Assembly: GCA_016782425.1 (NCBI GenBank)
Contig: JADHYN010000004.1
Span: 9,632-73,631 of the forward strand
DNA: 64,000 nucleotides
Source: Candidatus Omnitrophota bacterium
GTDB lineage: Bacteria > Omnitrophota > Gorgyraeia > JABMRN01 > RBG-13-46-9
Direction: 5' to 3'
Part shown: positions 1 to 64,000 of the stretch, piece by piece
Layout of the letters: every line of letters begins with the position of its first letter
How positions within the stretch are numbered: the first letter of the stretch is position 1
Program-made: the position numbers and the translations under genes
The notes under the pieces: model-generated
The model's database searches: none
Told to the model about the DNA's origin: nothing
The model's input: the letters and a program-made list of their open reading frames with translations, nothing else

Positions 1-867
1 TATTAAAAACTTCTTCATCGCCGCTTTCCACCCCAAACTGAACTTCGTCGCAACCAACGGATTTTAAGAGTGACAGGAGTTCTTCGTCGATTCTGTCAGC
101 TCTCACGTTTGCCGGTCTTATCCTGTAAGGCAGGCCTGTTTTCGCATATTCCCGTATTAATTTTTTTCCGCGATTCACATCAAGGGTAAAATTGTCATCC
201 CACACAACCACGTCTTTCACCTTAGGAAATAAAGTTCTGACAGTCTTCAGTTCACTGATGCAGCTAGATACTTCTCTTGGGCGCCATTTTCTCGAGTTTA
301 CCACCCCAACTGCGCAGAAAATACAGTTGTAAGGGCAACCCCTACTCGACATGAGGGGGTAAATTTCCAGATTTTCTACGTCATGGAATGTGGAATAATC
401 CGGATATGGAAGGCGGTCGACGTCAGGCAGTTTATCACCTCTTAAAACCGCGGGTCTTGGTTCTCTTTTTGCGGTGCTTATCAAATCAAGGATTATATTT
501 TCTGCTTCGCCTACTACGACATAATCTATACGCGTATCTTCTGCAAGATCGTCGTGATAACATGAGGCATGGGGCCCACCCAAAACTATCGGCATATTGC
601 CCCAGTCTCTCCGTATCGAATCTATGATCTTGTTTGCACGAGTGTATTCCGAAGAATAAGCGGATATGGCGATAACATCCGGCTTAAATACCTTTATGAT
701 TTCAGCCGGTTCAGGCACTTTATCAGAATAGTGGTAATCTGCGACTTGCGTGTCAAAACCGTTTTTCTTGAGAATCGCACAAAGTATGGCCAGGCCATAA
801 TGCGGGACTTGTTCTACATGAAAAGACGGATTTATAAATAATATCTTCTTATTTTTTTCTGTTTTCA
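1..867 (-). CDS. B12-binding-domain radical SAM protein (gene starts at 867, C-terminal part runs off the window edge)
   Basis: Own minus-strand translation from ATG 865-867 gives MKTEKNKKILFINPSFHVEQVPHYGLAILCAILKKNG... then SSRGCPYNCIFC (CxxxCxxC). It is open to position 1 (289 codons). It is missing from the ORF track because it is cut by the window edge. Confidence 0.75.
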
Positions 868-1680
868 TTATGCTTTAAGTAAATCGTGGGGCATTCTTTT
901 GTTAAAACGAGGATGGCCGGGAAAACCTATTAAAACGGCTTTGGTTTTCAGCCTAAGGTATCTGAAGAAATCCTTTTTCTTCAAATCCCTCCACTCTCTT
1001 TTCGCGCGTTCGCCCACGATCCTCCGTGACTCGGACCAACCTTTTGAAGTATAGGTAAGGCTACCCCGACACAGACTCACCTTGACCAAGGGTTTCGGCA
1101 TATAGCAAAACCTTGTGCCCTCTTTTGATGCCCTGAGAAAGAGATCCCAATCTTCGTGGTTTTTAAGGCTTTCGTCAAAATGCCACCTGTTAAAAAGAGA
1201 ACCCCTTGCCATGACCGTCGAAGTGTGTATAAAATTACTCCTTTTAAGATAGAAAAATATATCGCCGGAAAATTTGGGGTGAGGTGACTCCACGTCTTTT
1301 TCTGGGCTATCCTCAAGAAAAAATATCTCATTTGAATAGACAATGTCGATTCTTTTATTTGCATCAAGCACCCTAACACCTTCTTCAATTCTATTGGCAA
1401 GGTAAATATCGTCAGAATCGAGGAAGGATATAAATTCTCCTTTGCTTTCTGCTATCCCCTTATTCCTCGCAGAAGATGGCCCCTTGTTATTCTGCTCGAT
1501 GATCCTTATCACCTTATCCGAAGAGAATGATCTTGCCTCCGAAAGCGTAGAATCTGACGAGCCGTCATCAACTATTAAAATTTCAAAATCCCGGTAGGTT
1601 TGATCCAAAACGCTTTCAACGGCTCTTTTTATAACACGCGCTGAATTGAAAGTTGGAATTATAACGGTAACCTTTGGCAT
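868..1680 (-). CDS. family 2 glycosyltransferase
   Basis: N-terminal VTVIIPTFNSARVIKRAVESVLDQTYRDFEILIVDDGSSDST and a DSDD motif. Its stop abuts the start of the downstream radical SAM gene. Confidence 0.85.
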   Translation of the reverse strand: MPKVTVIIPTFNSARVIKRAVESVLDQTYRDFEILIVDDGSSDSTLSEARSFSSDKVIRIIEQNNKGPSSARNKGIAESKGEFISFLDSDDIYLANRIEEGVRVLDANKRIDIVYSNEIFFLEDSPEKDVESPHPKFSGDIFFYLKRSNFIHTSTVMARGSLFNRWHFDESLKNHEDWDLFLRASKEGTRFCYMPKPLVKVSLCRGSLTYTSKGWSESRRIVGERAKREWRDLKKKDFFRYLRLKTKAVLIGFPGHPRFNKRMPHDLLKA

Positions 1681-1765
1681 ATTTACAGTTCTTTAAGATA
1701 CTTCGATATAGCTTCTGCTACTATTAGATTTCCTTTTCTTGTTAAATGCTGACCCTTTGTTTATT

Positions 1766-1954
1766 TTACTCCCGGGCTTCGAATATATACCACACTAGAG
1801 CAACAGCGAGTATGGTTACAACTGAGAGCAATATTTTATTTGGAAACAGAATATGAAGAATGCCACCCGCGATCGCGCCAAGAATGACCGCCTCTAATAT
1901 ACTGACAAGATGACCTATGGTGGCACTTTTATTTTTCTTCCAATTTTTAAACAT
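1766..1954 (-). CDS. small membrane protein, unknown function
   Basis: 62-aa ORF with two hydrophobic helices. No family recognised. Confidence 0.4.
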   Translation of the reverse strand: MFKNWKKNKSATIGHLVSILEAVILGAIAGGILHILFPNKILLSVVTILAVALVWYIFEARE

Positions 1955-2069
1955 TTATTTTTGCTTCCCATCAGTCCGAAAGAAAAAAGAGCAAAGTAAC
2001 CAGCACTGCGACTATGACGGCAACCCAGATTAGTATGGCGAGCACAATACTTAAATACCCTCTCTTTTT

Positions 2070-2402
2070 CTATTCAGCCAACAGGTACTCAACGATTTTT
2101 ATGCACGGCCTTTCAAGAAGTTTATCTTCTTTCGCGGAGTCTTCTTTTGTGGGATCAGAGCGGAACATTCGATGCCTTGAATAAAACCTGTCCAGCGCTT
2201 TCACGCCATCCTGCGCCTTATGCTCTCTGCCGACTTTCAGGGCATTAAAGATCATGCCCATCAATATAGCTTTTTGCTCCTCTGAAAATTCTAGCCAATC
2301 GTTGCCGGTGGCACTTAAGCTTACTTCATCCAAAGCAAACGCATTTACAAAGATAAGCATAGCCGTAAAACATAATAGTAATATGCATTTTGTGGTGCAC
2401 AT
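2070..2402 (-). CDS. secreted hypothetical protein
   Basis: 110-aa ORF with an N-terminal signal-like segment (CILLLCFTAMLIFVNAFA). Confidence 0.4.
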   Translation of the reverse strand: MCTTKCILLLCFTAMLIFVNAFALDEVSLSATGNDWLEFSEEQKAILMGMIFNALKVGREHKAQDGVKALDRFYSRHRMFRSDPTKEDSAKEDKLLERPCIKIVEYLLAE

Positions 2403-2478
2403 CGATTAAATCGTTCTTTTTTTCCGCCGCAATGCCTTTGCCATTCGGCAGTAGGCCTCTTGGCGGTTTTTTCTTCGG

Positions 2479-2650
2479 TCAAATGCTCAGAGCATACGGC
2501 GGTATCTTTTAAAAAAACGCTTTCCGGGCAAGCCATAAAAGAGAGGTGGAGTCCTTGCCGATAGACCAAAGAAACGCTATATTTCTAAAGCGCGCATACG
2601 CTTCCCGGATTATATATACTTTTGCTTTCGAGTTCACCCAGGTAATTCAT
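2479..2650 (-). pseudogene. cysD: remnant of sulfate adenylyltransferase subunit 2 / PAPS-reductase family gene (N-terminal ~55 codons only, frameshifted)
   Basis: Own translation gives [13 protein letters not shown], then a shift in a TA run, then [34 protein letters not shown], then a second shift to KIPPYALSI*. This parallels the E. coli CysD N-terminus ([35 protein letters not shown]). The rest of the gene is absent. Confidence 0.6.
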
Positions 2651-2861
2651 ATTACTATCTCAATTGCATCAGCATCTTGCCATCGTAAAGAAATGTTGTC
2701 CGGAGGGCATTTGAATATACGACGAATATTAAGATAATGATAATAAAAACTAATAATGATTTACGAGGCCTTTTTTTCATCCCCGATTTTCAAGAATCAA
2801 CCTTTCTCACACAATTATAAAACCAGGGATTACAGTTGTCAATAACTATCCCGTATACTTT

Positions 2862-3095
2862 TTAACCGCGCACACCGGTAATGATCGTAATAGGTGGGTG
2901 TGGTTTGCCAGAAACGGAACGCTCACCTTGAGCACTTGTGGTTTCTTTATGATTGTTGATTGCGGCTTGCAAGACACTTTCTATGCATTTTTGATAGGCC
3001 TGTTTGGTATAGCTTTCTTCCTCTGCATGGGTAGGACCTACACTTGCGATTATAAATAGTACCAAGCTCGCCAAGCACACTATTTTCACCTTCAT
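2862..3095 (-). CDS. small secreted hypothetical protein
   Basis: The ORF track extends to 3146. An internal ATG at 3095 is preceded by GGGAGG and begins with the signal peptide MKVKIVCLASLVLFIIASVGPTHA. Confidence 0.4.
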   Translation of the reverse strand: MKVKIVCLASLVLFIIASVGPTHAEEESYTKQAYQKCIESVLQAAINNHKETTSAQGERSVSGKPHPPITIITGVRG

Positions 3096-3161
3096 CTCGT
3101 TCGCCTCCCTACTCTTATAATCCCTAAAAGAAGGCCAAAATTTCAATTTTTGTTGATTTTT

Positions 3162-5066
3162 TTAATCTACCAAGGAAAGTGTGCCAAAGAATATTTTTCC
3201 GGGCTGGCTTGTCGAATCGATCGACCAGGTAAGCTTCTTCGTCTTGTTATTTGCATCCCTGTCATGAATGGAAATCGAAAATCCCGTGTCTTCGCCCTTT
3301 ACGGGCCGGAATCCGTTAATCTCGTCAAACGGAATAGCCATCTCTACGGTATATCCGCCTTTTACGAACCGTACTGCGTATCTGATATTTTCCGGTTCCT
3401 TATTTCTGTATCCCCACGCCCAGATTCGCGAGGTTTCGCCCGGACCGTATGGCGCAACGGCAAACTGGTAATCATAAGCATTTTTGTCAAAGTAATAGCC
3501 GTTTTTATTGACGTCGAAAAATACTTCTACGCAGTCATCCAGATAAATTTTGCCGTTTATCTCGGTACACACTAGTTCGTTATCGCTTACCTTCCCCGCT
3601 ATGTATAAATTTTCCTCATCCCAGCCCAAATAAAATGTGCCGCTTGCGTCAGAATCATCCTTCACATAACCATGGGTTATTTCGACGTTTTTGTTATTCT
3701 TGGTAGTCAGAGTAACCAAAGATGCGCCGTTCCATTCCGATAAATCCCCGTCGATTTTTATTTGCCTCTTTAGTTTCTTTACTTTAACCGAATCATGCGG
3801 ATTACCGGCAAGATAAACTGACTTAGAGGGCTTATACTGCCTCCCGGATTCAAAACCTGCTTTCCTCATGCCGACCTTCACGTACTTATTCTGCATGAAA
3901 TATTTCCAGATAAGGCCGCTGCGGTAGTTTTCTATCATTAAAAGCGTAAGCCCCTTGTCGATCGATATATAGTAACTAGAGACCCAGTTCTCTCCTATAT
4001 TAAAAGCGTCGACGAGGCCATACTTTTTGACGGCCCTGGGGTTTTTCTCATACATCATTCTGTATTCTTTCACGGAAATTTCCGGGGTTAGCGGTATTGA
4101 GCCGCCGACAACGTAAGGCGCAACCGTTCCGTCGTCTATATTCTTTCCCGGTTTTGCGCCGAAAGCCTTATAGCCGCGCGGCGACAAAGATGCGCTAAGC
4201 CCCCAGAATCCCATTTTGTAAGTTTGGTGTTTGTCGGCGTTATCCCTGCAGTATTGCCTGTTCGCCTTAATGGCGACAATCGCATTCTGCCAATAATCGG
4301 CGTATTTATCGTGCTTATCCACGAGGTCCAGCCATGCCAACGGAAATAGATACTGGAAGAGCCCTCCGTCAGATGCGTAGATCAATTCGTAATCGCCGTA
4401 TTTAGAAACAGGCCTTAAAAACGAATCCCAGCAATCTGCGGGAATTGGGTGTGTGGGTGAACCCATGGCCAGAATATAAGAGAGTATCCCTTCTGAAAAC
4501 ACATCTATGCGGGCGAAAAATCCCCTTTCGGGTTTCCAGGCCATTTGCAGAACATTCTCACCGTCTAAAAACCACTGCCAGTCTATTTTTTTGAAGATTT
4601 CATCCGCCAATTTTTCAACTTCTGTTCCTTTGAAATATTCGCCGATGGTTATAACACCTGCCAGGAATAATCCCGTGTCGATTGAGCTTACTTCGCTGGC
4701 CCACATACGCTGGCCTGTATTTTTATTGAAGTAATGATAGGTAAATCCGTGAAATGTCTCGATTTTCCTGAAGGATTTTAAGGCTGTTAACGCCCTCTCG
4801 TACCCCTCTTCCCCCGTAATCCAGCCCCTCTCTATGCCGATCGGAAGGGCCGAAAGCATGAACCCGGCTGCGGCATTGCTGGCAGGCGAACTTCTCTCGC
4901 TCGTATTGGAGGTAAAACCAGTTTTGGGGTTGGTCTCGTTCCAAAAATAGTCAAAGGCTTCTTTTTGAACTTTATCAAGAAATTTTTCGTCGGCTTGAGC
5001 CCCGTTCTCGAAATAAAAAAAACCGACTAAAAAGGCGGTTAAAATTACAAGCACTTTAACAATCAT
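3162..5066 (-). CDS. secreted glucoamylase-like / GH144-type (DUF3131-like) glycoside hydrolase with C-terminal CBM9-like carbohydrate-binding domain
   Basis: Signal peptide. The N-terminal half carries FDYFWNETNPKTGF..ASNAAAGFMLSALPIGIERGWI, typical of the putative beta-glucan hydrolase family. The C-terminal ~190 aa (DGDLSEWN...DDCVEVFFD...W) resembles CBM9. Confidence 0.55.
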   Translation of the reverse strand: MIVKVLVILTAFLVGFFYFENGAQADEKFLDKVQKEAFDYFWNETNPKTGFTSNTSERSSPASNAAAGFMLSALPIGIERGWITGEEGYERALTALKSFRKIETFHGFTYHYFNKNTGQRMWASEVSSIDTGLFLAGVITIGEYFKGTEVEKLADEIFKKIDWQWFLDGENVLQMAWKPERGFFARIDVFSEGILSYILAMGSPTHPIPADCWDSFLRPVSKYGDYELIYASDGGLFQYLFPLAWLDLVDKHDKYADYWQNAIVAIKANRQYCRDNADKHQTYKMGFWGLSASLSPRGYKAFGAKPGKNIDDGTVAPYVVGGSIPLTPEISVKEYRMMYEKNPRAVKKYGLVDAFNIGENWVSSYYISIDKGLTLLMIENYRSGLIWKYFMQNKYVKVGMRKAGFESGRQYKPSKSVYLAGNPHDSVKVKKLKRQIKIDGDLSEWNGASLVTLTTKNNKNVEITHGYVKDDSDASGTFYLGWDEENLYIAGKVSDNELVCTEINGKIYLDDCVEVFFDVNKNGYYFDKNAYDYQFAVAPYGPGETSRIWAWGYRNKEPENIRYAVRFVKGGYTVEMAIPFDEINGFRPVKGEDTGFSISIHDRDANNKTKKLTWSIDSTSQPGKIFFGTLSLVD

Positions 5067-5596
5067 TTCCTGTCTTTGATAATGTCGTCTCTCGATCTAA
5101 ATTGAGCGATTTTATCCATGAGTTCCTCGGCCGCTTTGTTAATCTTTTTGTCACCGCGCTTCAAGACCGGCCGGGCAACCTCTTCCGTAAATGATTCGGT
5201 GGGCGATGGCGCCTTGAGTCCGTCAGAAACTTCCTGCAATTCGAGGGTGGTAAATCCATGCCCCAGTAATTCGGATAGCTTTCTTTCCAAATATATGACG
5301 TAGCTTCGGTCATTTATTATCTGGTCCTGCAAATTTTCTATGAGTTTGATTTTAAGGCCTTCGATCCTTTGGAGGGCCATGCCCGAGGGATTCTCATTGT
5401 ATAATGTAACTTCCTTATTTAATTCTTCGGCGGTCTCTTTTTCTCTATCGCTTAAATATTTCCATTGGTTGTAAAATTCCTTTTGCCTGTACTGCATCTC
5501 TTTCACGAATTTCCGCGTGCCTTCCTGGGGCTCTGCCGGATTTGTCATTTTTAAACAAATTATCAGCGCAATCAGTATAATAAAAATTCTTTTCAT
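5063..5596 (-). CDS. secreted coiled-coil hypothetical protein
   Basis: 177-aa ORF with a signal peptide and a charged helical sequence. It overlaps the downstream gene by 4 nt. Confidence 0.4.
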   Translation of the reverse strand: MKRIFIILIALIICLKMTNPAEPQEGTRKFVKEMQYRQKEFYNQWKYLSDREKETAEELNKEVTLYNENPSGMALQRIEGLKIKLIENLQDQIINDRSYVIYLERKLSELLGHGFTTLELQEVSDGLKAPSPTESFTEEVARPVLKRGDKKINKAAEELMDKIAQFRSRDDIIKDRK

Positions 5597-5634
5597 AATA
5601 CTCTCTAACTCCTTAAAGGTCCTTCGGCTTTCAA

Positions 5635-7245
5635 TTAGCCAAAACCAACACTAAGGAAATTTTTTAATTTCCGCGCTCGCGTAGGATGTCGCAGTTTTTT
5701 CAAGGCTTTTGCCTCTATCTGCCGCACCCTTTCCCTTGTTACGCTAAATATCGTACCCACTTCCTCAAGGGTTCTCGGGTAACCGTCTCCTATTCCGAAT
5801 CTCAATCGTAAAACTTTCTTTTCCCTTTCCGTAAGCGTGTCCAAGACCCCACCCATCTGTTCCTTAAGCATAGTGTAAGCCGTTGCATTGGCCGGCGAAA
5901 CGGCGCGTTTGTCCTCGATAAAATCTCCGAAATGGGTATCCCCTTCGTCGCCTATGGGTGTCTGCAAGCTTATGGGTTCCTGCGCGATTTTTAATATGGC
6001 GCGGACTTTATCAACAGGCATCCCCATCTCGTGGGCAAGTTCGTCGGGGGTAGGTTCTCTACCGGTTTCCTGCACCAACATCCTTGAAACCCGGATCAGC
6101 TTGTTAATCGTCTCGGTCATGTGTACAGGTATTCTTATCGTTCGCGACTGGTCTGCTATGGAACGGGTAATCGCTTGCCTGATCCACCAGGTTGCGTAAG
6201 TGGAAAACTTGTAACCGCGTTTATATTCAAACTTGTCAACGGCTTTCATGAGGCCAATATTGCCTTCCTGTATCAAATCCAGAAAAGACAGCCCTCTGTT
6301 GGTGTATTTCTTGGCGATGCTTACCACGAGCCGCAGGTTCGCGGCGACAAGCTCTCTCTTTGCTTTATTGAAATTGGTCTCTTTAATCCTTATCAGGCGG
6401 TATTGCTTCTTGATGCTGTTTAATTTATCTCCGAATCGGCGCTGGAGATTTTTAAGCTTTCGGCTCAATCTCTTTTTCTCTTTTCTTTTGTGACCCTTGA
6501 GCCTGGCCATGTTCCCTTCTGTCGCCTCGGCGCTTTCGAGAAATCCTCTGATCTTTTGGAAAATCTGCTCGATTATGCAAATCGCCAATTTTAGATCCAG
6601 CAAAACACCGACTATCTTGCTCTTTGCTTTTGTCCTTTTAAGCTTTTTAAGGAGTCTCAGAACTTTCCTTTTGGTTACATACTCTTTAGCCTTTGGGTCA
6701 ACATCTATAATTTCATCCAGGCTTACGTCTTTCTCAAATGCATTTTCCAGGATTTGTATCACGATGTCTTTTGCAATATTCGTCCATAAAACATTTTTTC
6801 TGAAAAGCTCTTCCGCCGTTTTTATCTTTTTGGCGAGGGTAATTTCTTGTTCTCTCGTCAGAAGCGAAATCTGGCCCATTTGCCTTAAGTACATCTTTAC
6901 CGGATCGTCTACCTGGGCAAGCCTGGCCGCCCTTTCCTCTTTTAAGACACCCTTTTTGGCATGTTGATCCTGCGGTAGCGCGTATTCCTCTTTCTCTTGG
7001 TCAATAAGCGCTATATTCTCCTTTTCAAGAACGTCCATGACCTGGTCGATTTCTTCGGAAGAAAACATATCGTCCGGAAGAATGCTATTTACCTGTTCAT
7101 AGGTGAGGTGGCCTTTTTCTTTCCCCAGGACAATCAGCTTGTCTATGACATTTCTTTTTGCGAACTTTTTCAGCTTCCGAGTCCTTTTTGGGGAACGCAC
7201 GCGCCTTTTAATGCGCTTTCTTCTCTTCAGCTTTTTCTTCTTCAC
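5635..7245 (-). CDS. rpoD: primary sigma factor RpoD (sigma70)
   Basis: Region 2 ([56 protein letters not shown]) and region 4.2 ([30 protein letters not shown]) are present. The GTG start overlaps the dnaG stop (GTGA). Confidence 0.95.
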
Positions 7246-8996
7246 TTACCAAACCCCTTAATAAGTTCGTTATACTCCGACATAAGCCTCGTTACCTTGC
7301 TCGTGTCAGATGCTTTTTCTGCTTCTTTGATTTTGGATTGAATGTTGTTTAAGGCCTTCTTTAGATTGTCCCTCTTAATATACCGGAAGCAATCATCCAA
7401 TACTTTATTCTTGTCTTTAATCGTCTGGGCAACGCTCGTCGCTTCCGAAATTATCTCTTCGATTTTACCGTCCTCAAAGCAGCTCATGAGATGTGAAACC
7501 GTTATTTTTTTTCCTTTTTTTCGCAATTCGTCTATCTTTCCCATGACAGTGGAAATGTGTCTATCTTGAATTTTTTCAAACCCCAATTCCTCCTCTATCT
7601 TCCGTAGAAACTTTGCGTCTTCGAGCGCCATGGATAGAAGCGCCAGTTCCGCTTGGTTTACGGATTTTTTATTTTCTACGTCACGAGGCCCGAGATAGTC
7701 CCTTGCGTAAACCGGCTTTACTTTTTTTAGTTCGGTCCTGATGGAATCTTCGTCGAGGGCAAGCTCTTCCGCCATCTTTTTGAGATACCCTGATTTTAAA
7801 ACCGCGTTCTTTATCCTTGAGAGTGTCGGCAACATCTCTGCCACAATTCTTGCCTTGCTGTGTGGTTGGTCTTTTTTGAATTTTGCGGTAAGCGTACCGA
7901 GTTTATAGTCAAAGAGGTCCTTCGATTCTTTTAGAATTTTCATAAATCCTGCTTTGCCTTCCTTGCGCACAAAACTATCGGGGTCGCTCCCCTTCGGCAG
8001 TACGGCGATGCGCACGTTCATGTCCTGCTCGATCAAAAGATCAAGCCCTCTCAAAGTGGCGCCTTCACCAGCTTTATCGGAGTCGTAAACCATTATGACA
8101 TTTTTTGTAAAACGCTTGAGCATGCCTATCTGATCTAGTGTCAAGGCTGTTCCAAGAGTGGCCACGATATTCCTTATATCGTTCTGATAGGGGATTATAA
8201 GATCAAGATAACCTTCTACGATTATGGCGTAGTTCTGCTTTTTGATATACTCCTTGGAAAAGTTCAGGCCGTAAAGATGTCTTCCTTTTGTGTATATGTA
8301 GGTTTCCGGCGAATTTATGTATTTCGGCAGACTATCATCTAGTACCCGGCCGCCGAATCCCATGGCCCTATTTCTCAAATCGAAAATGGGGAAAATTATG
8401 CGATTTCGAAATCTATCATACCAATTTCCGCCTTCGGCATTGCCGAGGATTAGCCCTGCCTTCTCCAGCATACCCAGTTCGATACCTTTTGCCGTGCAAT
8501 AGTTAATCAAGCCTTGCCAGGAGTCCCGGGCGAATCCAAGCCTGAAATGTTTTATCATTCTTTCTGTAATGCCTCGCCGGATAAGGTAGCCACCAGCCAC
8601 CTTGCTGTATTCTTTCGCGAGATTTTCCTGGTAATGATTGCACGCCAGATTGTTGACGCCGTACAATTTATCCGCAAGGGTATTCTTTGTTTTCCCTGTA
8701 ACACCTGTCCTCGGCACCGTTATACCCGCCTTGTCTGCCAGCATCGTTATGGCTTCGATAAAGTCCATCCTCTCGTGTTTCATCAAAAAGCTGATTACGT
8801 TTCCCCCGGCTGCGCATCCGAAACAGTGAAATATTTGTTTGCCGGGGCTGACCATAAACGAAGGGGTCTTCTCCTTGTGAAATGGGCAGCACGCTTTAAA
8901 GTTCTGGCCGCCTTTTTTAAGAGGGACGTAGCTGGATATGATCTCAACGATGTCTGTTTTATCCAGTATCCGGTTTATGACTTCATTCGGTATCAT
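7242..8996 (-). CDS. dnaG: DNA primase
   Basis: Zinc-binding [20 protein letters not shown], an RNA polymerase core and TOPRIM (VEGYLD, DSDKAG). Confidence 0.95.
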
Positions 8997-9946
8997 CGTT
9001 TAATTCTTGTGAACCCCGAACAGGGGATGATGTTAAAATTGTATTTTTTCGTCAATTCGTCCAAAATGAGATTTATGCCCAGGGTGTCGCTCGCGATATG
9101 ACCGGCGATGATAACATTCAAAAATTCCGCCTTTGCTGCTTTAAAATGCGCTTCCCCGAGATGCATCGCGATAATCGTACCTACCCCTGCCTGCGAGAGG
9201 CGCGCAAAAACTTTCTTAGATCCTTCGGTCCCGCCTGTCATGTCAACAAAGATTTTGCCCGCCTTATTGCTTTCCTTGCCCGCTATAAGGCGCGGTCCGA
9301 CGCCGTTTGTCATAGCGTCTTGGTATTCCGGGATGCCCTTCAAAAGCCGCAGTATGTCCTGAACTTTTTTCGGTTTTTTTCTGTCAAATAATTTCTTTAA
9401 AAAATGCGTTACGTGGTTATCTGCCGGCGTGTGAACACACATAAAAGGGATTCCCAGAAGTTTGGCGATGTCTATATTTCTCTGGTGGTTCATCGGAAGG
9501 TATTTCCTGGAAACCTCTTCGATACGTTCCTCCATGAGCGACTTTGCTACCTCGGCCCGAACGCCCAAGCGTTCGAGAATATCGGCCTGCACGTGCATAA
9601 CGTTATAGAGGCCTGCCAGGGCCCTGCCCGAGGGGTGGTGCGACATGGCAAGATCTATGCCGGCGCCTTTTTCGTTCAGTAAATACGCGGTTAATAATTC
9701 TTCGCCGCCTATGTCGATACCGAACATAATGGTCCGAATGTGTTTTTTCTCGTCACCGTACAAAATTCTTGTGTCGGCAAATGGGTGTTTGAGCTTTTCT
9801 TTGTCAAAACACTTTTTGTCCTCTTTTTTCAGTTTCCTGTACTCGCGGTGGACCCTCGCCAGTTCGTTTTTGATTTCCGATTTTGTCCGCGGGTCTTTAT
9901 CCAAACCCTTCTTAACAACAAATTCATAAATTTCTCTTACTTTCAT
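8993..9946 (-). CDS. NIF3-family (GTP cyclohydrolase 1 type 2 homologue-like) metal-binding protein
   Basis: Histidine clusters AMSHHPSG and CVHTPADNH. NIF3 genes are linked to dnaG-sigA in Firmicutes. No search was possible. Confidence 0.5.
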   Translation of the reverse strand: MKVREIYEFVVKKGLDKDPRTKSEIKNELARVHREYRKLKKEDKKCFDKEKLKHPFADTRILYGDEKKHIRTIMFGIDIGGEELLTAYLLNEKGAGIDLAMSHHPSGRALAGLYNVMHVQADILERLGVRAEVAKSLMEERIEEVSRKYLPMNHQRNIDIAKLLGIPFMCVHTPADNHVTHFLKKLFDRKKPKKVQDILRLLKGIPEYQDAMTNGVGPRLIAGKESNKAGKIFVDMTGGTEGSKKVFARLSQAGVGTIIAMHLGEAHFKAAKAEFLNVIIAGHIASDTLGINLILDELTKKYNFNIIPCSGFTRIKR

Positions 9947-9962
9947 TCATGCCCTCCGCATT

Positions 9963-10586
9963 TTAATATTCTTTATTAAAAAATCTCGATTTATCCTTCA
10001 AATCAAACTTTTCAAATATATAACTCTCCTTTTTGGAAAGTAACTGTGATAACGTCTTTTTGGTTGATGCCTTATCGCGCCCCAGCACTAAATTCATGGT
10101 GAAGCTATAAATATCTAAGTTAGTTTTCACGAAAAAGAGGCCTGAATACGAATTTTTGACGCTTTCCTCGATGGGCTTAATAGGTATCAGCAAAAGACCT
10201 ATCATGACTAACCCAAGAATAATGTTCGACCTCAAAATGCCCAAAATCGCTCCTCCGACTTTCTCAATACCGCCTGCTTCGGCCTCGCCCATTGCTAAAA
10301 ACATACCGGTTGAGCGCAGGACAACACGATAAATAACTGCGAAAATAAGCGCCATAAAAAGATAGCTAAAAAAGTTGCAGGTCGAAGACGCCATGGAAAG
10401 CTTGTTAACAAAAAATGTGGCTATCCCAGCATAATTGTATAATGTAATTGCTAAGATCAGGACTAATGAAATAAGTGGAAGGATTTGTATCCCAACGCCT
10501 ATACGTGAAGATATGTAACTTATTCTTAGCAAAAGAATTAGGGCAAAAATGTCTACCCAATTTACTCTGTTAAGTACTGCGAGCAA
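9963..10586 (-). CDS. cvpA: CvpA-family membrane protein
   Basis: N-terminus NWVDIFALILLLRISYISSRIGV and four predicted TM helices. TTG start preceded by GGTGGTGA. Confidence 0.6.
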   Translation of the reverse strand: MLAVLNRVNWVDIFALILLLRISYISSRIGVGIQILPLISLVLILAITLYNYAGIATFFVNKLSMASSTCNFFSYLFMALIFAVIYRVVLRSTGMFLAMGEAEAGGIEKVGGAILGILRSNIILGLVMIGLLLIPIKPIEESVKNSYSGLFFVKTNLDIYSFTMNLVLGRDKASTKKTLSQLLSKKESYIFEKFDLKDKSRFFNKEY

Positions 10587-10616
10587 ATATCACCACCCCT
10601 AATAAAATTGTAATGA

Positions 10617-10645
10617 AGTATATCATATAATTTTATCATTGTCAA
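10617..10645 (-). promoter_or_regulatory. sigma70-type promoter for cvpA, inside the 3' end of mtaB
   Basis: Minus strand reads TTGACA-17 nt-TATACT (-35 at 10640-10645, -10 at 10617-10622). Confidence 0.5.
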
Positions 10646-11927
10646 GGCAGCCAAAAACCGTCCCTTTCCCGCCATCCACGCCTGAGATCATAACCGCAAT
10701 CAGTCTGTTTTTAAGCGAATCGGCCCCGCCTAAAAGTACGCGAACATACCTGTCCGTGTACCCGGCAAGGAGTCCTGTTCTTTCGTCTCTATGCTCTTCG
10801 ACAATAACGTCTTGGACCTTCCCAACAAACGTCCTGGCAAAATCCGCCGAGAGTTTCCTGCTCAAATCGGTTAATGTCTTTACTCTTTTTTTAATCACTT
10901 GTTTACTCAGATCATCCGCATATCTGGCAGCAATGGTTCCTTTTCTTCTTGAGTATGAAAACACGTGCATTCGGGAAGGCTTTATGCTTTTTATAAATCT
11001 CAGCGTATTGCGGAATTGTCTTTCGTTCTCGCCCGGGAATCCCACAAGTACATCCGTCGTAATGGCTGCATCGGGAATTTGCTTTCTGATTTTTGCGATA
11101 ATCCGCTTGAAGTTTCTCGCTCTGTAGGGCCGTTTCATCAGTTTTAAAATTCTGTCATCACCCGACTGTAAGGGTACGTGCAGGTGTTTACACACCTTGC
11201 CCTCTTTAAGCACACTGATGATCCTCTCTGTAACATATATCGGTTCTACTGAACTAAGCCGAATTCTAAACGAGCCGTCGATCTGGCAGATCTTATTAAC
11301 AAGATCTGCTAAGTTTGTTTTAGTTTCAAGATCTTGCCCCCACGCACCGAGACAAACACCCGTTAAAACAACCTCTTTAAAACCACTGTCTACGAGATTT
11401 TTGATTTCTTGTAGAATTTCGGAAGTGCTTCTGCTCCGTGAAGACCCCCGCACAAGACTGACTTTACAATAAGAACACCTATGGTTGCAACCGTCCTGGA
11501 CTTTAATAAACGCCCTGTTATGATTTTTGAAACCTGTAATTTGCAATTTTGGATTTGGAATTTGTTTACACTTTGGTTTTAATATTTCCGCGAGTTTTCC
11601 TTTTTCGTTATTTCGTACCAGGTGCGTAACGCCGGAGATGTCCATAAGCTCTTTTCTGTCGGTATCCAATTCGGCGTAGCAGCCCGCTACCACGATTTTT
11701 CCGTTAGGATTAACTCTATGAAAACGATGTATCAGGTTACGCGTATCCCTGTCAGCCTTCTTGGTTACGGTACATGAATTAACAATGTAATAATCCGCAA
11801 CCTTGCCTTCTTTTTTTTCTACGAATCCGTTTTTGACGAGATGTTCCCGCATGGCCTGGGTTTCGTATTGATTGACCTTGCAACCGAGAGTTTTTATAAA
11901 AAAGGTTGGTTTATCGGGAAAACTCAT
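10623..11927 (-). CDS. mtaB: MiaB-like tRNA methylthiotransferase, probably MtaB
   Basis: UPF0004 N-domain (FFIKTLGCKVNQYE), radical SAM CNHRCSYC and a C-terminal TRAM-like region. Confidence 0.8.
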   Translation of the reverse strand: MSFPDKPTFFIKTLGCKVNQYETQAMREHLVKNGFVEKKEGKVADYYIVNSCTVTKKADRDTRNLIHRFHRVNPNGKIVVAGCYAELDTDRKELMDISGVTHLVRNNEKGKLAEILKPKCKQIPNPKLQITGFKNHNRAFIKVQDGCNHRCSYCKVSLVRGSSRSRSTSEILQEIKNLVDSGFKEVVLTGVCLGAWGQDLETKTNLADLVNKICQIDGSFRIRLSSVEPIYVTERIISVLKEGKVCKHLHVPLQSGDDRILKLMKRPYRARNFKRIIAKIRKQIPDAAITTDVLVGFPGENERQFRNTLRFIKSIKPSRMHVFSYSRRKGTIAARYADDLSKQVIKKRVKTLTDLSRKLSADFARTFVGKVQDVIVEEHRDERTGLLAGYTDRYVRVLLGGADSLKNRLIAVMISGVDGGKGTVFGCLDNDKII

Positions 11928-12642
11928 GGTTTAGAACCGAAAGGACATAAAGACCGGCGGTGTCGCTTTTTAGGACCCTCTTGCCGAGCGAGACAAGTTT
12001 GCAGTTTGTATTTTTTGCCATAACTATCTCCTCCGGCGTAAAATCTCCTTCGGGACCGATAAATACGATAATCTTCCCCAATTCAAAGCCTGGAAGAGCC
12101 ATTTTAAGTTCGATCGTTTCTTCCGAAAGGCAGGCCATGAGAGCAAGGTCAAAGTTATTTATGCCGTCTATGACATTATAAAATTTTTGGACATCGTTTA
12201 TTTCCGGGATATTTGTTCTGCCGCATTGCTTTGAGGTTTCGCGCGCTATGTTCCTCCATCTAGCTACCTTCTTCGAAACAGCGTTCTTCTCTAATCTCAC
12301 TATTGTCCTTTCGCTCAGGATGGGTATTATGTTCTCTACGCCGAGTTCGGTCGCCTTTTCCACGATGTAATCCATCTTCTCTTTTTTTGGCACGGCTTGC
12401 GCAAGTGTAATCTCGGGTGAGGATTCTCTCTTCGGTCGTTTTGTGCTGACGATTTCGACTACAAGCGACTTTGGAGTGGTTTCTTTTATGAAACCTTTGT
12501 ATTCCCTGCCGGTACCGTCAAAGACAACGACTTTGTCATTCTCCACAAGACGCATCGCTTTTAAAATATGCCTTGCCTCCTGGCCGTCTATATGGATTAG
12601 ATTATTTTTGATATTTTCAGGCGGAGCAAAAAACCTGGACAT
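11911..12642 (-). CDS. rsmE: 16S rRNA (uracil1498-N3)-methyltransferase
   Basis: MSRFFAPPENI..IDGQEARHILKAMRL N-terminus and a SPOUT C-terminal domain (IGPEGDFTPEE). Confidence 0.85.
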   Translation of the reverse strand: MSRFFAPPENIKNNLIHIDGQEARHILKAMRLVENDKVVVFDGTGREYKGFIKETTPKSLVVEIVSTKRPKRESSPEITLAQAVPKKEKMDYIVEKATELGVENIIPILSERTIVRLEKNAVSKKVARWRNIARETSKQCGRTNIPEINDVQKFYNVIDGINNFDLALMACLSEETIELKMALPGFELGKIIVFIGPEGDFTPEEIVMAKNTNCKLVSLGKRVLKSDTAGLYVLSVLNHEFSR

Positions 12643-12651
12643 AATTATTAC

Positions 12652-14202
12652 CTATTCTTCTTTTTCTCCGAACACCTCGGCTGTGAATATATAAATATCG
12701 CATTCGCCCTTTTTCCAGGCATCGGGTGACATACCTGCCTTGTCACCGCATAGCGAATTCATGAACTGCTCGCGGTTCCAGCCTGCTTCGGTAGCAACCT
12801 GCGGCAGATAAACGCCGCTGGTAAAACCTCTTCTCACGATAACTCCGTGCTTTCCCATTTCTATCACGTCAGGGTTATCGATTTTCTTAAGCGGAGATAG
12901 TGCTGAAATTTCAATGTCTATATCATCCATCTCGTTTAGTGTAACCTGCGGAAATCGCGGATCGCCGGTTGCCGCTTCCACCGCCATATCACGCACTGTC
13001 AGATAAAATGGGCCACGGCCTACGATGTTTCCGATGCAGCCTCGTAGCTGGCCGTGCTTGTGGAGCGTCACAAATCCGCCCATCTCAGCCAATAAGACAG
13101 GATCCGTTTCTTCAACCGGCAGGCGTTTTCTGTTTTTCAGGTAATGCATGATCGAATCCCGTGCCAGTTTCAGCATCTTTTTTCTTTGTACTTCGTTCAA
13201 CATATCATTATCTCCTTTTTCTGACTTTGGCATTTGGCGTTTCGGGCCTAGTTTTGATTTTTTCCGCCCGAGGCGGATCCGCCTTTGGCGGAGATTTTTT
13301 CCGCCCGAGGCGGAGATATTTGATTTAATTATGGCGGCACTTAAATACCCCACTACCCTCCTTTTATCCCAGGTAGTATCTCCTGAATTGGCGTACTTGA
13401 GGATTTCTATCTTGTCGGCTCCGAGTTTTTTGGTCGCGATCATGGTCGCGTACACTGCTCCGTAACCGCACATTAACTGGTGACCTGAAAGCGAACTTTC
13501 GGTGTATAATTTATCGGCATCAAATTCTTCTATTACGGAAATCGTTTTTCTATCCATGCTGTTCGCTTTCTTATACGGCAGGTAGTGCGACATGTCTGTG
13601 CTCGCAACAAGCAAAAAACTTTCTTTGTCTTTTAAGGTGTCGTATAAAGCTTTGCCCAGTATTTTGCAATTCTCCAAATTCTGATCGCCGATTGCGACGA
13701 GAACAATCTTGAAATCGTTTAAAACCGCCTGCAGAAACGGTATTTCCATTTCGATGGAATTTTCTCCCAGAAAAGCGAGGGGTTTGTCATAAATCTTCGG
13801 ATGCGCGGCGATCAGTTGTTCTGTGATTTTTTTATCGATTTCAACAACGCCAAGCGGCGTTTCAATGCCGTCTACATCAAGAACCGCTATGCCGTCATAA
13901 TTCCTTGTGTGGCTGAAGCCTACTACGACAACGGTCTTTATAGTTTGTTTACTGATAGCTTTAAAGCCATAGGCTGCAACGGGTCCCGAATAAACAAAAC
14001 CGGCATGCGGGGATATTATCGCGACAATTTCGCCGTCGATTGAGGGGGGTGTAGCTTTGGTAAGATATGATTGCAGTTCGGCGGTCAAACTTCTTTTTGA
14101 AGCAGAGTACCACCTTCCTGCCAGATCCGCCTTCTTCACTTCGCCCATCGCCGTTCCAGCAAGGAGTGTTGAGGTGATAAGACCGATTAAGATTTTTTTC
14201 AT
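12652..14202 (-). CDS. Memo-like (AmmeMemoRadiSam system protein B) fused in frame to AMMECR1 (protein A), with N-terminal signal peptide
   Basis: Residues after the signal peptide (AGRWYSASKRSL.., SPHAGFVYSG, STDMSHY) are Memo-like. The C-terminal 183 aa (MLKLARDSI..GCIG..GDPRFP..GVYLPQV) are AMMECR1. The track ORF start at 14271 reads through the tRNA, so the real start is taken as ATG 14202. An internal SD plus ATG sits at 13203. Confidence 0.8.
   Translation of the reverse strand: MKKILIGLITSTLLAGTAMGEVKKADLAGRWYSASKRSLTAELQSYLTKATPPSIDGEIVAIISPHAGFVYSGPVAAYGFKAISKQTIKTVVVVGFSHTRNYDGIAVLDVDGIETPLGVVEIDKKITEQLIAAHPKIYDKPLAFLGENSIEMEIPFLQAVLNDFKIVLVAIGDQNLENCKILGKALYDTLKDKESFLLVASTDMSHYLPYKKANSMDRKTISVIEEFDADKLYTESSLSGHQLMCGYGAVYATMIATKKLGADKIEILKYANSGDTTWDKRRVVGYLSAAIIKSNISASGGKNLRQRRIRLGRKKSKLGPKRQMPKSEKGDNDMLNEVQRKKMLKLARDSIMHYLKNRKRLPVEETDPVLLAEMGGFVTLHKHGQLRGCIGNIVGRGPFYLTVRDMAVEAATGDPRFPQVTLNEMDDIDIEISALSPLKKIDNPDVIEMGKHGVIVRRGFTSGVYLPQVATEAGWNREQFMNSLCGDKAGMSPDAWKKGECDIYIFTAEVFGEKEE
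13252..13327. repeat. GC-rich double/triple palindrome element (CCGCC-CGA-GGCGG / CCGCC-TTT-GGCGG / CCGCC-CGA-GGCGG), copy 1
   Basis: ttttgattttttCCGCCcgaGGCGGatCCGCCtttGGCGGagattttttCCGCCcgaGGCGGagatatttgattt. The 40-nt core recurs at 58484-58528. It lies in frame in the Memo-AMMECR1 linker. Confidence 0.85.
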
Positions 14203-14210
14203 AACTTGAT

Positions 14211-14286
14211 TGGTGGACTGGAGCGGAGTCGAACCGCCGACCTCCTCGTTGCGAACGAGGCGTTCTCCCAACTGAACTACCAGCCC
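14211..14286 (-). tRNA. tRNA-Ala (anticodon CGC), CCA encoded
   Basis: The 76 nt fold by hand as a 7-bp acceptor with G3:U70, a D arm GTTC/GAAC, anticodon stem CCTCG/CGAGG with loop TTCGCAA, and a T arm GGCGG-TTCGACT-CCGCT, ending in ACCA. Confidence 0.95.
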
Positions 14287-14406
14287 AATTTTTCGCCTTT
14301 GAAACTTTTGCTTTAAAAAAGTTTCATACTGAAGTAGCGTTAAGCAATCCGACCCTTAGGAAGGATTGTAGCTACCGAAGTGAAGAAAAATTGATCCTGA
14401 GGACTT

Positions 14407-16368
14407 TTACGCACAGACCCTATTCTTCCCCTCGCGTTTGGCTTTATAGAGGGCCTCATCAGCTGCTTTGATAAGCTCGTGGCTTTTCATGCCTTCCCTG
14501 TAATCGGCAACGCCTATACTTACGGTAGTGCTAACGCGTATTTTATCTTTTTTTCCCGTATGAATTTTCTCCAGATGAGGTTCTACGGGATCCCGCCCAG
14601 GGCGGGAAAATTCTTCCTCGATTGTCCTTCTGATTCGTTCAGCAGCTACAAGTGCGTTTGCTTTATCGGTTTCGGGCATTAGAACGTCGAACTCCTCTCC
14701 GCCACACCTTCCGGCGATGTCTGCGGCTCTTATGTTCGATTTTATCAGGTACGCAATCTTTTTCAGCACTTCGTCGCCGACGGGGTGACCGAACGTATCG
14801 TTTATCTTCTTGAAATCGTCCACGTCGATAATAAGCAGGGAAAAGGGCCTTTGATATCTCTTGGATCTCTCTATCTCTTCTTGGATTCTTTTGTTAAAAT
14901 AATTTACTCTGTAAAGTTTTGTAAGGTCGTCTTCTATAGCGTGCGTGTAAAGCTTTGCATTGTCTATACACACACCTAGCTGTCTTCCGAACGCATTTAG
15001 TATATCTATGTCTTCCCTGCTGTAGGGTGAAGCGTCTTTCTTGTTGCCAACGTTTAAAAACGCAGCTATGTCTCTTTCGTGATATAGGGGGAAACTGAAA
15101 CAAAGTGGTATTGAGAGTCTCGCGTTAATTTTTTCAAGGACGCTATTTATCTCTTGCATATCGTAATCCTCGGCAAAATCTTCCTTTTCATTCACTACAT
15201 AGACGTTACCTTCCCTCAAAAATTTTACCAATGGGCTTTCGGCAGAAAGGTTTTTTACCTCCTGCATTTTTTTCTTGTCCAGCCCCTTCTCGGCGATCAA
15301 CACGAAGTTTGCGCTATCTTCGTCATATATGTAAAGTGCGGCGTTTTCTATACCTACAGTATCCACGAGAGATTCCAAAACATAATTCGAAAGGCTCGCC
15401 AAATCAGTTTCTCTGTTTGATATAGAGGCGAAGTTTTCCAGGAATTTGTAATAATCGAGCTTCTTCTCATAAACAATGCGGTCTGAGATTTTACCCAATC
15501 TTAACGTTCCCGAGAAATGTGCGATCAGCAAAAGGTTGAGTAAAACAATAACACCTGTAATAACCGAGGCGGCAAAATACTCGATACCCACCACCCTGTG
15601 CAATAGATGCACCAGGCCCATGTATACAAGTATGACAAAGACTGTAAAATAAGAGAAAACGACCGTTTTGTTGACAACTATGTCCACTTCCAAGACGTGA
15701 TATTTTACTATGGTATAGCCGGTTAAAGCTAAATAAGGGATGACGCAAAACAAACCGAAAGGAAAAACGTTTATCCTGTAGACCGAGAGAAGAAAGCCAA
15801 GCGGCGCGAATATCCCGAGAAGCATCCCCAAGAATAGCCACAGGCGCTGGTTTCGTTTAAAACGCAAATATAATTTTGAGGACCGCAGGAGGTAATAAAA
15901 CCCCGTAATCAAAAAGCCTGCGAATATAAAGGTAAAAATATTGAAAGCCAATCCCGGATTTATCGTATATTTGAAGTAGGTTCCGCTAGCGATGCCTTTT
16001 ATGAATTCTTTCGGCACGATGAAGGAGGCAATAAAAAACAGAAAGAATATAATGTAGATCGTGCTTAAAATCTGATTTTTAAATACTTTCCTGTCCGAGC
16101 AGGTAGCTAAAAAATGCAAGAATACCGGAACCAGAAAGATCACAGCAGCAAGTGATGCCCGAAACCAGTACATGGTAAGCAGTGGGTCCCCTGAAACGAG
16201 CGCACTATAAATGCAAAAGCTCCACAAAGAAAAGAGTATGTTGTAAACAAGCCACACCGCATTCTGCACTCTTCTTTTGCCTACAACGTAGACGTATGAC
16301 CCTGCGAGAAGCGCGGCTATCGCATTTGCGGCTGAAATTAACGGTAATGAATTTGACATCTCAATCAT
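14407..16368 (-). CDS. membrane-anchored diguanylate cyclase (multi-TM N-domain, GAF-like, GGDEF)
   Basis: About 8 TM helices, a GAF-like middle region and a C-terminal GGDEF domain with GGEEF and an RAAD I-site five residues upstream. Confidence 0.85.
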   Translation of the reverse strand: MIEMSNSLPLISAANAIAALLAGSYVYVVGKRRVQNAVWLVYNILFSLWSFCIYSALVSGDPLLTMYWFRASLAAVIFLVPVFLHFLATCSDRKVFKNQILSTIYIIFFLFFIASFIVPKEFIKGIASGTYFKYTINPGLAFNIFTFIFAGFLITGFYYLLRSSKLYLRFKRNQRLWLFLGMLLGIFAPLGFLLSVYRINVFPFGLFCVIPYLALTGYTIVKYHVLEVDIVVNKTVVFSYFTVFVILVYMGLVHLLHRVVGIEYFAASVITGVIVLLNLLLIAHFSGTLRLGKISDRIVYEKKLDYYKFLENFASISNRETDLASLSNYVLESLVDTVGIENAALYIYDEDSANFVLIAEKGLDKKKMQEVKNLSAESPLVKFLREGNVYVVNEKEDFAEDYDMQEINSVLEKINARLSIPLCFSFPLYHERDIAAFLNVGNKKDASPYSREDIDILNAFGRQLGVCIDNAKLYTHAIEDDLTKLYRVNYFNKRIQEEIERSKRYQRPFSLLIIDVDDFKKINDTFGHPVGDEVLKKIAYLIKSNIRAADIAGRCGGEEFDVLMPETDKANALVAAERIRRTIEEEFSRPGRDPVEPHLEKIHTGKKDKIRVSTTVSIGVADYREGMKSHELIKAADEALYKAKREGKNRVCA

Positions 16369-17096
16369 CTTTTATGCCCTACGGGAATTATGTAAATAGG
16401 TTTTTCGTTTCGTTGCAAATTTAAAGCCTTTGAAACGGCGGCATCGTTGAACGCGCCGACAGGCACAGAGGCCAATCCGAGCGAAACTGCCTCGAGGTGA
16501 ACGTTTTGAGCCGCGTGGCCGACCTCGATATCCGTGTATCTTATTCCGCGCTCGCCGTATCGGGAGGTAACACGTTCGTAAACGGCGCATATGACGATGT
16601 CGATGGGGGCTTCTTCTATAAAACTCTGATTCCAGGAGGCACGGGCTAAGTCTTGCTTTACATTTTTACCGGAAATTTTTTCTAACTGATGACTTTTGGG
16701 AATATATCGGTAAACCCCTTCATTTTTGACGAGGTAAATTTCCAACGGGTAAAGTGCTCCGGCAGACGGCGCTGTCCTAAATCCTCTCCTATCAGTCATA
16801 CCCTGACAGGCCCATAGGAGCTGACTTATTTCCTCTGTTGTAAGTTGCTTCGACGAATAGCTCCGCACAGACCTTCTTTTCGCTATCGCCTCTTCCAATG
16901 AAACAGTGCTTTTCAATTTTGGTTTCGGAAGTTTTATCGTTTCCATATCTTGTGCCCCACATCTTGCAGAGAATAGAAAGCAGAGAATAGAGAACAGAAA
17001 AAAGAAAATCCAAAAATACAAAAATACTTTTCCAGCTTCTATTTTCTGTACCCTGTACTCTGTTATCTGGTTTCTGAGTTTTGTCATCCTAATCAC
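16365..17096 (-). CDS. SagB/ThcOx-type dehydrogenase (nitroreductase superfamily) with N-terminal membrane anchor
   Basis: RRSVRSYS.. and the hallmark RTAPSAGALYPLEIYL. N-terminal hydrophobic segment. Confidence 0.7.
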   Translation of the reverse strand: MIRMTKLRNQITEYRVQKIEAGKVFLYFWIFFFLFSILCFLFSARCGAQDMETIKLPKPKLKSTVSLEEAIAKRRSVRSYSSKQLTTEEISQLLWACQGMTDRRGFRTAPSAGALYPLEIYLVKNEGVYRYIPKSHQLEKISGKNVKQDLARASWNQSFIEEAPIDIVICAVYERVTSRYGERGIRYTDIEVGHAAQNVHLEAVSLGLASVPVGAFNDAAVSKALNLQRNEKPIYIIPVGHKR

Positions 17097-17997
17097 CGCA
17101 TATCTCTACTGCGGTTTTTATCGTATTAAACTGAATCTGGACCATGTCCTCTTGTCTTACCGCATATCCACCGGCCAGAACCACAGAAACGGGAACCTGA
17201 TAATTTTTCCCCTGTGTGTAAATGAAGGAGTCGCGCTTTTTTAATCCATCTATCGTCAGGGCTAAATTGCCTATCTGGTCGTGCTCGTAAGGGTCGGCAC
17301 CCGCTACATACATGAGAAGTTCCGGTTTGAAATCGGAAATTATTTTCGGAATGTTCTTTTCTAAATGCCCCAGATATTCTTTATCTTTTGCGCGGTCAGC
17401 AAGACCTATATCCATGTTGCCCTTCGGCTTATAAAATGGGTAATTATTCTCCTGATGTATCGAAAAAGTGAATACGCGGCTCTCGTTTTGGAAAATATGC
17501 GCCGTTCCGTTGCCCTGGTGCAAGTCACAGTCAATAATAAGGGCTTTTTTGATTTTTCTTTCCTCTATCGCTTTCTTTATAGCAACGGCAATATCATTTA
17601 AAACGCAGAACCCTTCGCCGTGATCCGGAAACGCATGATGAAAACCGCCGCCAAGGTGTATCCCGAGCCCATCCGCCAAAGCCGCTTCCACCGCATGTAT
17701 GGTGCCGCCGCAGCAAAGGACGGAACCCTCGACCAGTTTTTTTGAGTACGGAAGCTCTAGGGTGAGTATTTCTTCGAGAGACAATTTTCCGTATTTTAGC
17801 TTGTCGATGTAATCCGCGGTGTGAACGCGCAGTAAATCTTCGTCGCTTGCTTTCTCCGGCTCGACAAAAGTAATTTTGTTAATAATACTTAAATCTTTTG
17901 AAAGCTTTTTCTTTATTAACCTGTATTTTACCGTTGGGAATACGTGGGCTCCTATGTCAATATAGTACTTGTCCGTATAGACGATTTTCGTCTTCAC
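17089..17997 (-). CDS. histone deacetylase-family (class II HDAC / AcuC-like) deacetylase
   Basis: GGGFHHAFPDHGEGFCVLND, DCDLHQGNG and GADPY motifs. GTG start. Confidence 0.85.
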   Translation of the reverse strand: MKTKIVYTDKYYIDIGAHVFPTVKYRLIKKKLSKDLSIINKITFVEPEKASDEDLLRVHTADYIDKLKYGKLSLEEILTLELPYSKKLVEGSVLCCGGTIHAVEAALADGLGIHLGGGFHHAFPDHGEGFCVLNDIAVAIKKAIEERKIKKALIIDCDLHQGNGTAHIFQNESRVFTFSIHQENNYPFYKPKGNMDIGLADRAKDKEYLGHLEKNIPKIISDFKPELLMYVAGADPYEHDQIGNLALTIDGLKKRDSFIYTQGKNYQVPVSVVLAGGYAVRQEDMVQIQFNTIKTAVEICGD

Positions 17998-18043
17998 AGT
18001 TTACTTATTGCTACTTACAGCTTATAGCTTACAGCTTATGTAA
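17998..18043 (-). repeat. TAAGNNN heptad array beginning at the stop codon of the upstream gene
   Basis: Minus strand reads TAAGCTG TAAGCTA TAAGCTG TAAGTAG CAA TAAGTAA ACT, followed by GTG (HDAC start). Confidence 0.8.
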
Positions 18044-18302
18044 GCTCGTCAATCATGCCGGTAACGGCGTCGGTTATGAGTTCCCAGTCTTCCTGAGAAT
18101 GCACGGCAAATTTTTGTTTTCTCTTCCATCTATCGTCACGTTTCTGCCATAGATAAAAGCATACCTGTTTCCTGCCGTAACTTTCCAGGAGGACAACTGC
18201 TGACCACCAGCCAAATCTCTTGTTGACCGTTTTGTAGGTGATAACCTTTAGCGGCGCTATAATCGGGACCTTCTCTGTTTCGCGCCTTGTCGGTCTATCC
18301 AT
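18036..18302 (-). CDS. hypothetical protein (88 aa)
   Basis: ORF with AGGAGG 5 nt upstream of the ATG. No family recognised. Confidence 0.45.
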   Translation of the reverse strand: MDRPTRRETEKVPIIAPLKVITYKTVNKRFGWWSAVVLLESYGRKQVCFYLWQKRDDRWKRKQKFAVHSQEDWELITDAVTGMIDELT

Positions 18303-18372
18303 AAAAACCTCCTTCTCTTGACTTACACTTCCGCCCTAAGCTTACTCTTTATCACTTAGGGCTTACAAATTA
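18303..18372 (-). repeat. TAANNNN heptad array beginning at the stop codon of the upstream gene
   Basis: Minus strand reads TAATTTG TAAGCCC TAAGTGA TAAAGAG TAAGCTT AGGGCGG.. AGAAGGAGG-5 nt-ATG. It also contains the 8-bp hairpin GCCCTAAG/CTTAGGGC. Confidence 0.75.
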
Positions 18373-18570
18373 TCTCAAACTCACCGTGTGGTTGGGGGCA
18401 TCCCCTTCTAATACAACATGTCCTTCGCGGGCAAGCCACCCCACACTCATAAGGATAACATCCCTTGGCTTATCGACGTTTCCCATGATGTTCTCCAGGC
18501 TTGCTGAGCTCTGGTTATTCTCGAGGTAATGCCAAATCTCGCCTGCTGTGATACCTATTTCCGTAATCAT
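18370..18570 (-). CDS. small winged-helix protein (DUF2582-like)
   Basis: 66 aa with the pattern AGEIWHYLENN...LMSVGWLAREGHVVLE, recalled from the small wHTH family. Not verified. Confidence 0.4.
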   Translation of the reverse strand: MITEIGITAGEIWHYLENNQSSASLENIMGNVDKPRDVILMSVGWLAREGHVVLEGDAPNHTVSLR

Positions 18571-18806
18571 GCTTTATGCACCCCCTTCTTGTTGATGCTC
18601 CTGCAGCGCGGGCATCTGGAAAAATCCCCGCTCTTTGGATCTATGTAGACATAATTGCAAACTGCGCATTGCCACATGTCTTTTCGGTCTACTTTAAATG
18701 TGTTAAAGCTTGAACCCCTCTCAAGCCATATCCATATACCGAAAACAACTATCACCGTAAAAAAGAGATAGAAAAATAACACTACGGAAATATCGAGCTT
18801 TATCAT
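18567..18806 (-). CDS. membrane-anchored zinc-ribbon protein
   Basis: One TM helix, then CAVCNYVY..(13)..CPRCRS (CxxC...CxxC). Confidence 0.45.
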   Translation of the reverse strand: MIKLDISVVLFFYLFFTVIVVFGIWIWLERGSSFNTFKVDRKDMWQCAVCNYVYIDPKSGDFSRCPRCRSINKKGVHKA

Positions 18807-19508
18807 TTACTTTGCAGTTACCTTAATGGTAACGATACCCCATATTGATTTGTCCTTCTCGACCATGCTCAAAGGCGAAAACCGCCATTTCTTCAAAAAT
18901 TCTATGGCCCGCAAATCGATTTCGGGATATCCGCTTGAGGCAACGGGTTCTATTTCTCGAACGATTCCGTTATTCGATAGAAAAAACTTGAGCTTTACAA
19001 CGTACCCTTCGGTATCATCATAAAGGCCACGTGGAACAGTTAACTCCTCCGGGCTAAAAATAATTTCTCTCTCGCTGGCGGGCCCCTCGATAGCCGGTGA
19101 AATCCCACCTCCAGTCCGGAAATCCGCGATCCTCATATCTTCCTCGGCATACAGCGGAATTTCTTTCTTGTTTTTAACATAATCGCTTAAAACAAAAACG
19201 AATCTATCCAATACCGCATCTCCGACGAATTCCTTCAAGACCTTTCTTTCGGGGCCTTTCGGTTTCAGGTAGATATTGTCAATAAAAAGTGTTGACCGGG
19301 CGTAAAGTGTTTCCGCCTGCGGCTTTGCCCCCTCGACCATGAGGTCGAAAGCGGTCTTCTCTAGAATGGGACCCAAAAAATTCACCTCCTGATAGAAATC
19401 ACTCGGCTGGACGCTGGGCGTCACAACAATACCGATGGCGGAAATCCAAAACAGATGCCATGCGCACGAAAATAGAATTGACAGGTTAAATATTCGGTCC
19501 CTGAACAA
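18807..19508 (-). CDS. TonB/TolA-like energy transducer (TonB C-terminal domain)
   Basis: N-terminal anchor. The C-terminus YVVKLKFFLSNNGIVREIEPVASSGYPEIDLRAIEFLKKWRFSP matches the TonB C-terminal domain pattern. Directly downstream of exbB-exbD. Confidence 0.6.
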   Translation of the reverse strand: MFRDRIFNLSILFSCAWHLFWISAIGIVVTPSVQPSDFYQEVNFLGPILEKTAFDLMVEGAKPQAETLYARSTLFIDNIYLKPKGPERKVLKEFVGDAVLDRFVFVLSDYVKNKKEIPLYAEEDMRIADFRTGGGISPAIEGPASEREIIFSPEELTVPRGLYDDTEGYVVKLKFFLSNNGIVREIEPVASSGYPEIDLRAIEFLKKWRFSPLSMVEKDKSIWGIVTIKVTAK

Positions 19509-19511
19509 GTC

Positions 19512-19910
19512 CTACCTCTTCTGGGTTGTCGCGATATTTATTTTCTGTATTCCCTCCGCCCTGCACATATCCCACACCTCCACAACCCTGCCTAAAGATG
19601 CTTTTCTGTCGGCCTTTATCAAAATCTGTTTTGATTCCTGTGCGGCGATCTTAAGACGTGAAGAGAGTTCTTCCGAGTCAATCTGTCTTTCGCTAATATA
19701 TATCGCGCTCTCGTCTGTTATGACGATTATTAAATTTTCTCTCTGGATAACCTCGCTCGTAAGCGCCTTCGGAAGATTTATTTTTATGCCTGGCTGAAAT
19801 ATAAAACTGGAAGTCAGCATGAAAAAAATGAGAAGGAGAAATACGACGTCGATAAGTGGGGCTATGTCGAGCCGGCCCTTCTCTAAAAATACTCTTCTCT
19901 TAAACTTCAT
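19512..19910 (-). CDS. exbD: ExbD/TolR biopolymer transport protein
   Basis: DIAPLIDVVFLLLIFFMLTSSF TM motif and a periplasmic domain. Confidence 0.85.
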   Translation of the reverse strand: MKFKRRVFLEKGRLDIAPLIDVVFLLLIFFMLTSSFIFQPGIKINLPKALTSEVIQRENLIIVITDESAIYISERQIDSEELSSRLKIAAQESKQILIKADRKASLGRVVEVWDMCRAEGIQKINIATTQKR

Positions 19911-20533
19911 GCCGTCTCTCTCTGGTCGGATAATATATTTACAAGCTCTGTTGCGCTCTTCTCCATATCTAACACGAAATTGTCAACCCTGCTAACTAAA
20001 TAGTTATAAGCAACATAAGTTGGAATCGCAATAGAAAGCCCTGCAACAGTCGTTATGAGCGCTTCCCAGATTCCGCCTGCAAGGTCGCCGGGATTCACCG
20101 GGACCATACTCATCGCCTTCTCTTCTATAACCTGGAAGGCCTTCAGCATTCCCACGACCGTTCCGAGAAGACCCAAAAGCGGTGTAATGTGCGCTATCGT
20201 GGCTAGAACGCCCAGATTTTTTTCCAGAAGCGGTACCTCGTGAATACCTGCGTTTTCTATCGCCTCTTTTATGTCGTGGCGGTGCCTGTCATATTTCATG
20301 ATTCCAGACTTTAGTATGCGCGCGATCGGCCCCCTGGTTATATTGCACATGTCGAGGGCCTCCATGACTTTATTATTTTTAACCTTGGCTGATATCTCCT
20401 GCATGAACTTTTTTGTGTCGATTTTGGCATTCCTGAGATGCCACATTCTTTCCAGAAAAACCGCAAATGCCATTATCGAGCACAGTATGATTAACCCCAT
20501 TATGGGTCCGCCTTTGATTATAAATTCCCACAT
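19907..20533 (-). CDS. exbB: MotA/TolQ/ExbB proton channel
   Basis: Three TM helices and GLLGTVVGMLKAF. Start moved to ATG 20533 (MWEFIIKGG) behind GAAGGAGG. The track extension to 20560 is encoded by the repeat element. Confidence 0.85.
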   Translation of the reverse strand: MWEFIIKGGPIMGLIILCSIMAFAVFLERMWHLRNAKIDTKKFMQEISAKVKNNKVMEALDMCNITRGPIARILKSGIMKYDRHRHDIKEAIENAGIHEVPLLEKNLGVLATIAHITPLLGLLGTVVGMLKAFQVIEEKAMSMVPVNPGDLAGGIWEALITTVAGLSIAIPTYVAYNYLVSRVDNFVLDMEKSATELVNILSDQRETA

Positions 20534-20827
20534 TTTTTCCTCCTTCAATGAGACCCACACTTATGAAAATCGAAGATTTTCGTAAGTGTGTCTTCCGTGA
20601 ATTTCTTCTGTGAATCCTGTTAGAAATATCTCATTTCTAACAGGGTGAAGGGTCGAATTGGACCCCCCCACCACTTTCTAAAATTACAATTTCTTGTTAC
20701 TAAAGGCTTTGTCTCTATTATGATGCACTATCACCACTTTTGTACATAGCATAGAAAGTGGTGGGGGGTAAATTCAGCCATATAACTTACGTCGCTTCGC
20801 TCCGTAAGTTATGGCTTCATTTACCTC
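20534..20827 (-). repeat. three-hairpin intergenic element, copy E1 (central module type B2, plus one extra hairpin)
   Basis: Fills the TPR-stop to exbB-start spacer. Hairpin A 20556-20590, extra hairpin 20616-20644, long hairpin B arms 20652-20680 / 20752-20779, hairpin C 20780-20813. The core is roughly nine-tenths identical (by eye) to 31326-31451. Confidence 0.85.
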
Positions 20828-23275
20828 CTATTCTTTCATTTTAAGCCATTCCAATCTTTCTCTGGCGTACTCGGATTCTTTTACTCTGCGCTTGGCTAAT
20901 CTTTCGTACACCTTTATTGCTTGATCCCATTTATGTACTGTCTCTAATAATGCGCCGCATTTAAGTTCTGCCCTCGCGGCCCAGAACGTGTTCCGCGGAT
21001 ACGCATAACTTACTTTTAAATATTCAATAACGGCCTCTTCCGTCTTATTGTTGAGTTCATAAGCCTCGGCTATGCCATACTGGATCTCGGCGTTGAAGTC
21101 AGTATCATCTCTTGTCTGGGCTTTTTTGAAATGCTCGATGGCTTTTGGAAAATCTTTCTTTTCCATGAAAATTCGGCCGATCTTTCTGTTGGCAGTCCTC
21201 ACAAACGGTGTATCCTTGTATTTATTTATAACTTGCTTAAATACATTTAATGCCTCGTCTGTTTTGCCCTCCTCAAAAAGGATATCCCCCGTCCTAGAAA
21301 TCGCCTCCTGGCTCCATTCGCTATCGGGGTAATTCTTGTAAAGCGTTCTAAATTCATCGATAGCCTGAAGCGGCTTTCCTTCTTCGTAAAGCGTCCAGCC
21401 GAGCCAGTAGAAAGCGTCATCTACAAAACTCGACTGCGGGTATTTAGAAATAACACGGTTAAAACGCTTCTTGGCATCCTGGAATTTGCCCTTGTTGTAT
21501 AAATATTCTCCGAACCATATGTTCACGCCGGCCGCAAGGGCGTCTTCTGGATATTTTTTTAAAATGATTTCGAATTCCTTAAGTGCGTCTTTTTCTTTAT
21601 GCATCCTGTAATAGCACCAGCCCAGTTGATAATGCGCGGTCTTCGTCAGTTCCGTATCGTCTTTTTTCTTTATAATTTCTTTAAAAATCGGGATCGCTTC
21701 GATATATTTGCTGGCGTTATAAAGTGAAAGTGCCTTCTGAAATTTTGCGCTTTTCGCAAGAGGGCTTTTTGGAATGGTTTTTATAATTTCGTCAAACTGG
21801 TCGGCCGCCAGATCAAAATTGCCCTTTTTGAAGTAGAGAACCCCTAGCTGATAATGCGCCTCATCCTTGAAGCGTGAATCCGGAAAATTTGCCAGTAAAT
21901 ACTGAAATGCGAGTATGCTGGAATCAATTCTATCCATCAGAAAAAGGAGTCTTCCTACTTCGTATTGGGCATAATCGGCCCAGATGCTTTCATGATATTT
22001 GGTCAATATAATATCGTATGTTTCAACTGATTTGTCGTATTGATTGAGTTTTTCATTGATCTCGGCTATTCTACAAAAAGCCCCGACAATGAGTTCGGCA
22101 TCATCGGAGACTTCAGTGACCTTTTGGAATTCCCCCATGGATTCTCTCAAGTTGCCTTTTTCCCTCAAAGACCACCCCAGGTTGTAATGAAACTCATCGA
22201 CCAGTTCGCCTGTCGGAAATCTGTTAATGGCGTCGCGATAAACGCTAGTGGCTTTTCCAAATTCTTTCTTTTTGTAATAAAGCTCACCGAGCCAGTAGAA
22301 AGCGTCGTCTGCCCATTGACCTTCTCCGAAATTTTCAATTATTCCAATGTAGCCTGACTCTGCCTCGCCAAGGTTGCCTAATTTCTCGTAGGATTGGGCT
22401 ATTCCAAATAGACTTGCCGCAATAAGATCAGGCTGGCGGGCGTTTTTATTACACTTTTCGAAAGCGTGGAGGGCATCGGTAAAATTTTCTAATTTGAAAT
22501 ACGCCTTCCCTTTCTTGTATATTGCCGAATTTTGCCAGTTTGCGCCTCCGGATATGGAAAGGGCTTCATCAAAATTCCTTATCGCATCCTTAAAATCTCC
22601 CAAGTAAAAACTTGACTCCGCCAGCATGTAATAGAGGTCGGCTCTCTTTTCCATAAGGGGGTATTTGCTTAAAAAATTGTATAGCCTGAGGCGCGCCTTG
22701 GCAAACTCCATCCTTTCGTAAAGTATCTCGCATATCTTGTACTCCGCTTTTACCGCCAGCCGATCCAGGGGAAATTTTACCAAGAAATTATCAAACTCTC
22801 CAAGGGCCCGGCCGTAGTCGCCGAGCTTGTAGTAGCACCACGCTATCGAATAATAACTGTACGACAGGAAAGATGAATCCTGAAAATCGTCTATGATTTT
22901 TTGATAGTTAACTATCGCTTTGTCGTAATCGCCAGATTTGAAATATACCTCTCCTGTCCAGTAAATCGCTTCATCCGCATGATCGATCGCCCGGGGGTCA
23001 TCGATTATCAGCTGGAATTCATACAACGCCTTCTTGAACTCCCCCCCTTCGTAAAAACACTTTCCCAAGAGAATGTATACGCCTTCTTTATGCGCTGAAT
23101 CCGGATATTTTTCCAGGAAAGTTTGGAGTCTCTGTGCGGCAAGGTCGTAAAATCCGTCGCTGAATGCCTTTTTGGCAAAAACCATCTCGTTTTGTTCCTG
23201 CTGGGCGTATAGGTGGTAATTAAGGGGGTATATTATAAAGATAACCGCAATGATAATATGATATATAGCTTTCAT
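20828..23275 (-). CDS. large secreted TPR-repeat protein (YbgF/CpoB-like repeats)
   Basis: 815 aa. Signal peptide, then more than 15 TPR-like units (A.YWLGE.YY..G.Y..A...F pattern). Confidence 0.8.
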   Translation of the reverse strand: MKAIYHIIIAVIFIIYPLNYHLYAQQEQNEMVFAKKAFSDGFYDLAAQRLQTFLEKYPDSAHKEGVYILLGKCFYEGGEFKKALYEFQLIIDDPRAIDHADEAIYWTGEVYFKSGDYDKAIVNYQKIIDDFQDSSFLSYSYYSIAWCYYKLGDYGRALGEFDNFLVKFPLDRLAVKAEYKICEILYERMEFAKARLRLYNFLSKYPLMEKRADLYYMLAESSFYLGDFKDAIRNFDEALSISGGANWQNSAIYKKGKAYFKLENFTDALHAFEKCNKNARQPDLIAASLFGIAQSYEKLGNLGEAESGYIGIIENFGEGQWADDAFYWLGELYYKKKEFGKATSVYRDAINRFPTGELVDEFHYNLGWSLREKGNLRESMGEFQKVTEVSDDAELIVGAFCRIAEINEKLNQYDKSVETYDIILTKYHESIWADYAQYEVGRLLFLMDRIDSSILAFQYLLANFPDSRFKDEAHYQLGVLYFKKGNFDLAADQFDEIIKTIPKSPLAKSAKFQKALSLYNASKYIEAIPIFKEIIKKKDDTELTKTAHYQLGWCYYRMHKEKDALKEFEIILKKYPEDALAAGVNIWFGEYLYNKGKFQDAKKRFNRVISKYPQSSFVDDAFYWLGWTLYEEGKPLQAIDEFRTLYKNYPDSEWSQEAISRTGDILFEEGKTDEALNVFKQVINKYKDTPFVRTANRKIGRIFMEKKDFPKAIEHFKKAQTRDDTDFNAEIQYGIAEAYELNNKTEEAVIEYLKVSYAYPRNTFWAARAELKCGALLETVHKWDQAIKVYERLAKRRVKESEYARERLEWLKMKE

Positions 23276-23327
23276 AGCAGGTTAATATACTACCACTTGA
23301 AGTAGGCCAGCGCAAGTGTTTTGTACC

Positions 23328-26123
23328 TTACTCTAATACCTTCTTCAAAAACTGGCCGGTGTAGGAGGAGTCGGTCTTTACGATCTCTTCCGGTGAGCCC
23401 TCGGCAACAATTCTTCCACCTAAATCTCCGCCTTCAGGGCCGAGGTCAATAATATAATCGGCTTGTTTTATAACATCCAGATTATGCTCTATTACGAGCA
23501 CTGTATTTCCGCCATCTACAAGCCGCTGCAGGACACCTAGGAGCTTGTCTATATCGGCGAAGTGCAAACCTGTCGTTGGTTCGTCGAGTATGTAAAGCGT
23601 TCGTCCGGTGGAACGTTTGGAAAGCTCCGTCGAAAGCTTGACCCTTTGGGCTTCGCCGCCGGACAGCGTTGTCGCGGATTGGCCAAGTTTTATGTAACCC
23701 AGGCCTACGTCGTAAAGGGTTTGCAATTTTGGTTTTACAGCGGGTATATTCTCAAAAAGGTTTAGTGCTTCCTCGACACTCATGTCTAAAGCTTCTGCGA
23801 TTGATTTACCCTTATATTTTACGGTGAGAGTCTGTTCGTTGAACCTCTCGCCTTTACACACCTCGCAGGGAACATAAACATCTGGCAGAAAATGCATCTC
23901 TATTTTCTTTATACCGTCTCCCGCACATGCCTCACATCGTCCGCCTTTAACGTTAAAACTAAACCTGCCGGGTTTATAGCCCCTCATCCTTGACTCGGGT
24001 AGTCTTGAAAAAAGAAGCCTTATGGGGCCAAAGGCACCCGTATATGTTGTTGGGTTGCTTCTCGGGGTTCTTCCGATCGGCGACTGGTCTATTACTATTA
24101 CCTTATCGATATTTTCTGTGCCTGCGATTTTCTTATGAAGCCCGGGTTTTTCTTTGGACCTGTAAAACTTCTTGGCGAGCGCCCTGTATAGAATCTCGTC
24201 GACGAGAGTGCTCTTGCCGGACCCGGAGACGCCTGTGATGCAGGTAAAGGTGCCCATAGGTATTTCAACGTCTATATCCTTCAAATTATGCTCTCTTGCG
24301 CCTATGATTTTCAGCAGTTTCCTTCCTCTATATTTCCGCCTTTTTTGGGGGACTTTGATCCTCAATTCGCCTTTCAGGTATTTGCCTGTTATTGATTTTT
24401 TCTCTTTCAGGACTTCTCGGATGGGACCGCAGGCGATGACCTTGCCGCCATGTTCTCCGGCGCCCGGACCGAGATCGATTAGGTAATCGGATTTGCGCAT
24501 CGTCGCTTCGTCGTGTTCTATCACGAGGAGCGTATTTCCCAAATCACGAAGCGCTACAAGTGTATCTAATAATTTGGAATTGTCCCTTTGATGCAGCCCT
24601 ATGCTTGGCTCGTCGAGAATATATAACACCCCGACTAATCCGGCGCCAATTTGCGTAGCCAGACGAATACGCTGCGCCTCGCCGCCTGAAAGGGTGCTGC
24701 TTCGCCTCTCAAGCGTAAGGTAATCAAGTCCTACGTTCTGCATGAAGGTAAGTCGTGAAATTATTTCTTTTAAAACCTGGTGCGCTATCATCTTTTCGGT
24801 ACTAGTCAATTTTAATCCGGTAAAAAAAATCTTCGCCGCTTTTACAGATAGTTCTGTTACCTCCGTTATGTTTTTTCCCCCGACGGTAACCGCCAGTACC
24901 TCGGGTTTTAATCTTTTTCCGCGACACGCAGGGCACGGCAGAACTGACATGCGTTTATTGATTTCGGTTTTAATGTACTCTGATTCTGTTTCATGGAATC
25001 TTCGCTCAAGGTTTGGGATTACACCTTCGAACCATCCATCCGGTTCATCTTCGCCGTAAAGGATGATCTTTCTTATTTCCTTCGTCAGTTTATTAAAGGG
25101 TGTCGTGACATCGAAATCGTAGTCTCTTGCCAATGACCTTAAGTATCGCCTGAAATAAAGAATAAGCCCTTTTCCTCCCCTTCTCCATGGTTCAATCGCT
25201 TCTATGAGGGGCTTTGATTTGTCCGGTATAACCAACTCTGGATCGATTTCGATCTTATTGCCGAGCCCGCCGCAAAGATTGCATGCGCCGTAGGGACTGT
25301 TAAATGAAAACATTCTTGGCGCCAGTTCTTCAAAGCTCAAGGCGCAATTTGCGCAGGCGTTCTTTTCGCTAAATAAAATGTCTCGGCTTTTATTGTTCTT
25401 GTCGGTAAGGTTGATGACCACGACACCCCCACCCATGGAGATCGCTGTTTCAACGGAATCCGAGAGCCGCTTCTTCATATTATCGCTTATGAGGAGCCTA
25501 TCTATTACCACCTCGACGGTATGTTTTTTGTTTTTGTGGAGTTTTATGTCTTCGTCTTCCAAATTTATCAACTTTCCGTCGACCCTGGCGCGGAGAAAAC
25601 CGTCCTTTCTGAGTTGATCAAACAGATTCCTATATTCTCCTTTTCTCCCTTTTATCCGGGGTGCAAGGAGCATGATTTTTGCTTTTCTAGGTAACTCCAT
25701 GATTTTTTCCGTGATTTCCTGCGGGCTCTGTCTCGTAATTTGCCTCTGGCATTTCGGGCAATGCGGGATGCCGATTCTGGCAAAAAGAAGCCTCAGATAG
25801 TCGTAAATTTCTGTCTGCGTGCCGACCGTGGAACGGGGATTCGAACCAGCAGTGCGCTGTTCGATACTTATTGCGGGTGAGAGGCCTTCTATGTATTCGA
25901 CGTTGGGCTTTTGAAGTTGTTCGAGAAACTGCCTCGCGTAACTAGACAGGCTCTCAACGTATCTTCGTTGGCCTTCGGCGTAAATCGTGTCAAACGCAAG
26001 CGAGCTTTTTCCCGAGCCGGATAATCCTGTTATTACGCAAAGCGTGTTGCGTGGAATTGTTACATCGATATTCTTTAAATTGTGCTCTTTGGCACCCTTT
26101 ATAAATATATTCTTCTTCTCCAT
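23328..26123 (-). CDS. uvrA: excinuclease ABC subunit A
   Basis: Two ABC modules ([26 protein letters not shown] twice) and zinc-finger CxxC pairs. Confidence 0.97.
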
Positions 26124-26271
26124 AGGTGTAATATCTTACCACGATTATATAAAGTTTTAAATAAGTTTCTAGCTTATTAGATAATGAAGATACGGGGGTT
26201 CTCGGCCCAATATCCCCATAATAACTAACATGCGAGAGATTGCTGAAAAAGTCTTAACACACCAGCAACCT

Positions 26272-26356
26272 CTGATTACAAAGATTAGATATAGATTACA
26301 CAGATTAAAGTCTCGACGATAACAATCTGTGTAATCTTGAGCAATCTGTGTAATCA
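26272..26356. repeat. four 13-15-bp boxes (GATTACAMAGATT twice, then AATCTGTGTAATC twice) forming an ~85-nt imperfect inverted repeat
   Basis: ctGATTACAAAGATTa (26272), aGATTACACAGATTa (26294), cAATCTGTGTAATCt (26323), cAATCTGTGTAATCa (26342). Confidence 0.7.
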
Positions 26357-26397
26357 GAGGTCTCTGACCTAAAGTTAGGAGTTTTCAGAGACCTCTG
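26355..26397 (+). promoter_or_regulatory. promoter-upstream inverted-repeat module, copy 1
   Basis: CAGAGGTCTCTGAcctaaagttaggagttttCAGAGACCTCTG ends 9 nt before TTGACA. The same module lies in the opposite orientation at 62056-62097. Confidence 0.7.
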
Positions 26398-26406
26398 CGA
26401 TATCGC

Positions 26407-26434
26407 TTGACACCGCAATTCGTTATGCTACACT
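26407..26434 (+). promoter_or_regulatory. sigma70-type promoter of the GAF-GGDEF gene
   Basis: TTGACA-16 nt-TACACT. The -10 ends at 26434, immediately before ATG 26435, and a second in-frame ATG lies at 26444. Confidence 0.4.
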
Positions 26435-27655
26435 ATGCTCGTTATGGCGCTATTAAACCCGTTAGGACGAGGAGATTCTGAAAGGATCAAGCGAGAACTC
26501 AGCATACTCTACGAGGTATCTAATGCCATGAGGACCACGCTTAAGCTCGACCATATCTTCTACATGATCTTAACTGCTCTTACCTCGCACGAAGGCCTGG
26601 GGTTTAACCGGGCCATGCTTTTTTTGGTAAGCGAAAAAAGCGACTTCCTGGAAGGTAAGATGGGAATCGGGCCCCACTCGGGCGAAGAGGCCGACAGGAT
26701 ATGGAAAGGAATCGAAGAGGCTAAATTAAGCCTGGAGGACCTTCTTAATTCCTATGACAAGTTTAAGCGCGATCCTGAATCAAAATTGAATGCTATGGTA
26801 AAAAGCGTAAAAATCGCCCTTACCGAAGACATGGGCATACTTGCCCTTACGATCCTGGAAGGGATGCCTTTTGAAGTTACTACCGACGAGGCGAAAAAAA
26901 AGGTCTCACCCATAATACAGAATAACTTAAACACGGAATATTTTGTCACGGTCCCGCTAAAATCCAAGAACAAAACACTTGGCGCAATCCTCGTCGATAA
27001 CATATTCACGAAAAAGCCCATCACGAAATCCGACATGCGGATTCTGACCATGTTCGCAAACCACGCCGGGCTTGCGATTGAGAACTCTCGCCTTTACGAA
27101 GAAACCGAGTACCTGTCAAAAACGGACTGGCTTACGAAACTGTGGAATTCCGGAGAACTTCGCAAAAAACTCGAAAAGGAATTGGGGATAAGTAGAGTCA
27201 CGGATAAAAACTTAAGCGTGCTCATGATCGACATCGATAATTTCAAGCCGTATAATGACTCCGTCGGTCACCAGGAGGGTGACGAAGCCATTAAGACAAT
27301 CGCTTCCCACCTCGGCAGTAAGTCCAGAAAAGCTGATTTTGTCGCAAGATACGGCGGCGAAGAATTCACTATCATAATGCCCAATACGCCCAAGCAGGTA
27401 GCGGCGACCATCGCAGAAAGATTACGAAAAGAAATCGCAGGGCTTTTCGCCCAAACAGAAGTTCCGAAAGGAATACCCCATCTGACCGTAAGTATCGGTA
27501 TTTCGACATTTCCTTATGACGGTGGCGACAAAGACAATCTTATACACAGGGCTGACATCGCGCTTTACGAGGCCAAAAAACAGGGTAAAAATAAGGTGTG
27601 TACGTATAATCCGCGTTTAAAAAAGGGTCTCTTCGGGTTTAAAAAAAGGTATTAA
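26435..27655 (+). CDS. cytoplasmic GAF-GGDEF diguanylate cyclase
   Basis: GAF domain (ILYEVSNAM..GFNRAMLFLV), GGDEF with GGEEF and an RKAD I-site. The start may be 26444 if the mRNA is leaderless. Confidence 0.85.
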   Translation: MLVMALLNPLGRGDSERIKRELSILYEVSNAMRTTLKLDHIFYMILTALTSHEGLGFNRAMLFLVSEKSDFLEGKMGIGPHSGEEADRIWKGIEEAKLSLEDLLNSYDKFKRDPESKLNAMVKSVKIALTEDMGILALTILEGMPFEVTTDEAKKKVSPIIQNNLNTEYFVTVPLKSKNKTLGAILVDNIFTKKPITKSDMRILTMFANHAGLAIENSRLYEETEYLSKTDWLTKLWNSGELRKKLEKELGISRVTDKNLSVLMIDIDNFKPYNDSVGHQEGDEAIKTIASHLGSKSRKADFVARYGGEEFTIIMPNTPKQVAATIAERLRKEIAGLFAQTEVPKGIPHLTVSIGISTFPYDGGDKDNLIHRADIALYEAKKQGKNKVCTYNPRLKKGLFGFKKRY

Positions 27656-30600
27656 ACAAGAACTTCTTCTTCCTTGGGTGGAGCCTGATTCCCGCTTTCG
27701 GCGAATTTAACCGACACAATCTTTGAAACCCCCTTCTCCTGCATGGTAATGCCGTATAGAATGTTTGCCATCTGCATGGTCTTTTTGCTGTGGGTAATGA
27801 CTATGAACTGGGAGGTTTTCAAAAATTCCTGCAGTATACGCGTAAACCTGCCGATGTTCGACTCGTCGAGGGGCGCATCGACCTCGTCAAGTATGCAGAA
27901 GGGGCTGGGTTTCACCTTAAATATGGCGAACATAAGCGCTATCGCGGTAAGTGCTTTTTCGCCGCCGGAGAGGAGAAGTAGATTTTGCAGCTTCTTGCCG
28001 GGTGGCCGCGCAACGATTTCAATACCGCTTTCTAAAACGTCCGTTTCGTCCAGAAGGAGAAGTTCTGCATGCCCACCGCCAAAAAGCATCCTGAAATAAT
28101 TCTTGAATTCGACCTGTATCTTCTGGAACGACTCCATAAATAGCTGCTTGGTAGTCCGATTTATCTTTGTTATGGCCCTGTGAAGCGATTCCTTCGCCCT
28201 CAACAGGTCCTCCTCTTGCTGGGTTAAAAACGAATATCGCTCCTCCAGTTCTTTATGTTCCTCGATGGCCACGAGATTCACGGGCCCTAATTTTTCAAGT
28301 TTTATCCTCAAGACCTCTATCTGATTTCGGATTTCTTCGGTGTTTGTTCCTTCCTCAATCTGGATATCCTGGGCCCCTATGTCCACCTTGTAAGCGTCGC
28401 GCATCCTGTCTTTGATGTTAGAGATTTTAAGCTCGCTTTCCCTGTTTTTTATTTCAAGGTTGCGGATTTGATTTCTCAAATTCTCGACGGCGTTTTCCCT
28501 CTCGCGGGAGGCACCTTCTTTATTATGCAATTCCCGAGAAAGCGTCTTTTTGTTCTCGTAAATATCGTTTAGCTTCTCTTTAAGAGATGCTTCCCCATCT
28601 TTCTCGGCTTCTATCTGCTCGGCGAGATCCTTTGCTTCGGTCTCAAGCGCTCTTATCTTTTCTTCAGAGCCCCGAGAGGCCTCTTCTTTACTCGCGTATT
28701 GCTCTTTAACTTCCTCAAGCAGCTTGAGTTCTTTATCCAGGTTTCGCGCTTCGGATTCTTCCGTATCTTTCAAAAATGTGATACCGGATTTTATTTCTGA
28801 TATTTCGAGAATTAGGTCGTTTTTCGCTTTTGTTTTGTTCTGAACCGCTTCTTGCGAAGAAGAAATAACCTCTTGCTCTCGGGCATATTCGCTTTCGTTT
28901 TCATTGAGCGTTACATTTAAGGTCTCACCCCTGGTGGATATTTCACGTATTAATTCTCCCACTTCGTCGATTTCAAGTTCAACGATCGATACCTCTTCTT
29001 TTATTTTTTTCAGGCTGGATTCCGCCGATTCCTTTTTTGACTGCGCGTTGGCCAGTTCGATTTCCTCCTCTTTCAAGCAGTTCTCGGCTGAGACGATTTC
29101 CTGCCTTAGTCCGTTGACGGTATTCTCGCGGCCGGTTTCTTCTGCCTTCAAAACCTTCATCTCTTCCAGGAGGCGAATCTTTTCACCGGCAATCTGTTCC
29201 AGTTTCTTCGCCCTTCCTATGATAGAGGTCGTGGTTTGGTTTTTGGCGGCGGATCCGCCGAAAACATACCCTTTCTCCATGTAAAAACCGTCTTTCGTTA
29301 CTATTTTTATGCCGCCGCCGTTAGCGCTTAATACTTCAGATGCCTTTTCCGCGTTCTCGACTACGTAAACATCGTCAAGGAGGAAATCGGCTAAAATCCT
29401 GTTGGGGTGGTCGATTTTCACAAAGGATAAAAGAAGCGGTATATTTTTCCTCGCCATGATTGCTTTGTGGCGGTTGTATTTTGCGCCGCGGGTGATATCC
29501 TCGTGGATTATAAAATGCGCCGAACCATTATCCCCGAGATACGAAAGGGCCTGCTTAAGAAGTTCTCTATTTTCTACGGTGATTGCCTGTGCCTTTTTGC
29601 CCAGGGCAACCTCCAGGGCTGATTCGTAACCGTTTTCTGGCTCTATCATGTCGGCGACAACGCCGGTTATGCCGCTTAATACGCCTTGCTTTACGCCTTC
29701 CATGATAAATTTGACGCCCTTGTCGAAACCCTCGAAGGTCTCGATCATCTCCTTTAATATTTCTTCCTTAGATTTAAGGGAGATAAGATTGGATTCATCT
29801 TCTCTTATCTGTCTTCTTATATCTCCGAGCGTCTCTTGGTGTAAATCGAGTCGGTCTTTTAGTTCATCGCATGAATTCCGGCGTTTCTCTACCTTGGCGC
29901 TTTTTGTGTTTAGCTCTTTATTTGCCGCTTCGAATAGCGTTTCGGCATTCTTTTTCTCCAGAGATATATTTTCCCTTTCTCCTTCAAGCCTTCTCAGTCT
30001 CAATCTCCTGTTCTGCAAATCTGCGCCCATCTTGATCAATTCGTTCTTTGTTTTTGTCTCGACGGCCAAGAGGTCTACCGTTCTATTCTTGGCGGCTCTT
30101 GTGTCTTTCTGGTGTCTTTCTATTTCGTGCGAGAGGTTCCGTGTGGATTCTTCTTTTTCAATCAGGGCCTTTTCTTTACTTTCCTTCGCGTTCGATATCC
30201 CGTCGAATCGCGCCCTGACAGTCGCGATCTCTTCTTTCTGTAGCTTGATTTTTTCTTTGAGACCGGCAAGTTCTTTCTCGAGGCCTGCCTTGAACTTTTG
30301 AAGGTCGTTAATCCTCTCTGTATTAAGCTCTATCTTGTGTTTGCTCTTATCGACGAAAATAGTGGCATCAGAAAGTTTCTGCTGCATTTCGGTTAAATTG
30401 TGGATTGCATTCTCTAGGTCCTCGCGATATTTGTCGATCAGGGCAAGATTTCCATCAAGTTCGAGCTTCAGGCTATTCTCATCTTGCGAGATGCCCTCCA
30501 AGCGCGTTTTGTTATCCTCGAACTCGAACTCTATATTGCGTAGTTCATATACGGCCATTTTCACGTCCAATTCCTTCATTATTTCGAAGTCATTCTTATA

Positions 30601-31242
30601 TCTTTCGGCTTTTCGCGCATGCCTTTCGATGGAATTAATCTGTCTTCTTACCTCATTTATAATATCGTTTATCCTTACGAGATTATTCTCTGTGTGCTCT
30701 AATTTTCGCAGCGCTTCTCTTTTCTTTGTCTTGTACCTTGTTATACCGCTTGCTTCCTCAAAAATATAGCGGCGCTCTTCCGGTTTTGAACTGAGAATCA
30801 AATCAATCTTGCCCTGTTCGATAATTGAATATGAACTTGTCCCCATGCCTGTTCCCATGAGTAAGGAGGTTATGTCTTTTAATCGAACGGGTGTCTTATT
30901 TAGAATGTATTCACTTTCACCTGAACGGAATAATCTGCGGGTAACGGTAACTTCGTCATAATCGATCGGCAAGGCCTTGTCTTCGTTCGACAGTGTTAGT
31001 GAAACCTCGGCCATGTTTATCGGGTCGATGGAATCGGTTCCGTTGAATATAACATCCTCCATGGAGGCACCTCTTAGTGATCGCGGAGACTGCTCTCCGA
31101 GAACCCATCTTATGGCATCGGATATGTTGCTTTTTCCGCAACCGTTCGGGCCGACGATAGCCGTAACGCCCGGTTCGAACTTTAGCTTTGTCTTGGTCGG
31201 AAACGATTTAAATCCTGTAATCTCCAGTTGCTTGAAATACAT
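27652..31242 (-). CDS. smc: chromosome segregation protein SMC
   Basis: MYFKQLEITGFKSF..GPNGCGKSN, long coiled coils, a hinge, then C-terminal LSGGEKALTAIAL and ILDEVDAPLD. Start set at ATG 31242 behind GAAGGAGG. Confidence 0.95.
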   Translation of the reverse strand: MYFKQLEITGFKSFPTKTKLKFEPGVTAIVGPNGCGKSNISDAIRWVLGEQSPRSLRGASMEDVIFNGTDSIDPINMAEVSLTLSNEDKALPIDYDEVTVTRRLFRSGESEYILNKTPVRLKDITSLLMGTGMGTSSYSIIEQGKIDLILSSKPEERRYIFEEASGITRYKTKKREALRKLEHTENNLVRINDIINEVRRQINSIERHARKAERYKNDFEIMKELDVKMAVYELRNIEFEFEDNKTRLEGISQDENSLKLELDGNLALIDKYREDLENAIHNLTEMQQKLSDATIFVDKSKHKIELNTERINDLQKFKAGLEKELAGLKEKIKLQKEEIATVRARFDGISNAKESKEKALIEKEESTRNLSHEIERHQKDTRAAKNRTVDLLAVETKTKNELIKMGADLQNRRLRLRRLEGERENISLEKKNAETLFEAANKELNTKSAKVEKRRNSCDELKDRLDLHQETLGDIRRQIREDESNLISLKSKEEILKEMIETFEGFDKGVKFIMEGVKQGVLSGITGVVADMIEPENGYESALEVALGKKAQAITVENRELLKQALSYLGDNGSAHFIIHEDITRGAKYNRHKAIMARKNIPLLLSFVKIDHPNRILADFLLDDVYVVENAEKASEVLSANGGGIKIVTKDGFYMEKGYVFGGSAAKNQTTTSIIGRAKKLEQIAGEKIRLLEEMKVLKAEETGRENTVNGLRQEIVSAENCLKEEEIELANAQSKKESAESSLKKIKEEVSIVELEIDEVGELIREISTRGETLNVTLNENESEYAREQEVISSSQEAVQNKTKAKNDLILEISEIKSGITFLKDTEESEARNLDKELKLLEEVKEQYASKEEASRGSEEKIRALETEAKDLAEQIEAEKDGEASLKEKLNDIYENKKTLSRELHNKEGASRERENAVENLRNQIRNLEIKNRESELKISNIKDRMRDAYKVDIGAQDIQIEEGTNTEEIRNQIEVLRIKLEKLGPVNLVAIEEHKELEERYSFLTQQEEDLLRAKESLHRAITKINRTTKQLFMESFQKIQVEFKNYFRMLFGGGHAELLLLDETDVLESGIEIVARPPGKKLQNLLLLSGGEKALTAIALMFAIFKVKPSPFCILDEVDAPLDESNIGRFTRILQEFLKTSQFIVITHSKKTMQMANILYGITMQEKGVSKIVSVKFAESGNQAPPKEEEVLV

Positions 31243-31524
31243 CTTGCCTCCTTCGATGAGCATTGGACTTATGAAAATCTCTGATTTTTATAAGTCCATC
31301 TTCTATGAATTTCTCCTCCGAATGTGCGAATTGAACCCCCCACCACTTTCTAAAATTACAATTTCTTGTCATTAAAGGCTTTGTCTCTACCATAATACAT
31401 TATCACCATTTTTGTACATAGCATAGAAAGTGGTGGGGGGTAAATTCAGCCATACGACTTGCGTCTCTTGTAACCTGGAAATAAAAATTCCTAAACTATA
31501 TATAAACGCAAGTCGTGGCTTCAT
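31243..31524 (-). repeat. three-hairpin intergenic element, copy E2 (central module type B2)
   Basis: Fills the spacer from the MerR-like stop to the smc start. Hairpin A 31264-31298, hairpin B arms 31326-31352 / 31424-31451, hairpin C arms 31451-31463 / 31507-31518. Confidence 0.85.
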
Positions 31525-31740
31525 TTATTTGCCTTTAAGCAGTATTCTCCGTAAAATATCTAGATCCTGAGATGTGTATTCGCGATAGTGGTTTATTGGG
31601 TTCCTGTGGGGTTTTGGAAAAATGCCCTTCGCCTCGTAGTTTTTTATCGTTCCCTTGTAGATGCCCAATATGTTGGCCACCTCTTGAACATTGTATCTCT
31701 TCCTGCCCAATTTGGTTTCTTCATCAACCATCAACATCAC
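31525..31740 (-). CDS. small MerR-type HTH DNA-binding protein (no effector domain)
   Basis: YNVQEVANILGIYKGTIKNYEAKGIFPKPHRNPINHYREYTSQDL matches the MerR N-terminal HTH pattern. Confidence 0.6.
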   Translation of the reverse strand: MMLMVDEETKLGRKRYNVQEVANILGIYKGTIKNYEAKGIFPKPHRNPINHYREYTSQDLDILRRILLKGK

Positions 31741-31779
31741 CTTTGTATATGTTTGTACATCTTTAATGCTCTCACTACA

Positions 31780-31808
31780 AGTATATACAATTTTGGTATT
31801 GTTGTCAA
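31780..31808 (-). promoter_or_regulatory. sigma70-type promoter of the MerR-like gene
   Basis: Minus strand reads TTGACA-17 nt-TATACT. Confidence 0.55.
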
Positions 31809-31835
31809 GATGAAAATAAAAAAATGATTAGTTGT

Positions 31836-33041
31836 TTATTTTCTTAGGACTTGGCGAAATTTTTTTGTTAAGGCAGGAACTACCTCGAAGAGGTCGCCTA
31901 CTATACCGTATGTGGCGACCTTAAAGATGGGTGCATCCGGATCCTTGTTTATCGCGATTATTATTTTAGATGACTGCATTCCGATTAAATGTTGAATCTG
32001 CCCGCTTATGCCGCAGGCAATATATATCTTCGGACAAACGGTTTTACCGGTCTGCCCTACCTGGTGTGAATACGGTATCCAGTCTGCGTCCACAGCGCTT
32101 CTGGAAGCGCCGACAGCGCCTCCTAAAACAAGCGCAAGCTCTCTTATGATATCAAAATTCTCGCCTCCTCGCAGTCCTCTCCCACCGGAGACTATTGTGT
32201 CGGCTTCGGTAAGATTGACTGTCTCTTCTATTTCTTCTACGATATCAATGAGCTTTGTTCTTGTCGATAGAATATCATCGTTATACTTTTTCTCAATAAG
32301 AGTGCCCTTTTGGCTTTTGTCAAGACCTGCTTCCTGCATGACCTTGTGCCTTACTGTTGACATCTGCGGCCTGTGGTTCGGGGTTATGATAGTAGCCATT
32401 ATGTTTCCGCCGAATGCGGGACGCGTTTGCAGAAGCAGCCTTTTTTCCGTATCAATATCCAGACCCGTGCAGTCAGCCGTAAGACCTGTATTTATTTTCA
32501 CGGCGACTCGCGAAATGAGGCTTCTTCCTATCGTCGTGGCGCCGCAAAGTAAAACCTCCGGCTTGTACTCGTGCGCAAGCTCGGTAAGGACCTTTGTATA
32601 AGGGTCGTCCTGGTAATATTTCAAATGCGGTGAGTCAACGAGATAAACGATATCCGCGCCTCTATGGTATAACTCGTTGACATCCTTTTTTACACCTTCA
32701 CCTAAAAGTACGGCACATAATTTGCCGTTTAGTTTTGATGCAAGTTTCTTGCCTTCGCCGAGAAGCTCGTATGCGACGGATTGTATTACGCCCTTCTTCT
32801 GTTCGCAAAAAACCCACACGTCCTTGTATGCGGTGTGGTCATATTTCCTTTCGATAGTTTTTATCTCTATTGCATTAAATTTGCATGGGTCGAGGCACCC
32901 GCCGCATAGGTTGCATTTGTCATAATCTATGACGGCTTTTTTATTCTCCATGCGAATGGCGCCGAAGGGACACGCATCGACGCAGAGGCCGCATCCTATG
33001 CATACTTCGTTAAGAATTTTTATTTTTTTCTCAAAACTCAT
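31836..33041 (-). CDS. etfA: electron transfer flavoprotein alpha subunit with N-terminal 2x[4Fe-4S] ferredoxin domain
   Basis: N-terminus CIGCGLCVDACP ... CNLCGGCLDPC, then the EtfA fold (VSGGRGL, YIACGISGQIQH). Confidence 0.85.
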   Translation of the reverse strand: MSFEKKIKILNEVCIGCGLCVDACPFGAIRMENKKAVIDYDKCNLCGGCLDPCKFNAIEIKTIERKYDHTAYKDVWVFCEQKKGVIQSVAYELLGEGKKLASKLNGKLCAVLLGEGVKKDVNELYHRGADIVYLVDSPHLKYYQDDPYTKVLTELAHEYKPEVLLCGATTIGRSLISRVAVKINTGLTADCTGLDIDTEKRLLLQTRPAFGGNIMATIITPNHRPQMSTVRHKVMQEAGLDKSQKGTLIEKKYNDDILSTRTKLIDIVEEIEETVNLTEADTIVSGGRGLRGGENFDIIRELALVLGGAVGASRSAVDADWIPYSHQVGQTGKTVCPKIYIACGISGQIQHLIGMQSSKIIIAINKDPDAPIFKVATYGIVGDLFEVVPALTKKFRQVLRK

Positions 33042-33810
33042 TTTTTAACTCACTGGCCAACTTATCCACGATTTCGCTTGTAACGCCTTTTAATATTACC
33101 CCGTTTTTTCTTGGCGGCGGCGTGAAAATCTTCACGACACGGGTGGGTGAACCGTCAAGGCCTATCTTGTCAAAATCGCAACCGAGATCCTCAGCGCCCC
33201 ATTTTATGATTTCCGCTTTCTTTGCCTTCATCTTGCCTTTAAGCGACGGGAGGCGTGGGCGGTTGATTTCTTTTACAACAGTAAAAAGGCAGGGTAGCGG
33301 TGTTTCTATTATTTCGAATCCCTCTTCTGTCATTCTTTCTACGCGCGCGGTTTCTTTTGTTATTTTTTCCACCTTTTTTACATATGTAACCTGCGGTATC
33401 CCCAGATGCATCGATATGCCAGGCCCTACCTGTGCTGTATCGCCGTCTGAGGCCTGTTTCCCGCAAATTATAATGCTGAAATCGCCTATTTTCTTAACCG
33501 CCTGCGAGAGCACGTAACTCGTAGCCCAGGTATCGCTACCGGCAAATAGCCTATCGGTCAAGAGTATCGCCTCATCACATCCGAGCGAAATTGCCTCTTT
33601 AAGCGCTGCCTCCGCCTGCGGCGGCCCCATGCTTATAACCGTAACTTTGCCACCGAGTTTTTCCTTTAGAAGAACTCCCTCTTCTACGGCATACATGTCA
33701 AAGGGGTTGATGATACACTCTACCCCTTCGCGTATAAGGGTGTTTGTCTCGGGATTGATTCTGACTTGGGTAGTATTCGGAACTTGTTTTACAGAGACTA
33801 TTATGTTCAT
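33031..33810 (-). CDS. etfB: electron transfer flavoprotein beta subunit
   Basis: MNIIVSVKQVPNT..INPFDMYAVEE..GKQASDGDTAQVG. Confidence 0.9.
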   Translation of the reverse strand: MNIIVSVKQVPNTTQVRINPETNTLIREGVECIINPFDMYAVEEGVLLKEKLGGKVTVISMGPPQAEAALKEAISLGCDEAILLTDRLFAGSDTWATSYVLSQAVKKIGDFSIIICGKQASDGDTAQVGPGISMHLGIPQVTYVKKVEKITKETARVERMTEEGFEIIETPLPCLFTVVKEINRPRLPSLKGKMKAKKAEIIKWGAEDLGCDFDKIGLDGSPTRVVKIFTPPPRKNGVILKGVTSEIVDKLASELKNEF

Positions 33811-33813
33811 GTT

Positions 33814-34965
33814 TTACTTCTTTTTAAGCTCCTTAATGAGACTCGCTGCGATAATGCTGCGCTGGATTTGATTCGTACCTTCGTAAATCTGCGTAATCTT
33901 AGCATCCCTCATGAGCTTCTCTACAGGGTACTCTCTCATGTAACCGTATCCGCCTAAAACCTGAACGGCATCCGTCGTAACCTTCATGGCAACGTCAGAG
34001 GCAAACGTCTTTGCGATGGCTGAAATTTTGGCCATAGACTTATCGCCGGAATCGACTACTTTAGCGGCTCTGTAAACCACAGCTCTCGCCGCCTCAACCT
34101 GTATAGCCATGTCAGCGAGCATAAACTGTAGACCTTGAAAACTCGATATCAGCCGGCCGAACTGCTTCCGTTGATGGGCATAGCTAACCGCTTCATCAAG
34201 GGCCCTCTGTGCTATACCAACAGCCTGAGCGGCAACTCCGGGACGCGAATAATCGAATGTTTTCATCGCGACAATAAATCCCATTCCTTCTCGGGATAAT
34301 ACGTTCTCCTTCGGCACCCTGCAATCTGTCAGGACGACTTCTCTTGTAGCGGAACCCCTGATGCCGAGTTTCTTCTCTTTCTTACCGAAATCAAGGCCTT
34401 TTGTTCCCTTTTCGACCATAAAAGCCGTGGCTCCACGCGCCCCCTTTGATTTGTCGGTCATGGCTATAACAGTATAAATATCCGCCTCTCCGCCGTTTGT
34501 AATCCACTGTTTTGTCCCGTTTAAAATATAGTGATCTCCGTCTTTTACCGCTTGTGTCTTTATGGAACCGGCGTCCGAACCTGCCTCTGCCTCGGTGATA
34601 CAGAAAGCCGCCATTGTCCCCTTTGCAATCTTCGGGAGATATTTCTTTTTTTGCTCATCGTTTCCGAAAAGAATTATCGGAAAGGCGCCAAGGCCTGTTG
34701 CGGCAAAGGCCAATGCTATGCCGCCGCATCCCCAGGATAATTCCTCGGTGGCGATGGCAAGCTCAAAAACGCCCCCGCCCATTCCGCCGTATTCTTCGGG
34801 AATGTAGATGCCGCATATATCCGATTCGGCCAATATTTTCACTATCGGCCAGGGAAATTCCTCTTTTTCGTCATACTCGGCAGCCACGGGTTGAATCTTT
34901 TCCCTCGCAATCTGCCTGCACAAGTCCTTTATCATCTTCTGTTCTTCGGTAAGCAAAATGTCCAT
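33814..34965 (-). CDS. short-chain (butyryl-CoA-type) acyl-CoA dehydrogenase
   Basis: ACAD fold: FCITEAEAGSDAGS, QWITNGG and YEGTNQIQ motifs. 383 aa. Confidence 0.9.
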   Translation of the reverse strand: MDILLTEEQKMIKDLCRQIAREKIQPVAAEYDEKEEFPWPIVKILAESDICGIYIPEEYGGMGGGVFELAIATEELSWGCGGIALAFAATGLGAFPIILFGNDEQKKKYLPKIAKGTMAAFCITEAEAGSDAGSIKTQAVKDGDHYILNGTKQWITNGGEADIYTVIAMTDKSKGARGATAFMVEKGTKGLDFGKKEKKLGIRGSATREVVLTDCRVPKENVLSREGMGFIVAMKTFDYSRPGVAAQAVGIAQRALDEAVSYAHQRKQFGRLISSFQGLQFMLADMAIQVEAARAVVYRAAKVVDSGDKSMAKISAIAKTFASDVAMKVTTDAVQVLGGYGYMREYPVEKLMRDAKITQIYEGTNQIQRSIIAASLIKELKKK

Positions 34966-35005
34966 TTTCCCCTCCTTTAGTTTATATTGGGATTATAACC
35001 TTGTA

Positions 35006-35034
35006 ATTATAAAATAGGTGCGGCGGTTTGTCAA
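35006..35034 (-). promoter_or_regulatory. consensus sigma70 promoter of the bcd-etfBA operon
   Basis: Minus strand reads TTGACA-17 nt-TATAAT. AAAGGAGGGG SD precedes ATG 34965. Confidence 0.65.
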
Positions 35035-35040
35035 GAAGGC

Positions 35041-35069
35041 TTTACAATATCAGTATTATCGGATAATAT
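35041..35069 (+). promoter_or_regulatory. sigma70-type promoter of the DUF3108 gene (divergent, back-to-back with the bcd promoter)
   Basis: TTTACA-17 nt-TAATAT, then 6 nt, then ATG 35076. No SD. Confidence 0.5.
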
Positions 35070-35075
35070 AGATCT

Positions 35076-35897
35076 ATGAAAAAACGCATATTTGTATTGC
35101 TCTTATTGCTTCTTTTTGCTGCCGGTTGTGCGAGGACGGCTAAGATAAGGCGTCTTGCGGTTCGTGATTCGGCCGGTGAAGAGATCGCAAAACCCAGCGC
35201 ACGCTTTACCGTCGGCGAAAGATTTACTTACGTTGCCGCATGGAAAGGCATACACGTCGGCCGAGTCACGGCAACCATAGAAGACCTTATAAGGTTTAAG
35301 GGGTATGAGGTTTACAAAATCGTGGTTGTCGCCAAAACAAGCGATTTTCTCTCCAAGCTTTTTAAGGTCGAGGACACATTTATATCGTATATGGATAAGG
35401 ATAAACTCATAAGCAGAGGATTTGAAGCCACGATAAGGGAAGGCAGGTATAAAAAGGATCTGGTCGTAGATTATGATTTCGAAAAGTGCGTCGCTACATT
35501 CAAGAACCTGCGAGACGGAACCGTAAAAACATGTCCCATAGAAGAAAATGTCCAGGATCCGATAAGTGCCGCATACTTTTTCAGAACTATCCCTGTAAAA
35601 GTCGGTGATAGGATAAAGCTAACTGTGAATTTAAATGAAAAGAACTACGAAGTATTCGGCAATATAGAAAAAAGCTCTATTACCACAGTCCCGGCTATCG
35701 GCACCTTTAATGCATTTCTGGTGAGGCCCTATATCAAATTAAAAGGAAAATTAGAGCGGCGAGGAAAAGCCTGGGGGTATTTCTCTCAGGACGAAAAACG
35801 TATCGGGCTTTACATGGTGGTCAAGGTCCTGGAAATACCGTGGATTGGAGAAATTACGGCAACGCTGGAAAGGGTGGAATATTTACAGGCTTCTTAA
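35076..35897 (+). CDS. DUF3108-like lipoprotein
   Basis: Lipobox LLFAAGC. GERFTYVAAWKGIHVGRVTATIEDL matches the DUF3108 pattern as I recall it. Confidence 0.55.
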   Translation: MKKRIFVLLLLLLFAAGCARTAKIRRLAVRDSAGEEIAKPSARFTVGERFTYVAAWKGIHVGRVTATIEDLIRFKGYEVYKIVVVAKTSDFLSKLFKVEDTFISYMDKDKLISRGFEATIREGRYKKDLVVDYDFEKCVATFKNLRDGTVKTCPIEENVQDPISAAYFFRTIPVKVGDRIKLTVNLNEKNYEVFGNIEKSSITTVPAIGTFNAFLVRPYIKLKGKLERRGKAWGYFSQDEKRIGLYMVVKVLEIPWIGEITATLERVEYLQAS

Positions 35898-36604
35898 AAT
35901 TCGAACTGGTCGCCGGCTTCAAAGCTTACAAAGCCTTCCTTGAAAATCTGCCGTAAGGCCTCTTTTGCTTTCTCGCCCGTGCAGTGGGTAGGCCCGATAA
36001 GTTTGATTCCAAGTTTTTTTAGCAAAAGTGCCAAAAATCTTACAAAGAAAACAGGGAAATGTTCCAGATGAAGGCCACCCAAAACCGCGTAAATATTCTT
36101 TCCAAAATCGTTTTTTACCTTTTTGCAAATTCCGTATATACAGGGGTGGGCGCATCCCGTAAATAAAATTAAACCCCTGGGCGAATCTATAACTAAAACA
36201 TTTTCTCTTGCGCAAAGGCCTTTTATCGGAAATACGTAGACTCCGTTCGTTATTTCTTTCCATTTCCGAACCGCGTATAAACTTTTTGCCAAAGGCTGTA
36301 ACTTGTCGAATGATTTTTTGTCGAAACCAACGGGCGTGTATACACCCAGGGTCTTCCTGGTTTTGCGAAGAATTTCTTCCAGCGCTCCGACATGGTCGTT
36401 GTGGCCGTGCGATATAACGATTGTGCGGATATCGGCCGGATTGATACCTAAAGTATTCATGTTGGATAAAAGATGTTCGGGCTCGGGACCCACATCAAAA
36501 AGAACCGGTTCTTTCCCTGTTTCCAGCAATACCGACAATCCCCACCCTGTCTTTAACCCTTTATCTTTTGCGATATGATTGAATACAACCGTTGCTTTTC
36601 CCAT
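35894..36604 (-). CDS. MBL-fold metallo-hydrolase
   Basis: VISHGHNDHVGAL motif and downstream His/Asp ligands. Confidence 0.75.
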   Translation of the reverse strand: MGKATVVFNHIAKDKGLKTGWGLSVLLETGKEPVLFDVGPEPEHLLSNMNTLGINPADIRTIVISHGHNDHVGALEEILRKTRKTLGVYTPVGFDKKSFDKLQPLAKSLYAVRKWKEITNGVYVFPIKGLCARENVLVIDSPRGLILFTGCAHPCIYGICKKVKNDFGKNIYAVLGGLHLEHFPVFFVRFLALLLKKLGIKLIGPTHCTGEKAKEALRQIFKEGFVSFEAGDQFEF

Positions 36605-38037
36605 TACCCGAAAATATTCCCTCTTCCCAGAATCAGATTAGGGTCCAATGCCTTCTTGACTTCCAGCATTTCCTTAACGCCTTTTTCTCCGTAAAGAAGC
36701 TTTAAAAACTCCCGCTTTGCCTTTCCGATGCCGTGTTCTGCCGAAACGGTGCCTCCTAAGGATATAGATTTTTTTACAAACGCGAGTTGCAACCTTTTGG
36801 CTTTGTTGTAATCACTATCGCCGGATGGCAGCATGTTTACGTGGAGGTGCGCGTTGGCTATGTGACCGAATACAAAATACCGTAAATTGCTTTCTTTTAG
36901 ATTGTCTTCATAAAATTCGAGCATCTCCCGGAGCTTTTCGTTCGGTACGGCGAGGTCAGTGCTTACCTTGGGAAAACCGGAATGTTTTGCCGCTTCGCCC
37001 ATTCGTTCGGGGATATAGTGCCTTCTATCCAGAAACTCCCTGTGGGTCTTCTCGTTCATGGCAACCCATGTATCGTCCAAAGAAATGCCATGCCCAGATA
37101 AAAGCTTCTCCCACTTATCTAATGTAGCGTCTTCGCTATCTATAATCTCATCCTCAAAAAATATCGCTGCCTTTGCTCCGTCGGGCACATTGCCGTATTT
37201 CTCCCGGAGTAGCGTAAGGCAGTCCTGGTCAAAATATTCTATCGAGAGAGGCCGAGCCTTCCGTGCATCTTCCGAAAAGACCCATGCGGAATGCTCATCT
37301 TTAAAGAATGTGAAAAAGCTAAAAGGGTCCTTCGTTTTTTTAAGCACTGCAAGCTCTGCTTCTACGATAACGCCAAGTGTTCCTTCCTGACCGATAAAAA
37401 GATCGATAAGGTCCATGTCGTCTTTTGCGTAATAACCTGCCGAATTTTTTGTTCGTGGCATTGTGTACGAGGGAAGCTTGATTCTGTAATTCTTTTTATT
37501 TACCTCAAACTCCAGCGTCCGTCCAGTTGCTCTAATGCTTCCTTTCTTTAGCGAAAAAACCGACCCGTCAGCCAATACGATAGTAAGAGCCCTTACGTAT
37601 TTTCTGGTGGGGCCATATCGGAACGAGCGTGCTCCGGATGCATTCGTGGCAATGGTACCGCCGACAAAGGCCGTTTGTTCCGTAGGGTCGTATGTATAAA
37701 ATAAACCCTTCTTTTCGCAAGTCTCCTTTAGGTCCTTTATGAGGACGCCCGCGCCTACGGACGCGATACCGTCTTTATCTAGTCCTTTGATTTCTTTTAT
37801 CGCATTTAACTTTTCCGTAGAGAGAACAAGCCCACCGTACGGTATCCGAGCGCCTGCCTGGCCTGTTCCAGCACCGGAAATTGTTACGGGTATTTTTTTG
37901 GAGTTTGCGTTTTTCAGAAATGAAGATACTTCTTCAAGGTTCTCGGGAATGGCTACTTCGTCCGCGCAACCGCCCTTGAGACTGGATGAATCTTCCAGGT
38001 AAGCCTGGATAAAGGTAGGATCTTTTTTTATAAGCAT
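36604..38037 (-). CDS. FAD-linked oxidase (GlcD / D-lactate dehydrogenase family)
   Basis: FAD_binding_4-like N-domain (PVTISGAGTGQAG) and a C-terminal FAD-oxidase domain (GGTVSAEHGIG). Confidence 0.8.
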   Translation of the reverse strand: MLIKKDPTFIQAYLEDSSSLKGGCADEVAIPENLEEVSSFLKNANSKKIPVTISGAGTGQAGARIPYGGLVLSTEKLNAIKEIKGLDKDGIASVGAGVLIKDLKETCEKKGLFYTYDPTEQTAFVGGTIATNASGARSFRYGPTRKYVRALTIVLADGSVFSLKKGSIRATGRTLEFEVNKKNYRIKLPSYTMPRTKNSAGYYAKDDMDLIDLFIGQEGTLGVIVEAELAVLKKTKDPFSFFTFFKDEHSAWVFSEDARKARPLSIEYFDQDCLTLLREKYGNVPDGAKAAIFFEDEIIDSEDATLDKWEKLLSGHGISLDDTWVAMNEKTHREFLDRRHYIPERMGEAAKHSGFPKVSTDLAVPNEKLREMLEFYEDNLKESNLRYFVFGHIANAHLHVNMLPSGDSDYNKAKRLQLAFVKKSISLGGTVSAEHGIGKAKREFLKLLYGEKGVKEMLEVKKALDPNLILGRGNIFG

Positions 38038-38133
38038 TTAACGGGATACTGGATATTGAATACTGCATGCCGGTAAGAAACGCTCTTAAACTAGCATCCA
38101 GAATCCGGTATCCGCCTGTTTTTACGTATCTGA

Positions 38134-38511
38134 TTACATTCCTATCAATACGATGGAGCCAAGGATAATCATTACGACTCCCCATACCCTGTAGGCATTG
38201 TCGTTTGCCTTTAGCCACCAATCTCTCATTTTGTTTACTTTCTCTGTTGCGACTATGAAAAGCACGCCTTTGGTAATGGCTAAAAGCCCGAGCAGTATGA
38301 TTAAAAATGCATATCGGCTATAAAAAGCAGATAAAAGCAGTAAAATTCCGACAAGAATGGGAATTGGCGCAAATTTCTTTAGATCCTTGATGTTTAGAAG
38401 TTTCAATAAAAACTTATCTTTTGCAAGCTCTGTAGCAAATACCACAAGCGTGCCCATGACAATCCAGAAAATGCCTATCAAATACAGAAAGGTCATCATC
38501 AATTTTTCCAT
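38134..38511 (-). CDS. membrane protein, unknown function
   Basis: Four hydrophobic helices. Start set at ATG 38511 behind GGAGGTG. Confidence 0.4.
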   Translation of the reverse strand: MEKLMMTFLYLIGIFWIVMGTLVVFATELAKDKFLLKLLNIKDLKKFAPIPILVGILLLLSAFYSRYAFLIILLGLLAITKGVLFIVATEKVNKMRDWWLKANDNAYRVWGVVMIILGSIVLIGM

Positions 38512-38569
38512 GTCTTCACCTCCATTCATCTATTGTATTTTATGCATCACTTATCGTATATATTACCAT

Positions 38570-38613
38570 AAAAAAACGCCCAGGACAAATATTTTTCAGA
38601 TTTTGTACTGGGC
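38570..38613 (-). terminator. Rho-independent terminator after the 118-aa gene
   Basis: Minus strand reads GCCCAGtACAAA-12 nt loop-TTTGTcCTGGGC-g-TTTTTTT. Confidence 0.6.
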
Positions 38614-38635
38614 ACGCAAATACTGTTAATTCCGT

Positions 38636-38992
38636 TTATTTTCTGATGCGGTCTAGCGCTTTTTTATTTTCTTCGTCTTTCCAGACTTTCTTGAAACTCG
38701 TAACCCTACCGGTTTTTAAAGGGGGTTGAAAAGCGCTAACGCCGTGGGTCCGGCCAGATGTAACGGGTGTGCTTTTAAGATATCCGAAAGATGTTGTCCC
38801 GATGGCAACAAATGCGAAAACAAGGAAAATGCCAGTGTGGAATAATACGCGATTTTTTAGCGGCGTACTTTTCCACTTCATCGTTATACCGCTTTCCTCG
38901 AGTTCCCCTTTTAAGAATTCGCCGGCGAGGTCTATTGCGCCATCCCGGTTTTCCGCGTCTGCTGTGATTTCGATTACTGTTCGGTATTTCAT
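38636..38992 (-). CDS. hypothetical membrane-anchored protein (118 aa)
   Basis: ORF with its own promoter and terminator and one TM segment. No family recognised. Confidence 0.4.
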   Translation of the reverse strand: MKYRTVIEITADAENRDGAIDLAGEFLKGELEESGITMKWKSTPLKNRVLFHTGIFLVFAFVAIGTTSFGYLKSTPVTSGRTHGVSAFQPPLKTGRVTSFKKVWKDEENKKALDRIRK

Positions 38993-39036
38993 TTCTCGGT
39001 TTTTCCTTCCCTAACTATTGGCTTTTTGTTTTCTTA

Positions 39037-39065
39037 ATTGTAACAAAAATGCAACAGAAAGTCAA
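39037..39065 (-). promoter_or_regulatory. sigma70-type promoter of the 118-aa gene
   Basis: Minus strand reads TTGACT-17 nt-TACAAT. Confidence 0.55.
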
Positions 39066-39215
39066 GTATTTAATCTACCTTTTTTAATTGCTAACTTACT
39101 TGGATTGTGTACGATATGTGTAGACTGGAACTCTTGATTTATGTGATAAAGTAGTAGGTAAAAGTGAGGTGTTTTATGAGGGGTAAAGATAGGGGTTTTT
39201 GAATTAAGAAAGAAT

Positions 39216-40184
39216 ATGATTGAGGACTGGCGTTATAGAAGTATGCATTGGAGGGATATAGCTTATAAATACAGAGTCAGTAAAGGATGGTTTTATATCT
39301 TAAGAAAGAGGTTCCTAGAAAAAGGTTATGAGGGCTTAAGGGATAAAGTCCACAATAACTCTAACCGGCCTCACAGGATTAACTGGGAACAAAGACTTAG
39401 GATATTATCCTATGTTTATGATAATCCGACTCACGGACCCCAGAGGATAGCTTATGAGCTAGAGCCTCGGCTCTCCCCTAAAGGCGTATGGAATACATTG
39501 AAACGCGAAGATCTTAATACCAGGCGCAAAAGACGCCTCTGGGCTCATTACCAGGGAAAGCCTGTCTTGACTCAGAAGGAAAAGCACCTCATCCTTGCCA
39601 GGGATAGGCATGTAGAATCTTATGAGCCTGGGGAACTTGTAAGCATAGATACATTGGCCGTCTCCGTCAAGGAATTGGGTAAAATGTGGCAATATACGGC
39701 ATGTGATACGTATTCCAGCTACGGGTGGGCTTGGCTGTATCGCAATAAAACTGCGAATAATGCCGTGGACTTTTTTATGAACCATGTAAGGGGCACGGTG
39801 CCGACACGCAAGATAAAAAGAATCTTAACGGACCAGGGCACCGAATTCTACAACATAAAAAGTACGGAACGCGATAGCCCTTTTACAAATGCTTTAAAGG
39901 CTCACGGCATAAAGCATACGGTTACTAAAGTTGCTCATCCCTGGACCAATGGTTATGTCGAAAGGCTTAATCAAACCATATGGCAGGAGTTCTATCTATG
40001 CAGGTTAGAGAATCCTTATGCTTCGATAGAAGCGCTTAATAAAGAGTTATATGCTTTTATGCGGTATTATAACTTTTACAGAAAACATACTGGTTATAAG
40101 CTTAAAATGGCAGGATTTGAGTATCCCGGCCATGCGTTCTTTGATGTGAAAGAATCGAGTAACATTGTCGAGATAAAGTACTAA
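39216..40184 (+). mobile_element. IS481-family-like DDE transposase gene (rve integrase core); element ends not defined
   Basis: HTH region, then the DDE core: SIDT.., TDQGTEF, HPWTNGYVERLNQTIWQEF. One of only three plus-strand genes. I could not find terminal inverted repeats. Confidence 0.7.
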
Positions 40185-40279
40185 GTTCTTGCAAGAATTG
40201 GGTATTTTTGCTATGGTAGGGGTGTATCTTGGTTAGTTTACTCTAAAGGGAGAGAGGACATACTTCCGTCGGAGATTTT

Positions 40280-41092
40280 TTATTTGGACAAGACGCGAAC
40301 CATCTGGGAATGTATTTTCGAATTTGAGGCGAGAATTTCGTTATCGCAAAAGCTGTATGGTGAACCATTGAGACGGCTTACCCTCCCCCCTGCTTCTTTG
40401 ATCAGCAAGAGGCCCGCTGCGGTATCCCAGGTGTGGAGATAAAATTCCCAGAATCCGTCAAAGCGGCCGCATGCTACATAGCACAAATCGAGGGCAGCTG
40501 ATCCTGCCCTTCTTACCGCTTGCGAGGCCTTTAGGAAATTAATGAAATTTTTGATGTTCTTTTTTCTTGCGCTTCTTACGTCATATGCAAAGCCGGTCGC
40601 GACAAGCGATTTCCCGAGATCCCTTGTCCGAGAGACACAGATTCTCTTGCGGTTTAAGAAAGCGCCTCCCTTCAGTTCTGAGTGGAATATTTCGTCTCTT
40701 GTGGGGTCATATACTACTCCGGTTACAACTTCGCCTTTATCGGCAAGCGCGATCGAAACAGAGAAGACCGGAAAACCGTGCAGGAAGTTAGTCGTGCCGT
40801 CTAGGGGATCTATGATCCAGGTAAAATCGTGTTTAGTTTTAGCGTATTTTTTTTCTTCGGCAAGAATGTTGTGTTTCGGAAAGGAACGTTTTATTATACC
40901 GACAACAATATCTTCTGCTTTTTTATCGATGTCTGTGACAATATTAATCTCGCCTTTATAGCGAACGTTCTTTATCTTGCCGATGTTTTTTCGAATATAT
41001 GTCCCTGCCTTTACGGCGGCATCAATGGCTATTTTTTTGAAATTTTTATCAGCCAAGCTTAATTGCCTCAACGGGGCACTGTGAAGCGACAT
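40280..41092 (-). CDS. inositol monophosphatase family protein (SuhB-like)
   Basis: WIIDPLDGTTNF and WDTAAG motifs. The real start is probably the TTG at 41056 (ADKNFKKIAIDAAVKAG), which would overlap only the last few nt of the ferredoxin gene. Confidence 0.85.
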   Translation of the reverse strand: MSLHSAPLRQLSLADKNFKKIAIDAAVKAGTYIRKNIGKIKNVRYKGEINIVTDIDKKAEDIVVGIIKRSFPKHNILAEEKKYAKTKHDFTWIIDPLDGTTNFLHGFPVFSVSIALADKGEVVTGVVYDPTRDEIFHSELKGGAFLNRKRICVSRTRDLGKSLVATGFAYDVRSARKKNIKNFINFLKASQAVRRAGSAALDLCYVACGRFDGFWEFYLHTWDTAAGLLLIKEAGGRVSRLNGSPYSFCDNEILASNSKIHSQMVRVLSK

Positions 41093-41231
41093 CGTTTAAA
41101 TCGTGAGTCTTGCATGAATCGGCGTTGATCTTCGGCTTCTCGTTATCCCCCATCTCAAATACCTCGGGGCACAATGAAGCGCATAGCCCGCAACCGATAC
41201 AAAGATCTTCATCTACTGTTATTTTTCCCAT
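41049..41231 (-). CDS. small single-cluster [4Fe-4S] ferredoxin
   Basis: 60 aa with CIGCGLCASLCP ... CP. Confidence 0.8.
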   Translation of the reverse strand: MGKITVDEDLCIGCGLCASLCPEVFEMGDNEKPKINADSCKTHDLNDVASQCPVEAIKLG

Positions 41232-41363
41232 CTTTTAACCCCCTTATCCGAATTTACTATAAAGAATATAATACCATAACTTTTGCCGTAGTGAAGCGGG
41301 AGTAGACATGTTCCTTTTTTTGCATAATTTATGGAAATGCGGCAGGAAAAAATAGACAGGTTA

Positions 41364-41627
41364 TTATTTGTCTTCGCGATGTTCAGAAATTTGAAGGCCG
41401 ATCTTTTTTGCTATATCGTAAAATTCTTTTTTAGTTACAGTTTCGAGGGTCTTGCGGTTTTTATCGAGTTGTTCGTTGAATTTCACGGCCTTCTCCTGCA
41501 TGAACTCGTGTGTCTCTTTTGAGCCTCCGTAAAGGCGAAAATTCTTGCCTTTTGTGATTCGCACGTGCCCGTCTTTGCAGTCGAAACCCAATCCCAGCAA
41601 TACTTTTTTGAATAATCTGTTTTTCAT
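41364..41627 (-). CDS. hypothetical protein (87 aa)
   Basis: ORF directly behind a near-consensus promoter. No family recognised. Confidence 0.4.
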   Translation of the reverse strand: MKNRLFKKVLLGLGFDCKDGHVRITKGKNFRLYGGSKETHEFMQEKAVKFNEQLDKNRKTLETVTKKEFYDIAKKIGLQISEHREDK

Positions 41628-41635
41628 TATGGCAA

Positions 41636-41664
41636 ATTATATAATATGGTATTTGATATATCAA
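41636..41664 (-). promoter_or_regulatory. sigma70-type promoter, probably giving a leaderless mRNA for the 87-aa gene
   Basis: Minus strand reads TTGATA-17 nt-TATAAT, then 8 nt, then ATG 41627. No SD. Confidence 0.55.
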
Positions 41665-41675
41665 GCAAAATCGAA

Positions 41676-41969
41676 TTACGAGATTTTATATACCTTGTCC
41701 CCGTGCCTTACCTTGGAGTTGACTCGCAATCCTACCTCCTGCCCCTTTGATGCTTTTTCAACCGGGGCGTGGTCAAGCTGCATGCTCTTTACCTTCTGTT
41801 CAAAATCCGAGGTGTGCCCTTTTATGTAGATTGTCTCACCCGCTGATAAGCCATCCTTTTTTAATTTTATAACTGCTGCTTTTACGTGCGGAAAATAATG
41901 AGTAATCTCACCTAAGGGTTCCCCCAATTCTTCCAAACTTCTTTTTTTCTTGAATAGACCGAAAAACAT
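41676..41969 (-). CDS. small beta-barrel protein (EF-Tu domain-2-like), unknown function
   Basis: Start set at ATG 41969 behind GGAGGT. GETIYIKGHTSDFEQKVKSMQLDHAPVEKASKGQEVGLRV resembles translation-factor domain II. Confidence 0.35.
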   Translation of the reverse strand: MFFGLFKKKRSLEELGEPLGEITHYFPHVKAAVIKLKKDGLSAGETIYIKGHTSDFEQKVKSMQLDHAPVEKASKGQEVGLRVNSKVRHGDKVYKIS

Positions 41970-42013
41970 ATTACACCTCCATTTTTTCACACTAATTATA
42001 CCATACTTTCTAC

Positions 42014-42649
42014 CTATTTGACCACTTTTAAAGGACAAATTTCGCAAAGGGGCCTTTTCTTCCTACAATAATTTTTCCCTACTTCCACAATCAAGGCATG
42101 ATATTCGTTGAAAAGTTTTGTTTTCCTTGGAAGAGCGCGCGTGAAGAATTTTTGAGTCTCTTCGTACGTTGCATCCCGTGGTAGCAGTTTATGCCTTGCA
42201 AATATGCGTTTTGTGTACGCATCAACGACAAAAACGGGTTTATCCAAGGCGTAGAGAAGAATGCTGTCAGCCGTCTCAGGACCTATCCCCTTTACGCTAA
42301 GGAGTTTTCTTCGGAGTGTGCTTGCATTATACGATTTTAATTTATCGACGTTGCCATTTGAAAATTTAATCAGGAATTCTGCGAAATTCTTAAGCTTCTT
42401 AGCTTTTTCGTTATAAAACCCGGACGGTCGTATAAGGGTTTTTAAATTCTTCGCAGGCACGCGCATCATCTTTTGCGGAGTAAGAAGCTTTTTCCTTTTT
42501 AAGTTATTTATGGCTTTTTCAACATTTGACCACGCCGTATTCTGCGTAAGTATGGCGCCTACCATGACCTCGAACGGGGTCTTCGCCGGCCACCAGTGCC
42601 GCGGCCCGAAGTGGGAGCGTAATTTGTTGTAGATGTTTAGTAGCTTCAA
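42014..42649 (-). CDS. endonuclease III-related HhH-GPD DNA glycosylase family protein
   Basis: HhH motif LLSVKGIGPETADSILLYA, catalytic Asp region VVDAY, and a C-terminal Cys cluster. Confidence 0.75.
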   Translation of the reverse strand: MKLLNIYNKLRSHFGPRHWWPAKTPFEVMVGAILTQNTAWSNVEKAINNLKRKKLLTPQKMMRVPAKNLKTLIRPSGFYNEKAKKLKNFAEFLIKFSNGNVDKLKSYNASTLRRKLLSVKGIGPETADSILLYALDKPVFVVDAYTKRIFARHKLLPRDATYEETQKFFTRALPRKTKLFNEYHALIVEVGKNYCRKKRPLCEICPLKVVK

Positions 42650-43374
42650 ACCAACCTCTTTAGTTCTAGCGCGTTTTTCACCGCATATCCGTCAGTATCG
42701 TTGTTGAAGTAAATATAGACGTCTCTTTTTTCTTTTAAATTTTTCTTTATAATTTCTGCGTCATTTTCGAGCTGTTTCGCCGAATAGCAACCGCTGTATA
42801 GCTTCGCGGCCTGTCCATGACGGCGCAGATATAGAAAATCGGCGGTGATTTGTATGTCCTTGCTGAAATCGGGCCGGTCAGCGCTGCATAAAGCGAAACG
42901 TGCGTCTTTCAGCATATCGAAAATCTCCTTGCAATACCACGTTTCATTCCTGAACTCGAAAACATGCTGCACCTTTTTGTATTTCTTTAAATTTTTAAGG
43001 AACGCTTGTAGCCTTTTTGGATCCGCTTTAAACGAAGGTGGAAGCTGCCAGAGCACGGGCCCGAGTTTTTCCCTGAGAAGCCCGGCCCGTGAGAAAAAAA
43101 GCTTAAGGGATTCTACGCAATCCTTTAGTTTTTTAATGTGCGTTATGAATCTGCTTCCTTTTACCGTAAACCTGAAATTTTTAGGCGTTCTTTTGCGCCA
43201 GCTTGCGAATGCTGCTTCTTTCGGAAGCCGATAAAACGTGACGTTGAGCTCTACCGTGTCAAAAAACTTGGTGTAATACTCGAGCCACTTGTTTTCTTTT
43301 GTGCCCCTTGGGTAGAAAACGTCCCTCCAGTGCTGGTAGCTATAGCCGCTGGTTCCTATATATACCTTACTCAA
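42646..43374 (-). CDS. DUF72 (YecE-like) protein
   Basis: YIGTSGYSYQHWRDVFYP N-terminus, typical of DUF72. Confidence 0.8.
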   Translation of the reverse strand: MSKVYIGTSGYSYQHWRDVFYPRGTKENKWLEYYTKFFDTVELNVTFYRLPKEAAFASWRKRTPKNFRFTVKGSRFITHIKKLKDCVESLKLFFSRAGLLREKLGPVLWQLPPSFKADPKRLQAFLKNLKKYKKVQHVFEFRNETWYCKEIFDMLKDARFALCSADRPDFSKDIQITADFLYLRRHGQAAKLYSGCYSAKQLENDAEIIKKNLKEKRDVYIYFNNDTDGYAVKNALELKRLV

Positions 43375-44155
43375 TCATGCCTTCCTTTCTCAGGAATGAT
43401 ATACTTTTCTTTGCTTCACTGATATTTCGCGGCTCTAATACGAAAGCGCAATCCTCGCCTCTTTTGTCAAAATTTTTGAAAAACGCGGCAAAGTCGATAT
43501 TGCCGTCGCCAACGGGAAGATGGGTATCGTCATCGCCTTTGTTATCTGCCAGATGTATTTCTTTTATGGAGCCGACCGGATATTTTTCTAACCAGTTTTG
43601 CGCGCTTAAATCGCTGAACGCGTTAAAATGACCCAAGTCCACGCACATGGCAAGATAGGGCGACCTGACCTTTTTCATGAGCATGACAAGATGCGTGGGT
43701 TCTCGCTCGCAGTGGTTTTCGATACTTATATGTATATTATTGGCGCTTAAATCATCGCCGAGAGCGCGCCACACCGAAACGGCACCGGCGAGCTGTTTAT
43801 CTATTGGGAAAACCGAGTCATAGTTAAGTTCGGCATGTGCAACGACATGATTTATGCCCAGAGCCTTGCAAAATTTAATCACATACCCATAGAGCGGTTT
43901 TAGGCGAAGGAAGGTGTCTTTTATTTGTGAGTAGTCAATTTCTGCTATCGGGGCGTGTAGCCTTAATGGAAGGCGATCCTTTTCGACAAAGGATTTTATG
44001 TTATTGATAATGCCGGTATCGTAACGGGTGATTTCCTCGGCGCTGAGATACAACTCACCGCCGAATCCGAGGAAGTGCTTTTCGACACCCCTCTTTTCCG
44101 AAAGGAGATCAGAATATTTCACTTGAATAAGGAAGTTCTGTTTCTCTATCCTCAT
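43367..44155 (-). CDS. sugar phosphate isomerase/epimerase (xylose isomerase-like TIM barrel)
   Basis: HLADNKGDDDTHLPVGDGNIDF and upstream His/Glu ligands. Confidence 0.7.
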   Translation of the reverse strand: MRIEKQNFLIQVKYSDLLSEKRGVEKHFLGFGGELYLSAEEITRYDTGIINNIKSFVEKDRLPLRLHAPIAEIDYSQIKDTFLRLKPLYGYVIKFCKALGINHVVAHAELNYDSVFPIDKQLAGAVSVWRALGDDLSANNIHISIENHCEREPTHLVMLMKKVRSPYLAMCVDLGHFNAFSDLSAQNWLEKYPVGSIKEIHLADNKGDDDTHLPVGDGNIDFAAFFKNFDKRGEDCAFVLEPRNISEAKKSISFLRKEGMIE

Positions 44156-44258
44156 TTTAAAAAGTAGACAGCAGATCGTAGTAAGTAGATCATAGTTAGG
44201 TGTTTTTTGGTAGACTACCCCCTCGCTACTCGCTACTGTCTACTTCCTATTGTCAAGC

Positions 44259-44504
44259 CTATCTTCTTCTTCTTTTTTTTCTGCCGCCGCGCTGCATCTT
44301 TGCTTCGCTGACGTTGCCTTTCTTATCGATAAAGTAAAGATAACCTTTTTTCCTTTTTATGCGGCAGTTGTGGACTATCTTTCTTCCGCCACCCTTCTTT
44401 TTGCCACGAGCCATTTTTGTTTCGTACGCGCAACCATTTTTGCCTACGAAATAGAGGTAGCCCTTTTTTCTTTTTATGCCGCATTTACATATTACTTTCG
44501 CCAT
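44259..44504 (-). CDS. small highly basic protein made of two tandem ~37-aa repeats
   Basis: C.IKRKKGYLYF(V/I).K.G....(E/A).KM.RG occurs twice. The tail is poly-Arg/Lys. AGGAGGTG SD. Confidence 0.5.
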   Translation of the reverse strand: MAKVICKCGIKRKKGYLYFVGKNGCAYETKMARGKKKGGGRKIVHNCRIKRKKGYLYFIDKKGNVSEAKMQRGGRKKRRRR

Positions 44505-44647
44505 TTATTTCACCTCCTTCCGTCAATTCATTTTCTTAGAACTTCGACTTTGAACAGTCGAATTGAACCCTTGACATCTTTGATGTCAAGGGTAAGTTCA
44601 GCCATATGATTTATGGCAACTTCGGTTGCCATAAATCATGGCTTCAG
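44505..44647 (-). repeat. three-hairpin intergenic element, copy E3 (minimal, central module type B1)
   Basis: Fills the nadX-stop to 81-aa-start spacer. Hairpin B arms 44559-44577 / 44583-44601 (TTGACAT-ctttg-ATGTCAA), hairpin C 44602-44641, short A-like hairpin 44543-44562. Confidence 0.8.
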
Positions 44648-45460
44648 TTACGTTCCTATTTTAACGCCCTCTACGATGCCCTTCAGTGTTGCGATGGCAG
44701 AAAGGGCTGCTAGTTTGCTTGTTTTCGGATTTTTCTCAAACGGGACATTTTCGGTTCTCGTCGTAATCCTGCCGAAATCGCCGACTATTTCTATCTCATG
44801 CGTGTTTTTTGTGAATTTAGGGGAGGTGACGATCTCTACCGTTGTATTTTTCGCCCCTATGCCTGCAAGGGATAAAAGCGATGCAACGTTTACATTCTTG
44901 GGAAAGCCCTTCACTGCTTCGAGGGCATTTCCTTTAAATATAACCTTCTCGTCTCTTATGGAATTTATGTCTATGTTTTTCTCCTCGAGATAAGGCGCGC
45001 CTTCAAGGCCTTTAGGCGGTTTTTTTGTAGTTAGCGTAACTTTGTCTATTTTGGAAATTTTTGCGCTTTTTAGGGCATCTATCCCGCATATAGCACCACT
45101 CGGGAAATACACCTTGATGTTTTTGATTCTTGCTTCTTCCAGGAGGTTTTCGGATTCGATCAGCCCTCCGACGCTCATCACCATGATGTCTTTTGACTTT
45201 TCGACGGCTTTTTTCACCACTTCCCGAGAAATACGGCTACTTGCGGCTTCTATTATTAATTCGGATTTGCCAAAAAGGGCTTCTTCCGAATCAGTTGCAA
45301 CATCCTTTTTCACGAGGCGCGATAGGCTCTCGCTCTTCTCTTTATCTATATCGTATAGCGCTACAAGTTCTATATTGTTTTTTAAAAGCGTTGCGCAGGC
45401 AGAGGCTATCTCACTGCCTATCGCGCCGCAACCTATAATGCCAACTTTTAGCTTCTTCAT
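44648..45460 (-). CDS. nadX: L-aspartate dehydrogenase
   Basis: KVGIIGCGAIGSEIA Rossmann N-terminus. The C-terminal NPKTSKLAALSAIATL is typical of the Asp-DH family. Adjacent to nadA. Confidence 0.7.
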   Translation of the reverse strand: MKKLKVGIIGCGAIGSEIASACATLLKNNIELVALYDIDKEKSESLSRLVKKDVATDSEEALFGKSELIIEAASSRISREVVKKAVEKSKDIMVMSVGGLIESENLLEEARIKNIKVYFPSGAICGIDALKSAKISKIDKVTLTTKKPPKGLEGAPYLEEKNIDINSIRDEKVIFKGNALEAVKGFPKNVNVASLLSLAGIGAKNTTVEIVTSPKFTKNTHEIEIVGDFGRITTRTENVPFEKNPKTSKLAALSAIATLKGIVEGVKIGT

Positions 45461-45470
45461 GTTGTTTCCA

Positions 45471-46436
45471 TCAACGCTTCAGCGCCGGTTTTTCCGTTAC
45501 GCGGAGCATCCTCTCCAGCGTCTGGCGGGCCCTTTCGCGTATCTGGGGCGAAACCTTAACCTCGTAAACCAAACTCTCAAGCGAATGAACCACCCAGCCA
45601 AGTGTTGTAAGTTTCATGTTCGCGCACACAAGACGCGGGGTTGGTAAACAAAATTTCTTATCGGGATTTTCCTTTTTCAACTTGTAAAGCATCCCTCCTT
45701 CGGTGCCGATAATAAATTCTTTTGCCTTCGAAGCCCTGGCGTATTTAAACATACCAGCGGTGGAACAGATGTGGTCGGCCAGCTTCAGAACTTCAGGTCT
45801 GCATTCCGGATGCGCGATAAATTCGCTGCCGGGGAAATTTTTCTTTGCCTTTACAACATCCTCTTCCGTAAGGCGTAAATGCGTCGGGCAGTATCCTTCC
45901 CACAGAATGATATCCTTCTCTGGCACCTGGCTTTGAACGTATCTACCGAGGTTTTTGTCAGGGACAAATATGATGCGTTTATTCTTTATGGATTTGACGA
46001 CCTCTATCGCATTCGAGGAAGTGCAACTTATATCGCTCTCGGCCTTTATTTCGGCACTTGAGTTGACGTAGCACACTACCGCAGCGCGTGGGAACTCTTT
46101 TTTCTTCTGGCGAAGCGATGGCACCGTAATCATGTCAGCCAGGGGACAACCCGCTTCCTTCACGGGTAAAAGCACTTTCTTGTCAGGGTTCAGGATAGAG
46201 GCGCTTTCTGCCATGAAATGTACGCCGCAGAATACGAGAATCTCCGCCTTAGTATCGATCGCTGCCCGCGCCAGTGCCAGGGAATCACCCGAAAAATCCG
46301 CTATTTCCTGTATCTCGTCGCGCTGGTAGTTGTGCACGATAATAGCGGCGTTTCTCTCTTTTTTAAGCTTCGTTATTTTTCTCTTAAGCTCTTCCTTATA
46401 CAGGATATCATCTTTTTTGTGATTTTTCGCACTCAT
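45471..46436 (-). CDS. nadA: quinolinate synthase
   Basis: Three-domain NadA pattern with conserved Cys residues (VHNYQRDEIQEIADFSGDS..). Confidence 0.9.
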   Translation of the reverse strand: MSAKNHKKDDILYKEELKRKITKLKKERNAAIIVHNYQRDEIQEIADFSGDSLALARAAIDTKAEILVFCGVHFMAESASILNPDKKVLLPVKEAGCPLADMITVPSLRQKKKEFPRAAVVCYVNSSAEIKAESDISCTSSNAIEVVKSIKNKRIIFVPDKNLGRYVQSQVPEKDIILWEGYCPTHLRLTEEDVVKAKKNFPGSEFIAHPECRPEVLKLADHICSTAGMFKYARASKAKEFIIGTEGGMLYKLKKENPDKKFCLPTPRLVCANMKLTTLGWVVHSLESLVYEVKVSPQIRERARQTLERMLRVTEKPALKR

Positions 46437-47298
46437 ACGCTTTTTCGGTCTCCTTTACGTTTAAAATGGCATTATCAATCAATCTTGTCTTGCCTATAAA
46501 TGCGGCCAATGCAATCAAAACCTCATCCCGAAGGGTGTCAACTTCTTTTAACGACTTTGTATCGACTATTGAAATATAGTCAATACGTGCCGACTGCGAT
46601 TCCAGTATTAAATTACGCATCCTTTTTATTATTTTTTTTGGATTTCGTTCACCGCAATTTATCAATTCCTCGGCCATTTTAAGGGCCTTGCATAAAAGAG
46701 TCGCATCTTTTCTTTCGTCTTTTGTGAGATAAACATTTCTGGAGCTCATCGCAAGCCCGTCTTCTTCTCTTGCGATGGGCATGATTTTCATGGTTATATC
46801 CATGTTTAAATCCTCAACCATTTTCTTAATCACAAACACCTGTTGCGCATCCTTCTGGCCGAAATAGGCAATGTCCGGCTTGATAATTTCGAATAATTTC
46901 ATCACCACAGTTGTAACACCCCTGAAGTGGCTGGGTCTTGACTTGCCACAGAGATTCCCCGTCAGGCCTTCCACGTTCACGTAAGTGGAAAAACCGTCGG
47001 GATACATATCTTTTTTTCTTGGATAAAATATAACATCGACACCGCAGGTCTTGGCGAGTTCCTCGTCCCGCTTTGTGTCATGTGGATATTTTTTAAAATC
47101 CTCCTTGGGGCCGAATTGGATAGGATTGACGAATATACTTGTAATAACGATGTCAGATTGCTTCCGTGCGGTTTTGATAAGACCCAGGTGCCCCTCGTGA
47201 AAATAGCCCATCGTGGGAACAAACCCGATGAGTTTGTTTTCTTTCCGCATAATTCTTGCGTAGGTCTTCATCTTGTTTATTTCGCGGATTATCTTCAT
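46408..47298 (-). CDS. panC: pantoate-beta-alanine ligase
   Basis: GFVPTMGYFHEGHLGLI and downstream ATP-binding motifs. Confidence 0.9.
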   Translation of the reverse strand: MKIIREINKMKTYARIMRKENKLIGFVPTMGYFHEGHLGLIKTARKQSDIVITSIFVNPIQFGPKEDFKKYPHDTKRDEELAKTCGVDVIFYPRKKDMYPDGFSTYVNVEGLTGNLCGKSRPSHFRGVTTVVMKLFEIIKPDIAYFGQKDAQQVFVIKKMVEDLNMDITMKIMPIAREEDGLAMSSRNVYLTKDERKDATLLCKALKMAEELINCGERNPKKIIKRMRNLILESQSARIDYISIVDTKSLKEVDTLRDEVLIALAAFIGKTRLIDNAILNVKETEKAYECEKSQKR

Positions 47299-47723
47299 AA
47301 CATTCTCGCCTGGCGCAATTCCCGCAATCCCTTCAAGACGAATTCACGCTTGTGCATCCTGGGATGCGGGATTGTTAGTTTTTTATCGTCTATTTTCTTG
47401 CTGCCAAAAAGTAGTATGTCCAGATCTATCGTGCGGGGGGCGTTTTTTATTCTTTTTTTTCTGCCGAGATGTTTTTCAATCTTCTGAAATTCGCAAAGAA
47501 GCTCCAAAGGGTTAAGTGTTGTTTCTATTTTAAAGACGCCATTTAGGAATTTCCCCTGCTTTGGGCCTCCCGCAGGATCTGTCTCGTAAATCGAGGATAT
47601 ATTTTTCAGCCTTACTCCTTTTACGAGCTCTACAAGCCTTATCGCTTTTTCAATGTTGGATTTTCTGTCTCCCAGGTTCGAACCTATGCCGACATAAGCG
47701 GTGGTGCTTCGTCTTTTAGGCAT
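47295..47723 (-). CDS. folK: 2-amino-4-hydroxy-6-hydroxymethyldihydropteridine diphosphokinase
   Basis: AYVGIGSNLGDR ... RTIDLDILLFG ... LTIPHPRMHKREFVL. Confidence 0.9.
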   Translation of the reverse strand: MPKRRSTTAYVGIGSNLGDRKSNIEKAIRLVELVKGVRLKNISSIYETDPAGGPKQGKFLNGVFKIETTLNPLELLCEFQKIEKHLGRKKRIKNAPRTIDLDILLFGSKKIDDKKLTIPHPRMHKREFVLKGLRELRQARML

Positions 47724-47727
47724 TGCA

Positions 47728-48897
47728 CTAAATAATCTTCTTAATCCTATCGATTGCTTTCTTTAATCGCGACTCGCTGACCGTGAGTGCCATCCTCACG
47801 TAGCCTTCCCCGCCTTGGCCAAAGCCGTTGCCGGGTGTAACTACTACATCTGCTCTTTCCAGAAGTTCCTTCGCAAGACTGGCTGAGGTATATCGCTTTA
47901 GAATTGGAGCCCACACGTAAAATGTCGCATTAGGTCTAGGAACATCCCAACCGATCTTATTTAATCCATCGACGAAAATATTCCTTCGCTTCTGGTAAAG
48001 ACTTTTTATGTTTTTCGTAACCTTGTCCACTCTCTTCAGCGCTTCGACTCCCGCCATCTGAATAGCATTAAAAGCACCGGAATCTATATTGGCCTTTACC
48101 TTTGTAAGGGCTGTTATAATCGCTGGGTTTCCAACGGCAAAACCGAGCCGCCACCCCGTCATGTTAAACATTTTCGAAAACGAATGGAATTCCACGCCGA
48201 TTTCTTTCGCTCCGGGGGTTCCGAGAAAGCTCGGTATTTTCAACCCGTCGAACGAAAGCTCGCTGTAAGCAGCATCGTGGCAGACGATGATGTTGTGCTT
48301 TGTCGCAAACTTCACGACGTCCTTGAAAAACGATTTATCACATACCGCTGCGGTCGGGTTGTTCGGGTAATTGAGAAACATGATCTTTGCCTTATGCAAT
48401 ACGCCGGGTTTCACATGGCGTAGATCCGGTAGGAATCTATTTTCCCTAAGAAGCGGAAGTTTGTGAGGCTCGCCCCCTGCAAAAATCACTCCCGAATTAT
48501 ACGGGGGATAACACGGATCCGGCACAAGAGCGGTGTCTCCCTGATTAATAAACGCAAGTGGAATGTGCGCAATCCCCTCCTTCGAACCTATGAGAGGCAG
48601 GATTTCCCTGTCAGGATCAAGATCCACGTTAAAACGGAATTTATACCATCTCGCTATCGCTATTCTAAGTTCCGGAAACCCCCTATCAAGCGCATACTTG
48701 TGGGTCTGGGGTTTCAGGCTTGCTCTGTGAAGCGCATCGATTATGAATCTTGGTGTCGGTTGGTCCGGATCGCCCACGCCTAAGTCTATTATGTCTCTAC
48801 CTTCTTGTTGTGCCTTTTTCCTAGCCGTATCTATCTCTACAAAAAGATATGGCGACAATTTCTTTAACCTAGTTGATAGATCGATATTAAACCCCAT
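47728..48897 (-). CDS. dapL: LL-diaminopimelate aminotransferase-type class I aminotransferase
   Basis: PYLFVEIDTARKKAQQEGRDIIDLGVGDPDQPTP N-terminus and the SFSKMFNMTGWRLG PLP-lysine motif. Sits between dapB and folK. Confidence 0.7.
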   Translation of the reverse strand: MGFNIDLSTRLKKLSPYLFVEIDTARKKAQQEGRDIIDLGVGDPDQPTPRFIIDALHRASLKPQTHKYALDRGFPELRIAIARWYKFRFNVDLDPDREILPLIGSKEGIAHIPLAFINQGDTALVPDPCYPPYNSGVIFAGGEPHKLPLLRENRFLPDLRHVKPGVLHKAKIMFLNYPNNPTAAVCDKSFFKDVVKFATKHNIIVCHDAAYSELSFDGLKIPSFLGTPGAKEIGVEFHSFSKMFNMTGWRLGFAVGNPAIITALTKVKANIDSGAFNAIQMAGVEALKRVDKVTKNIKSLYQKRRNIFVDGLNKIGWDVPRPNATFYVWAPILKRYTSASLAKELLERADVVVTPGNGFGQGGEGYVRMALTVSESRLKKAIDRIKKII

Positions 48898-48902
48898 TTT
48901 TA

Positions 48903-49607
48903 CTATCCTTTCGAACTCAATATATCTCTCATTGAGAAAAGACCTTTTTTCTTTTTTACGACAAATTTAGCAGCTTTTAATGCGCCGAGCGCAAATATGT
49001 CTCTTGTCTTGGCACTATGTGAAATCTTTAACGTATCCACTTCGCTTTCAAAAGTTATGTCGTGGTCCCCTACGATCTCGCCTTTCCGTATAGATTCTGT
49101 AGGTATATCTACATCTCCTAACTTTTCTTTTGCAATTTTTGCCATGAACTTTGCTGTTCCACTCGGCTTGTCCTTTTTATGTATGTGATGCGCTTCTTTT
49201 ATGCTTGCGGTGTATTCTTTTCCAAGTATTCCGGCAGCCTTTTCTATAAGGCCAAAAAGAACGTTGACACCAACTGACATATTCGGCGAAAACACAATTG
49301 GTATGGTCTTCGATGCCTCGCGGATAACCTTGACGTCTTTGTCGGATAAACCGGTAGTACCGACTACCATGGCCTTCTTGAGCTTTGCGGCCATCTTAAC
49401 GTGCTCAATGGTTGCAGCCGGAGTCGTAAACTCAACAATGCAGTTGTAATCGTTCTTGATGAGGTTTAAATCGCTTACGATGTTCTCTTCGGGGTTCGCT
49501 TTGAGTTCAACACCCGCTACGACTTCCAAATCAGAATCTTTTTCGGCAAGACTCGTGATCCTTTTTCCCATCCGACCTTGCGCACCGCTAACTACTATCT
49601 TTACCAT
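48903..49607 (-). CDS. dapB: 4-hydroxy-tetrahydrodipicolinate reductase
   Basis: KIVVSGAQGRMGK N-terminus and the EAHHIHKKDKPSGTA motif. Confidence 0.85.
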   Translation of the reverse strand: MVKIVVSGAQGRMGKRITSLAEKDSDLEVVAGVELKANPEENIVSDLNLIKNDYNCIVEFTTPAATIEHVKMAAKLKKAMVVGTTGLSDKDVKVIREASKTIPIVFSPNMSVGVNVLFGLIEKAAGILGKEYTASIKEAHHIHKKDKPSGTAKFMAKIAKEKLGDVDIPTESIRKGEIVGDHDITFESEVDTLKISHSAKTRDIFALGALKAAKFVVKKKKGLFSMRDILSSKG

Positions 49608-49612
49608 GGTTT

Positions 49613-50479
49613 TTATAATATCCCGTAATCCTTTAGTGCCTTTTTAAGCCTTGCTTCGTTTTCTGTTACCATTTCGCAGAGGGGCAGCCGAAACTCGCCA
49701 TTTAACCTTCCGATCAGCTTCATCGAAGTCTTTACCGGTATCGGGTTTGTTTCGATGAACATTGCCTTGCAAAGCGGCAGCAATTGATAATGGAGCTTCT
49801 CGGCCTTTTTGATATCGCCTTCCAAAAAGTTGGATACCATCTCGTGCACTTCCTTTGGAATAATATTCGCTACGACGCTTACAACGCCTTTTGCGCCTAC
49901 TGCCATCATTGGGAGCGTCAGTGAATCGTCACCGCTTAGTACCGTTATGTCCGAAAGCAAGAGAATCTGGCTTACCTGATCGAGGCTTCCCGAGGCTTCC
50001 TTTATGGCAACGATATTGTCGATCTTTGAAAGACGTGCTACCGTCTCCGGCTTCATGGATATACCTGTTCTGGACGGCACGTTGTAAACCATGATAGGGA
50101 TATCCACGCTTTTTGCAATCGCTTCATAATGCCTGTATTGCCCCTCGGGTGTTGGCTTGTTGTAATACGGCGTAATGGATAAAACGCCGTCGGCACCTGC
50201 AATTTTTGCGGCTTTTGTAAGAGAAATCGCCTCCATGGTATTGTTGGAACCCGCACCCGCAACAACGCGCACCCTTTTATTTACTACTTCAGTTGTAAAC
50301 TTCATTAGGTGCTTTTGTTCTTCGTGAGTAAGTGTTGCCGCTTCTCCGGTGCAACCGGCAGGAACTATGCCGTCGGTACCGTTTTTAATCTGAAATTCTA
50401 TTAATTCTGCGAACTTCTTCTCGTCTATTTTCCCGTTTTTAAACGGCGTAACAATTGCGACATATGAACCCTTAAACAT
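49613..50479 (-). CDS. dapA: 4-hydroxy-tetrahydrodipicolinate synthase
   Basis: GTDGIVPAGCTGEAATLT, YNVPSRTG and the active-site Lys region AIKEASG. Confidence 0.9.
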   Translation of the reverse strand: MFKGSYVAIVTPFKNGKIDEKKFAELIEFQIKNGTDGIVPAGCTGEAATLTHEEQKHLMKFTTEVVNKRVRVVAGAGSNNTMEAISLTKAAKIAGADGVLSITPYYNKPTPEGQYRHYEAIAKSVDIPIMVYNVPSRTGISMKPETVARLSKIDNIVAIKEASGSLDQVSQILLLSDITVLSGDDSLTLPMMAVGAKGVVSVVANIIPKEVHEMVSNFLEGDIKKAEKLHYQLLPLCKAMFIETNPIPVKTSMKLIGRLNGEFRLPLCEMVTENEARLKKALKDYGIL

Positions 50480-50890
50480 AATTTATCCCCCCTTCAATGA
50501 GCACGCAACTTATGGAACGAAATGAACATAAGTTGCTGTGCGAATTGAATCCTTGACATTTTGTTCCGAAACAGAATTTATTATTTTTTCAATAGTCTTC
50601 TTTCTTGTATTTCCATTTTTAAATTGTCTTTCCCGCATAAAAGCCTGTGCCCGCGAATTGAACTTTTCATAATAGATTAATTCGATAGGTCGTCTATGCT
50701 TCGTATACTTAACATGTCCACTTGAATGTTCGGCGAACCGTTCTTTTAAGCGATACGTATGGCCGTAATACTTTGTGCCATCGTTACATTTCAAGATATA
50801 AAAATAATAAGTTGTTTTCATAAGCAAAATGTCAAGGATCAAATTTGCGCTTATGATTTATGTCGCATAAATGCGGCTTAAATCATGCGC
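50480..50890 (-). mobile_element. three-hairpin intergenic element, copy E4, carrying a GIY-YIG ORF inside central hairpin B1 (candidate autonomous copy)
   Basis: Hairpin A 50502-50540, hairpin B arms 50541-50559 / 50829-50849 enclosing the ORF, hairpin C 50847-50890 (overlaps the last codons of dapF). 50491-50559 differs from 60834-60902 at 2 of 69 positions. Confidence 0.7.
50510..50821 (-). CDS. small stand-alone GIY-YIG nuclease-domain protein (YhbQ/UPF0213-like)
   Basis: MKTTYYFYILKCNDGTKYYGHTYRLKERFAEHSSG..ELIYYEKFNSRAQAFMRERQFKN carries the GIY/YIG, Arg and Glu/Asn motifs. Start set at ATG 50821; the track begins at an upstream TTG. Confidence 0.8.
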   Translation of the reverse strand: MKTTYYFYILKCNDGTKYYGHTYRLKERFAEHSSGHVKYTKHRRPIELIYYEKFNSRAQAFMRERQFKNGNTRKKTIEKIINSVSEQNVKDSIRTATYVHFVP

Positions 50891-51701
50891 TCATTTGACC
50901 TTCGAAAACGATGTGGGCTTTGCCTTCGAAATAAACATCGTGAAAGTGATTGCGTTCTTTCTTGAAGTAAACATTCAAAATTTCCTTGCTTTTTGTAACA
51001 ACCTTGACGGGCTCTCTTGTGCCGTTTACCAGGTGCGAAATAATGGCCGATGCGACCACGCCCGTGCCGCAGGCTAACGTCTCGTCTTCGACGCCCCTTT
51101 CATAGGTCCTTACCAGAATCGTCGAATTGTCGTTGGAAGGTTCCACGAAATCGGCATTTGTGCCTTCCGGTTCGAACAGCTTATGATATCTTATTTTCGA
51201 ACCCATTTTCTTTACGGGATAATTTTCGATGTCCTTGACAAAGTGTACGGCGTGTGGAACTCCTGTATCGAGTGTATGGACGTTCATAATTGTTTTTCCG
51301 GCTCCGATATTCTGGTCGAGCTTGACATTTTGTGGAGGCGTCATCTTTATCCTTATCAAACCTTTTTTTACTTCTGCTTCCAATGTGCCGGCTTTTGTTT
51401 CTATTTTCATCGAAGCCTTGCACCACTTTTTCTCGTATGCGTAAAGGGCGCTACACCTGATGCCGTTTCCGCACATGGTTACCTCCGAACCGTCGGGATT
51501 AAAAATCCTCATCTTGAAATCGGCGGATTCCGAGTTTTCCAGAACAAGAAACCCGTCGGCACCGATAGAATATTTCCTTCTGCAGGAACGCCTCGCAAAA
51601 TCCGAAAAGTCGCCTATTTTGCTAGCGAGTTTCTTTTCCCTGTTGTCAAGAATCAGAAAATCGTTTCCGCTTGCTACAGTCTTTACGAAATCTACATTCA
51701 T
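50883..51701 (-). CDS. dapF: diaminopimelate epimerase
   Basis: ASGNDFLILD, the two catalytic Cys regions (MCGNGIRC, LACGTG). Confidence 0.9.
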   Translation of the reverse strand: MNVDFVKTVASGNDFLILDNREKKLASKIGDFSDFARRSCRRKYSIGADGFLVLENSESADFKMRIFNPDGSEVTMCGNGIRCSALYAYEKKWCKASMKIETKAGTLEAEVKKGLIRIKMTPPQNVKLDQNIGAGKTIMNVHTLDTGVPHAVHFVKDIENYPVKKMGSKIRYHKLFEPEGTNADFVEPSNDNSTILVRTYERGVEDETLACGTGVVASAIISHLVNGTREPVKVVTKSKEILNVYFKKERNHFHDVYFEGKAHIVFEGQMSA

Positions 51702-52942
51702 GCCCTGACAGACTCTCCCCTTACGAGATCCTTATACGCCTCCCGCTTCCTTACGACAGCAAACCTCGTCCCGTCAACAAGGACCTCTGCGGCACGCGGC
51801 CGCGAGTTATAGTTGCTGGACATAGCAAAACTATAAGCGCCGGCGCCCATTACGGCAAAGAGATCCCCCTTCTTTAAAACAGGCAGGACTCTATCCTTAC
51901 CCAGAAAATCGCTACTTTCGCATATAGGCCCGACTATGTCAAATTTGGCCTTTTTGAGGCTCCCGGCCGGTTTTGTAACCGGGAGTATGGTATGATATGC
52001 CCTATAGAGGCTCGGCCTTATGAGGTCATTCATACCGCTATCCACTATGATAAAATTTTTCCTGCCGTTTTTTTTTCTATACAAAACTTTAGTCACCATT
52101 ATCCCGCTGTTGCCAGAAATAAACCTGCCCGGTTCAAAGATAAGCTTTAATTTTGATCTTTTGATTATTGGCGCTATTTTCCTGGCGAAGCTTGCCGCTG
52201 TCTGCGGTTTCTCAAATGAATACACGATGCCAAGTCCGCCTCCGACATTGAGGTATTCGATGGAAATCTTGTTTTCATCCACAAACCCCAACACCTTCTT
52301 TATAGCGTGCCGGAAGGGCCGCGCGCTCAAAATCTGTGATCCGATATGTATGTGCACACCTTTTATATTCGCATTTCTGTACTTCCAGCTTGAACGAAAA
52401 ATATTCTTAGCGGTCTTAAAGTCGACTCCGAACTTGGTCTGGCCCATGCCGGTTGTTATATAGGCATGCGTCGAAACATCGACATCAGGATTTATCCTGA
52501 TTGCCACGTTTACCGTTTTTTTCATTCCCCTGGCGCATTGATTTACAAGCTCGAGTTCTTCCTGGGATTCAATGTTGAAAAAGAGTATCCCATAGCGGAT
52601 CGCATCCATGATTTCATCTCTTTTTTTGCCGACGCCGGCATAAACTATTCTCTCGGGCGGTGTTTTAACAAGCTTTGCGCGGTAAAGCTCTCCTCCGGAG
52701 ACAATATCGAGCCCCGCACCTGCCTTAACAAGGGTCTTAAGAACAGATAAATTGGAATTGCTCTTTACGGAAAAGCATATAAGCGGAGAAAGTCCTTTGA
52801 GTGCCTTCTCTATCTTTCGATAGTGATCAAGAAGCGTATTCCTGCTGTAGATATAAAGAGGGGTTCCTACCTCTTTTGCAATCCTTGCAACTCTTACGTT
52901 CTCGCAATAAAGCGAGCGTCCTTTGTATTTAAAACGATGCAT
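51698..52942 (-). CDS. lysA: diaminopimelate decarboxylase
   Basis: Fold-III PLP decarboxylase: FSVKSN, HIHIGSQ, GGGLG, CESSD. Confidence 0.9.
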   Translation of the reverse strand: MHRFKYKGRSLYCENVRVARIAKEVGTPLYIYSRNTLLDHYRKIEKALKGLSPLICFSVKSNSNLSVLKTLVKAGAGLDIVSGGELYRAKLVKTPPERIVYAGVGKKRDEIMDAIRYGILFFNIESQEELELVNQCARGMKKTVNVAIRINPDVDVSTHAYITTGMGQTKFGVDFKTAKNIFRSSWKYRNANIKGVHIHIGSQILSARPFRHAIKKVLGFVDENKISIEYLNVGGGLGIVYSFEKPQTAASFARKIAPIIKRSKLKLIFEPGRFISGNSGIMVTKVLYRKKNGRKNFIIVDSGMNDLIRPSLYRAYHTILPVTKPAGSLKKAKFDIVGPICESSDFLGKDRVLPVLKKGDLFAVMGAGAYSFAMSSNYNSRPRAAEVLVDGTRFAVVRKREAYKDLVRGESVRA

Positions 52943-52947
52943 GGCTT

Positions 52948-54273
52948 TTACCTTTTTATCGAAATCCTCGATTTTACGGACACAAGCGGGTCGAGAAGTC
53001 TGGCTATTTCACTGTGTTTGAACTTATTTGAAAATTTCGCCAGTTCCGTGTCTTTCATGCCTTTTATTTTCCTACCTTTATCGAGTGAAAACTTTACAAG
53101 TTTCCCAATGATATCGTGCGCTCTCTTAAACGGGACTCCTTTTTTAATAAGATAATAAACGAGATCCGTTGCGTACAGCGCCTCATCCTCTTCTATTCTT
53201 TTTTTGATAACGCGCCTGTTCCACGCCAGCCTTTCTACGAGCTTCGCCAGAATCTGCAATTCTTGCGCAATTATCTCAAAGGAACTAAAAAGCGGAGGCT
53301 TGTCAAGCTGCATATCCCTGTTGTAACCGAGGGAGAGCCCTTTCATCATCGTCAAGACGCTTATCAAGTTACCGTTTAATGTCCCCGTGTAGCCCCTTAT
53401 AAGCTCCAGCACGTCCGGATTCTTCTTCTGCGGCATAAGGGAACTTCCGGTCGCAAAAGCATCGTCTAGTTCGACAAAGTTAAATTCCTTCGTCGACCAT
53501 ATAATGAGATCCTCGGCCAATCTCGAAAGATGCATCCCGAGAATCGATAGCATCGATAATATCTCAATGACAAAATCCCTGTCGCTAACCGTATCTATCG
53601 GATTTGTCGTCGGTTCTATTTTTATGCCCTTTGCCTCTTTTTTGTAAAGCTTTGCGTCGATTGGGGTTCCTGCCAGCGCTCCCGCGCCCAGCGTCAACTT
53701 CATACTGTTTTTTATATTCTCTAATCTCTTATTATCCCTTTCCAGCATCTCGATGAAACTACCAAGATAATCCGAAAGATACACAAGCTGCGCGTGCTGC
53801 AGGTGCGTGTAGCCGGGAATTATAATTCCCTTTGCCTTTTTGCATACAGTCTTTAAGGATTCCATAAGCGCAAGGGAGAGCCCCTGTATGTTATTCAACT
53901 CGGCGGCGCAGAAAAGTTTCAAATCGAAAAGTACCTGGTCGTTTCTTGATCGTGCCGTATGCAGTTTTAGCGCAAGACTTCCGAGTTCTTTTTCTATGGC
54001 ATTTTGAATATTCGTGTGGATATCCTCTGCCTTCCTGTCGATTGCGAATTTTTTCTTTTCGATCCGGTTGTATATCTTTTTAAGGGCGCTTCCGAGTTTT
54101 TCCGCTTCCTTGTTAGTAATGAGCGAACTCTTTTTCAATATCAAAACGTGCATTATGGATCCCAGGACATCGTATTTAGCAAGCTTATAATCGTAATCTA
54201 TGGATTTTGTAAATTCTTCGACAAGCGGATCTGTCTTTTTTTTAAATCTTCCGCCCCACATCTTCTTAGTCAT
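52948..54273 (-). CDS. argH: argininosuccinate lyase
   Basis: MWGGRFKK N-terminus and the GSSLMPQKKNPD signature. Confidence 0.95.
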   Translation of the reverse strand: MTKKMWGGRFKKKTDPLVEEFTKSIDYDYKLAKYDVLGSIMHVLILKKSSLITNKEAEKLGSALKKIYNRIEKKKFAIDRKAEDIHTNIQNAIEKELGSLALKLHTARSRNDQVLFDLKLFCAAELNNIQGLSLALMESLKTVCKKAKGIIIPGYTHLQHAQLVYLSDYLGSFIEMLERDNKRLENIKNSMKLTLGAGALAGTPIDAKLYKKEAKGIKIEPTTNPIDTVSDRDFVIEILSMLSILGMHLSRLAEDLIIWSTKEFNFVELDDAFATGSSLMPQKKNPDVLELIRGYTGTLNGNLISVLTMMKGLSLGYNRDMQLDKPPLFSSFEIIAQELQILAKLVERLAWNRRVIKKRIEEDEALYATDLVYYLIKKGVPFKRAHDIIGKLVKFSLDKGRKIKGMKDTELAKFSNKFKHSEIARLLDPLVSVKSRISIKR

Positions 54274-54310
54274 TTCTTCCTCCTGCTTATAGCTTATGGC
54301 TTAAAGCTTA
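54274..54310 (-). repeat. TAAGCNN heptad array beginning at the argG stop codon
   Basis: Minus strand reads TAAGCTT TAAGCCA TAAGCTA TAAGCAG GAGGAAGAA ATG(argH). Confidence 0.85.
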
Positions 54311-55486
54311 TCGCTTCTTCCTATATGGCAATCCCCAGAGTTCGATAAAACCTTTTGCCAGGGACTGGTCGAATTTGTCGCCCTTGCCATAGGTTGCAAG
54401 TTCTTCCTTATAAAGTGAATTCGGCGATTTTCTGCCGACCGCACTTGCTGTGCCCTTTAAGAGTTTCACATTCACAACGCCCTCTACGTTTCTTTGTGTA
54501 TGCTCTACGAATTTATCCAGTGCCTCCTTAAGGGGCGTATACCATAAGCCGTCATAGATGAGCCTCGAATATCTGAGGCTCACTATGTCTTTGAAGTAAA
54601 GGGTTTCCCTATCCAGCACCAGGCTTTCAAGCGCCTTGTGTGCTTCCAGAAGAATTTTGGCAGCTGGTGCCTCGTATACCTCTCTTGACTTGATTCCGAC
54701 CAGCCTATCTTCGATAAGGTCGGATCTGCCGATAGAATACCTGCCGCCTATTTCATTAAGCTTTTTTATAAGCGCTATTGCATTGAGTGTCTTGCCGTTT
54801 AGTTTTTTCGGAACCCCCTTTTTGAAATATATTTTTAAATAGCACGCCTTGTTGGGCGACTTTTCAATTGGCTTTGTAATCTGGAACACATCTTCCTTCG
54901 GCTCAAACCACGGGTCCTCTAGCTTGCCGCTTTCTATGCTTATGCCCCAGAGATTCTTGTCTAAGCTATAAGGCTTCTTTTTCGTAACATCTATGGGAAT
55001 TTTGTGAACCTTGGCGTATCTTATCTCGGCTTCCCTGGTCGGGAGATCCCACTCCCTTACAGGCGCTATCACCTTGAGTTTGGAATCCAAAGCGCCTATC
55101 GAAACCTCAAATCTTACCTGGTCATTACCCTTGCCTGTTGAGCCGTGAGCGACAAGCTTGGCGCCTTCGGTGTGAGCCACCTCTACAAGCTTCTTTGCAA
55201 TAAGAGGTCTTGAAAGGGCTGTCGCGAGGAGATACTTTGACTCGTAGACAGCGTTGGCCTTCAAGCTCGGCCAGATAAAATCCTCTACGAATTCCTTCTT
55301 CAAATTGCCTACTATGACCTTCGCTGCACCGGCTTTATGGGCTCTTTTCTTGGCAACTTGGAAATCCTGCCCCTGTCCTACGTCGGCCAAGAAGCATACA
55401 ACGCTAAAGCCTTTTTCTTTAAGCCATCTGACAGAGACCGATGTATCCAACCCTCCTGAATATGCCAGTATTATTTTTTTAGCCAT
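54308..55486 (-). CDS. argG: argininosuccinate synthase
   Basis: AYSGGLDTS and GSTGKGNDQVRFE motifs. Confidence 0.95.
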   Translation of the reverse strand: MAKKIILAYSGGLDTSVSVRWLKEKGFSVVCFLADVGQGQDFQVAKKRAHKAGAAKVIVGNLKKEFVEDFIWPSLKANAVYESKYLLATALSRPLIAKKLVEVAHTEGAKLVAHGSTGKGNDQVRFEVSIGALDSKLKVIAPVREWDLPTREAEIRYAKVHKIPIDVTKKKPYSLDKNLWGISIESGKLEDPWFEPKEDVFQITKPIEKSPNKACYLKIYFKKGVPKKLNGKTLNAIALIKKLNEIGGRYSIGRSDLIEDRLVGIKSREVYEAPAAKILLEAHKALESLVLDRETLYFKDIVSLRYSRLIYDGLWYTPLKEALDKFVEHTQRNVEGVVNVKLLKGTASAVGRKSPNSLYKEELATYGKGDKFDQSLAKGFIELWGLPYRKKR

Positions 55487-55490
55487 TTAT

Positions 55491-56414
55491 TTATCCTCCC
55501 AAGAGCATTAATAATATCGCCTTCTGAACATGGAGCCTGTTTTCCGCTTGCTCGTAAACAATTGAATTATCGCTATCTAACACGTTATCGGCAATCTCTT
55601 CTCCTCTATGCGCCGGCAGGCAATGCATGATTAACGCACCTTTTTTGGCGCACGAAACCAGTTCCTCGTTTACTTGGAACCCCTTAAATAACTCCGTTCT
55701 CTTTTGTTTTTCGGATTCCTGGCCCATACTCACCCAGACATCCGTGTAAATGACATCAGCTCTATCAACGCATTTTTTGGGATCATTTACGATTTCTATG
55801 ACCGATTTATTCGCTTCCGCGTATTTTTTTGCCTCTTTTAGTATTTCGCCGTTGGGTTCGCAACCCTTTGGCGTGGCAACACATATATCCCTTCCCAGAA
55901 TACCGCATCCTAAAAGAAGCGAATGTAGAACATTGTTCCCATCCCCTACAAACGATATCTTGACCTTTTTGTTTCCGAATTTTTCTTCAACGGTAAAAAG
56001 ATCGCTTAACCCCTGACACGGATGCAGTAAATCGCTTAACCCGTTTATGACCGGGAGCCACGAAAATTTGCTCATATCTACGACATTCTGGTGTTTAAAA
56101 GTTCTTGCGACGATACCGTCCACGTATCTTCCGAGGACCCTCGCAATGTCTTTAACCGATTCTCTGACGCCAAGTTTAAGTTCATCCGGTCCGAGATATA
56201 TGGCCTTTCCCCCGAGTTGAAACATGCCGACCTCGAACGAAACCCTCGTCCTATTCGATGGTTTCTGAAAAACAAGAGCGAGAGACTTTCCTTTTAAGCT
56301 GTTATATTTGGCTAACGGCTTTTTCTTCAATACTTTCGTTGTGCTAAAAAGTTTCGAGATTTGCGCCTTCGTTAAGTCCTTTATCGATATTAAATCTTTT
56401 TTATGATACTTCAT
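55491..56414 (-). CDS. argF: ornithine carbamoyltransferase
   Basis: SNRTRVSFE, HPCQGLSD and HCLPAHRGEE. Start set at ATG 56414, overlapping the argD stop (ATGA). Confidence 0.9.
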   Translation of the reverse strand: MKYHKKDLISIKDLTKAQISKLFSTTKVLKKKPLAKYNSLKGKSLALVFQKPSNRTRVSFEVGMFQLGGKAIYLGPDELKLGVRESVKDIARVLGRYVDGIVARTFKHQNVVDMSKFSWLPVINGLSDLLHPCQGLSDLFTVEEKFGNKKVKISFVGDGNNVLHSLLLGCGILGRDICVATPKGCEPNGEILKEAKKYAEANKSVIEIVNDPKKCVDRADVIYTDVWVSMGQESEKQKRTELFKGFQVNEELVSCAKKGALIMHCLPAHRGEEIADNVLDSDNSIVYEQAENRLHVQKAILLMLLGG

Positions 56415-57592
56415 ATGTTCTTTAACACTCCGTCCAGTATCGCTAGAGCCCTGTCGATCTCGCCTTTTGTAACCGTAAGAGGGGGCATTATTCTCAACAC
56501 ATTTTTCTGAGTACAGTTTATCAAGAGCCCTTTTTCTAAACACCTTTTATATATTGATTCTCCGTCTATCGCGAGCTCAACGCCGATGGTTAAGGCGCTA
56601 CCCCTTATCTCTTTTATGATTTCATATTTCTTTTTGAGACCCCTAAGTTTCTTCACGAGGTACTTGCCCTGTTTTACGGCATTTTCTAAAAGATTTTTCT
56701 TTTCAATTGCTTCAAAAACACCCAGCGCCCCAGCGCACACGATCGGGCTTCCGCCAAACGTCGAGGCGTGAGAGCCCGGTGTTAACACGCCTTCAAATTT
56801 GGAACTCGCGACTATCGCTCCTATCGGAAGTCCACCCCCGAGAGACTTTGCCAGCGTCATGACGTCCGGCGATATCGCATAGTTTTGATAACAGAACATC
56901 TTTCCGGTTCTACCCATGCCAGTCTGGACCTCATCAATAATAAGAACTATGTCTTCCTTATCGCATATTTCTCTTACTTTTTCTATATATTCAGTCCTTG
57001 CAATATTTATGCCGCCTTCGCATTGAATAAGCTCAAGCAAGAGAGCAGCAGTTTTTGTGTTTACGGTTTTCTCCAAAGCCTCTATGTCGCCGAAGGGGAT
57101 ATGGACAAATCCTTCCGGTAGCGGCTCAAAACCGTGTTTGACCTTATCCTGGCCTGTCGCAGCGATCATGGCGAGGGTTCTGCCGTGAAAAGACTTTGCC
57201 ATCGTTATGACTTCAAACCTTCCCTTTTCGTGGCCGTATTTCCTTGCAAGCTTAACCGCTCCCTCGTTGGCCTCGGCTCCCGAGTTGCAGAAGAAAACCT
57301 TTCCGGGAAAGGCATGTTCTATAATCTTCTTTGCAAGCACACCCTGAAGGGCGCTGTAATAATTGTTAGAAACGTGCAGGAGTTTTTTAGCCTGCTTGGA
57401 GATTGCCTTTGTAACCTCCGGGTGACAATGTCCTATACCGCTTACGGCCCACCCGGGAAAGAAATCGAGATATTTCTTCCCGTCGATATCCTCGACAAGA
57501 GCGCCTTTCGCCTTTTCTAAACATAACGGCAGCCTTGTGTAGGTCTTCATTACATACTCGTCATATAATTTTACTACGTCTTTGGTTGTCAT
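56411..57592 (-). CDS. argD: acetylornithine aminotransferase
   Basis: Class III aminotransferase: FCNSGAEANEGA, DEVQTGMGRTG and LAKSLGGG. Confidence 0.9.
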   Translation of the reverse strand: MTTKDVVKLYDEYVMKTYTRLPLCLEKAKGALVEDIDGKKYLDFFPGWAVSGIGHCHPEVTKAISKQAKKLLHVSNNYYSALQGVLAKKIIEHAFPGKVFFCNSGAEANEGAVKLARKYGHEKGRFEVITMAKSFHGRTLAMIAATGQDKVKHGFEPLPEGFVHIPFGDIEALEKTVNTKTAALLLELIQCEGGINIARTEYIEKVREICDKEDIVLIIDEVQTGMGRTGKMFCYQNYAISPDVMTLAKSLGGGLPIGAIVASSKFEGVLTPGSHASTFGGSPIVCAGALGVFEAIEKKNLLENAVKQGKYLVKKLRGLKKKYEIIKEIRGSALTIGVELAIDGESIYKRCLEKGLLINCTQKNVLRIMPPLTVTKGEIDRALAILDGVLKNI

Positions 57593-58479
57593 AAGCCTTC
57601 GGTTGCTTTCGTTTTTCTGCCCAATTTTATTATTTCGGTTCCTATTCCTTTATCTGTAAATATCTCGAGAAGTAAAGCGTGCGGTATATGACTATCAATT
57701 ATGTGCGATTTTCTTACCTTGCCCTCCAACGCCTTCGTGCACGCGTTCGTCTTCGGAATCATGCCTTCCGATATAATCTTTTTCTGCAACAACGTATCCA
57801 CATCGGCGAGGCTAAGCGAGCCATATAACGTGTCGAGATTCTCCTTTTCCTTCATTATACCTCTTACATTAGTAAGCACAAAAAGTTTCTCAGCCCGGAG
57901 CGCTATAGCAATCCTGCTTGCTGCTTCGTCTGCGTTTACGTTGTAAATCTCACCATCGCCTCCTGTGGCAACAGGTGAAACTACCGGAATAATATTCGTC
58001 TCTATCAGTCTTTCGAGAACCGTCGTATCTACATTCTCTACGGTTCCCGCAAAGCCTATATCTTCTTTTTTATGCTCTATTTTCTTTGCCAGAAGCAATT
58101 TATTTTCTTTGCCGCTCAAGCCAAATGCCTCTGCGCCCATCTTTTTGATTTCTTCAACAAGTATTCCGTTTAATTCCGTAAGGGCGTTATCCACTATTTC
58201 CATTGTCTTTTTGTCCGTTACTCTCAGGCCATCTATGAATCTGGGTTTTTTTCTCGCTTCCTTCATCTTCTCGCTTATGAACGGGCCGCCGCCGTGTACT
58301 AAAACCGGGTTCATCCCGGCGTAATTGAGGAAAACTATATCCTCGAGCACGCTGCGTCTTGCGTTTTCATTGGATAAGGCGGACCCGCCGAATTTAATTA
58401 CGAATATTTTATTGAAAAACTTTTTTATATAAGGCAGCGCCTCTATTAAAACATTACTCTTTTTTATCGCTTCTTCCAT
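57589..58479 (-). CDS. argB: acetylglutamate kinase
   Basis: LIEALPYIKKF..FVIKFGGSAL. The canonical N-terminus starts at ATG 58479. An alternative ATG at 58533 overlaps the argJ stop (ATGA) and would add 18 aa encoded by the palindromic repeat. Confidence 0.9.
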   Translation of the reverse strand: MEEAIKKSNVLIEALPYIKKFFNKIFVIKFGGSALSNENARRSVLEDIVFLNYAGMNPVLVHGGGPFISEKMKEARKKPRFIDGLRVTDKKTMEIVDNALTELNGILVEEIKKMGAEAFGLSGKENKLLLAKKIEHKKEDIGFAGTVENVDTTVLERLIETNIIPVVSPVATGGDGEIYNVNADEAASRIAIALRAEKLFVLTNVRGIMKEKENLDTLYGSLSLADVDTLLQKKIISEGMIPKTNACTKALEGKVRKSHIIDSHIPHALLLEIFTDKGIGTEIIKLGRKTKATEGL

Positions 58480-58483
58480 TGTT

Positions 58484-58528
58484 TTTTCCGCCCGAGGCGG
58501 ATCCGCCTTTGGCGGAGATTTTTGATTT
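58484..58528. repeat. GC-rich double palindrome element, copy 2
   Basis: ttttttCCGCCcgaGGCGGatCCGCCtttGGCGGagatttttgattt. The core is identical to 13262-13301. Confidence 0.85.
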
Positions 58529-58529
58529 T

Positions 58530-59723
58530 TCATGTCATATAGTGCGAATTTATTTCGACATAGCGCTTCGATAAATCGCACGTCCAGATTCTGGCATCCT
58601 TCTTGCCAGAATTCAGATTTACTGCTATTTCAACATTTTTTCTTTTATATATTTTGTAAAACTTCTCCTTTGAGGGCATGGTGAATTTCCCGCCTTTAAA
58701 AACACAAATACCGTCTAAGTAAATTTCGAACTTATTCTGTTTTATTCCCTCTGCGCCGCTTGAGCCGACCGTGGCAGCAACCCTTCCCCAGTTAGGGTTT
58801 TCGCCGTGTATGCTCGTCTTGACAAGACACGAATTCGCTACGGATCTGGCTACTCTATATGCATCCCTGGTTCTTTTGGCATTTTCGACATAAACGGACA
58901 CGAATTTTGTCGCTCCTTCGCCGTCTTCGACTATATTCTTGGCCAATTTAAAAGTCACGTTCTTTAAAGCCTTCGAGAACGCCTTATACTCTTTTGTCTT
59001 TCTCTTTATCGTCATGTTGTTCGCAAGACCGTTAGCCAAAAGGATAACCGTATCATTCGTACTCATGTCGCCGTCAATACTTATGGAATTAAAGGATCTG
59101 TCGCAGGCCTCTTTGAGGGCCACTTTAAGAGCGTCCTTATCTATCTTCGCGTCCGTTACTATGAAAGAAAGCATTGTCGCCATGTTCGGATGTATCATAC
59201 CCGCGCCTTTTACTATCCCGCTTATCGTGGCTTCCTTTCTGCCGATTTTAAATTTCTCGATCCCGACTTTGATCTTCTTATCGGTAGTCAATATGGCACT
59301 TGCTGCGCTTTTTAATCCCTTCTCGGAAAGGCTCTTCACCAGCTTGGGAATACCTTCTTCTATGAGATCTATGGGAAGCCTCTTGCCGATTATGCCGGTT
59401 GAGGAGACCTGCACATTGTTAAATTTCAGCTTCAGATTATCGCATACACCGCTTATCATTCTCTTGGCATCCCTTACCCCGTACCAGCCGGTGCAGCAAT
59501 TGGCGTTTCCGCTATTTATAATTATTGCCCTGATGGGTTTGCCTTTTTTTAAGATCGATTTTGAAACGATCAAAGGCGCAGCCCTAACCTTATTTTTTGT
59601 AAAAATTCCGACTGCCTTGCAGCCTGCCTTCGAATATATAAGGGCCAGGTCTTTTTTAAACCTTTTTATGCCGCAGTGTACACCGCTTGCCAGGAAACCC
59701 TTTGGTAGTATATATTTTCCCAT
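58530..59723 (-). CDS. argJ: bifunctional glutamate N-acetyltransferase / amino-acid acetyltransferase
   Basis: NSGNANCCTG and the autoprocessing site PNMATMLSF. Start set at ATG 59723 behind GGAGGT. Confidence 0.9.
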   Translation of the reverse strand: MGKYILPKGFLASGVHCGIKRFKKDLALIYSKAGCKAVGIFTKNKVRAAPLIVSKSILKKGKPIRAIIINSGNANCCTGWYGVRDAKRMISGVCDNLKLKFNNVQVSSTGIIGKRLPIDLIEEGIPKLVKSLSEKGLKSAASAILTTDKKIKVGIEKFKIGRKEATISGIVKGAGMIHPNMATMLSFIVTDAKIDKDALKVALKEACDRSFNSISIDGDMSTNDTVILLANGLANNMTIKRKTKEYKAFSKALKNVTFKLAKNIVEDGEGATKFVSVYVENAKRTRDAYRVARSVANSCLVKTSIHGENPNWGRVAATVGSSGAEGIKQNKFEIYLDGICVFKGGKFTMPSKEKFYKIYKRKNVEIAVNLNSGKKDARIWTCDLSKRYVEINSHYMT

Positions 59724-59807
59724 TTTCGTACCTCCACATGCTTCCGCATGTGGCATCCTTTGTAGTTCGCACATTCCCCACAGGAAGTACGGGGTGTCTT
59801 ATACCTG

Positions 59808-60824
59808 CTACAACAACCCTTCCGTTTCTTCTAACCCGTACATTATGTTCATGTTTTGTACAGCCTGGCCTGCTGCGCCCTTTAATAGATTATCTATACA
59901 GCTTACTACAACTACTTTGTTACCGGTTACTTTAGTCCCGATGTTGCAGAAATTTGTGTATCTTACATCTTTTATTTCCGGAAGCGTGCCTTCATCCATA
60001 ACTCTTACAAACGGCTTGTCCTTGTAAAAATTTTTGTAAACCTGTGTAATCTCTACTATATTAAATTCCTCATTCAAATCCATATAAACCGTTGAAAGAA
60101 TTCCTCTGTTCATGGGAATAAGGTGCGGCACAAATAGAACGTCGACGCCTTTTCTACCGGAAAGCTTGCCTAGCACCATGTTGATCTCGGGCTTATGCTG
60201 ATGCTCGTTGATTTTATATGCTTTAAGATTTTCGTTTACCTCCGCGTGCGAGAGCGCAATGGTCGCTTTTCTGCCGGCGCCCGTAGTGCCGCTTTTTGAA
60301 TCTATGATGATTGTATTTAAATTCACCGCACCTTTTTTAACCAAAGGCATCGTAGCAAGTAGCGCACTCGTCGGGTAACAGCCGGGATTTGCGATTAATT
60401 TGGCACCTTTTATTTTATTCCCGTAAAGCTCTGGCATACCGTATACAGCCTTTCTGATGTTCGCAATGTCTTTATGTTTTATGCCATACCATCTTTCGTA
60501 TTCACCGACTTCCAGTCTATAATCGGCGCTTAAATCGATAACCTTTTTTCCCGCTTCAACGAGCTTCGGCGCTACCGTCATGGAAACCGTATGCGGAAGT
60601 GCAAGAAAAAAGAGATCCGCCTTCTTTATCGCATCCTTAAGACTAGGTTTCTTGCAGACAAGATCAATTTTTTCCGCAAGTGACGGAAAAATATCCGATA
60701 TCGGCAATTCTTCTTCCACTATTGCCTGCAAAACGGCTATTTTAACGTCTTTATGTCCTGCCAGGATTTTTACAAGTTCTTCGCCAGTGTATCCGGTCGC
60801 TCCGATTATACCTACCTTTATCAC
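59808..60824 (-). CDS. argC: N-acetyl-gamma-glutamyl-phosphate reductase
   Basis: KVGIIGATGYTGEEL and the active-site GCYPTS. GTG start behind GGGAGG. Confidence 0.95.
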   Translation of the reverse strand: MIKVGIIGATGYTGEELVKILAGHKDVKIAVLQAIVEEELPISDIFPSLAEKIDLVCKKPSLKDAIKKADLFFLALPHTVSMTVAPKLVEAGKKVIDLSADYRLEVGEYERWYGIKHKDIANIRKAVYGMPELYGNKIKGAKLIANPGCYPTSALLATMPLVKKGAVNLNTIIIDSKSGTTGAGRKATIALSHAEVNENLKAYKINEHQHKPEINMVLGKLSGRKGVDVLFVPHLIPMNRGILSTVYMDLNEEFNIVEITQVYKNFYKDKPFVRVMDEGTLPEIKDVRYTNFCNIGTKVTGNKVVVVSCIDNLLKGAAGQAVQNMNIMYGLEETEGLL

Positions 60825-60991
60825 ATCTTCCTCCCTTCAATGAGCACGCAACTTATGGAACGAAGTGAACATAAGTTGCTGTGCGAATTGAACCCTTGAC
60901 ATTTTCGGAAATCTTCATATGGGAAATGTCAAGGGTATAATTCGACCACATAGTTTACGTCTGCCACCGGGCAGTCGTAAACTATGGCCTC
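60825..60991 (-). repeat. three-hairpin intergenic element, copy E5 (ORF-deleted derivative of E4; 5' leader of the arg operon)
   Basis: Hairpin A 60845-60883, hairpin B arms 60884-60902 / 60927-60945, hairpin C 60949-60986. It retains ATG AAG plus the last 19 codons of the GIY-YIG ORF in frame. Confidence 0.85.
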
Positions 60992-61020
60992 AGTATAGAC
61001 AAAAAAACCCACCCTGTCAA
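60992..61020 (-). promoter_or_regulatory. sigma70-type promoter of the arg operon, abutting element E5
   Basis: Minus strand reads TTGACA-17 nt (GGGTGGGTTTTTTTGTC)-TATACT. Confidence 0.55.
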
Positions 61021-61049
61021 TATATTTTCTCGTCGAGAAATGTCACAGG
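61001..61049 (-). terminator. possible intrinsic terminator after rpsI, overlapping the arg promoter
   Basis: Minus strand reads CCTGTgACA-TTTCTcgacgAGAAA-atatatTGACAGG-GTGGG-TTTTTTT. The stem is interrupted and AU-rich, so the call is weak. Confidence 0.3.
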
Positions 61050-61097
61050 ATAGGTTTAGCCTCTACACCAATAAATTGGTGTGGGATGTATATTATA

Positions 61098-61532
61098 TTA
61101 GCGCTTGGAGTATTGAAATCTTTTTCTTGCGCGTTTTCTTCCGTATTTCTTCCTCTCTTTGGCCCTGGGGTCTCTGGTGAGGAACCCCGCTTTCTTTATT
61201 GCCGATTTCTGGTTCTCATCGAACTTGACAATTGCCCTTGAAATTCCGTGTTTAAGAGCCTGCGCCTGTCCGCTGATGCCGCCCCCGTTTAGAGTAGCGG
61301 CAATATCAAGCTTATTTTCGAGCTTCACCGTCTTGATCGGCTGGTTTATGATTAGCCTGTGAGATTCCCGCGGAAAATAATCCTCGAGCGAGCGTTTATT
61401 TACGCGGATCTTACCTGATCCCTCGCGTAAAAAAACGCGAGCTATAGACTTTTTCCGACGACCGACCGTCAGGATAAAATCTGCCTTGGTTTGCGTTTTC
61501 GTCTTTTGCTCTCTTTTCTGTTCGGCTACCAT
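61098..61532 (-). CDS. rpsI: 30S ribosomal protein S9
   Basis: The C-terminus GFLTRDPRAKERKKYGRKRARKRFQYSKR is diagnostic. Confidence 0.95.
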   Translation of the reverse strand: MVAEQKREQKTKTQTKADFILTVGRRKKSIARVFLREGSGKIRVNKRSLEDYFPRESHRLIINQPIKTVKLENKLDIAATLNGGGISGQAQALKHGISRAIVKFDENQKSAIKKAGFLTRDPRAKERKKYGRKRARKRFQYSKR

Positions 61533-61568
61533 TATTCTTCTTCCTTATAACTTAAGGCTTACGGCTTA
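61533..61568 (-). repeat. TAAGNNN heptad array beginning at the rplM stop codon
   Basis: Minus strand reads TAAGCCG TAAGCCT TAAGTTA TAAGGAA GAAGAATA ATG(rpsI). Confidence 0.85.
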
Positions 61569-61994
61569 CAGCTTTATCTCCTTGGGTACCTGCGCTGTAT
61601 GGGGATGCTTGCCCCCTGCATAAACCTTTAATCTTTTTATCATTCTCCTGCCGAGTTTGTTCTTCGGGAGCATCCCGCTTACAGCGTGTCTTAATACCTC
61701 GTGCGGTCTCCTCTTAAGAAGGTGTTCCATGGGTTCGAGTTTGAGGCCGCCAGGGTAGCCGGAAAATCTTTTATATTGCTTCTCCTGGAGCTTTTTGCCG
61801 GTAACCCTTATTTTTTCAGAGTTTATGACAACTACGCCGTCCCCCAAATCCACGTGTGGCGAATACTCAGGTTTGTGTTTTCCTTTAAGTAGCGACGCTA
61901 TTTTTGTAGCGAGCCTGCCCAATATTTTATCCCTGGCATCTACGAGATACCAGGCGTGTTTTACGTCGGCTTTCTTTACATGTGTGGTCTTCAT
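61566..61994 (-). CDS. rplM: 50S ribosomal protein L13
   Basis: [28 protein letters not shown]. Start set at ATG 61994 behind GAGG. Confidence 0.95.
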
Positions 61995-62017
61995 ATAGAA
62001 CCTCAATTAGACCCGTA

Positions 62018-62046
62018 AATTTATCATATTCCCGTCGTATTGTCAA
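62018..62046 (-). promoter_or_regulatory. sigma70-type promoter of rplM-rpsI
   Basis: Minus strand reads TTGACA-17 nt-TAAATT, about 24 nt upstream of the L13 start. Confidence 0.5.
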
Positions 62047-62055
62047 GCTAAACTT

Positions 62056-62097
62056 AGAGGTCTCTGAAAAACTCCTAATTTTAGGTCAGAGATTTCT
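62056..62097 (-). promoter_or_regulatory. promoter-upstream inverted-repeat module, copy 2
   Basis: Minus strand reads AGAAATCTCTGAcctaaaattaggagtttttCAGAGACCTCT and ends 9 nt before TTGACA. It matches 26355-26397. Confidence 0.7.
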
Positions 62098-62230
62098 CAT
62101 ATTGTAGACTTTCTCAGAAATCTCATTTAACAGCTTGTAAATTGGCAAAAAGTGAGGAATTCTTTTCACAATATTTCCAGATGAGCCTTAAGGAAGGGAG
62201 TATACTTGCTAATATAGTGGGGGATAGTGT

Positions 62231-62356
62231 TTACTTCTTTTTAATCTTTCTTTCCACCACACGATGTATGAGTAGGAATATGAGGTAAATAATAACTATT
62301 TCCGATATTACGAATATCCAGCCGAATTTCGCATCAGCGAGAATGGTGAAGTCCAC
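62231..62356 (-). CDS. 41-aa single-TM peptide, possible small subunit of the adjacent NSS transporter (MetS-like)
   Basis: Own translation gives (GTG)MDFTILADAKFGWIFVISEIVIIYLIFLLIHRVVERKIKKK*. AAGGAG lies 8 nt upstream of the GTG. It overlaps the transporter 3' end by 23 nt and is below the ORF-track length cutoff. Confidence 0.45.
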   Translation of the reverse strand: MDFTILADAKFGWIFVISEIVIIYLIFLLIHRVVERKIKKK

Positions 62357-63878
62357 GCTTTACTCTCCTTCTCTTATCACGCTCTATCGTTAATACCTTA
62401 ACGGTGAAATATATAAATCCTCCCCAGAAAATGACGCAGATAAAAATAGTCATGAATACTGTCATGGGGGTTATGCCGATAGAAGTAAATTCTATGTCTT
62501 TTGCGCTCGGGATAACCCGAGGTATGATACCGTTATCCTGAAGAACCCTTATAAGCGTAAGCATAAAAAGAAGCCCGATAAATACGGGTACAATAGCCCT
62601 TATCCAGAATTTAATCCACGTATGGCTGAGTTTCACTCTGGCATTTTTATTCATCTCATCGAAACCGCGATTTCCCATGAAATACCCGACGGCAATTATC
62701 GCAAGTATTCCGAATACGGGTATCGCAAGCTGACCTATAATAATATCCATTTTTGAAAGTAGCGCAAGCTTAGCGCCGATTCCGCCCTGCACGAAACCGT
62801 TAAGTATAAAGGGGAGCCCCATAATCCAGAGTATTATCCCCGTAAATAAAGCCGCTTCCCTTCTTGTCCAACTCGCCTCCTCCTTCAACCATGCAATAGC
62901 AGGTTCCTGAATGCTTATCGCGCTTGATATGGCGCCAAAGGCAAGAAGAACGAAGAATATTCCTCCGAAAATATGTCCGCCAGGCATAACCTCAAAAACC
63001 TTCGGCAGGACAAAAAACGTAAGACCGATAGATTTGGCACCGCCTATTACCGCTCCGAAACCGAGCGCGAAAGCCGCCGGGAATATGGCAAAACCGGCCA
63101 GAATGCTCGCTGAAGTATTGCCCAGCGTAACAGTGAGCGCGTTCATGGGTATTCCCCACTCGTCTTTCATGTACGAGCCGTAAAGAAGCATAGCACCCAT
63201 GCCCAGGCTTAACGTAAAAAATACCTGGCCTAACGCTGCAATCCATGTCTCAACATTCAAAAGCCCCTCCCAGCGTGGCCTCATGTAAAACTCTATGCCC
63301 TCGGCTGCGCCGGGAAGTGTTACGCTTCTTATTGCCACAATTATTAAAAGCACAAATAAGGTGGGTATCATAATCTTGCAGGCTCTCTCGATACCTTTTT
63401 GAACACCCATTGCCAAAATCCCGCTTGTAATGCATACAGCGATAAAATGAACGACGAATATCCATTTGCTCCCCAGAAACGAAGAAAAGTAAGCCTCCGT
63501 ATCTTTACCGAAATAAAGCCCTTCTAGCGAAGCAAAGACAAAGAATATAACCCAGCTTGTTATAACGATATAGTACGAGTAAAGAAAAAACGGGCCTATT
63601 ACGCCCCAGGCGCCGATATCCCTTCCGAACGGAAACTTTATTTTATCAAATGCTCCGAGGGGTTCCCTTTTTGTGTGCCGTCCCAGGACCCATTCGCACA
63701 TCATCGCAAATATGGCAATGCCGAATAATAGAACGACATACGGAATTAAAAAACTTGCGCCGCCGTATTTTCCGCATAGATAAGGAAAGCGCCAGATATT
63801 CCCAAGGCCGATAGCGGTGCCTATCATCGCCACTATCATGCCCCAGTGCGATCTCCACGTCTCTCTTTTTGTTGTCAT
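62334..63878 (-). CDS. sodium-dependent transporter, neurotransmitter:sodium symporter (SNF/NSS) family
   Basis: GLGNIWRFPYLCGKYGG signature and about 12 TM helices. Confidence 0.9.
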   Translation of the reverse strand: MTTKRETWRSHWGMIVAMIGTAIGLGNIWRFPYLCGKYGGASFLIPYVVLLFGIAIFAMMCEWVLGRHTKREPLGAFDKIKFPFGRDIGAWGVIGPFFLYSYYIVITSWVIFFVFASLEGLYFGKDTEAYFSSFLGSKWIFVVHFIAVCITSGILAMGVQKGIERACKIMIPTLFVLLIIVAIRSVTLPGAAEGIEFYMRPRWEGLLNVETWIAALGQVFFTLSLGMGAMLLYGSYMKDEWGIPMNALTVTLGNTSASILAGFAIFPAAFALGFGAVIGGAKSIGLTFFVLPKVFEVMPGGHIFGGIFFVLLAFGAISSAISIQEPAIAWLKEEASWTRREAALFTGIILWIMGLPFILNGFVQGGIGAKLALLSKMDIIIGQLAIPVFGILAIIAVGYFMGNRGFDEMNKNARVKLSHTWIKFWIRAIVPVFIGLLFMLTLIRVLQDNGIIPRVIPSAKDIEFTSIGITPMTVFMTIFICVIFWGGFIYFTVKVLTIERDKRRRVKRGLHHSR

Positions 63879-63899
63879 GCTATTTCCGATCTTTCTATC

Positions 63900-64000
63900 T
63901 TACTCGGAAACATCTTGGCTTTTTTCTTCAAAAACTTTTTTTATCTCTTGTAACAAACTGTTATTATCAACGGGTTTCAACAGATATCCGGAAATGCCTA
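63900..64000 (-). CDS. C-terminal end of a response-regulator receiver-domain protein (gene starts beyond the window)
   Basis: Own translation gives GISGYLLKPVDNNSLLQEIKKVFEEKSQDVSE*. G..YL.KP is the receiver beta5/alpha5 pattern. Confidence 0.5.
   Translation of the reverse strand, partial: GISGYLLKPVDNNSLLQEIKKVFEEKSQDVSE

Follow-up and report, generated by a model that had tools for sequence, protein, structure and literature searches.

The dapF-dapA junction of the window, the whole 64-kb stretch of DNA analysed here, carries an insertion for which the best reading is an autonomous/MITE-like mobile element with a ~90-aa GIY-YIG nuclease as its only protein. Specifically, it is probably (about 0.6) an autonomous copy of a compact, Omnitrophota-wide mobile element whose nuclease recognises and nicks at its own arms, with arm-only copies served in trans. 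An autonomous/MITE relationship was proposed in a first-pass annotation of this DNA, and it is now supported by empty sites, occupancy of ~20 junctions, paralogues, ORF-less derivatives, and the stand-alone nature of the GIY-YIG domain.

The element is 406 nt long. Read on the minus strand, it consists of a 70-nt arm, a 103-codon GIY-YIG ORF, and a 67-nt inverted arm. The features of the junction are as follows.

50493..50898, minus strand: whole element (left arm, GIY-YIG ORF, right arm), bounded by two covariance-model arm matches
50829..50898, plus-strand reading: dapF-proximal (left) arm, made of ATGTCAAGGA, an outer helix, hairpin C, and CTCATTTGA (covariance model 70.2 bits, E=1e-14)
50890-50847, minus strand: hairpin C, GCGC-ATGATTTA...TAAATCAT-AA-GCGC
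50885-50883, minus strand: dapF stop TGA
50824..50846, minus strand: left inner inverted repeat AAATTTGATCCTTGACATTTTGC, from the alignment with 25 other loci
50510..50821, minus strand: GIY-YIG nuclease ORF, 103 codons plus TAA (Pfam PF01541, E=4.4e-12)
50541..50564, minus strand: right inner inverted repeat ACAAAATGTCAAGGATTCAATTCG, also coding for the ORF C-terminus, from the repeat alignment
50493..50559, minus strand: dapA-proximal (right) arm, made of ATGTCAAGGA, the outer helix TTCAAT/ATTGAA, hairpin A, and CTCATTGAA (covariance model 80.8 bits, E=3e-17)
50540-50502, minus strand: hairpin A
50501-50487, minus strand: CTCATTGAA-GGGGGG
50480..50492, minus strand: GGGGGGATAAATT, the native dapA ribosome-binding region kept directly 3' of the element, from the empty-site comparison
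50479, minus strand: dapA ATG

The left arm carries the dapF stop codon, which lies within the 5' arm of hairpin C. The left inner repeat ends 2 nt before the ORF start codon, and this codon follows TTGACAT by 7 nt, not by 11 nt as initially counted. Similarly, TTTAAGCCGCAT, first placed as a segment ahead of hairpin C, is the loop of that hairpin. The three-hairpin scaffold of the first-pass annotation holds for hairpins A and C, but its "hairpin B" is merely the two inner repeats facing each other, and the architecture is better described as two inverted ~70-nt arms. The right arm is 96% identical to the right arm of another copy at 60829-60905 (repeat family D2). The GC content of the element is 34.7%, compared with ~45% in the flanking genes, and that of the ORF is 33.7%, compared with 45% in its neighbours.

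The comparison of occupied and empty dapF-dapA junctions, suggested as a check alongside the first annotation, provides direct evidence of insertion. In three relatives (L037, L038, and L039), dapF and dapA overlap by 8 nt and have no spacer. The empty junction reads TTTTTGAAGGAGGGATAAATTATG in L037 and is near-identical in L038 and L039, whereas the occupied junction in the window reads TTTTCGAAGG, then the 406 nt, then GGGGGGATAAATTATG. The dapF tail GGINYV of the relatives has become QMSA, the final four dapF residues, which are encoded by the left arm. Before dapA, empty sites read GAAGG-AGGGATAAATT-ATG, whereas the occupied site reads ...CTCATTGAA-GGGGGGATAAATT-ATG. A second empty site lies downstream of aspDH, where the L039 spacer orthologous to the window copy at 44527..44651 is 21 nt long. 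At a third site, the argC leader, located within the same syntenic 20 kb as the other two, L039 has a different palindrome. The arm covariance model found no arm over 28 kb of the relatives. The target-site duplication at dapF|dapA is ambiguous (2-5 nt, GG to GAAGG), and 19/26 elements have none, which leaves a duplication of fixed length unsupported.

Homologues with 45-67% identity occur at ~20 different operon junctions in Omnitrophota genomes. Their flanking genes vary and include dapF|dapA, ispH|rpsA, recO|apbA, ThiI-related genes, and the interior of a hydrogenase operon. Inverted repeats of 24-26 bp (GAATTnnACCCTTGACATTTTGC // GCAAAATGTCAAGGGTTnAATTCG) flank the ORF in 25 of the 26 loci examined, confirming the bracketing of the gene noticed in the window, and the covariance model finds arms on both sides in 23/26. 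The core between the inner repeats measures 271-285 bp in 23 loci and is reduced to 244 and 109 bp in two copies with deletions; the right repeat of L029 lies ~470 nt away, pushed there by an inserted element. Because the repeats flank the ORF in 25/26 loci and the spacing is constant in 23, chance is excluded as the origin of the repeat-ORF-repeat arrangement. The left and right repeats also co-vary within an element (GACG/GACG in L001; TTTTTC/TTTTTC in L012, L023, L024, and L026). Paralogues from the same genome lie at unrelated flanks (L012/L014, 88% identical; L024/L026, 91% identical), and the arms accompany the ORF between them. A decay series is evident, comprising an interrupted copy (L029), a deleted copy (L030), a frameshifted copy (L023), and the window copy, which no longer has the stop codon of L001 and L005. 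Elements are co-oriented with the upstream gene in 22/24 cases and with the downstream gene in 21/23. The genome comparisons demonstrate that insertions are polymorphic, that termini are conserved and arms structured, and that paralogues, decayed copies, and ORF-less derivatives exist.

The encoded protein is a single small domain, as had been recognised from the translation. The Pfam GIY-YIG match spans residues 5-73 of 103 with no further domain, and an NCBIfam search with the window protein gave no match. The UPF0213 proteins 1YWL (EF2693) and 1ZG2 (BH0048) in the PDB were matched by hmmsearch (E=2.8e-13 and 7.3e-13, respectively) and are also the top two Foldseek matches of the predicted structure; UPF0213 proteins are the only relatives with a solved structure. 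The AlphaFold model (pLDDT 78) contains one GIY-YIG domain and a C-terminal helix in a Slx1-like fold (TM 0.58, rmsd 2.1 A against the Slx1 nuclease domain). By Pfam search and structure model, the protein lacks a second domain (NUMOD, IENR1, H-T-H, or Zn finger DNA-binding). No recognised transposase (DDE, HUH, Ser, Tyr, or Cas1) was found, and the GIY-YIG domain is the sole ORF of the element and the only GIY-YIG gene in the window. Residues Y8, Y18, Y19, G20, R28, H32, E64, and N69 are unchanged in 34/34 homologues, and the catalytic residues belong to this invariant set. Two observations on the gene and its protein count against the mobile-element reading. The ORF has neither a Shine-Dalgarno sequence nor an evident promoter, and the Omnitrophota clade is about equally near to non-mobile-looking UPF0213 proteins and to repeat-flanked alphaproteobacterial ones. 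Plasmid homologues used to place the protein in cd10448 or UPF0213 gave equidistant scores.

The shortest intact homologues are 91-92 aa long (P0004 and P0017; the window ORF is P0001 in this search). Beyond residue ~85, the repeat supplies the coding sequence, and the residues differ with frame. Depending on the homologue, the right repeat is read as KCQGFNS, as K(T/M)SR(V/I) followed by a stop, or as NVK(D/G), that is, in all three frames, and it is therefore conserved as DNA. In the window, the final 17 codons cross the right repeat into hairpin A, an overlap that had been described correctly. In L001 and L005, translation ends at a TAA within GGGTTTAATTC; in the window this sequence is mutated to TTCAATTC, the TAA is lost, and the ORF reads through. 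The read-through is a local accident of the window copy.

Over the 64 kb, the arm covariance model recovers exactly five copies, with no further match, and these are the five that the first-pass annotation had grouped as a family. The four ORF-less copies are listed below.

60836..60997, minus strand: copy in the argC leader with both arms (covariance model 83.5 and 57.6 bits); its centre retains ATGAAG and the ORF 3' end (mini-ORF MKISENVKGSIRTATYVHFVP and a stop)
44527..44651, minus strand: copy with a 5-nt centre, CCCTTGACAT-CAAAG-ATGTCAAGGG, and a degenerate right arm (covariance model 55.5 and 20.9 bits)
20534..20827, minus strand: scaffold copy with another, ~137-nt inverted-repeat centre (CCCCCCACCACTTTCTA...); left arm 54.5 bits, fold z=-11, repeat families D1 and D3
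31243..31526, minus strand: another scaffold copy containing the alternative module at its centre; left arm 35.6 bits (covariance model), fold z=-8.6, repeat family D1, module 91% identical to 20661-20797

The observed density of four ORF-less copies per 64 kb refers to the window only, not to the whole genome. The deletion form of the argC-leader copy (MK..ISE) recurs in L074, L081, and L111. The alternative central module is absent from 165/165 fetched loci and has no Rfam match. Extending the covariance-model search beyond the window, another check proposed at the outset, yielded 79 arm matches across 447 kb of metagenome loci, with 23 or more complete arm-palindrome-arm units among them. 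These counts derive from the covariance model and not from the pattern CCTTGACAT-N(3-33)-ATGTCAAGG, which is incompletely specific and has many high-GC matches without the scaffold. The commonest ORF-less class consists of precise repeat-to-repeat junctions with 5-nt (7/25) or 12-nt (3/25) centres, which recur across genomes. In recurrent ORF-less derivatives, the ORF survives as its first two codons and its last ~10 nt. Elsewhere, hairpin tips take nested inserts, and a bare palindrome without arms is present in L004 (5869-5893).

The perfect TIR-TIR junction copies, with their 5- and 12-nt centres, fit a model of homing into a palindrome equally well. According to this alternative, which is possible but unlikely, the arms form a palindromic MITE in their own right, on which the GIY-YIG gene lives as a parasite, encoding a free-standing homing endonuclease. 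In ORF-less copies, the central palindrome (CCCTTGACAT..ATGTCAAGGG) is intact and would be cut by this enzyme, and repair from an ORF-bearing copy via the 24-26-bp repeat homology would insert the gene, splitting and immunising the site. The position of the ORF exactly between two half-sites favours homing, as do the abundance of precise junctions across genomes and the existence of the bare palindrome. The different module held by the central slot at 20534..20827 and 31243..31526 and the acceptance of nested inserts at hairpin tips point the same way. However, arms and ORF travel and diverge together between paralogues, and the ORF termini retained in several ORF-less centres identify these as deletion derivatives, not virgin targets. 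Known GIY-YIG homing enzymes also need a separate DNA-binding domain, which is missing here, and homing leaves the first arrival at the spacer-less dapF/dapA overlap unexplained.

For the preferred reading, a mobile element with its own nuclease, a mechanism can be outlined in which the GIY-YIG protein as mobilising enzyme, ssDNA as its substrate, and the mode of integration are all inferred. The transposing unit would be arm, ORF, and inverted arm. In each arm, a ~57-nt extended hairpin comes after a conserved motif of single-stranded type, ATGTCAAGGG. The single-domain nuclease (~90 aa), putatively of the small UPF0213/Ssn-like kind, may recognise the hairpins into which the DNA of its own arms folds, probably in ssDNA, with Ssn biochemistry as the model. 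It would nick beside the arms, and host replication or repair would then copy the unit to new sites; arm-only (MITE/REPIN-like) copies could be maintained or moved in trans. Surviving copies are co-directional in operons and lie exactly 5' of the Shine-Dalgarno GGAG. The left terminus gives the truncated upstream gene TAA/TGA stops in two frames and the right terminus leaves or restores a ribosome-binding site, so insertions are, on this reading, nearly neutral. To our knowledge, GIY-YIG nucleases have no recognised strand-transfer chemistry, and thus cutting alone does not explain integration.

This lack of a known strand-transfer activity also speaks for an explanation in which the arms mark the termini of a non-autonomous element that depends on a transposase encoded elsewhere (e.g., HUH/RAYT or IS200/IS605-type), with the GIY-YIG gene riding along as cargo or as an addiction-like hitchhiker. 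The subterminal hairpins, inconsistent target duplication, and fixed GGAG flank do resemble IS200/IS605 and REPIN biology. Nevertheless, such a passenger role is improbable. The gene between the repeats is a GIY-YIG of the same family in 26/26 ORF-bearing loci, no other ORF is ever found between the arms, and no transposase was seen adjoining any copy (whole genomes were not screened). Moreover, the GIY-YIG genes of distant lineages (Sphingomonas, Methylobacterium, and a high-GC lineage; L040, L041, and L165) are flanked by their own, different inverted repeats, which indicates nuclease-repeat co-evolution, as in Ssn (PMC11893778).

The arms themselves are 20-pair hairpins with strong, Watson-Crick-only covariation. 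Pairing reaches 96.2%, compared with 23-40% in slid controls, and double-sided changes number 108 and one-sided changes only 3, a score attained by 0/500 shuffles. G-U intermediates are nearly absent, which speaks for a constraint acting on both strands at the DNA level. Rfam searches at the gathering threshold and at E<=1 returned only tRNA elsewhere and sub-threshold miRNA-like hairpin matches, which rules out a known RNA family. Hairpins A and C received no terminator-like or promoter-like call and have no T-tract. A terminator/promoter reading of these hairpins and of TTGACA was rejected, as the T-tract is missing and the scan is at background (31 promoter-like sites versus 27.6 expected). 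A domesticated function, in which the arms are operon punctuation (mRNA processing/stability, or recombination/DNA-uptake control), the nuclease works for the host, and mobility belongs to the past, would suit the strict co-orientation with transcription, the preserved stop and Shine-Dalgarno sequences, the purifying selection on catalytic residues, and the Neisseria NTS/SsnA precedent, for which control of recombination or DNA uptake has been proposed (PMC11893778), but it is hard to credit given the presence/absence between close relatives, the multiple paralogues, the frequent decay and nesting, a covariation pattern that speaks against an RNA-level role, a terminator/promoter signature not above background, and the lack of any matching Rfam family.

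By inserting after a stop codon and ahead of the Shine-Dalgarno sequence that follows, and by bringing stops along, the mobile element could spread through the tight operons of small genomes at low cost. We know of no prokaryotic insertion-sequence family that relies on a GIY-YIG nuclease. A broader idea, offered tentatively and with less than even confidence, is that small single-domain GIY-YIG nucleases with hairpin arms form an unrecognised class of prokaryotic transposable elements that move as folded ssDNA, target stop/Shine-Dalgarno junctions in operons, and generate MITE-like arm pairs, with Ssn/NTS and the Sphingomonas, Methylobacterium, and high-GC genes as other branches. If true, this would be the first such class whose only protein is a ~90-aa GIY-YIG nuclease. 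The system is compact (element 406 nt, protein 90 aa, arm 70 nt), and its mechanism is directly testable. New arm/nuclease pairs would also widen the toolbox of sequence-specific ssDNA nucleases, an activity that is inferred here.

In the literature on GIY-YIG nucleases with repeats or mobile elements, nothing was found closer than the Ssn nucleases (Chenal et al., 2025, Nat Commun 16:2388, PMC11893778), which make the initial impression that no such bacterial element had been described out of date. Ssn proteins are ~94-aa single-domain GIY-YIG nucleases that cut ssDNA beside the hairpin repeat flanking their gene, and these repeats are dispersed in hundreds of copies (PMC11893778). Their role in transformation was shown, whereas IS-like mobility of NTS-ssnA-NTS was hypothesised but not shown, and that study left open whether such nuclease and hairpin-repeat units are mobile or domesticated (PMC11893778). 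The Omnitrophota element shares with Ssn a single-domain GIY-YIG protein of ~90-100 aa (the Ssn criterion being ~90-150 aa), inverted hairpin-forming repeats on both sides of the gene, a 5' motif with GTCA (NTS CGTCAT; here ATGTCAA), gene-less copies of the same repeats (here within the 64 kb and the metagenome loci), and lineage-specific nuclease/repeat pairs. Unlike those of Ssn, the repeats here are far larger (a ~70-nt arm with a 20-pair hairpin versus ~28 nt). The published SRM search sequence, HGTCWYN(0-2)YYVSBRHN(0-5)WNVSBRGN(0-2)RNCYNB (PMC11893778), has 0 matches in the 64-kb window, where shuffles give 0.15 per window, and none beside the gene in nine loci tested; it was rejected as the identity of these repeats. 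Also unlike the Ssn work, insertion is established here by empty sites, paralogues, and deletion derivatives, without biochemistry. This locus and its relatives supply genomic evidence in the form of exact empty/occupied sites, paralogous insertions, co-varying termini, gene-less derivatives, and a decay series. They thus add direct insertion evidence, a stop/Shine-Dalgarno junction preference, and different repeats to the Ssn work; the mechanism is inferred, not shown.

Other known systems share parts of this organisation. As in REP/REPIN and RAYT (TnpA-REP) systems, a single- or few-copy nuclease gene is bracketed by inverted hairpin repeats, and gene-less inverted doublets occur in intergenic, transcribed DNA with no consistent target duplication. 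However, RAYTs are HUH Y1 enzymes with covalent intermediates, whereas the gene here is a GIY-YIG in 26/26 loci, the arms are longer with long inner inverted repeats, and insertions lie at stop/Shine-Dalgarno junctions. IS200/IS605 elements are likewise small, with subterminal DNA hairpins, fixed flanking target sequence, and no consistent target duplication, but they have non-inverted-repeat ends and an HUH transposase; the present element, with symmetric arms and inner inverted repeats of 24-26 bp, lacks an HUH gene. The GIY-YIG homing endonucleases (I-TevI, I-BmoI, and T4 Seg) share the catalytic domain, selfish spread, presence/absence polymorphism, and a gene that interrupts a sequence intact in gene-less copies. 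Those enzymes are 200-250 aa long with linker and DNA-binding domains and home to one allelic site, in contrast to a catalytic domain alone, ~20 unrelated sites, and MITE-like derivatives here.

Bacterial MITEs that are co-transcribed with genes (Correia/NEMIS, RPE, ERIC, and BOX) are similar as 125-210-nt inverted-repeat elements in operon spacers with nested and decayed copies, and orientation-dependent effects are plausible for both. Their parents are, or are taken to be, DDE-type IS elements, or no parent is known, whereas the ORF-bearing parent here encodes only a GIY-YIG nuclease. The inverted repeats common to ORF-bearing and ORF-less copies, the occupied versus empty sites, and the paralogous insertions fit a class II transposon with its MITEs, although a recognised transposase, also expected of that class, is missing. 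UPF0213/YhbQ proteins and the Slx1 domain provide the best sequence and fold matches, but the UPF0213-like genes of Cupriavidus (L163) and Variovorax (L164) have no flanking inverted repeats. Among all of these, the element looks like a mobile relative of the Ssn nuclease/repeat systems.

The element at the dapF/dapA junction is a 406-nt unit (50493-50898, minus strand) consisting of a left, dapF-side arm, a GIY-YIG ORF and an inverted right, dapA-side arm. The minus-strand order of the spacer proposed in the first-pass annotation is borne out by the sequence, with two corrections: the ATG lies 7 nt after TTGACAT and not 11, and TTTAAGCCGCAT, which had been listed as a separate segment, is the loop of hairpin C. 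The features are as follows.

50885-50883, minus strand: dapF stop TGA, inside the 5' arm of hairpin C
50890-50847, minus strand: hairpin C, its 5' arm containing the dapF stop
50846-50824, minus strand: left inner repeat AAATTTGATCCTTGACATTTTGC
50821 (ATG) to 50512-50510 (TAA), minus strand: GIY-YIG ORF, 103 codons (Pfam E=4.4e-12)
50564-50541, minus strand: right inner repeat ACAAAATGTCAAGGATTCAATTCG
50540-50502, minus strand: hairpin A
50501-50487, minus strand: CTCATTGAA-GGGGGG, between hairpin A and dapA
50479, minus strand: ATG of dapA

The ORF is the only GIY-YIG gene in the 64-kb window, and its GC content is 33.7% compared with ~45% in neighbouring genes. TTTGCTT (50822-50828) precedes its ATG without a Shine-Dalgarno sequence, and the neighbouring genes have strong AAGGAGG sites; the missing site suggests that translation of the nuclease may be weak or unconventional. 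A protein identical to the ORF product is on record (P0001). No model matched the product in an NCBIfam search, and its profile matched only the UPF0213 entries 1YWL and 1ZG2 among structures (E ~1e-13). These are also the best matches of an AlphaFold model (pLDDT 78 overall, >85 over the core), followed by the Slx1 nuclease domain (TM 0.58, rmsd 2.1 A). The small-GIY-YIG assemblage is huge, with 16,905 cluster representatives at E<=1e-3; the Omnitrophota clade is small, with 5 at E<=1e-30.

The window protein has 33 homologues (53-67% identity), and those recorded with a source name are labelled Omnitrophica. Y8, Y18, Y19, G20, R28, H32, E64 and N69 are invariant in the 34 aligned sequences. 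Homologue loci were taken from assemblies and from one genome per species. In these fetched loci (numbered with the prefix L), the GIY-YIG gene always lies co-directionally between housekeeping genes, and the gene pair differs each time (ispH and rpsA; recO and apbA; an ATP-pyrophosphatase gene and a thiI-like gene; others), with further sites within a NiFe-hydrogenase operon and upstream of rpmF. The upstream neighbour shares its strand in 22/24 loci and the downstream neighbour in 21/23. GAATTnnACCCTTGACATTTTGC and GCAAAATGTCAAGGGTTnAATTCG bracket the ORF in 25/26 loci, and a covariance model of one arm (R1) places an arm on both sides in 23/26. The core spacing between the repeats is 271-285 bp in 23 of the 25 bracketed loci, whereas two copies with deletions have 244 and 109 bp; a nested insert in L029 separates the two repeats by ~470 nt. 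Paralogous elements occur in two genomes (L012/L014, 88% identity; L024/L026, 91%), and their flanks are unrelated, at random-level identity. Several copies show decay: L029 has been split by a further palindromic insert, L030 carries an internal deletion and L023 a frameshift. The discrete arm-ORF-arm unit inserts at new sites. Almost all of its occurrences are at junctions of a stop codon with the following Shine-Dalgarno sequence, in the orientation of transcription. Among 26 elements, the left terminus almost always supplies TAA and/or TGA in two frames, and the right flank starts with GGAG in about half (14/26).

Translation of the right inner repeat uses all three frames: most homologues read KCQGFNS, two read K(T/M)SR(V/I)-stop and three read NVK(D/G). 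ORFs in the K(T/M)SR frame (L001, L005) end at TAA within GGGTTTAATTC; in the window copy, which uses the NVK frame, the repeat has no stop and the ORF continues into hairpin A. Left and right repeats co-vary within an element, with GACG/GACG in L001 and TTTTTC/TTTTTC in L012, L023, L024 and L026. Judged by the three-frame translation, this co-variation and the frame-dependent stop, the inner repeats are conserved as DNA.

Beyond the inner repeats, hairpin C is an inverted copy of hairpin A. The inversion includes the asymmetric loop (GGAACGAAGTGAAC left, GTTCACTTCGTTCC right) and extends to the outer ends, which are TCAAATGAG and CTCATTnAA. The element diversifies together with its arms. In an alignment of 31 distinct arms, a conserved ATGTCAAGGG precedes an extended hairpin of 20 pairs, in which the linker TTnAAT is matched by the outer ATTn'AA. 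Across the 31 arms, 96.2% of cells are paired, against 23-40% with slid partners. Compensatory changes occur in 13 base pairs of the hairpin, both-side changes outnumber one-side changes by 108 cells to 3, and the covariation score was reached by 0/500 shuffles. G-U-type intermediates are nearly absent, and therefore the complementarity holds on both strands. The pattern points to a constraint at the DNA level (hairpin or cruciform) rather than on RNA. The hairpins have no Rfam match and do not resemble terminators, and promoter-like matches stay at the background level.

Other small repeats occur in and around these elements. At an orthologous insertion in L013, L016 and L029 (~2780-3020), the hairpin-A slot holds three unrelated hairpins on a common GCGCAAT...ATGCGC base; hairpin tips appear to be exchanged or invaded. 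TCCGCC(n4)GGCGGA palindrome doublets lie at 13256-13314, 58480-58523 and 60666-60687, the first two identical over 42 nt, and such units also occur inside the loops of arm hairpins in L017, L048 and L068. They appear to make up a second family of small palindromic repeats in these genomes. A (G)CTTA-rich repeat of 38 nt (18001-18038, 54273-54310, 61531-61568) lies directly upstream of minus-strand gene starts, with periodic TAAGC units ahead of the Shine-Dalgarno sequence; one instance separates argH from the gene that follows.

Comparison of the dapF-dapA junction in relatives found it element-free in L037, L038 and L039. In these three, dapF overlaps dapA by 8 nt; the sequence is TTTTTGAAGGAGGGATAAATTATGTTTAA in L037 and near-identical in the other two. 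The occupied junction in the window reads TTTTCGAAGG + [TCAAATGAG ... CTCATTGAA] + GGGGGGATAAATTATGTTTAA. DapF homologues (71-77% identity) have the C-terminus ...FEGGINYV, against ...FEGQMSA in the window protein. It follows that insertion took place in the dapA Shine-Dalgarno region, within the last dapF codons, where the element replaced the dapF tail and supplied a stop for dapF while leaving the ribosome-binding site intact. A duplication of 2-5 nt (GG up to GAAGG) marks this junction, its extent being ambiguous because element end and target both read AAGG. Flanking duplication is not consistent among the 26 elements and is absent in 19. In the syntenic 20 kb of CP070780.1 (L039), an empty spacer of 21 nt stands where the window has copy 44527-44651, and the argC leader carries an unrelated, different long palindrome. 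R1 found no arm in 28 kb of relatives.

A five-copy family had been proposed for the window, and R1 with filters off recovers arms at those five places and nowhere else in the 64 kb. A repeat search pairs 50486-50562 with 60829-60905 at 96% identity and finds the inner repeat also at 44559-44580. Copy 60836-60997 is a deletion derivative, since it keeps ATGAAG and the ORF 3' end as a mini-ORF (MKISENVKGSIRTATYVHFVP*). It begins right after the -10 box of the argC promoter (TTGACA-17-TATACT, conserved at window 60992-61020 and L039 1640-1670), and the argC 5' leader consequently includes it. In 44527-44651 the inner repeats meet across a 5-nt centre. A different 137-nt inverted-repeat module fills the central slot of 20534-20827 and 31243-31526 (20661-20797 and 31333-31469, 91% identical, a 17-bp inverted repeat CCCCCCACCACTTTCTA/TAGAAAGTGGTGGGGGG around ~80 nt). 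This module is absent from all 165 fetched loci and has no Rfam match; G/C-clamped relatives stand in place of hairpin A in L016 and L026, and in L029 they interrupt the ORF.

Scanning metagenomes for CCTTGACAT-N(3-33)-ATGTCAAGG, a pattern not specific on its own, returned at least 120 stretches. In 447 kb of the stretches listed, R1 found 79 arms, with complete arm-palindrome-arm units at no fewer than 23 loci. Gene-less centres of 5 nt (CAAAG, CTTCG) recur across genomes, as do a 12-nt T-run/A-run junction of two repeats and the 24-nt TATGAAAATCTCAGAAAA, which equals the MK..ISE deletion of window copy 60836-60997. Loss of the ORF yields arm pairs that persist and recur. Just after rpsA, L004 (5869-5893) has a bare 25-nt palindrome without arms, CCCTTGACATCTTTGATGTCAAGGG, the reverse complement of the window copy centre 44569-44592.

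The autonomous/MITE reading offered in the first-pass annotation is supported and extends to a phylum-wide family. Its main rival, in which the ORF homes into the intact central palindrome of pre-existing scaffolds, accommodates centres in which repeat meets repeat precisely, as well as the alternative modules in the central slot. It does not fit arms that travel along with the ORF, centres of deletion type or insertion into a spacer-less junction. Movement of the arms by another transposase, with the ORF as passenger, and a host function are less likely but not excluded.

Three more distant members each have their own inverted repeats. High-GC L040 has the order hairpin, CCCCGGACATGGGCGG, ORF, CCGCCCATGTCCGGGG, hairpin; in L041, a Sphingomonas plasmid, the gene lies between nrdR and an RNA methyltransferase gene with CTTCGACTTCGCTCAG repeats on its flanks; in L165 (Methylobacterium, 560-1060), a ~40-nt inverted repeat CTCCTTCGAGGCC...CCTCAGGATGAGG flanks the gene. 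No flanking inverted repeats were found at UPF0213-like genes of Cupriavidus and Variovorax, and BLAST places the Omnitrophota protein at roughly equal distance from the two kinds. In L042 (1501-1869, Sphingomonas paeninsulae plasmid), rnc and era are separated by a degenerate small GIY-YIG gene. From this gene and the L165 repeat, it seems that residence at operon junctions and private inverted repeats are general in part of the assemblage. A TTCGACTTCGCTCAGGG-type motif is nested in hairpin C loops of L016 (~2400-2460), L025 (~2400-2470) and L026 (~2410-2450), and also forms inverted repeats around the L041 gene (1362-1450, 1783-1806).

The literature searches yielded a single close precedent (Chenal et al., 2025; PMC11893778). 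There, ~94-aa single-domain GIY-YIG proteins (CDD cd10448, 'Ssn') are site-specific ssDNA nucleases; they bind a hairpin repeat (NTS/SRM) whose 5' motif is conserved, and they cleave upstream of that repeat. The repeats usually flank Ssn genes and occur in hundreds of copies. NTS-ssnA-NTS resembles an insertion sequence, and the authors suggested domestication; mobility was not shown (PMC11893778). From this biochemistry and the DNA-level hairpin covariation, it is inferred that the Omnitrophota nuclease would act on each strand, recognising ATGTCAAGGG and the arm hairpin when single-stranded and nicking beside the hairpin, with copying completed by host replication or repair. By analogy, the element may work as Ssn/repeat units do, but it lacks one of their defining features: the SRM consensus is absent from the window and beside the gene in the loci tested. 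Without a comparison to the cd10448 profile or the Neisseria protein, Ssn family membership is unproven. The element belongs to a kind first described in 2025 and is nothing categorically new; with 406 nt and a 90-aa protein, it makes the mobility of Ssn-like nuclease/repeat units directly testable.

Follow-up and report, generated by a model that had tools for sequence, protein, structure and literature searches.

The window, by which we mean the whole 64-kb stretch of Omnitrophota DNA that was analysed (64,000 nucleotides), carries on its minus strand an arg operon with the gene order argC-J-B-D-F-G-H, as given in an earlier sequence-only reading. argC was assigned by TIGR01850 (423 bits); its GTG start codon (60824-60822) is preceded, across a spacer, by the ribosome-binding site GGGAGG (60835-60830; together 60822..60835, minus strand). 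A sigma-70-type promoter of the argC operon, TTGACA-17-TATACT, lies upstream on the same strand (60992..61020) and agrees with the consensus at 11 of 12 positions. Re-reading of the minus strand at 60825-60997 confirmed both the letters quoted earlier and the three-hairpin unit described from them, the segment consisting of three hairpins and the argC ribosome-binding site. The promoter had been said to end exactly where this unit begins; both hexamers are indeed present at 61020-60992, but the -10 hexamer (60997-60992) coincides with nucleotides 1-6 of the upstream hairpin module, HP1 (R1 match, 60997-60936), in which it replaces the usual outer-stem strand TCAAAT.

HP1 (60936..60997, minus strand) is recognised by covariance model R1 (43.8 bits, E = 1.5e-8) and by RNA and DNA folds; its stem, GGCCATAGTTTACG / CGTAAACTATGTGGTC, has a bulge on the 3' arm, and its linker GAATTATA (60943-60936) is complementary to the -10 box at five of six positions. 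The central hairpin H2 (60893..60935, minus strand), delimited by sequence, fold and arm comparison, is of the GIY-YIG-cassette type without the nuclease gene: a left arm, CCCTTGACATTT (60935-60924), and a right arm, AAAATGTCAAGGG (60905-60893), enclose an 18-nt loop, CCCATATGAAGATTTCCG (60923-60906). Arms of this type also border the GIY-YIG ORF at 50.5 kb in the window and in L001, L004, L005 and L206. The downstream module HP3 (60836..60892) is the HP1 module inverted, scoring 74.1 bits with R1 on the plus (sense) strand versus 23.9 bits on the minus strand; it reads TTCAATTCG-[stem]-CTCATTGAA on the mRNA strand and is 96% identical to 50493-50549. As RNA the arg copy is predicted to form three hairpins (-65.6 kcal/mol, z = -6.2), and as DNA it folds equally well on both strands (-43.0 and -43.6 kcal/mol, z = -9.5 and -10.2). 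The only ORF of the copy is one of 21 codons (60853..60918, minus strand), whose earlier translation, MKISENVKGSIRTATYVHFVP*, is correct; it starts at an ATG inside the H2 loop, runs from 60918 to 60853 through the right arm, linker and HP3, and has no GIY-YIG domain. The arg copy thus encodes no member of that family.

A full copy of the unit lies in the dapF / dapA interval (50486..50898, minus strand; R1 matches of 54.3 and 73.3 bits). It is made up of HP1 (50898-50839), within which dapF terminates (stop codon 50885-50883), the left arm (50838-50826) and right arm (50562-50550) of the central hairpin, HP3 (50549-50493) and a GGGGGG ribosome-binding site. Its GIY-YIG ORF (50821-50510; PF01541, 46.6 bits versus a cut-off of 22.6) encodes 103 amino acids, has no ribosome-binding site of its own and ends ...SVSEQNVKDSIRTATYVHFVP*. 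The arg copy had been read as an ORF-less relative of this GIY-YIG-bearing copy, and we agree: the central inverted repeat and the downstream hairpin are common to both. The two mismatches reported over the 69 positions of 60834-60902 and 50491-50559 were found again, at 60865 and 60893, and ungapped similarity extends over 60829-60905 (77 nt, 96%); a 60-nt pattern taken from the shared stretch matched twice in the window versus not at all in 100 shuffles. By its sequence the arg copy may be classed as MITE-like, having the terminal/inverted repeats of a coding element of which the gene is absent.

The window contains five copies of the element. One (44510..44651, minus strand; R1, 50 bits, and sequence) has an intact HP1 and a degenerate downstream module, with H2 represented by the mini-hairpin CCCTTGACATCaaaGATGTCAAGGG, followed by GGAAGGAGG and an ATG at 44504. 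The copy upstream of a tolQ/exbB-like gene (20536..20824, minus strand; R1, 65.9 bits) has a different central cassette, with CCCCCCACCACTTTCTA arms and a non-coding loop of ~100 nt; this cassette recurs (137 nt, 91% identical) in the copy upstream of an smc-like gene (31244..31528, minus strand; R1, 39.3 bits).

Other Omnitrophota genomes yielded more than 100 copies. When genome contigs were scanned with the right arm and linker, at least 118 stretches matched; those listed belong almost entirely to assemblies of Omnitrophota or to ones labelled uncultured Planctomycetia, many of them to the same genome. The element is a composite palindrome, in which two inverted hairpin modules of ~60 nt flank a central inverted-repeat hairpin (CCCTTGACATTTT...AAAATGTCAAGGG); each module has the form TYNAATGA-[14-bp stem, 1-2-nt bulge on the 3' arm]-GAATTNRA. 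Of the copies retrieved via the central hairpin, about one in four holds in the loop of that hairpin a GIY-YIG gene of 85-100 amino acids (UPF0213-type), and the same architecture surrounds GIY-YIG homologues of 54-67% identity in other genomes. A phage origin was rejected, as a scan of viral contigs gave a single match, a chance one without the architecture; the element is essentially absent from viral contigs. Neither Rfam nor searches of the literature (on Omnitrophota repeats, on UPF0213/YhbQ and COG2827, and on GIY-YIG in connection with Omnitrophica, MITEs and REPIN/RAYT) gave a description of such a repeat.

The symmetry of the modules is that of DNA. HP3 is the reverse complement of HP1, and in an alignment of 54 modules (67 columns) 98.1% of cells are paired, with changes on both sides in 14 of 20 pairs and a covariation score of 0.54 versus 0.16 for shuffles and 0.04-0.09 for slid controls. 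Pairing is almost only Watson-Crick, with many compensatory changes; G-T pairs make up ~1% of module cells and are no commoner than A-C. The 3'-arm bulge is found in 130 of 152 modules, the loop motif YGGAR reads along the module orientation in 34 of the 54 and in the opposite direction in none, and neighbouring modules are convergent in 67 cases versus 9, 6 and 3 for the remaining three arrangements. Covariation of a structured RNA was therefore rejected as the source of this pattern, since G-T does not exceed A-C and both the bulge and the loop motif track the module and not the transcript; selection at the RNA level was likewise discounted, the test of G-U against A-C giving no G-U excess. 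A conserved leader peptide in HP1 was also dismissed: the ATG-to-TGA distance falls in frames 0, 1 and 2 in 7, 10 and 4 cases, and the stops are scattered.

Elements have a defined position relative to genes. Among 58 oriented elements, 50 are followed within 40 nt by the start of an ORF and 42 carry a ribosome-binding-site-like motif at the 3' end, and in 20 of 35 cases the stop codon of the upstream gene falls in the first 8 nt of the element. Filled and empty sites demonstrate that the element is mobile and inserts with target duplication. In L206 and L077, elements stand where the hydrogenase gamma and delta genes meet, and four relatives with delta subunits 83-94% identical have overlapping hydrogenase genes and no element (empty junction GAAGGAGAGTGCCATGTCTAAGCC); the duplications at this junction are 20-21 nt long and cover the ribosome-binding site and start codon, and in L206 the linker AATAGA pairs with a target-derived TCTA. 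Across the family, flanks are more similar within than across elements in gapped alignment (Mann-Whitney p = 0.018), with flank scores of at least 11 in 6 of 57 elements versus 1.2% of cross-element comparisons. An ungapped test was weak alone (mean 6.28 versus 5.48), and target duplication is convincing only when gapped alignment is taken together with the empty sites. Clear duplications occur in a handful of copies only and vary in length (12-21 nt); the flanks of the arg copy have no recognisable one. Modules within one genome are only ~70% identical, so activity must be low or old. A general recent spread of the central cassette was rejected, given that its loop is more alike than the modules in a single genome (81% versus 68-74%), and four others do not show this (central-hairpin loops 52-57% identical versus 61-84% for the flanking modules).

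Taken together, these data indicate that 60825-60997 is probably a non-autonomous copy, devoid of the nuclease, of a mobile DNA element that is composite, palindromic and specific to Omnitrophota. The sequence-only reading had explained the missing gene by an internal deletion of about 290 nt. The left and right arms of the central hairpin are 275 nt apart in the 50.5-kb copy versus 29 nt in the arg copy, so that what is missing amounts to 246 nt (82 codons, in frame); the size proposed does not hold, but an origin by deletion is plausible at the level of the family. Nor are the 'last 19 codons' what remains of the nuclease: they are read-through into the right arm, linker and third hairpin, a tail that appears in three frames in homologues (KCQGFNS / NVKDSIRT / KMSRI) and is conserved as DNA. 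Outside the hairpin arms only TATGAA of the arg copy agrees with the ORF start, which is marginal against shuffled controls (p = 0.037), and the 3' side of the loop (TTTC, p = 0.5) is no better than shuffles; of the shuffle check that the sequence-only reading had set for itself, this copy alone thus barely passes the 5' half and fails the 3' half. The 3' result fits an alternative in which the arg hairpin was never occupied, the short CCCTTGACATTT...AAAATGTCAAGGG hairpin being the original element or homing site and the GIY-YIG gene a later entrant into the 50.5-kb loop. ORF-less hairpins are in keeping with this, as they are commoner than ORF-bearing ones (65 versus 25 among the matches listed, where 39 more have no recognisable left arm), and so are the other, unrelated central hairpins found in the same slot, which show that it accepts different inserts. 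We nevertheless consider such a history unlikely. The arg loop retains TATGAAG where the ORF would start; 12 of 60 short loops from other genomes resemble the ends of the full ORF at p <= 0.05, against 3 expected, with ATGAAA...AATTCTTTTCCTAAAGCAAAATG kept in L120 and further clear remnants in L070 and L072; and 16-nt arms and ORF are conserved together across the homologues of 54-67% identity. An in-frame deletion of 246 nt from the nuclease gene would account for the short loop of the arg copy.

The position of the arg copy bears on two further alternatives. Most of 73 argC relatives examined have TTGAC-N17-TAATAT/TATAAT (TTGAC-N17-TAWWAT) upstream of argC; of the 65 ArgC-relative loci that offered 330 nt or more of sequence upstream, 15 have a module within 420 nt upstream of argC and 50 have none. 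Since this promoter is conserved in relatives, several of which (L146, L152, L158, L161/L162 and L163) also have the element directly behind its -10 box, it is plausible that the arg copy acts as the argC 5' UTR: with the conserved promoter on one side and the argC ribosome-binding site on the other, the copy would account for practically all of a ~160-nt transcribed leader, and its sole effect on arg expression may be that of a stable 5' hairpin leader. The location between promoter and argC start, and the strong predicted folding, could suggest an arginine-responsive leader (riboswitch, attenuator or protein-binding leader) specific to this operon. That reading is highly improbable and effectively refuted, and the unit is no arg-specific leader: the same three-hairpin unit is a dispersed mobile repeat that is also found upstream of dapA, of tolQ-like and smc-like genes, of a small ORF and, in other genomes, of dozens of unrelated genes; no element in the window or at three related loci matched an Rfam family, whether the cut-off was the gathering threshold or E <= 5; the transcribed strand has no terminator; and most argC relatives have a leader of ~25 nt without the element. 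A broader proposal, somewhat doubtful in our view, is that the unit is mainly of benefit to the host in the manner of REP sequences, as an mRNA stabiliser, processing site, intercistronic insulator or DNA site for a host protein, with selection keeping it at each locus and the GIY-YIG cassette a secondary parasite. The 98% pairing in copies just ~70% identical could mean host selection for structure, the polarity to genes is strict with the ribosome-binding site always left free, and the modules upstream of argC at 15 of 65 loci point the same way. Against this, dyad symmetry means that the outer hairpins show complementary, not identical, loops and bulges in mRNA, G-U pairs are not enriched, the outer stem of the arg copy pairs with the untranscribed -10 box, and at argC, as at the hydrogenase junction, the corresponding site has no element in most relatives.

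GIY-YIG is the only coding cargo found between modules. In the 103-aa protein of the 50.5-kb copy the domain spans residues 5-73, and across homologues it ends near residue 73-85; the nuclease is a single-domain protein of 85-100 amino acids without a separate DNA-binding domain. It has profile matches to the UPF0213 structures 1ywl and 1zg2 (E ~ 3e-13) and a weak one to SLX1 (E = 0.41), and no NCBIfam model matches it. Y8, Y18-Y19-G20, R28, H32, E64 and N69 are invariant in 33 homologues and, by analogy with characterised GIY-YIG enzymes, would be the catalytic-type residues of the fold (GIY Tyr, YIG Tyr-Gly, Arg, His, Glu and Asn). The 17 distinct intact GIY ORFs all follow the polarity of the element, and two nuclease copies in one genome are ~88% identical, yet their flanking modules differ. 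In annotations, repeat DNA has been added to the nuclease ORFs in the form of spurious C-terminal tails and N-terminal extensions. The UPF0213 family comprises 17,154 cluster representatives at E <= 0.001; we know of no established function for it, and bacterial genes of the SLX1/YhbQ/YazA family are generally single-copy and are not known to be embedded in repeats.

For the mobile element that we favour, the autonomous form would hold in the loop of its central hairpin a ~300-nt cassette encoding the 85-100 aa UPF0213-type nuclease, from a gene that is promoter-less, lacks its own ribosome-binding site and always runs in the direction of the host genes. Insertion would take place into translation-initiation regions or gene junctions with duplication of 12-21 nt of target; because the target is duplicated, the upstream gene would keep or gain a stop codon and the downstream gene would keep its ribosome-binding site and start, and elements would be tolerated inside operons because both neighbouring genes stay intact. 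The GIY-YIG protein, which we infer to be the enzyme driving the spread of the element, may nick or cleave hairpin or target DNA and so drive copying, perhaps by homing-like repair via the ribosome-binding-site microhomology that flanks every copy. More tentatively, the element may belong to a class of bacterial mobile element that has so far gone unrecognised and that this UPF0213-type nuclease mobilises; the enzyme would recognise extruded hairpin modules in an SLX1-like manner and insert or copy the element into translation-initiation regions, with hairpin-foot linkers pairing with target-derived flanks. We know of no GIY-YIG enzyme that makes such variable target duplications of 12-21 nt.

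The closest parallel in organisation is with REPINs, the REP doublets mobilised by a REP-associated tyrosine transposase, RAYT (PMC3116915, PMC3337134). Common to both are a non-autonomous intergenic element made of two inverted short hairpin modules, a small nuclease gene that is itself flanked by the repeats, gene-less copies far commoner than gene-bearing ones, persistence within one lineage and maintenance of hairpin pairing by compensatory changes. The Omnitrophota enzyme, however, is a GIY-YIG (UPF0213) protein and not an HUH/Y1 transposase, its gene lies inside the loop of a third, central hairpin and can be present in several copies per genome, and the elements sit at ribosome-binding sites with 12-21-nt target duplications. 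A strict REPIN was rejected in that, although 67 convergent pairs of inverted modules were found, no HUH/Y1 RAYT lies between them; we found no literature linking REPIN or RAYT with GIY-YIG. Bacterial MITEs and mosaic repeats, such as Neisseria Correia elements, pneumococcal BOX and E. coli BIME/ERIC (PMC2229807, PMC3184786), are similarly short, structured, non-coding, modular, intergenic and co-transcribed with their neighbours, and can supply or abut promoters and change 5' UTRs. Unlike the Omnitrophota element, they either stem from DDE insertion sequences or lack a known enzyme, and they have short target duplications of fixed length; in the Omnitrophota element the stems covary, the linkers are conserved and the autonomous partner encodes just a ~90-aa GIY-YIG domain.

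GIY-YIG homing endonuclease genes may be free-standing (Seg-type) or intron-encoded, as for I-TevI, where a structured element holds the ORF in one of its loops. An ORF in the loop of a conserved structure and occupied and unoccupied versions of a site are features of the Omnitrophota element too, and the one-sided flank shared by two window copies (77 nt, 96%) resembles homing co-conversion. It differs in having no intron core (no Rfam match), in a nuclease without a DNA-binding domain, in sites that are dispersed intergenic scaffolds in one chromosome instead of one allele, and in its near absence from viral contigs; a homing endonuclease gene was rejected on the basis that the protein, a single domain of 85-100 amino acids, has no sequence-specific DNA-binding domain. 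IS200/IS605 elements transpose as single strands via subterminal hairpins and make no target duplication. Hairpins with strand-specific bulges at both ends and pairing of the hairpin foot with a target-derived flank are shared with them, but the Omnitrophota element has no TnpA or TnpB gene, its ends are inverted copies and thus symmetric, and its target duplications are long. Integron attC sites have R''/R' core sites (RYYYAAC ... GTTRRRY) and lie beside an integron integrase; the module ends, TYNAATGA ... GAATTNRA, do not match these core sites, and inspection of the window ORFs showed no integrase-like one adjoining the window copies. At the level of the enzyme, SLX1, YhbQ and YazA make up the URI-type GIY-YIG family, in which SLX1 is a structure-selective nuclease on branched DNA (PMC7017083). 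The Omnitrophota nuclease belongs to the same family and is a stand-alone catalytic domain, for which SLX1 activity would fit a hairpin or cruciform substrate; unlike SLX1, it has no PHD/zinc-finger domain and no SLX4-like partner.

Where an enzyme is known for a bacterial intergenic repeat, it is to our knowledge a DDE or HUH transposase; here a structured repeat found across a phylum has a ~90-aa UPF0213 GIY-YIG domain as its sole coding partner. Duplication of the ribosome-binding site and start region would allow seamless residence inside operons, and promoter-proximal copies would become whole 5' UTRs, as at argC in several lineages, and could rewire mRNA stability or translation. If the mobilising role of the nuclease is true, it would be the first biological role for a branch of this very large uncharacterised family, and the element would stand beside the REPIN-RAYT and IS200/IS605 systems as their GIY-YIG counterpart.

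The minus-strand element ahead of argC (60825-60997; the arg copy) reads exactly as quoted in the sequence-only reading, its frame translating to MKISENVKGSIRTATYVHFVP, and the ORF of the copy at 50.5 kb (50821-50510, 103 aa) ends in ...NVKDSIRTATYVHFVP. Stretches 60834-60902 and 50491-50559 differ at the two positions claimed (60865 and 60893); ungapped identity between the copies spans 60829-60905, and a 60-nt pattern from this stretch had no matches in shuffled windows. Folded as RNA, the arg copy forms three hairpins (-65.6 kcal/mol, z = -6.2); as single-stranded DNA its two strands fold equally well (z = -9.5 and -10.2). It had been recognised correctly that this copy lacks the nuclease and lies behind a promoter. 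The deletion put at about 290 nt is instead a missing stretch of 246 nt (82 codons, in frame), the arms of the middle hairpin lying 275 nt apart in the 50.5-kb copy versus 29 nt in the arg copy.

The motif TCAWYGAAGGRGG occurs four times in the window, always on the minus strand and immediately 5' of a start codon, and a fifth copy at 44.5 kb was detected by a covariance model. All copies share the grammar (TC)AAATGA-[hairpin 1]-GAATTTRAC-[hairpin 2, CCC...GGG]-TTYAATTCG-[hairpin 3]-CTCATTRAA-GGAGG-N5-10-start. A second type of middle hairpin, with CCCCCCACCACTTTCTA inverted arms and a non-coding loop of about 100 nt, is found in the copies at 20.7 and 31.4 kb (20661-20797 and 31333-31469, minus strand), and these hairpins are 91% identical to each other. 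The genes 3' of the window copies (tolQ-like, smc-like, a small ORF, dapA and argC) are mutually unrelated, which excludes a leader specific to arg; the operon order is argC-J-B-D-F-G-H-lysA-dapF-[element]-dapA. In other genomes the middle slot also holds CCCCACACCAATTGC..., CCCGCCCTTTTGGCGG... with about 100 nt of cargo, or CCCAGCACTAATT...; one locus (L047, near 3721) has the scaffold without a middle hairpin, and another (L063, 4398-4880) is a tandem multimer in which the unit from middle hairpin through linker and hairpin 3 to CTCATTRAA is repeated three times after a single hairpin 1.

A scan for AAAYGTCAAGGNTTYAATKC in one genome per species gave at least 118 stretches, and nearly all of those listed belong to Omnitrophota (MAGs or single-cell genomes) or to assemblies labelled 'uncultured Planctomycetia'; among them, some genomes have matches on 12-14 contigs. 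About 10 listed matches come from other phyla, a number consistent with chance, and those examined lack the architecture; a scan of viral contigs gave a single match, by chance.

The 50.5-kb ORF, which sits within the loop of the middle hairpin, encodes a GIY-YIG domain protein (Pfam PF01541, 46.6 bits, residues 5-73) with a 100% identical protein in a Candidatus Omnitrophica MAG; homologues with 54-67% identity align across only about 81-96% of its length. At four loci of other genomes (L001, L004, L005 and L206) the same three-hairpin scaffold surrounds a homologous gene, with co-directional housekeeping genes on either side. The 16-nt arms CCCTTGACATTTTGYC and GRCAAAATGTCAAGGG are conserved around the gene, whose ATG lies 1-5 nt past the left arm and has no ribosome-binding site; two copies in genome CAYJQR01 (L050, L068) lack the ATG and have an apparent GTG start. 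Protein alignment showed the C-terminal tails of homologues to be the right arm plus linker in three frames (KCQGFNS, NVKDSIRT, KMSRI), so that what had been taken for the last 19 codons of the nuclease gene is repeat DNA read through. Public gene calls of the family often carry such C-terminal extensions, together with N-terminal ones (LTLDIL...) that are the translated left arm. Catalytic-type residues were invariant in 33 homologues, and a profile of these matched the UPF0213 structural-genomics entries 1ywl and 1zg2 (E ~ 3e-13) and SLX1 at E = 0.41 only. The element-borne nucleases are a small clade inside a very large family, since among 17,154 matches at E <= 0.001 in 1.84 billion cluster representatives only about 25 exceeded 90 bits. 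One genome has two nuclease copies, about 88% identical, with different modules (outer hairpin units of about 60 nt) around each.

Hairpin-3 units, when reverse-complemented, match hairpin-1 units column for column (54 sequences, 67 columns). Both have a 6-bp outer stem, an internal loop of GA/GA, and an inner stem whose 4-bp and 10-bp parts are set apart by a bulge of 1-2 nt on the 3' arm; the loop is often GGAACGAAGTGAAC. Standard pairs fill 98.1% of cells of this structure, with changes on both sides in 14 of 20 pairs, and the covariation score was 0.54 versus 0.16 in shuffles (0 of 500 as high), slid controls giving 19-36% pairing. Pairing is nearly all Watson-Crick, G-T (9 of 1057 cells) being no commoner than A-C. 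Of 152 modules, 130 have the bulge on their own 3' arm, and the loop motif YGGAR is found in module orientation in 34 of 54 and in the opposite orientation in none. The covariance model scores the two ends of an element higher on opposite strands (74.1 versus 23.9 bits between strands for the arg copy at 60836-60892), and adjacent modules are convergent in 67 cases, with 9, 6 and 3 cases in the remaining arrangements (222 modules, about 0.9 Mb). The symmetry of the element is thus of the dyad type at the DNA level, as in structured terminal inverted repeats that flank a central palindrome, and these pairing, bulge, loop and strand features point to DNA rather than RNA. A protein-recognised RNA motif is argued against because the outer hairpins would show complementary, not identical, loops in mRNA. 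In the arg copy the linker GAATTATA is matched in the outer stem by the -10 hexamer TATACT (five of six positions complementary), a hexamer that would be absent from the transcript.

The promoter-like TTGACA-17-TATACT proposed for argC is present at 61020-60992. We examined 73 of 80 ArgC relatives (53-70% identity), those with at least 200 nt upstream, and inspected the sequence ahead of argC in the first 45; most of these carry CCGACGAGAAAAT(G/A)CTTGAC-N17-TAATAT/TAAGAT/TATAAT there. The window promoter has CTCGACGAGAAAATATA at 61037-61021 (minus strand) and is clearly orthologous to theirs. The CCGACGAGAAAAT(G/A)C motif just 5' of the -35 box is conserved in many Omnitrophota (window 61021-61037, minus strand; L126-L173), is often duplicated (...ccgacg...ccgacgag...), and could be an ArgR-like operator or an UP element. 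Many argC relatives (e.g. L173) have a leader of about 25 nt and no element; the element directly follows the -10 box in L146, L152, L158 (GIY-type middle hairpin), L161/L162 and L163, and the closest relative (L125) retains a degenerate hairpin 1 there. A module lies within 420 nt upstream of argC in 15 of 65 loci with at least 330 nt upstream, sometimes upstream of the promoter. The arg copy is likely to be co-transcribed as a 5' UTR of about 160 nt, because no terminator-like site was found on its transcribed strand and the predicted fold leaves the argC ribosome-binding site free of pairing; transcription beginning about 7 nt past the -10 box would start in the 5' arm of hairpin 1.

The element's ends differ slightly, TCAAATGARG upstream and GCTCATTRAA then GGAGG downstream. 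Orientation could be assigned to 58 complete elements. In 50 of them an ORF of at least 60 aa begins within 40 nt downstream (commonest distance 10-15 nt), and in 42 a ribosome-binding-site-like motif lies within 9 nt. A co-directional upstream ORF ends at the element in 35, in 20 of them at a TAA or TGA in its first 8 nt; at 50.5 kb the dapF frame extends some 13 nt into hairpin 1 and stops there (50883-50898). All 17 distinct intact nuclease ORFs among the matches listed are co-oriented with element and host genes, which fits a gene lacking its own promoter and ribosome-binding site and reliant on read-through.

By the distance between arms, 65 of the matches listed are short, at 16-62 nt, and 25 are full or intermediate, at 164-283 nt; the latter include the 17 distinct intact ORFs. 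Short loops probably arose by deletion of the nuclease gene, a reading we favour over a short hairpin that the gene never occupied. Resemblance to the ends of the full ORF was found at p <= 0.05 in 12 of 60 short loops (3 expected) and at p <= 0.1 in 19 (6 expected), and that of L120 retains both an ATGAAA start and a ...SFPKAKCQG end. For the arg copy alone the evidence for the proposed internal deletion is thin: its 5' remnant TATGAA(G), located where the ORF start is expected, was marginally better than shuffles (p = 0.037) and the 3' remnant was not significant. Copies within a single genome also carry the short loop in either orientation between arms that are otherwise alike (L070 against L066, L040, L041, L052 and L118; L007 against L087), which implies that this segment flips, as is expected between perfect inverted arms.

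Direct repeats flank the elements of L077 (20 nt, AAGGGGAGTGTCGTGCCAAA), L067 (13 nt) and L038 (12 nt). Gapped alignments showed greater similarity between flanks of one element (mean 6.89) than between flanks of different elements (6.06; Mann-Whitney p = 0.018), with scores of at least 11 in 6 of 57 elements versus 1.2% of cross-element comparisons. The decisive case for mobility is a hydrogenase gamma/delta junction, which holds a nuclease-bearing element in L206 (9990-10450), an ORF-less one in L077 (7050-7260) and none in four relatives (delta subunit 94, 84, 84 and 83% identical to L206), where the two genes overlap (...GAAGGAGAGTGCCATGTCTAAGCC...). The L206 junctions, GAAGGAGAATGCCATGTCTAA|CGAGACC... 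on the left and ...GCTCATT|GAAGGAGATGCCATGTCAAAGCC on the right, contain a duplication of about 21 nt whose left copy keeps the gamma stop and whose right copy keeps the delta ribosome-binding site and ATG. The L077 duplication has the same end point, at +8 relative to the start codon; the two differ at 7 of 20 positions while the copies inside L077 are identical, and the elements differ also in hairpin 1 and the middle hairpin. Independent insertion at the same site, i.e. target preference, is the simplest reading, with gene conversion as the alternative; occupation of the same nucleotide position in both, with closer relatives empty, indicates recurrent site-specific insertion or conversion. 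Because the first ~5 nt and the last ~3 nt of the modules fall within the duplications, target sequence may make up part of the outer stems. The linkers might take part in choosing the target; that of L206, AATAGA, is complementary to target-derived TCTA, and L077 pairs at only three positions.

A 42-nt exact repeat (13258-13299 and 58482-58523, the latter filling the argJ-argB junction) forms two small GC-rich hairpins, CTCCGCC-AAA-GGCGGA and TCCGCC-TCG-GGCGGA, and is probably a separate REP-like family; similar GGCGGATCCGCC hairpins occur within elements of other genomes (L105, L118). At the gathering threshold Rfam matched only a tRNA gene in the window (14214-14286, minus strand, 65.2 bits). 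The element was found neither in Rfam nor in the literature searched, absence there being no proof of novelty, and none of its closest analogues (REPIN-RAYT systems, MITE-like mosaic repeats, GIY-YIG homing endonuclease genes and IS200/IS605 hairpin ends) passes every defining test. The arg copy is best read as an ordinary representative of a family of DNA elements that is unusual and spans the phylum.
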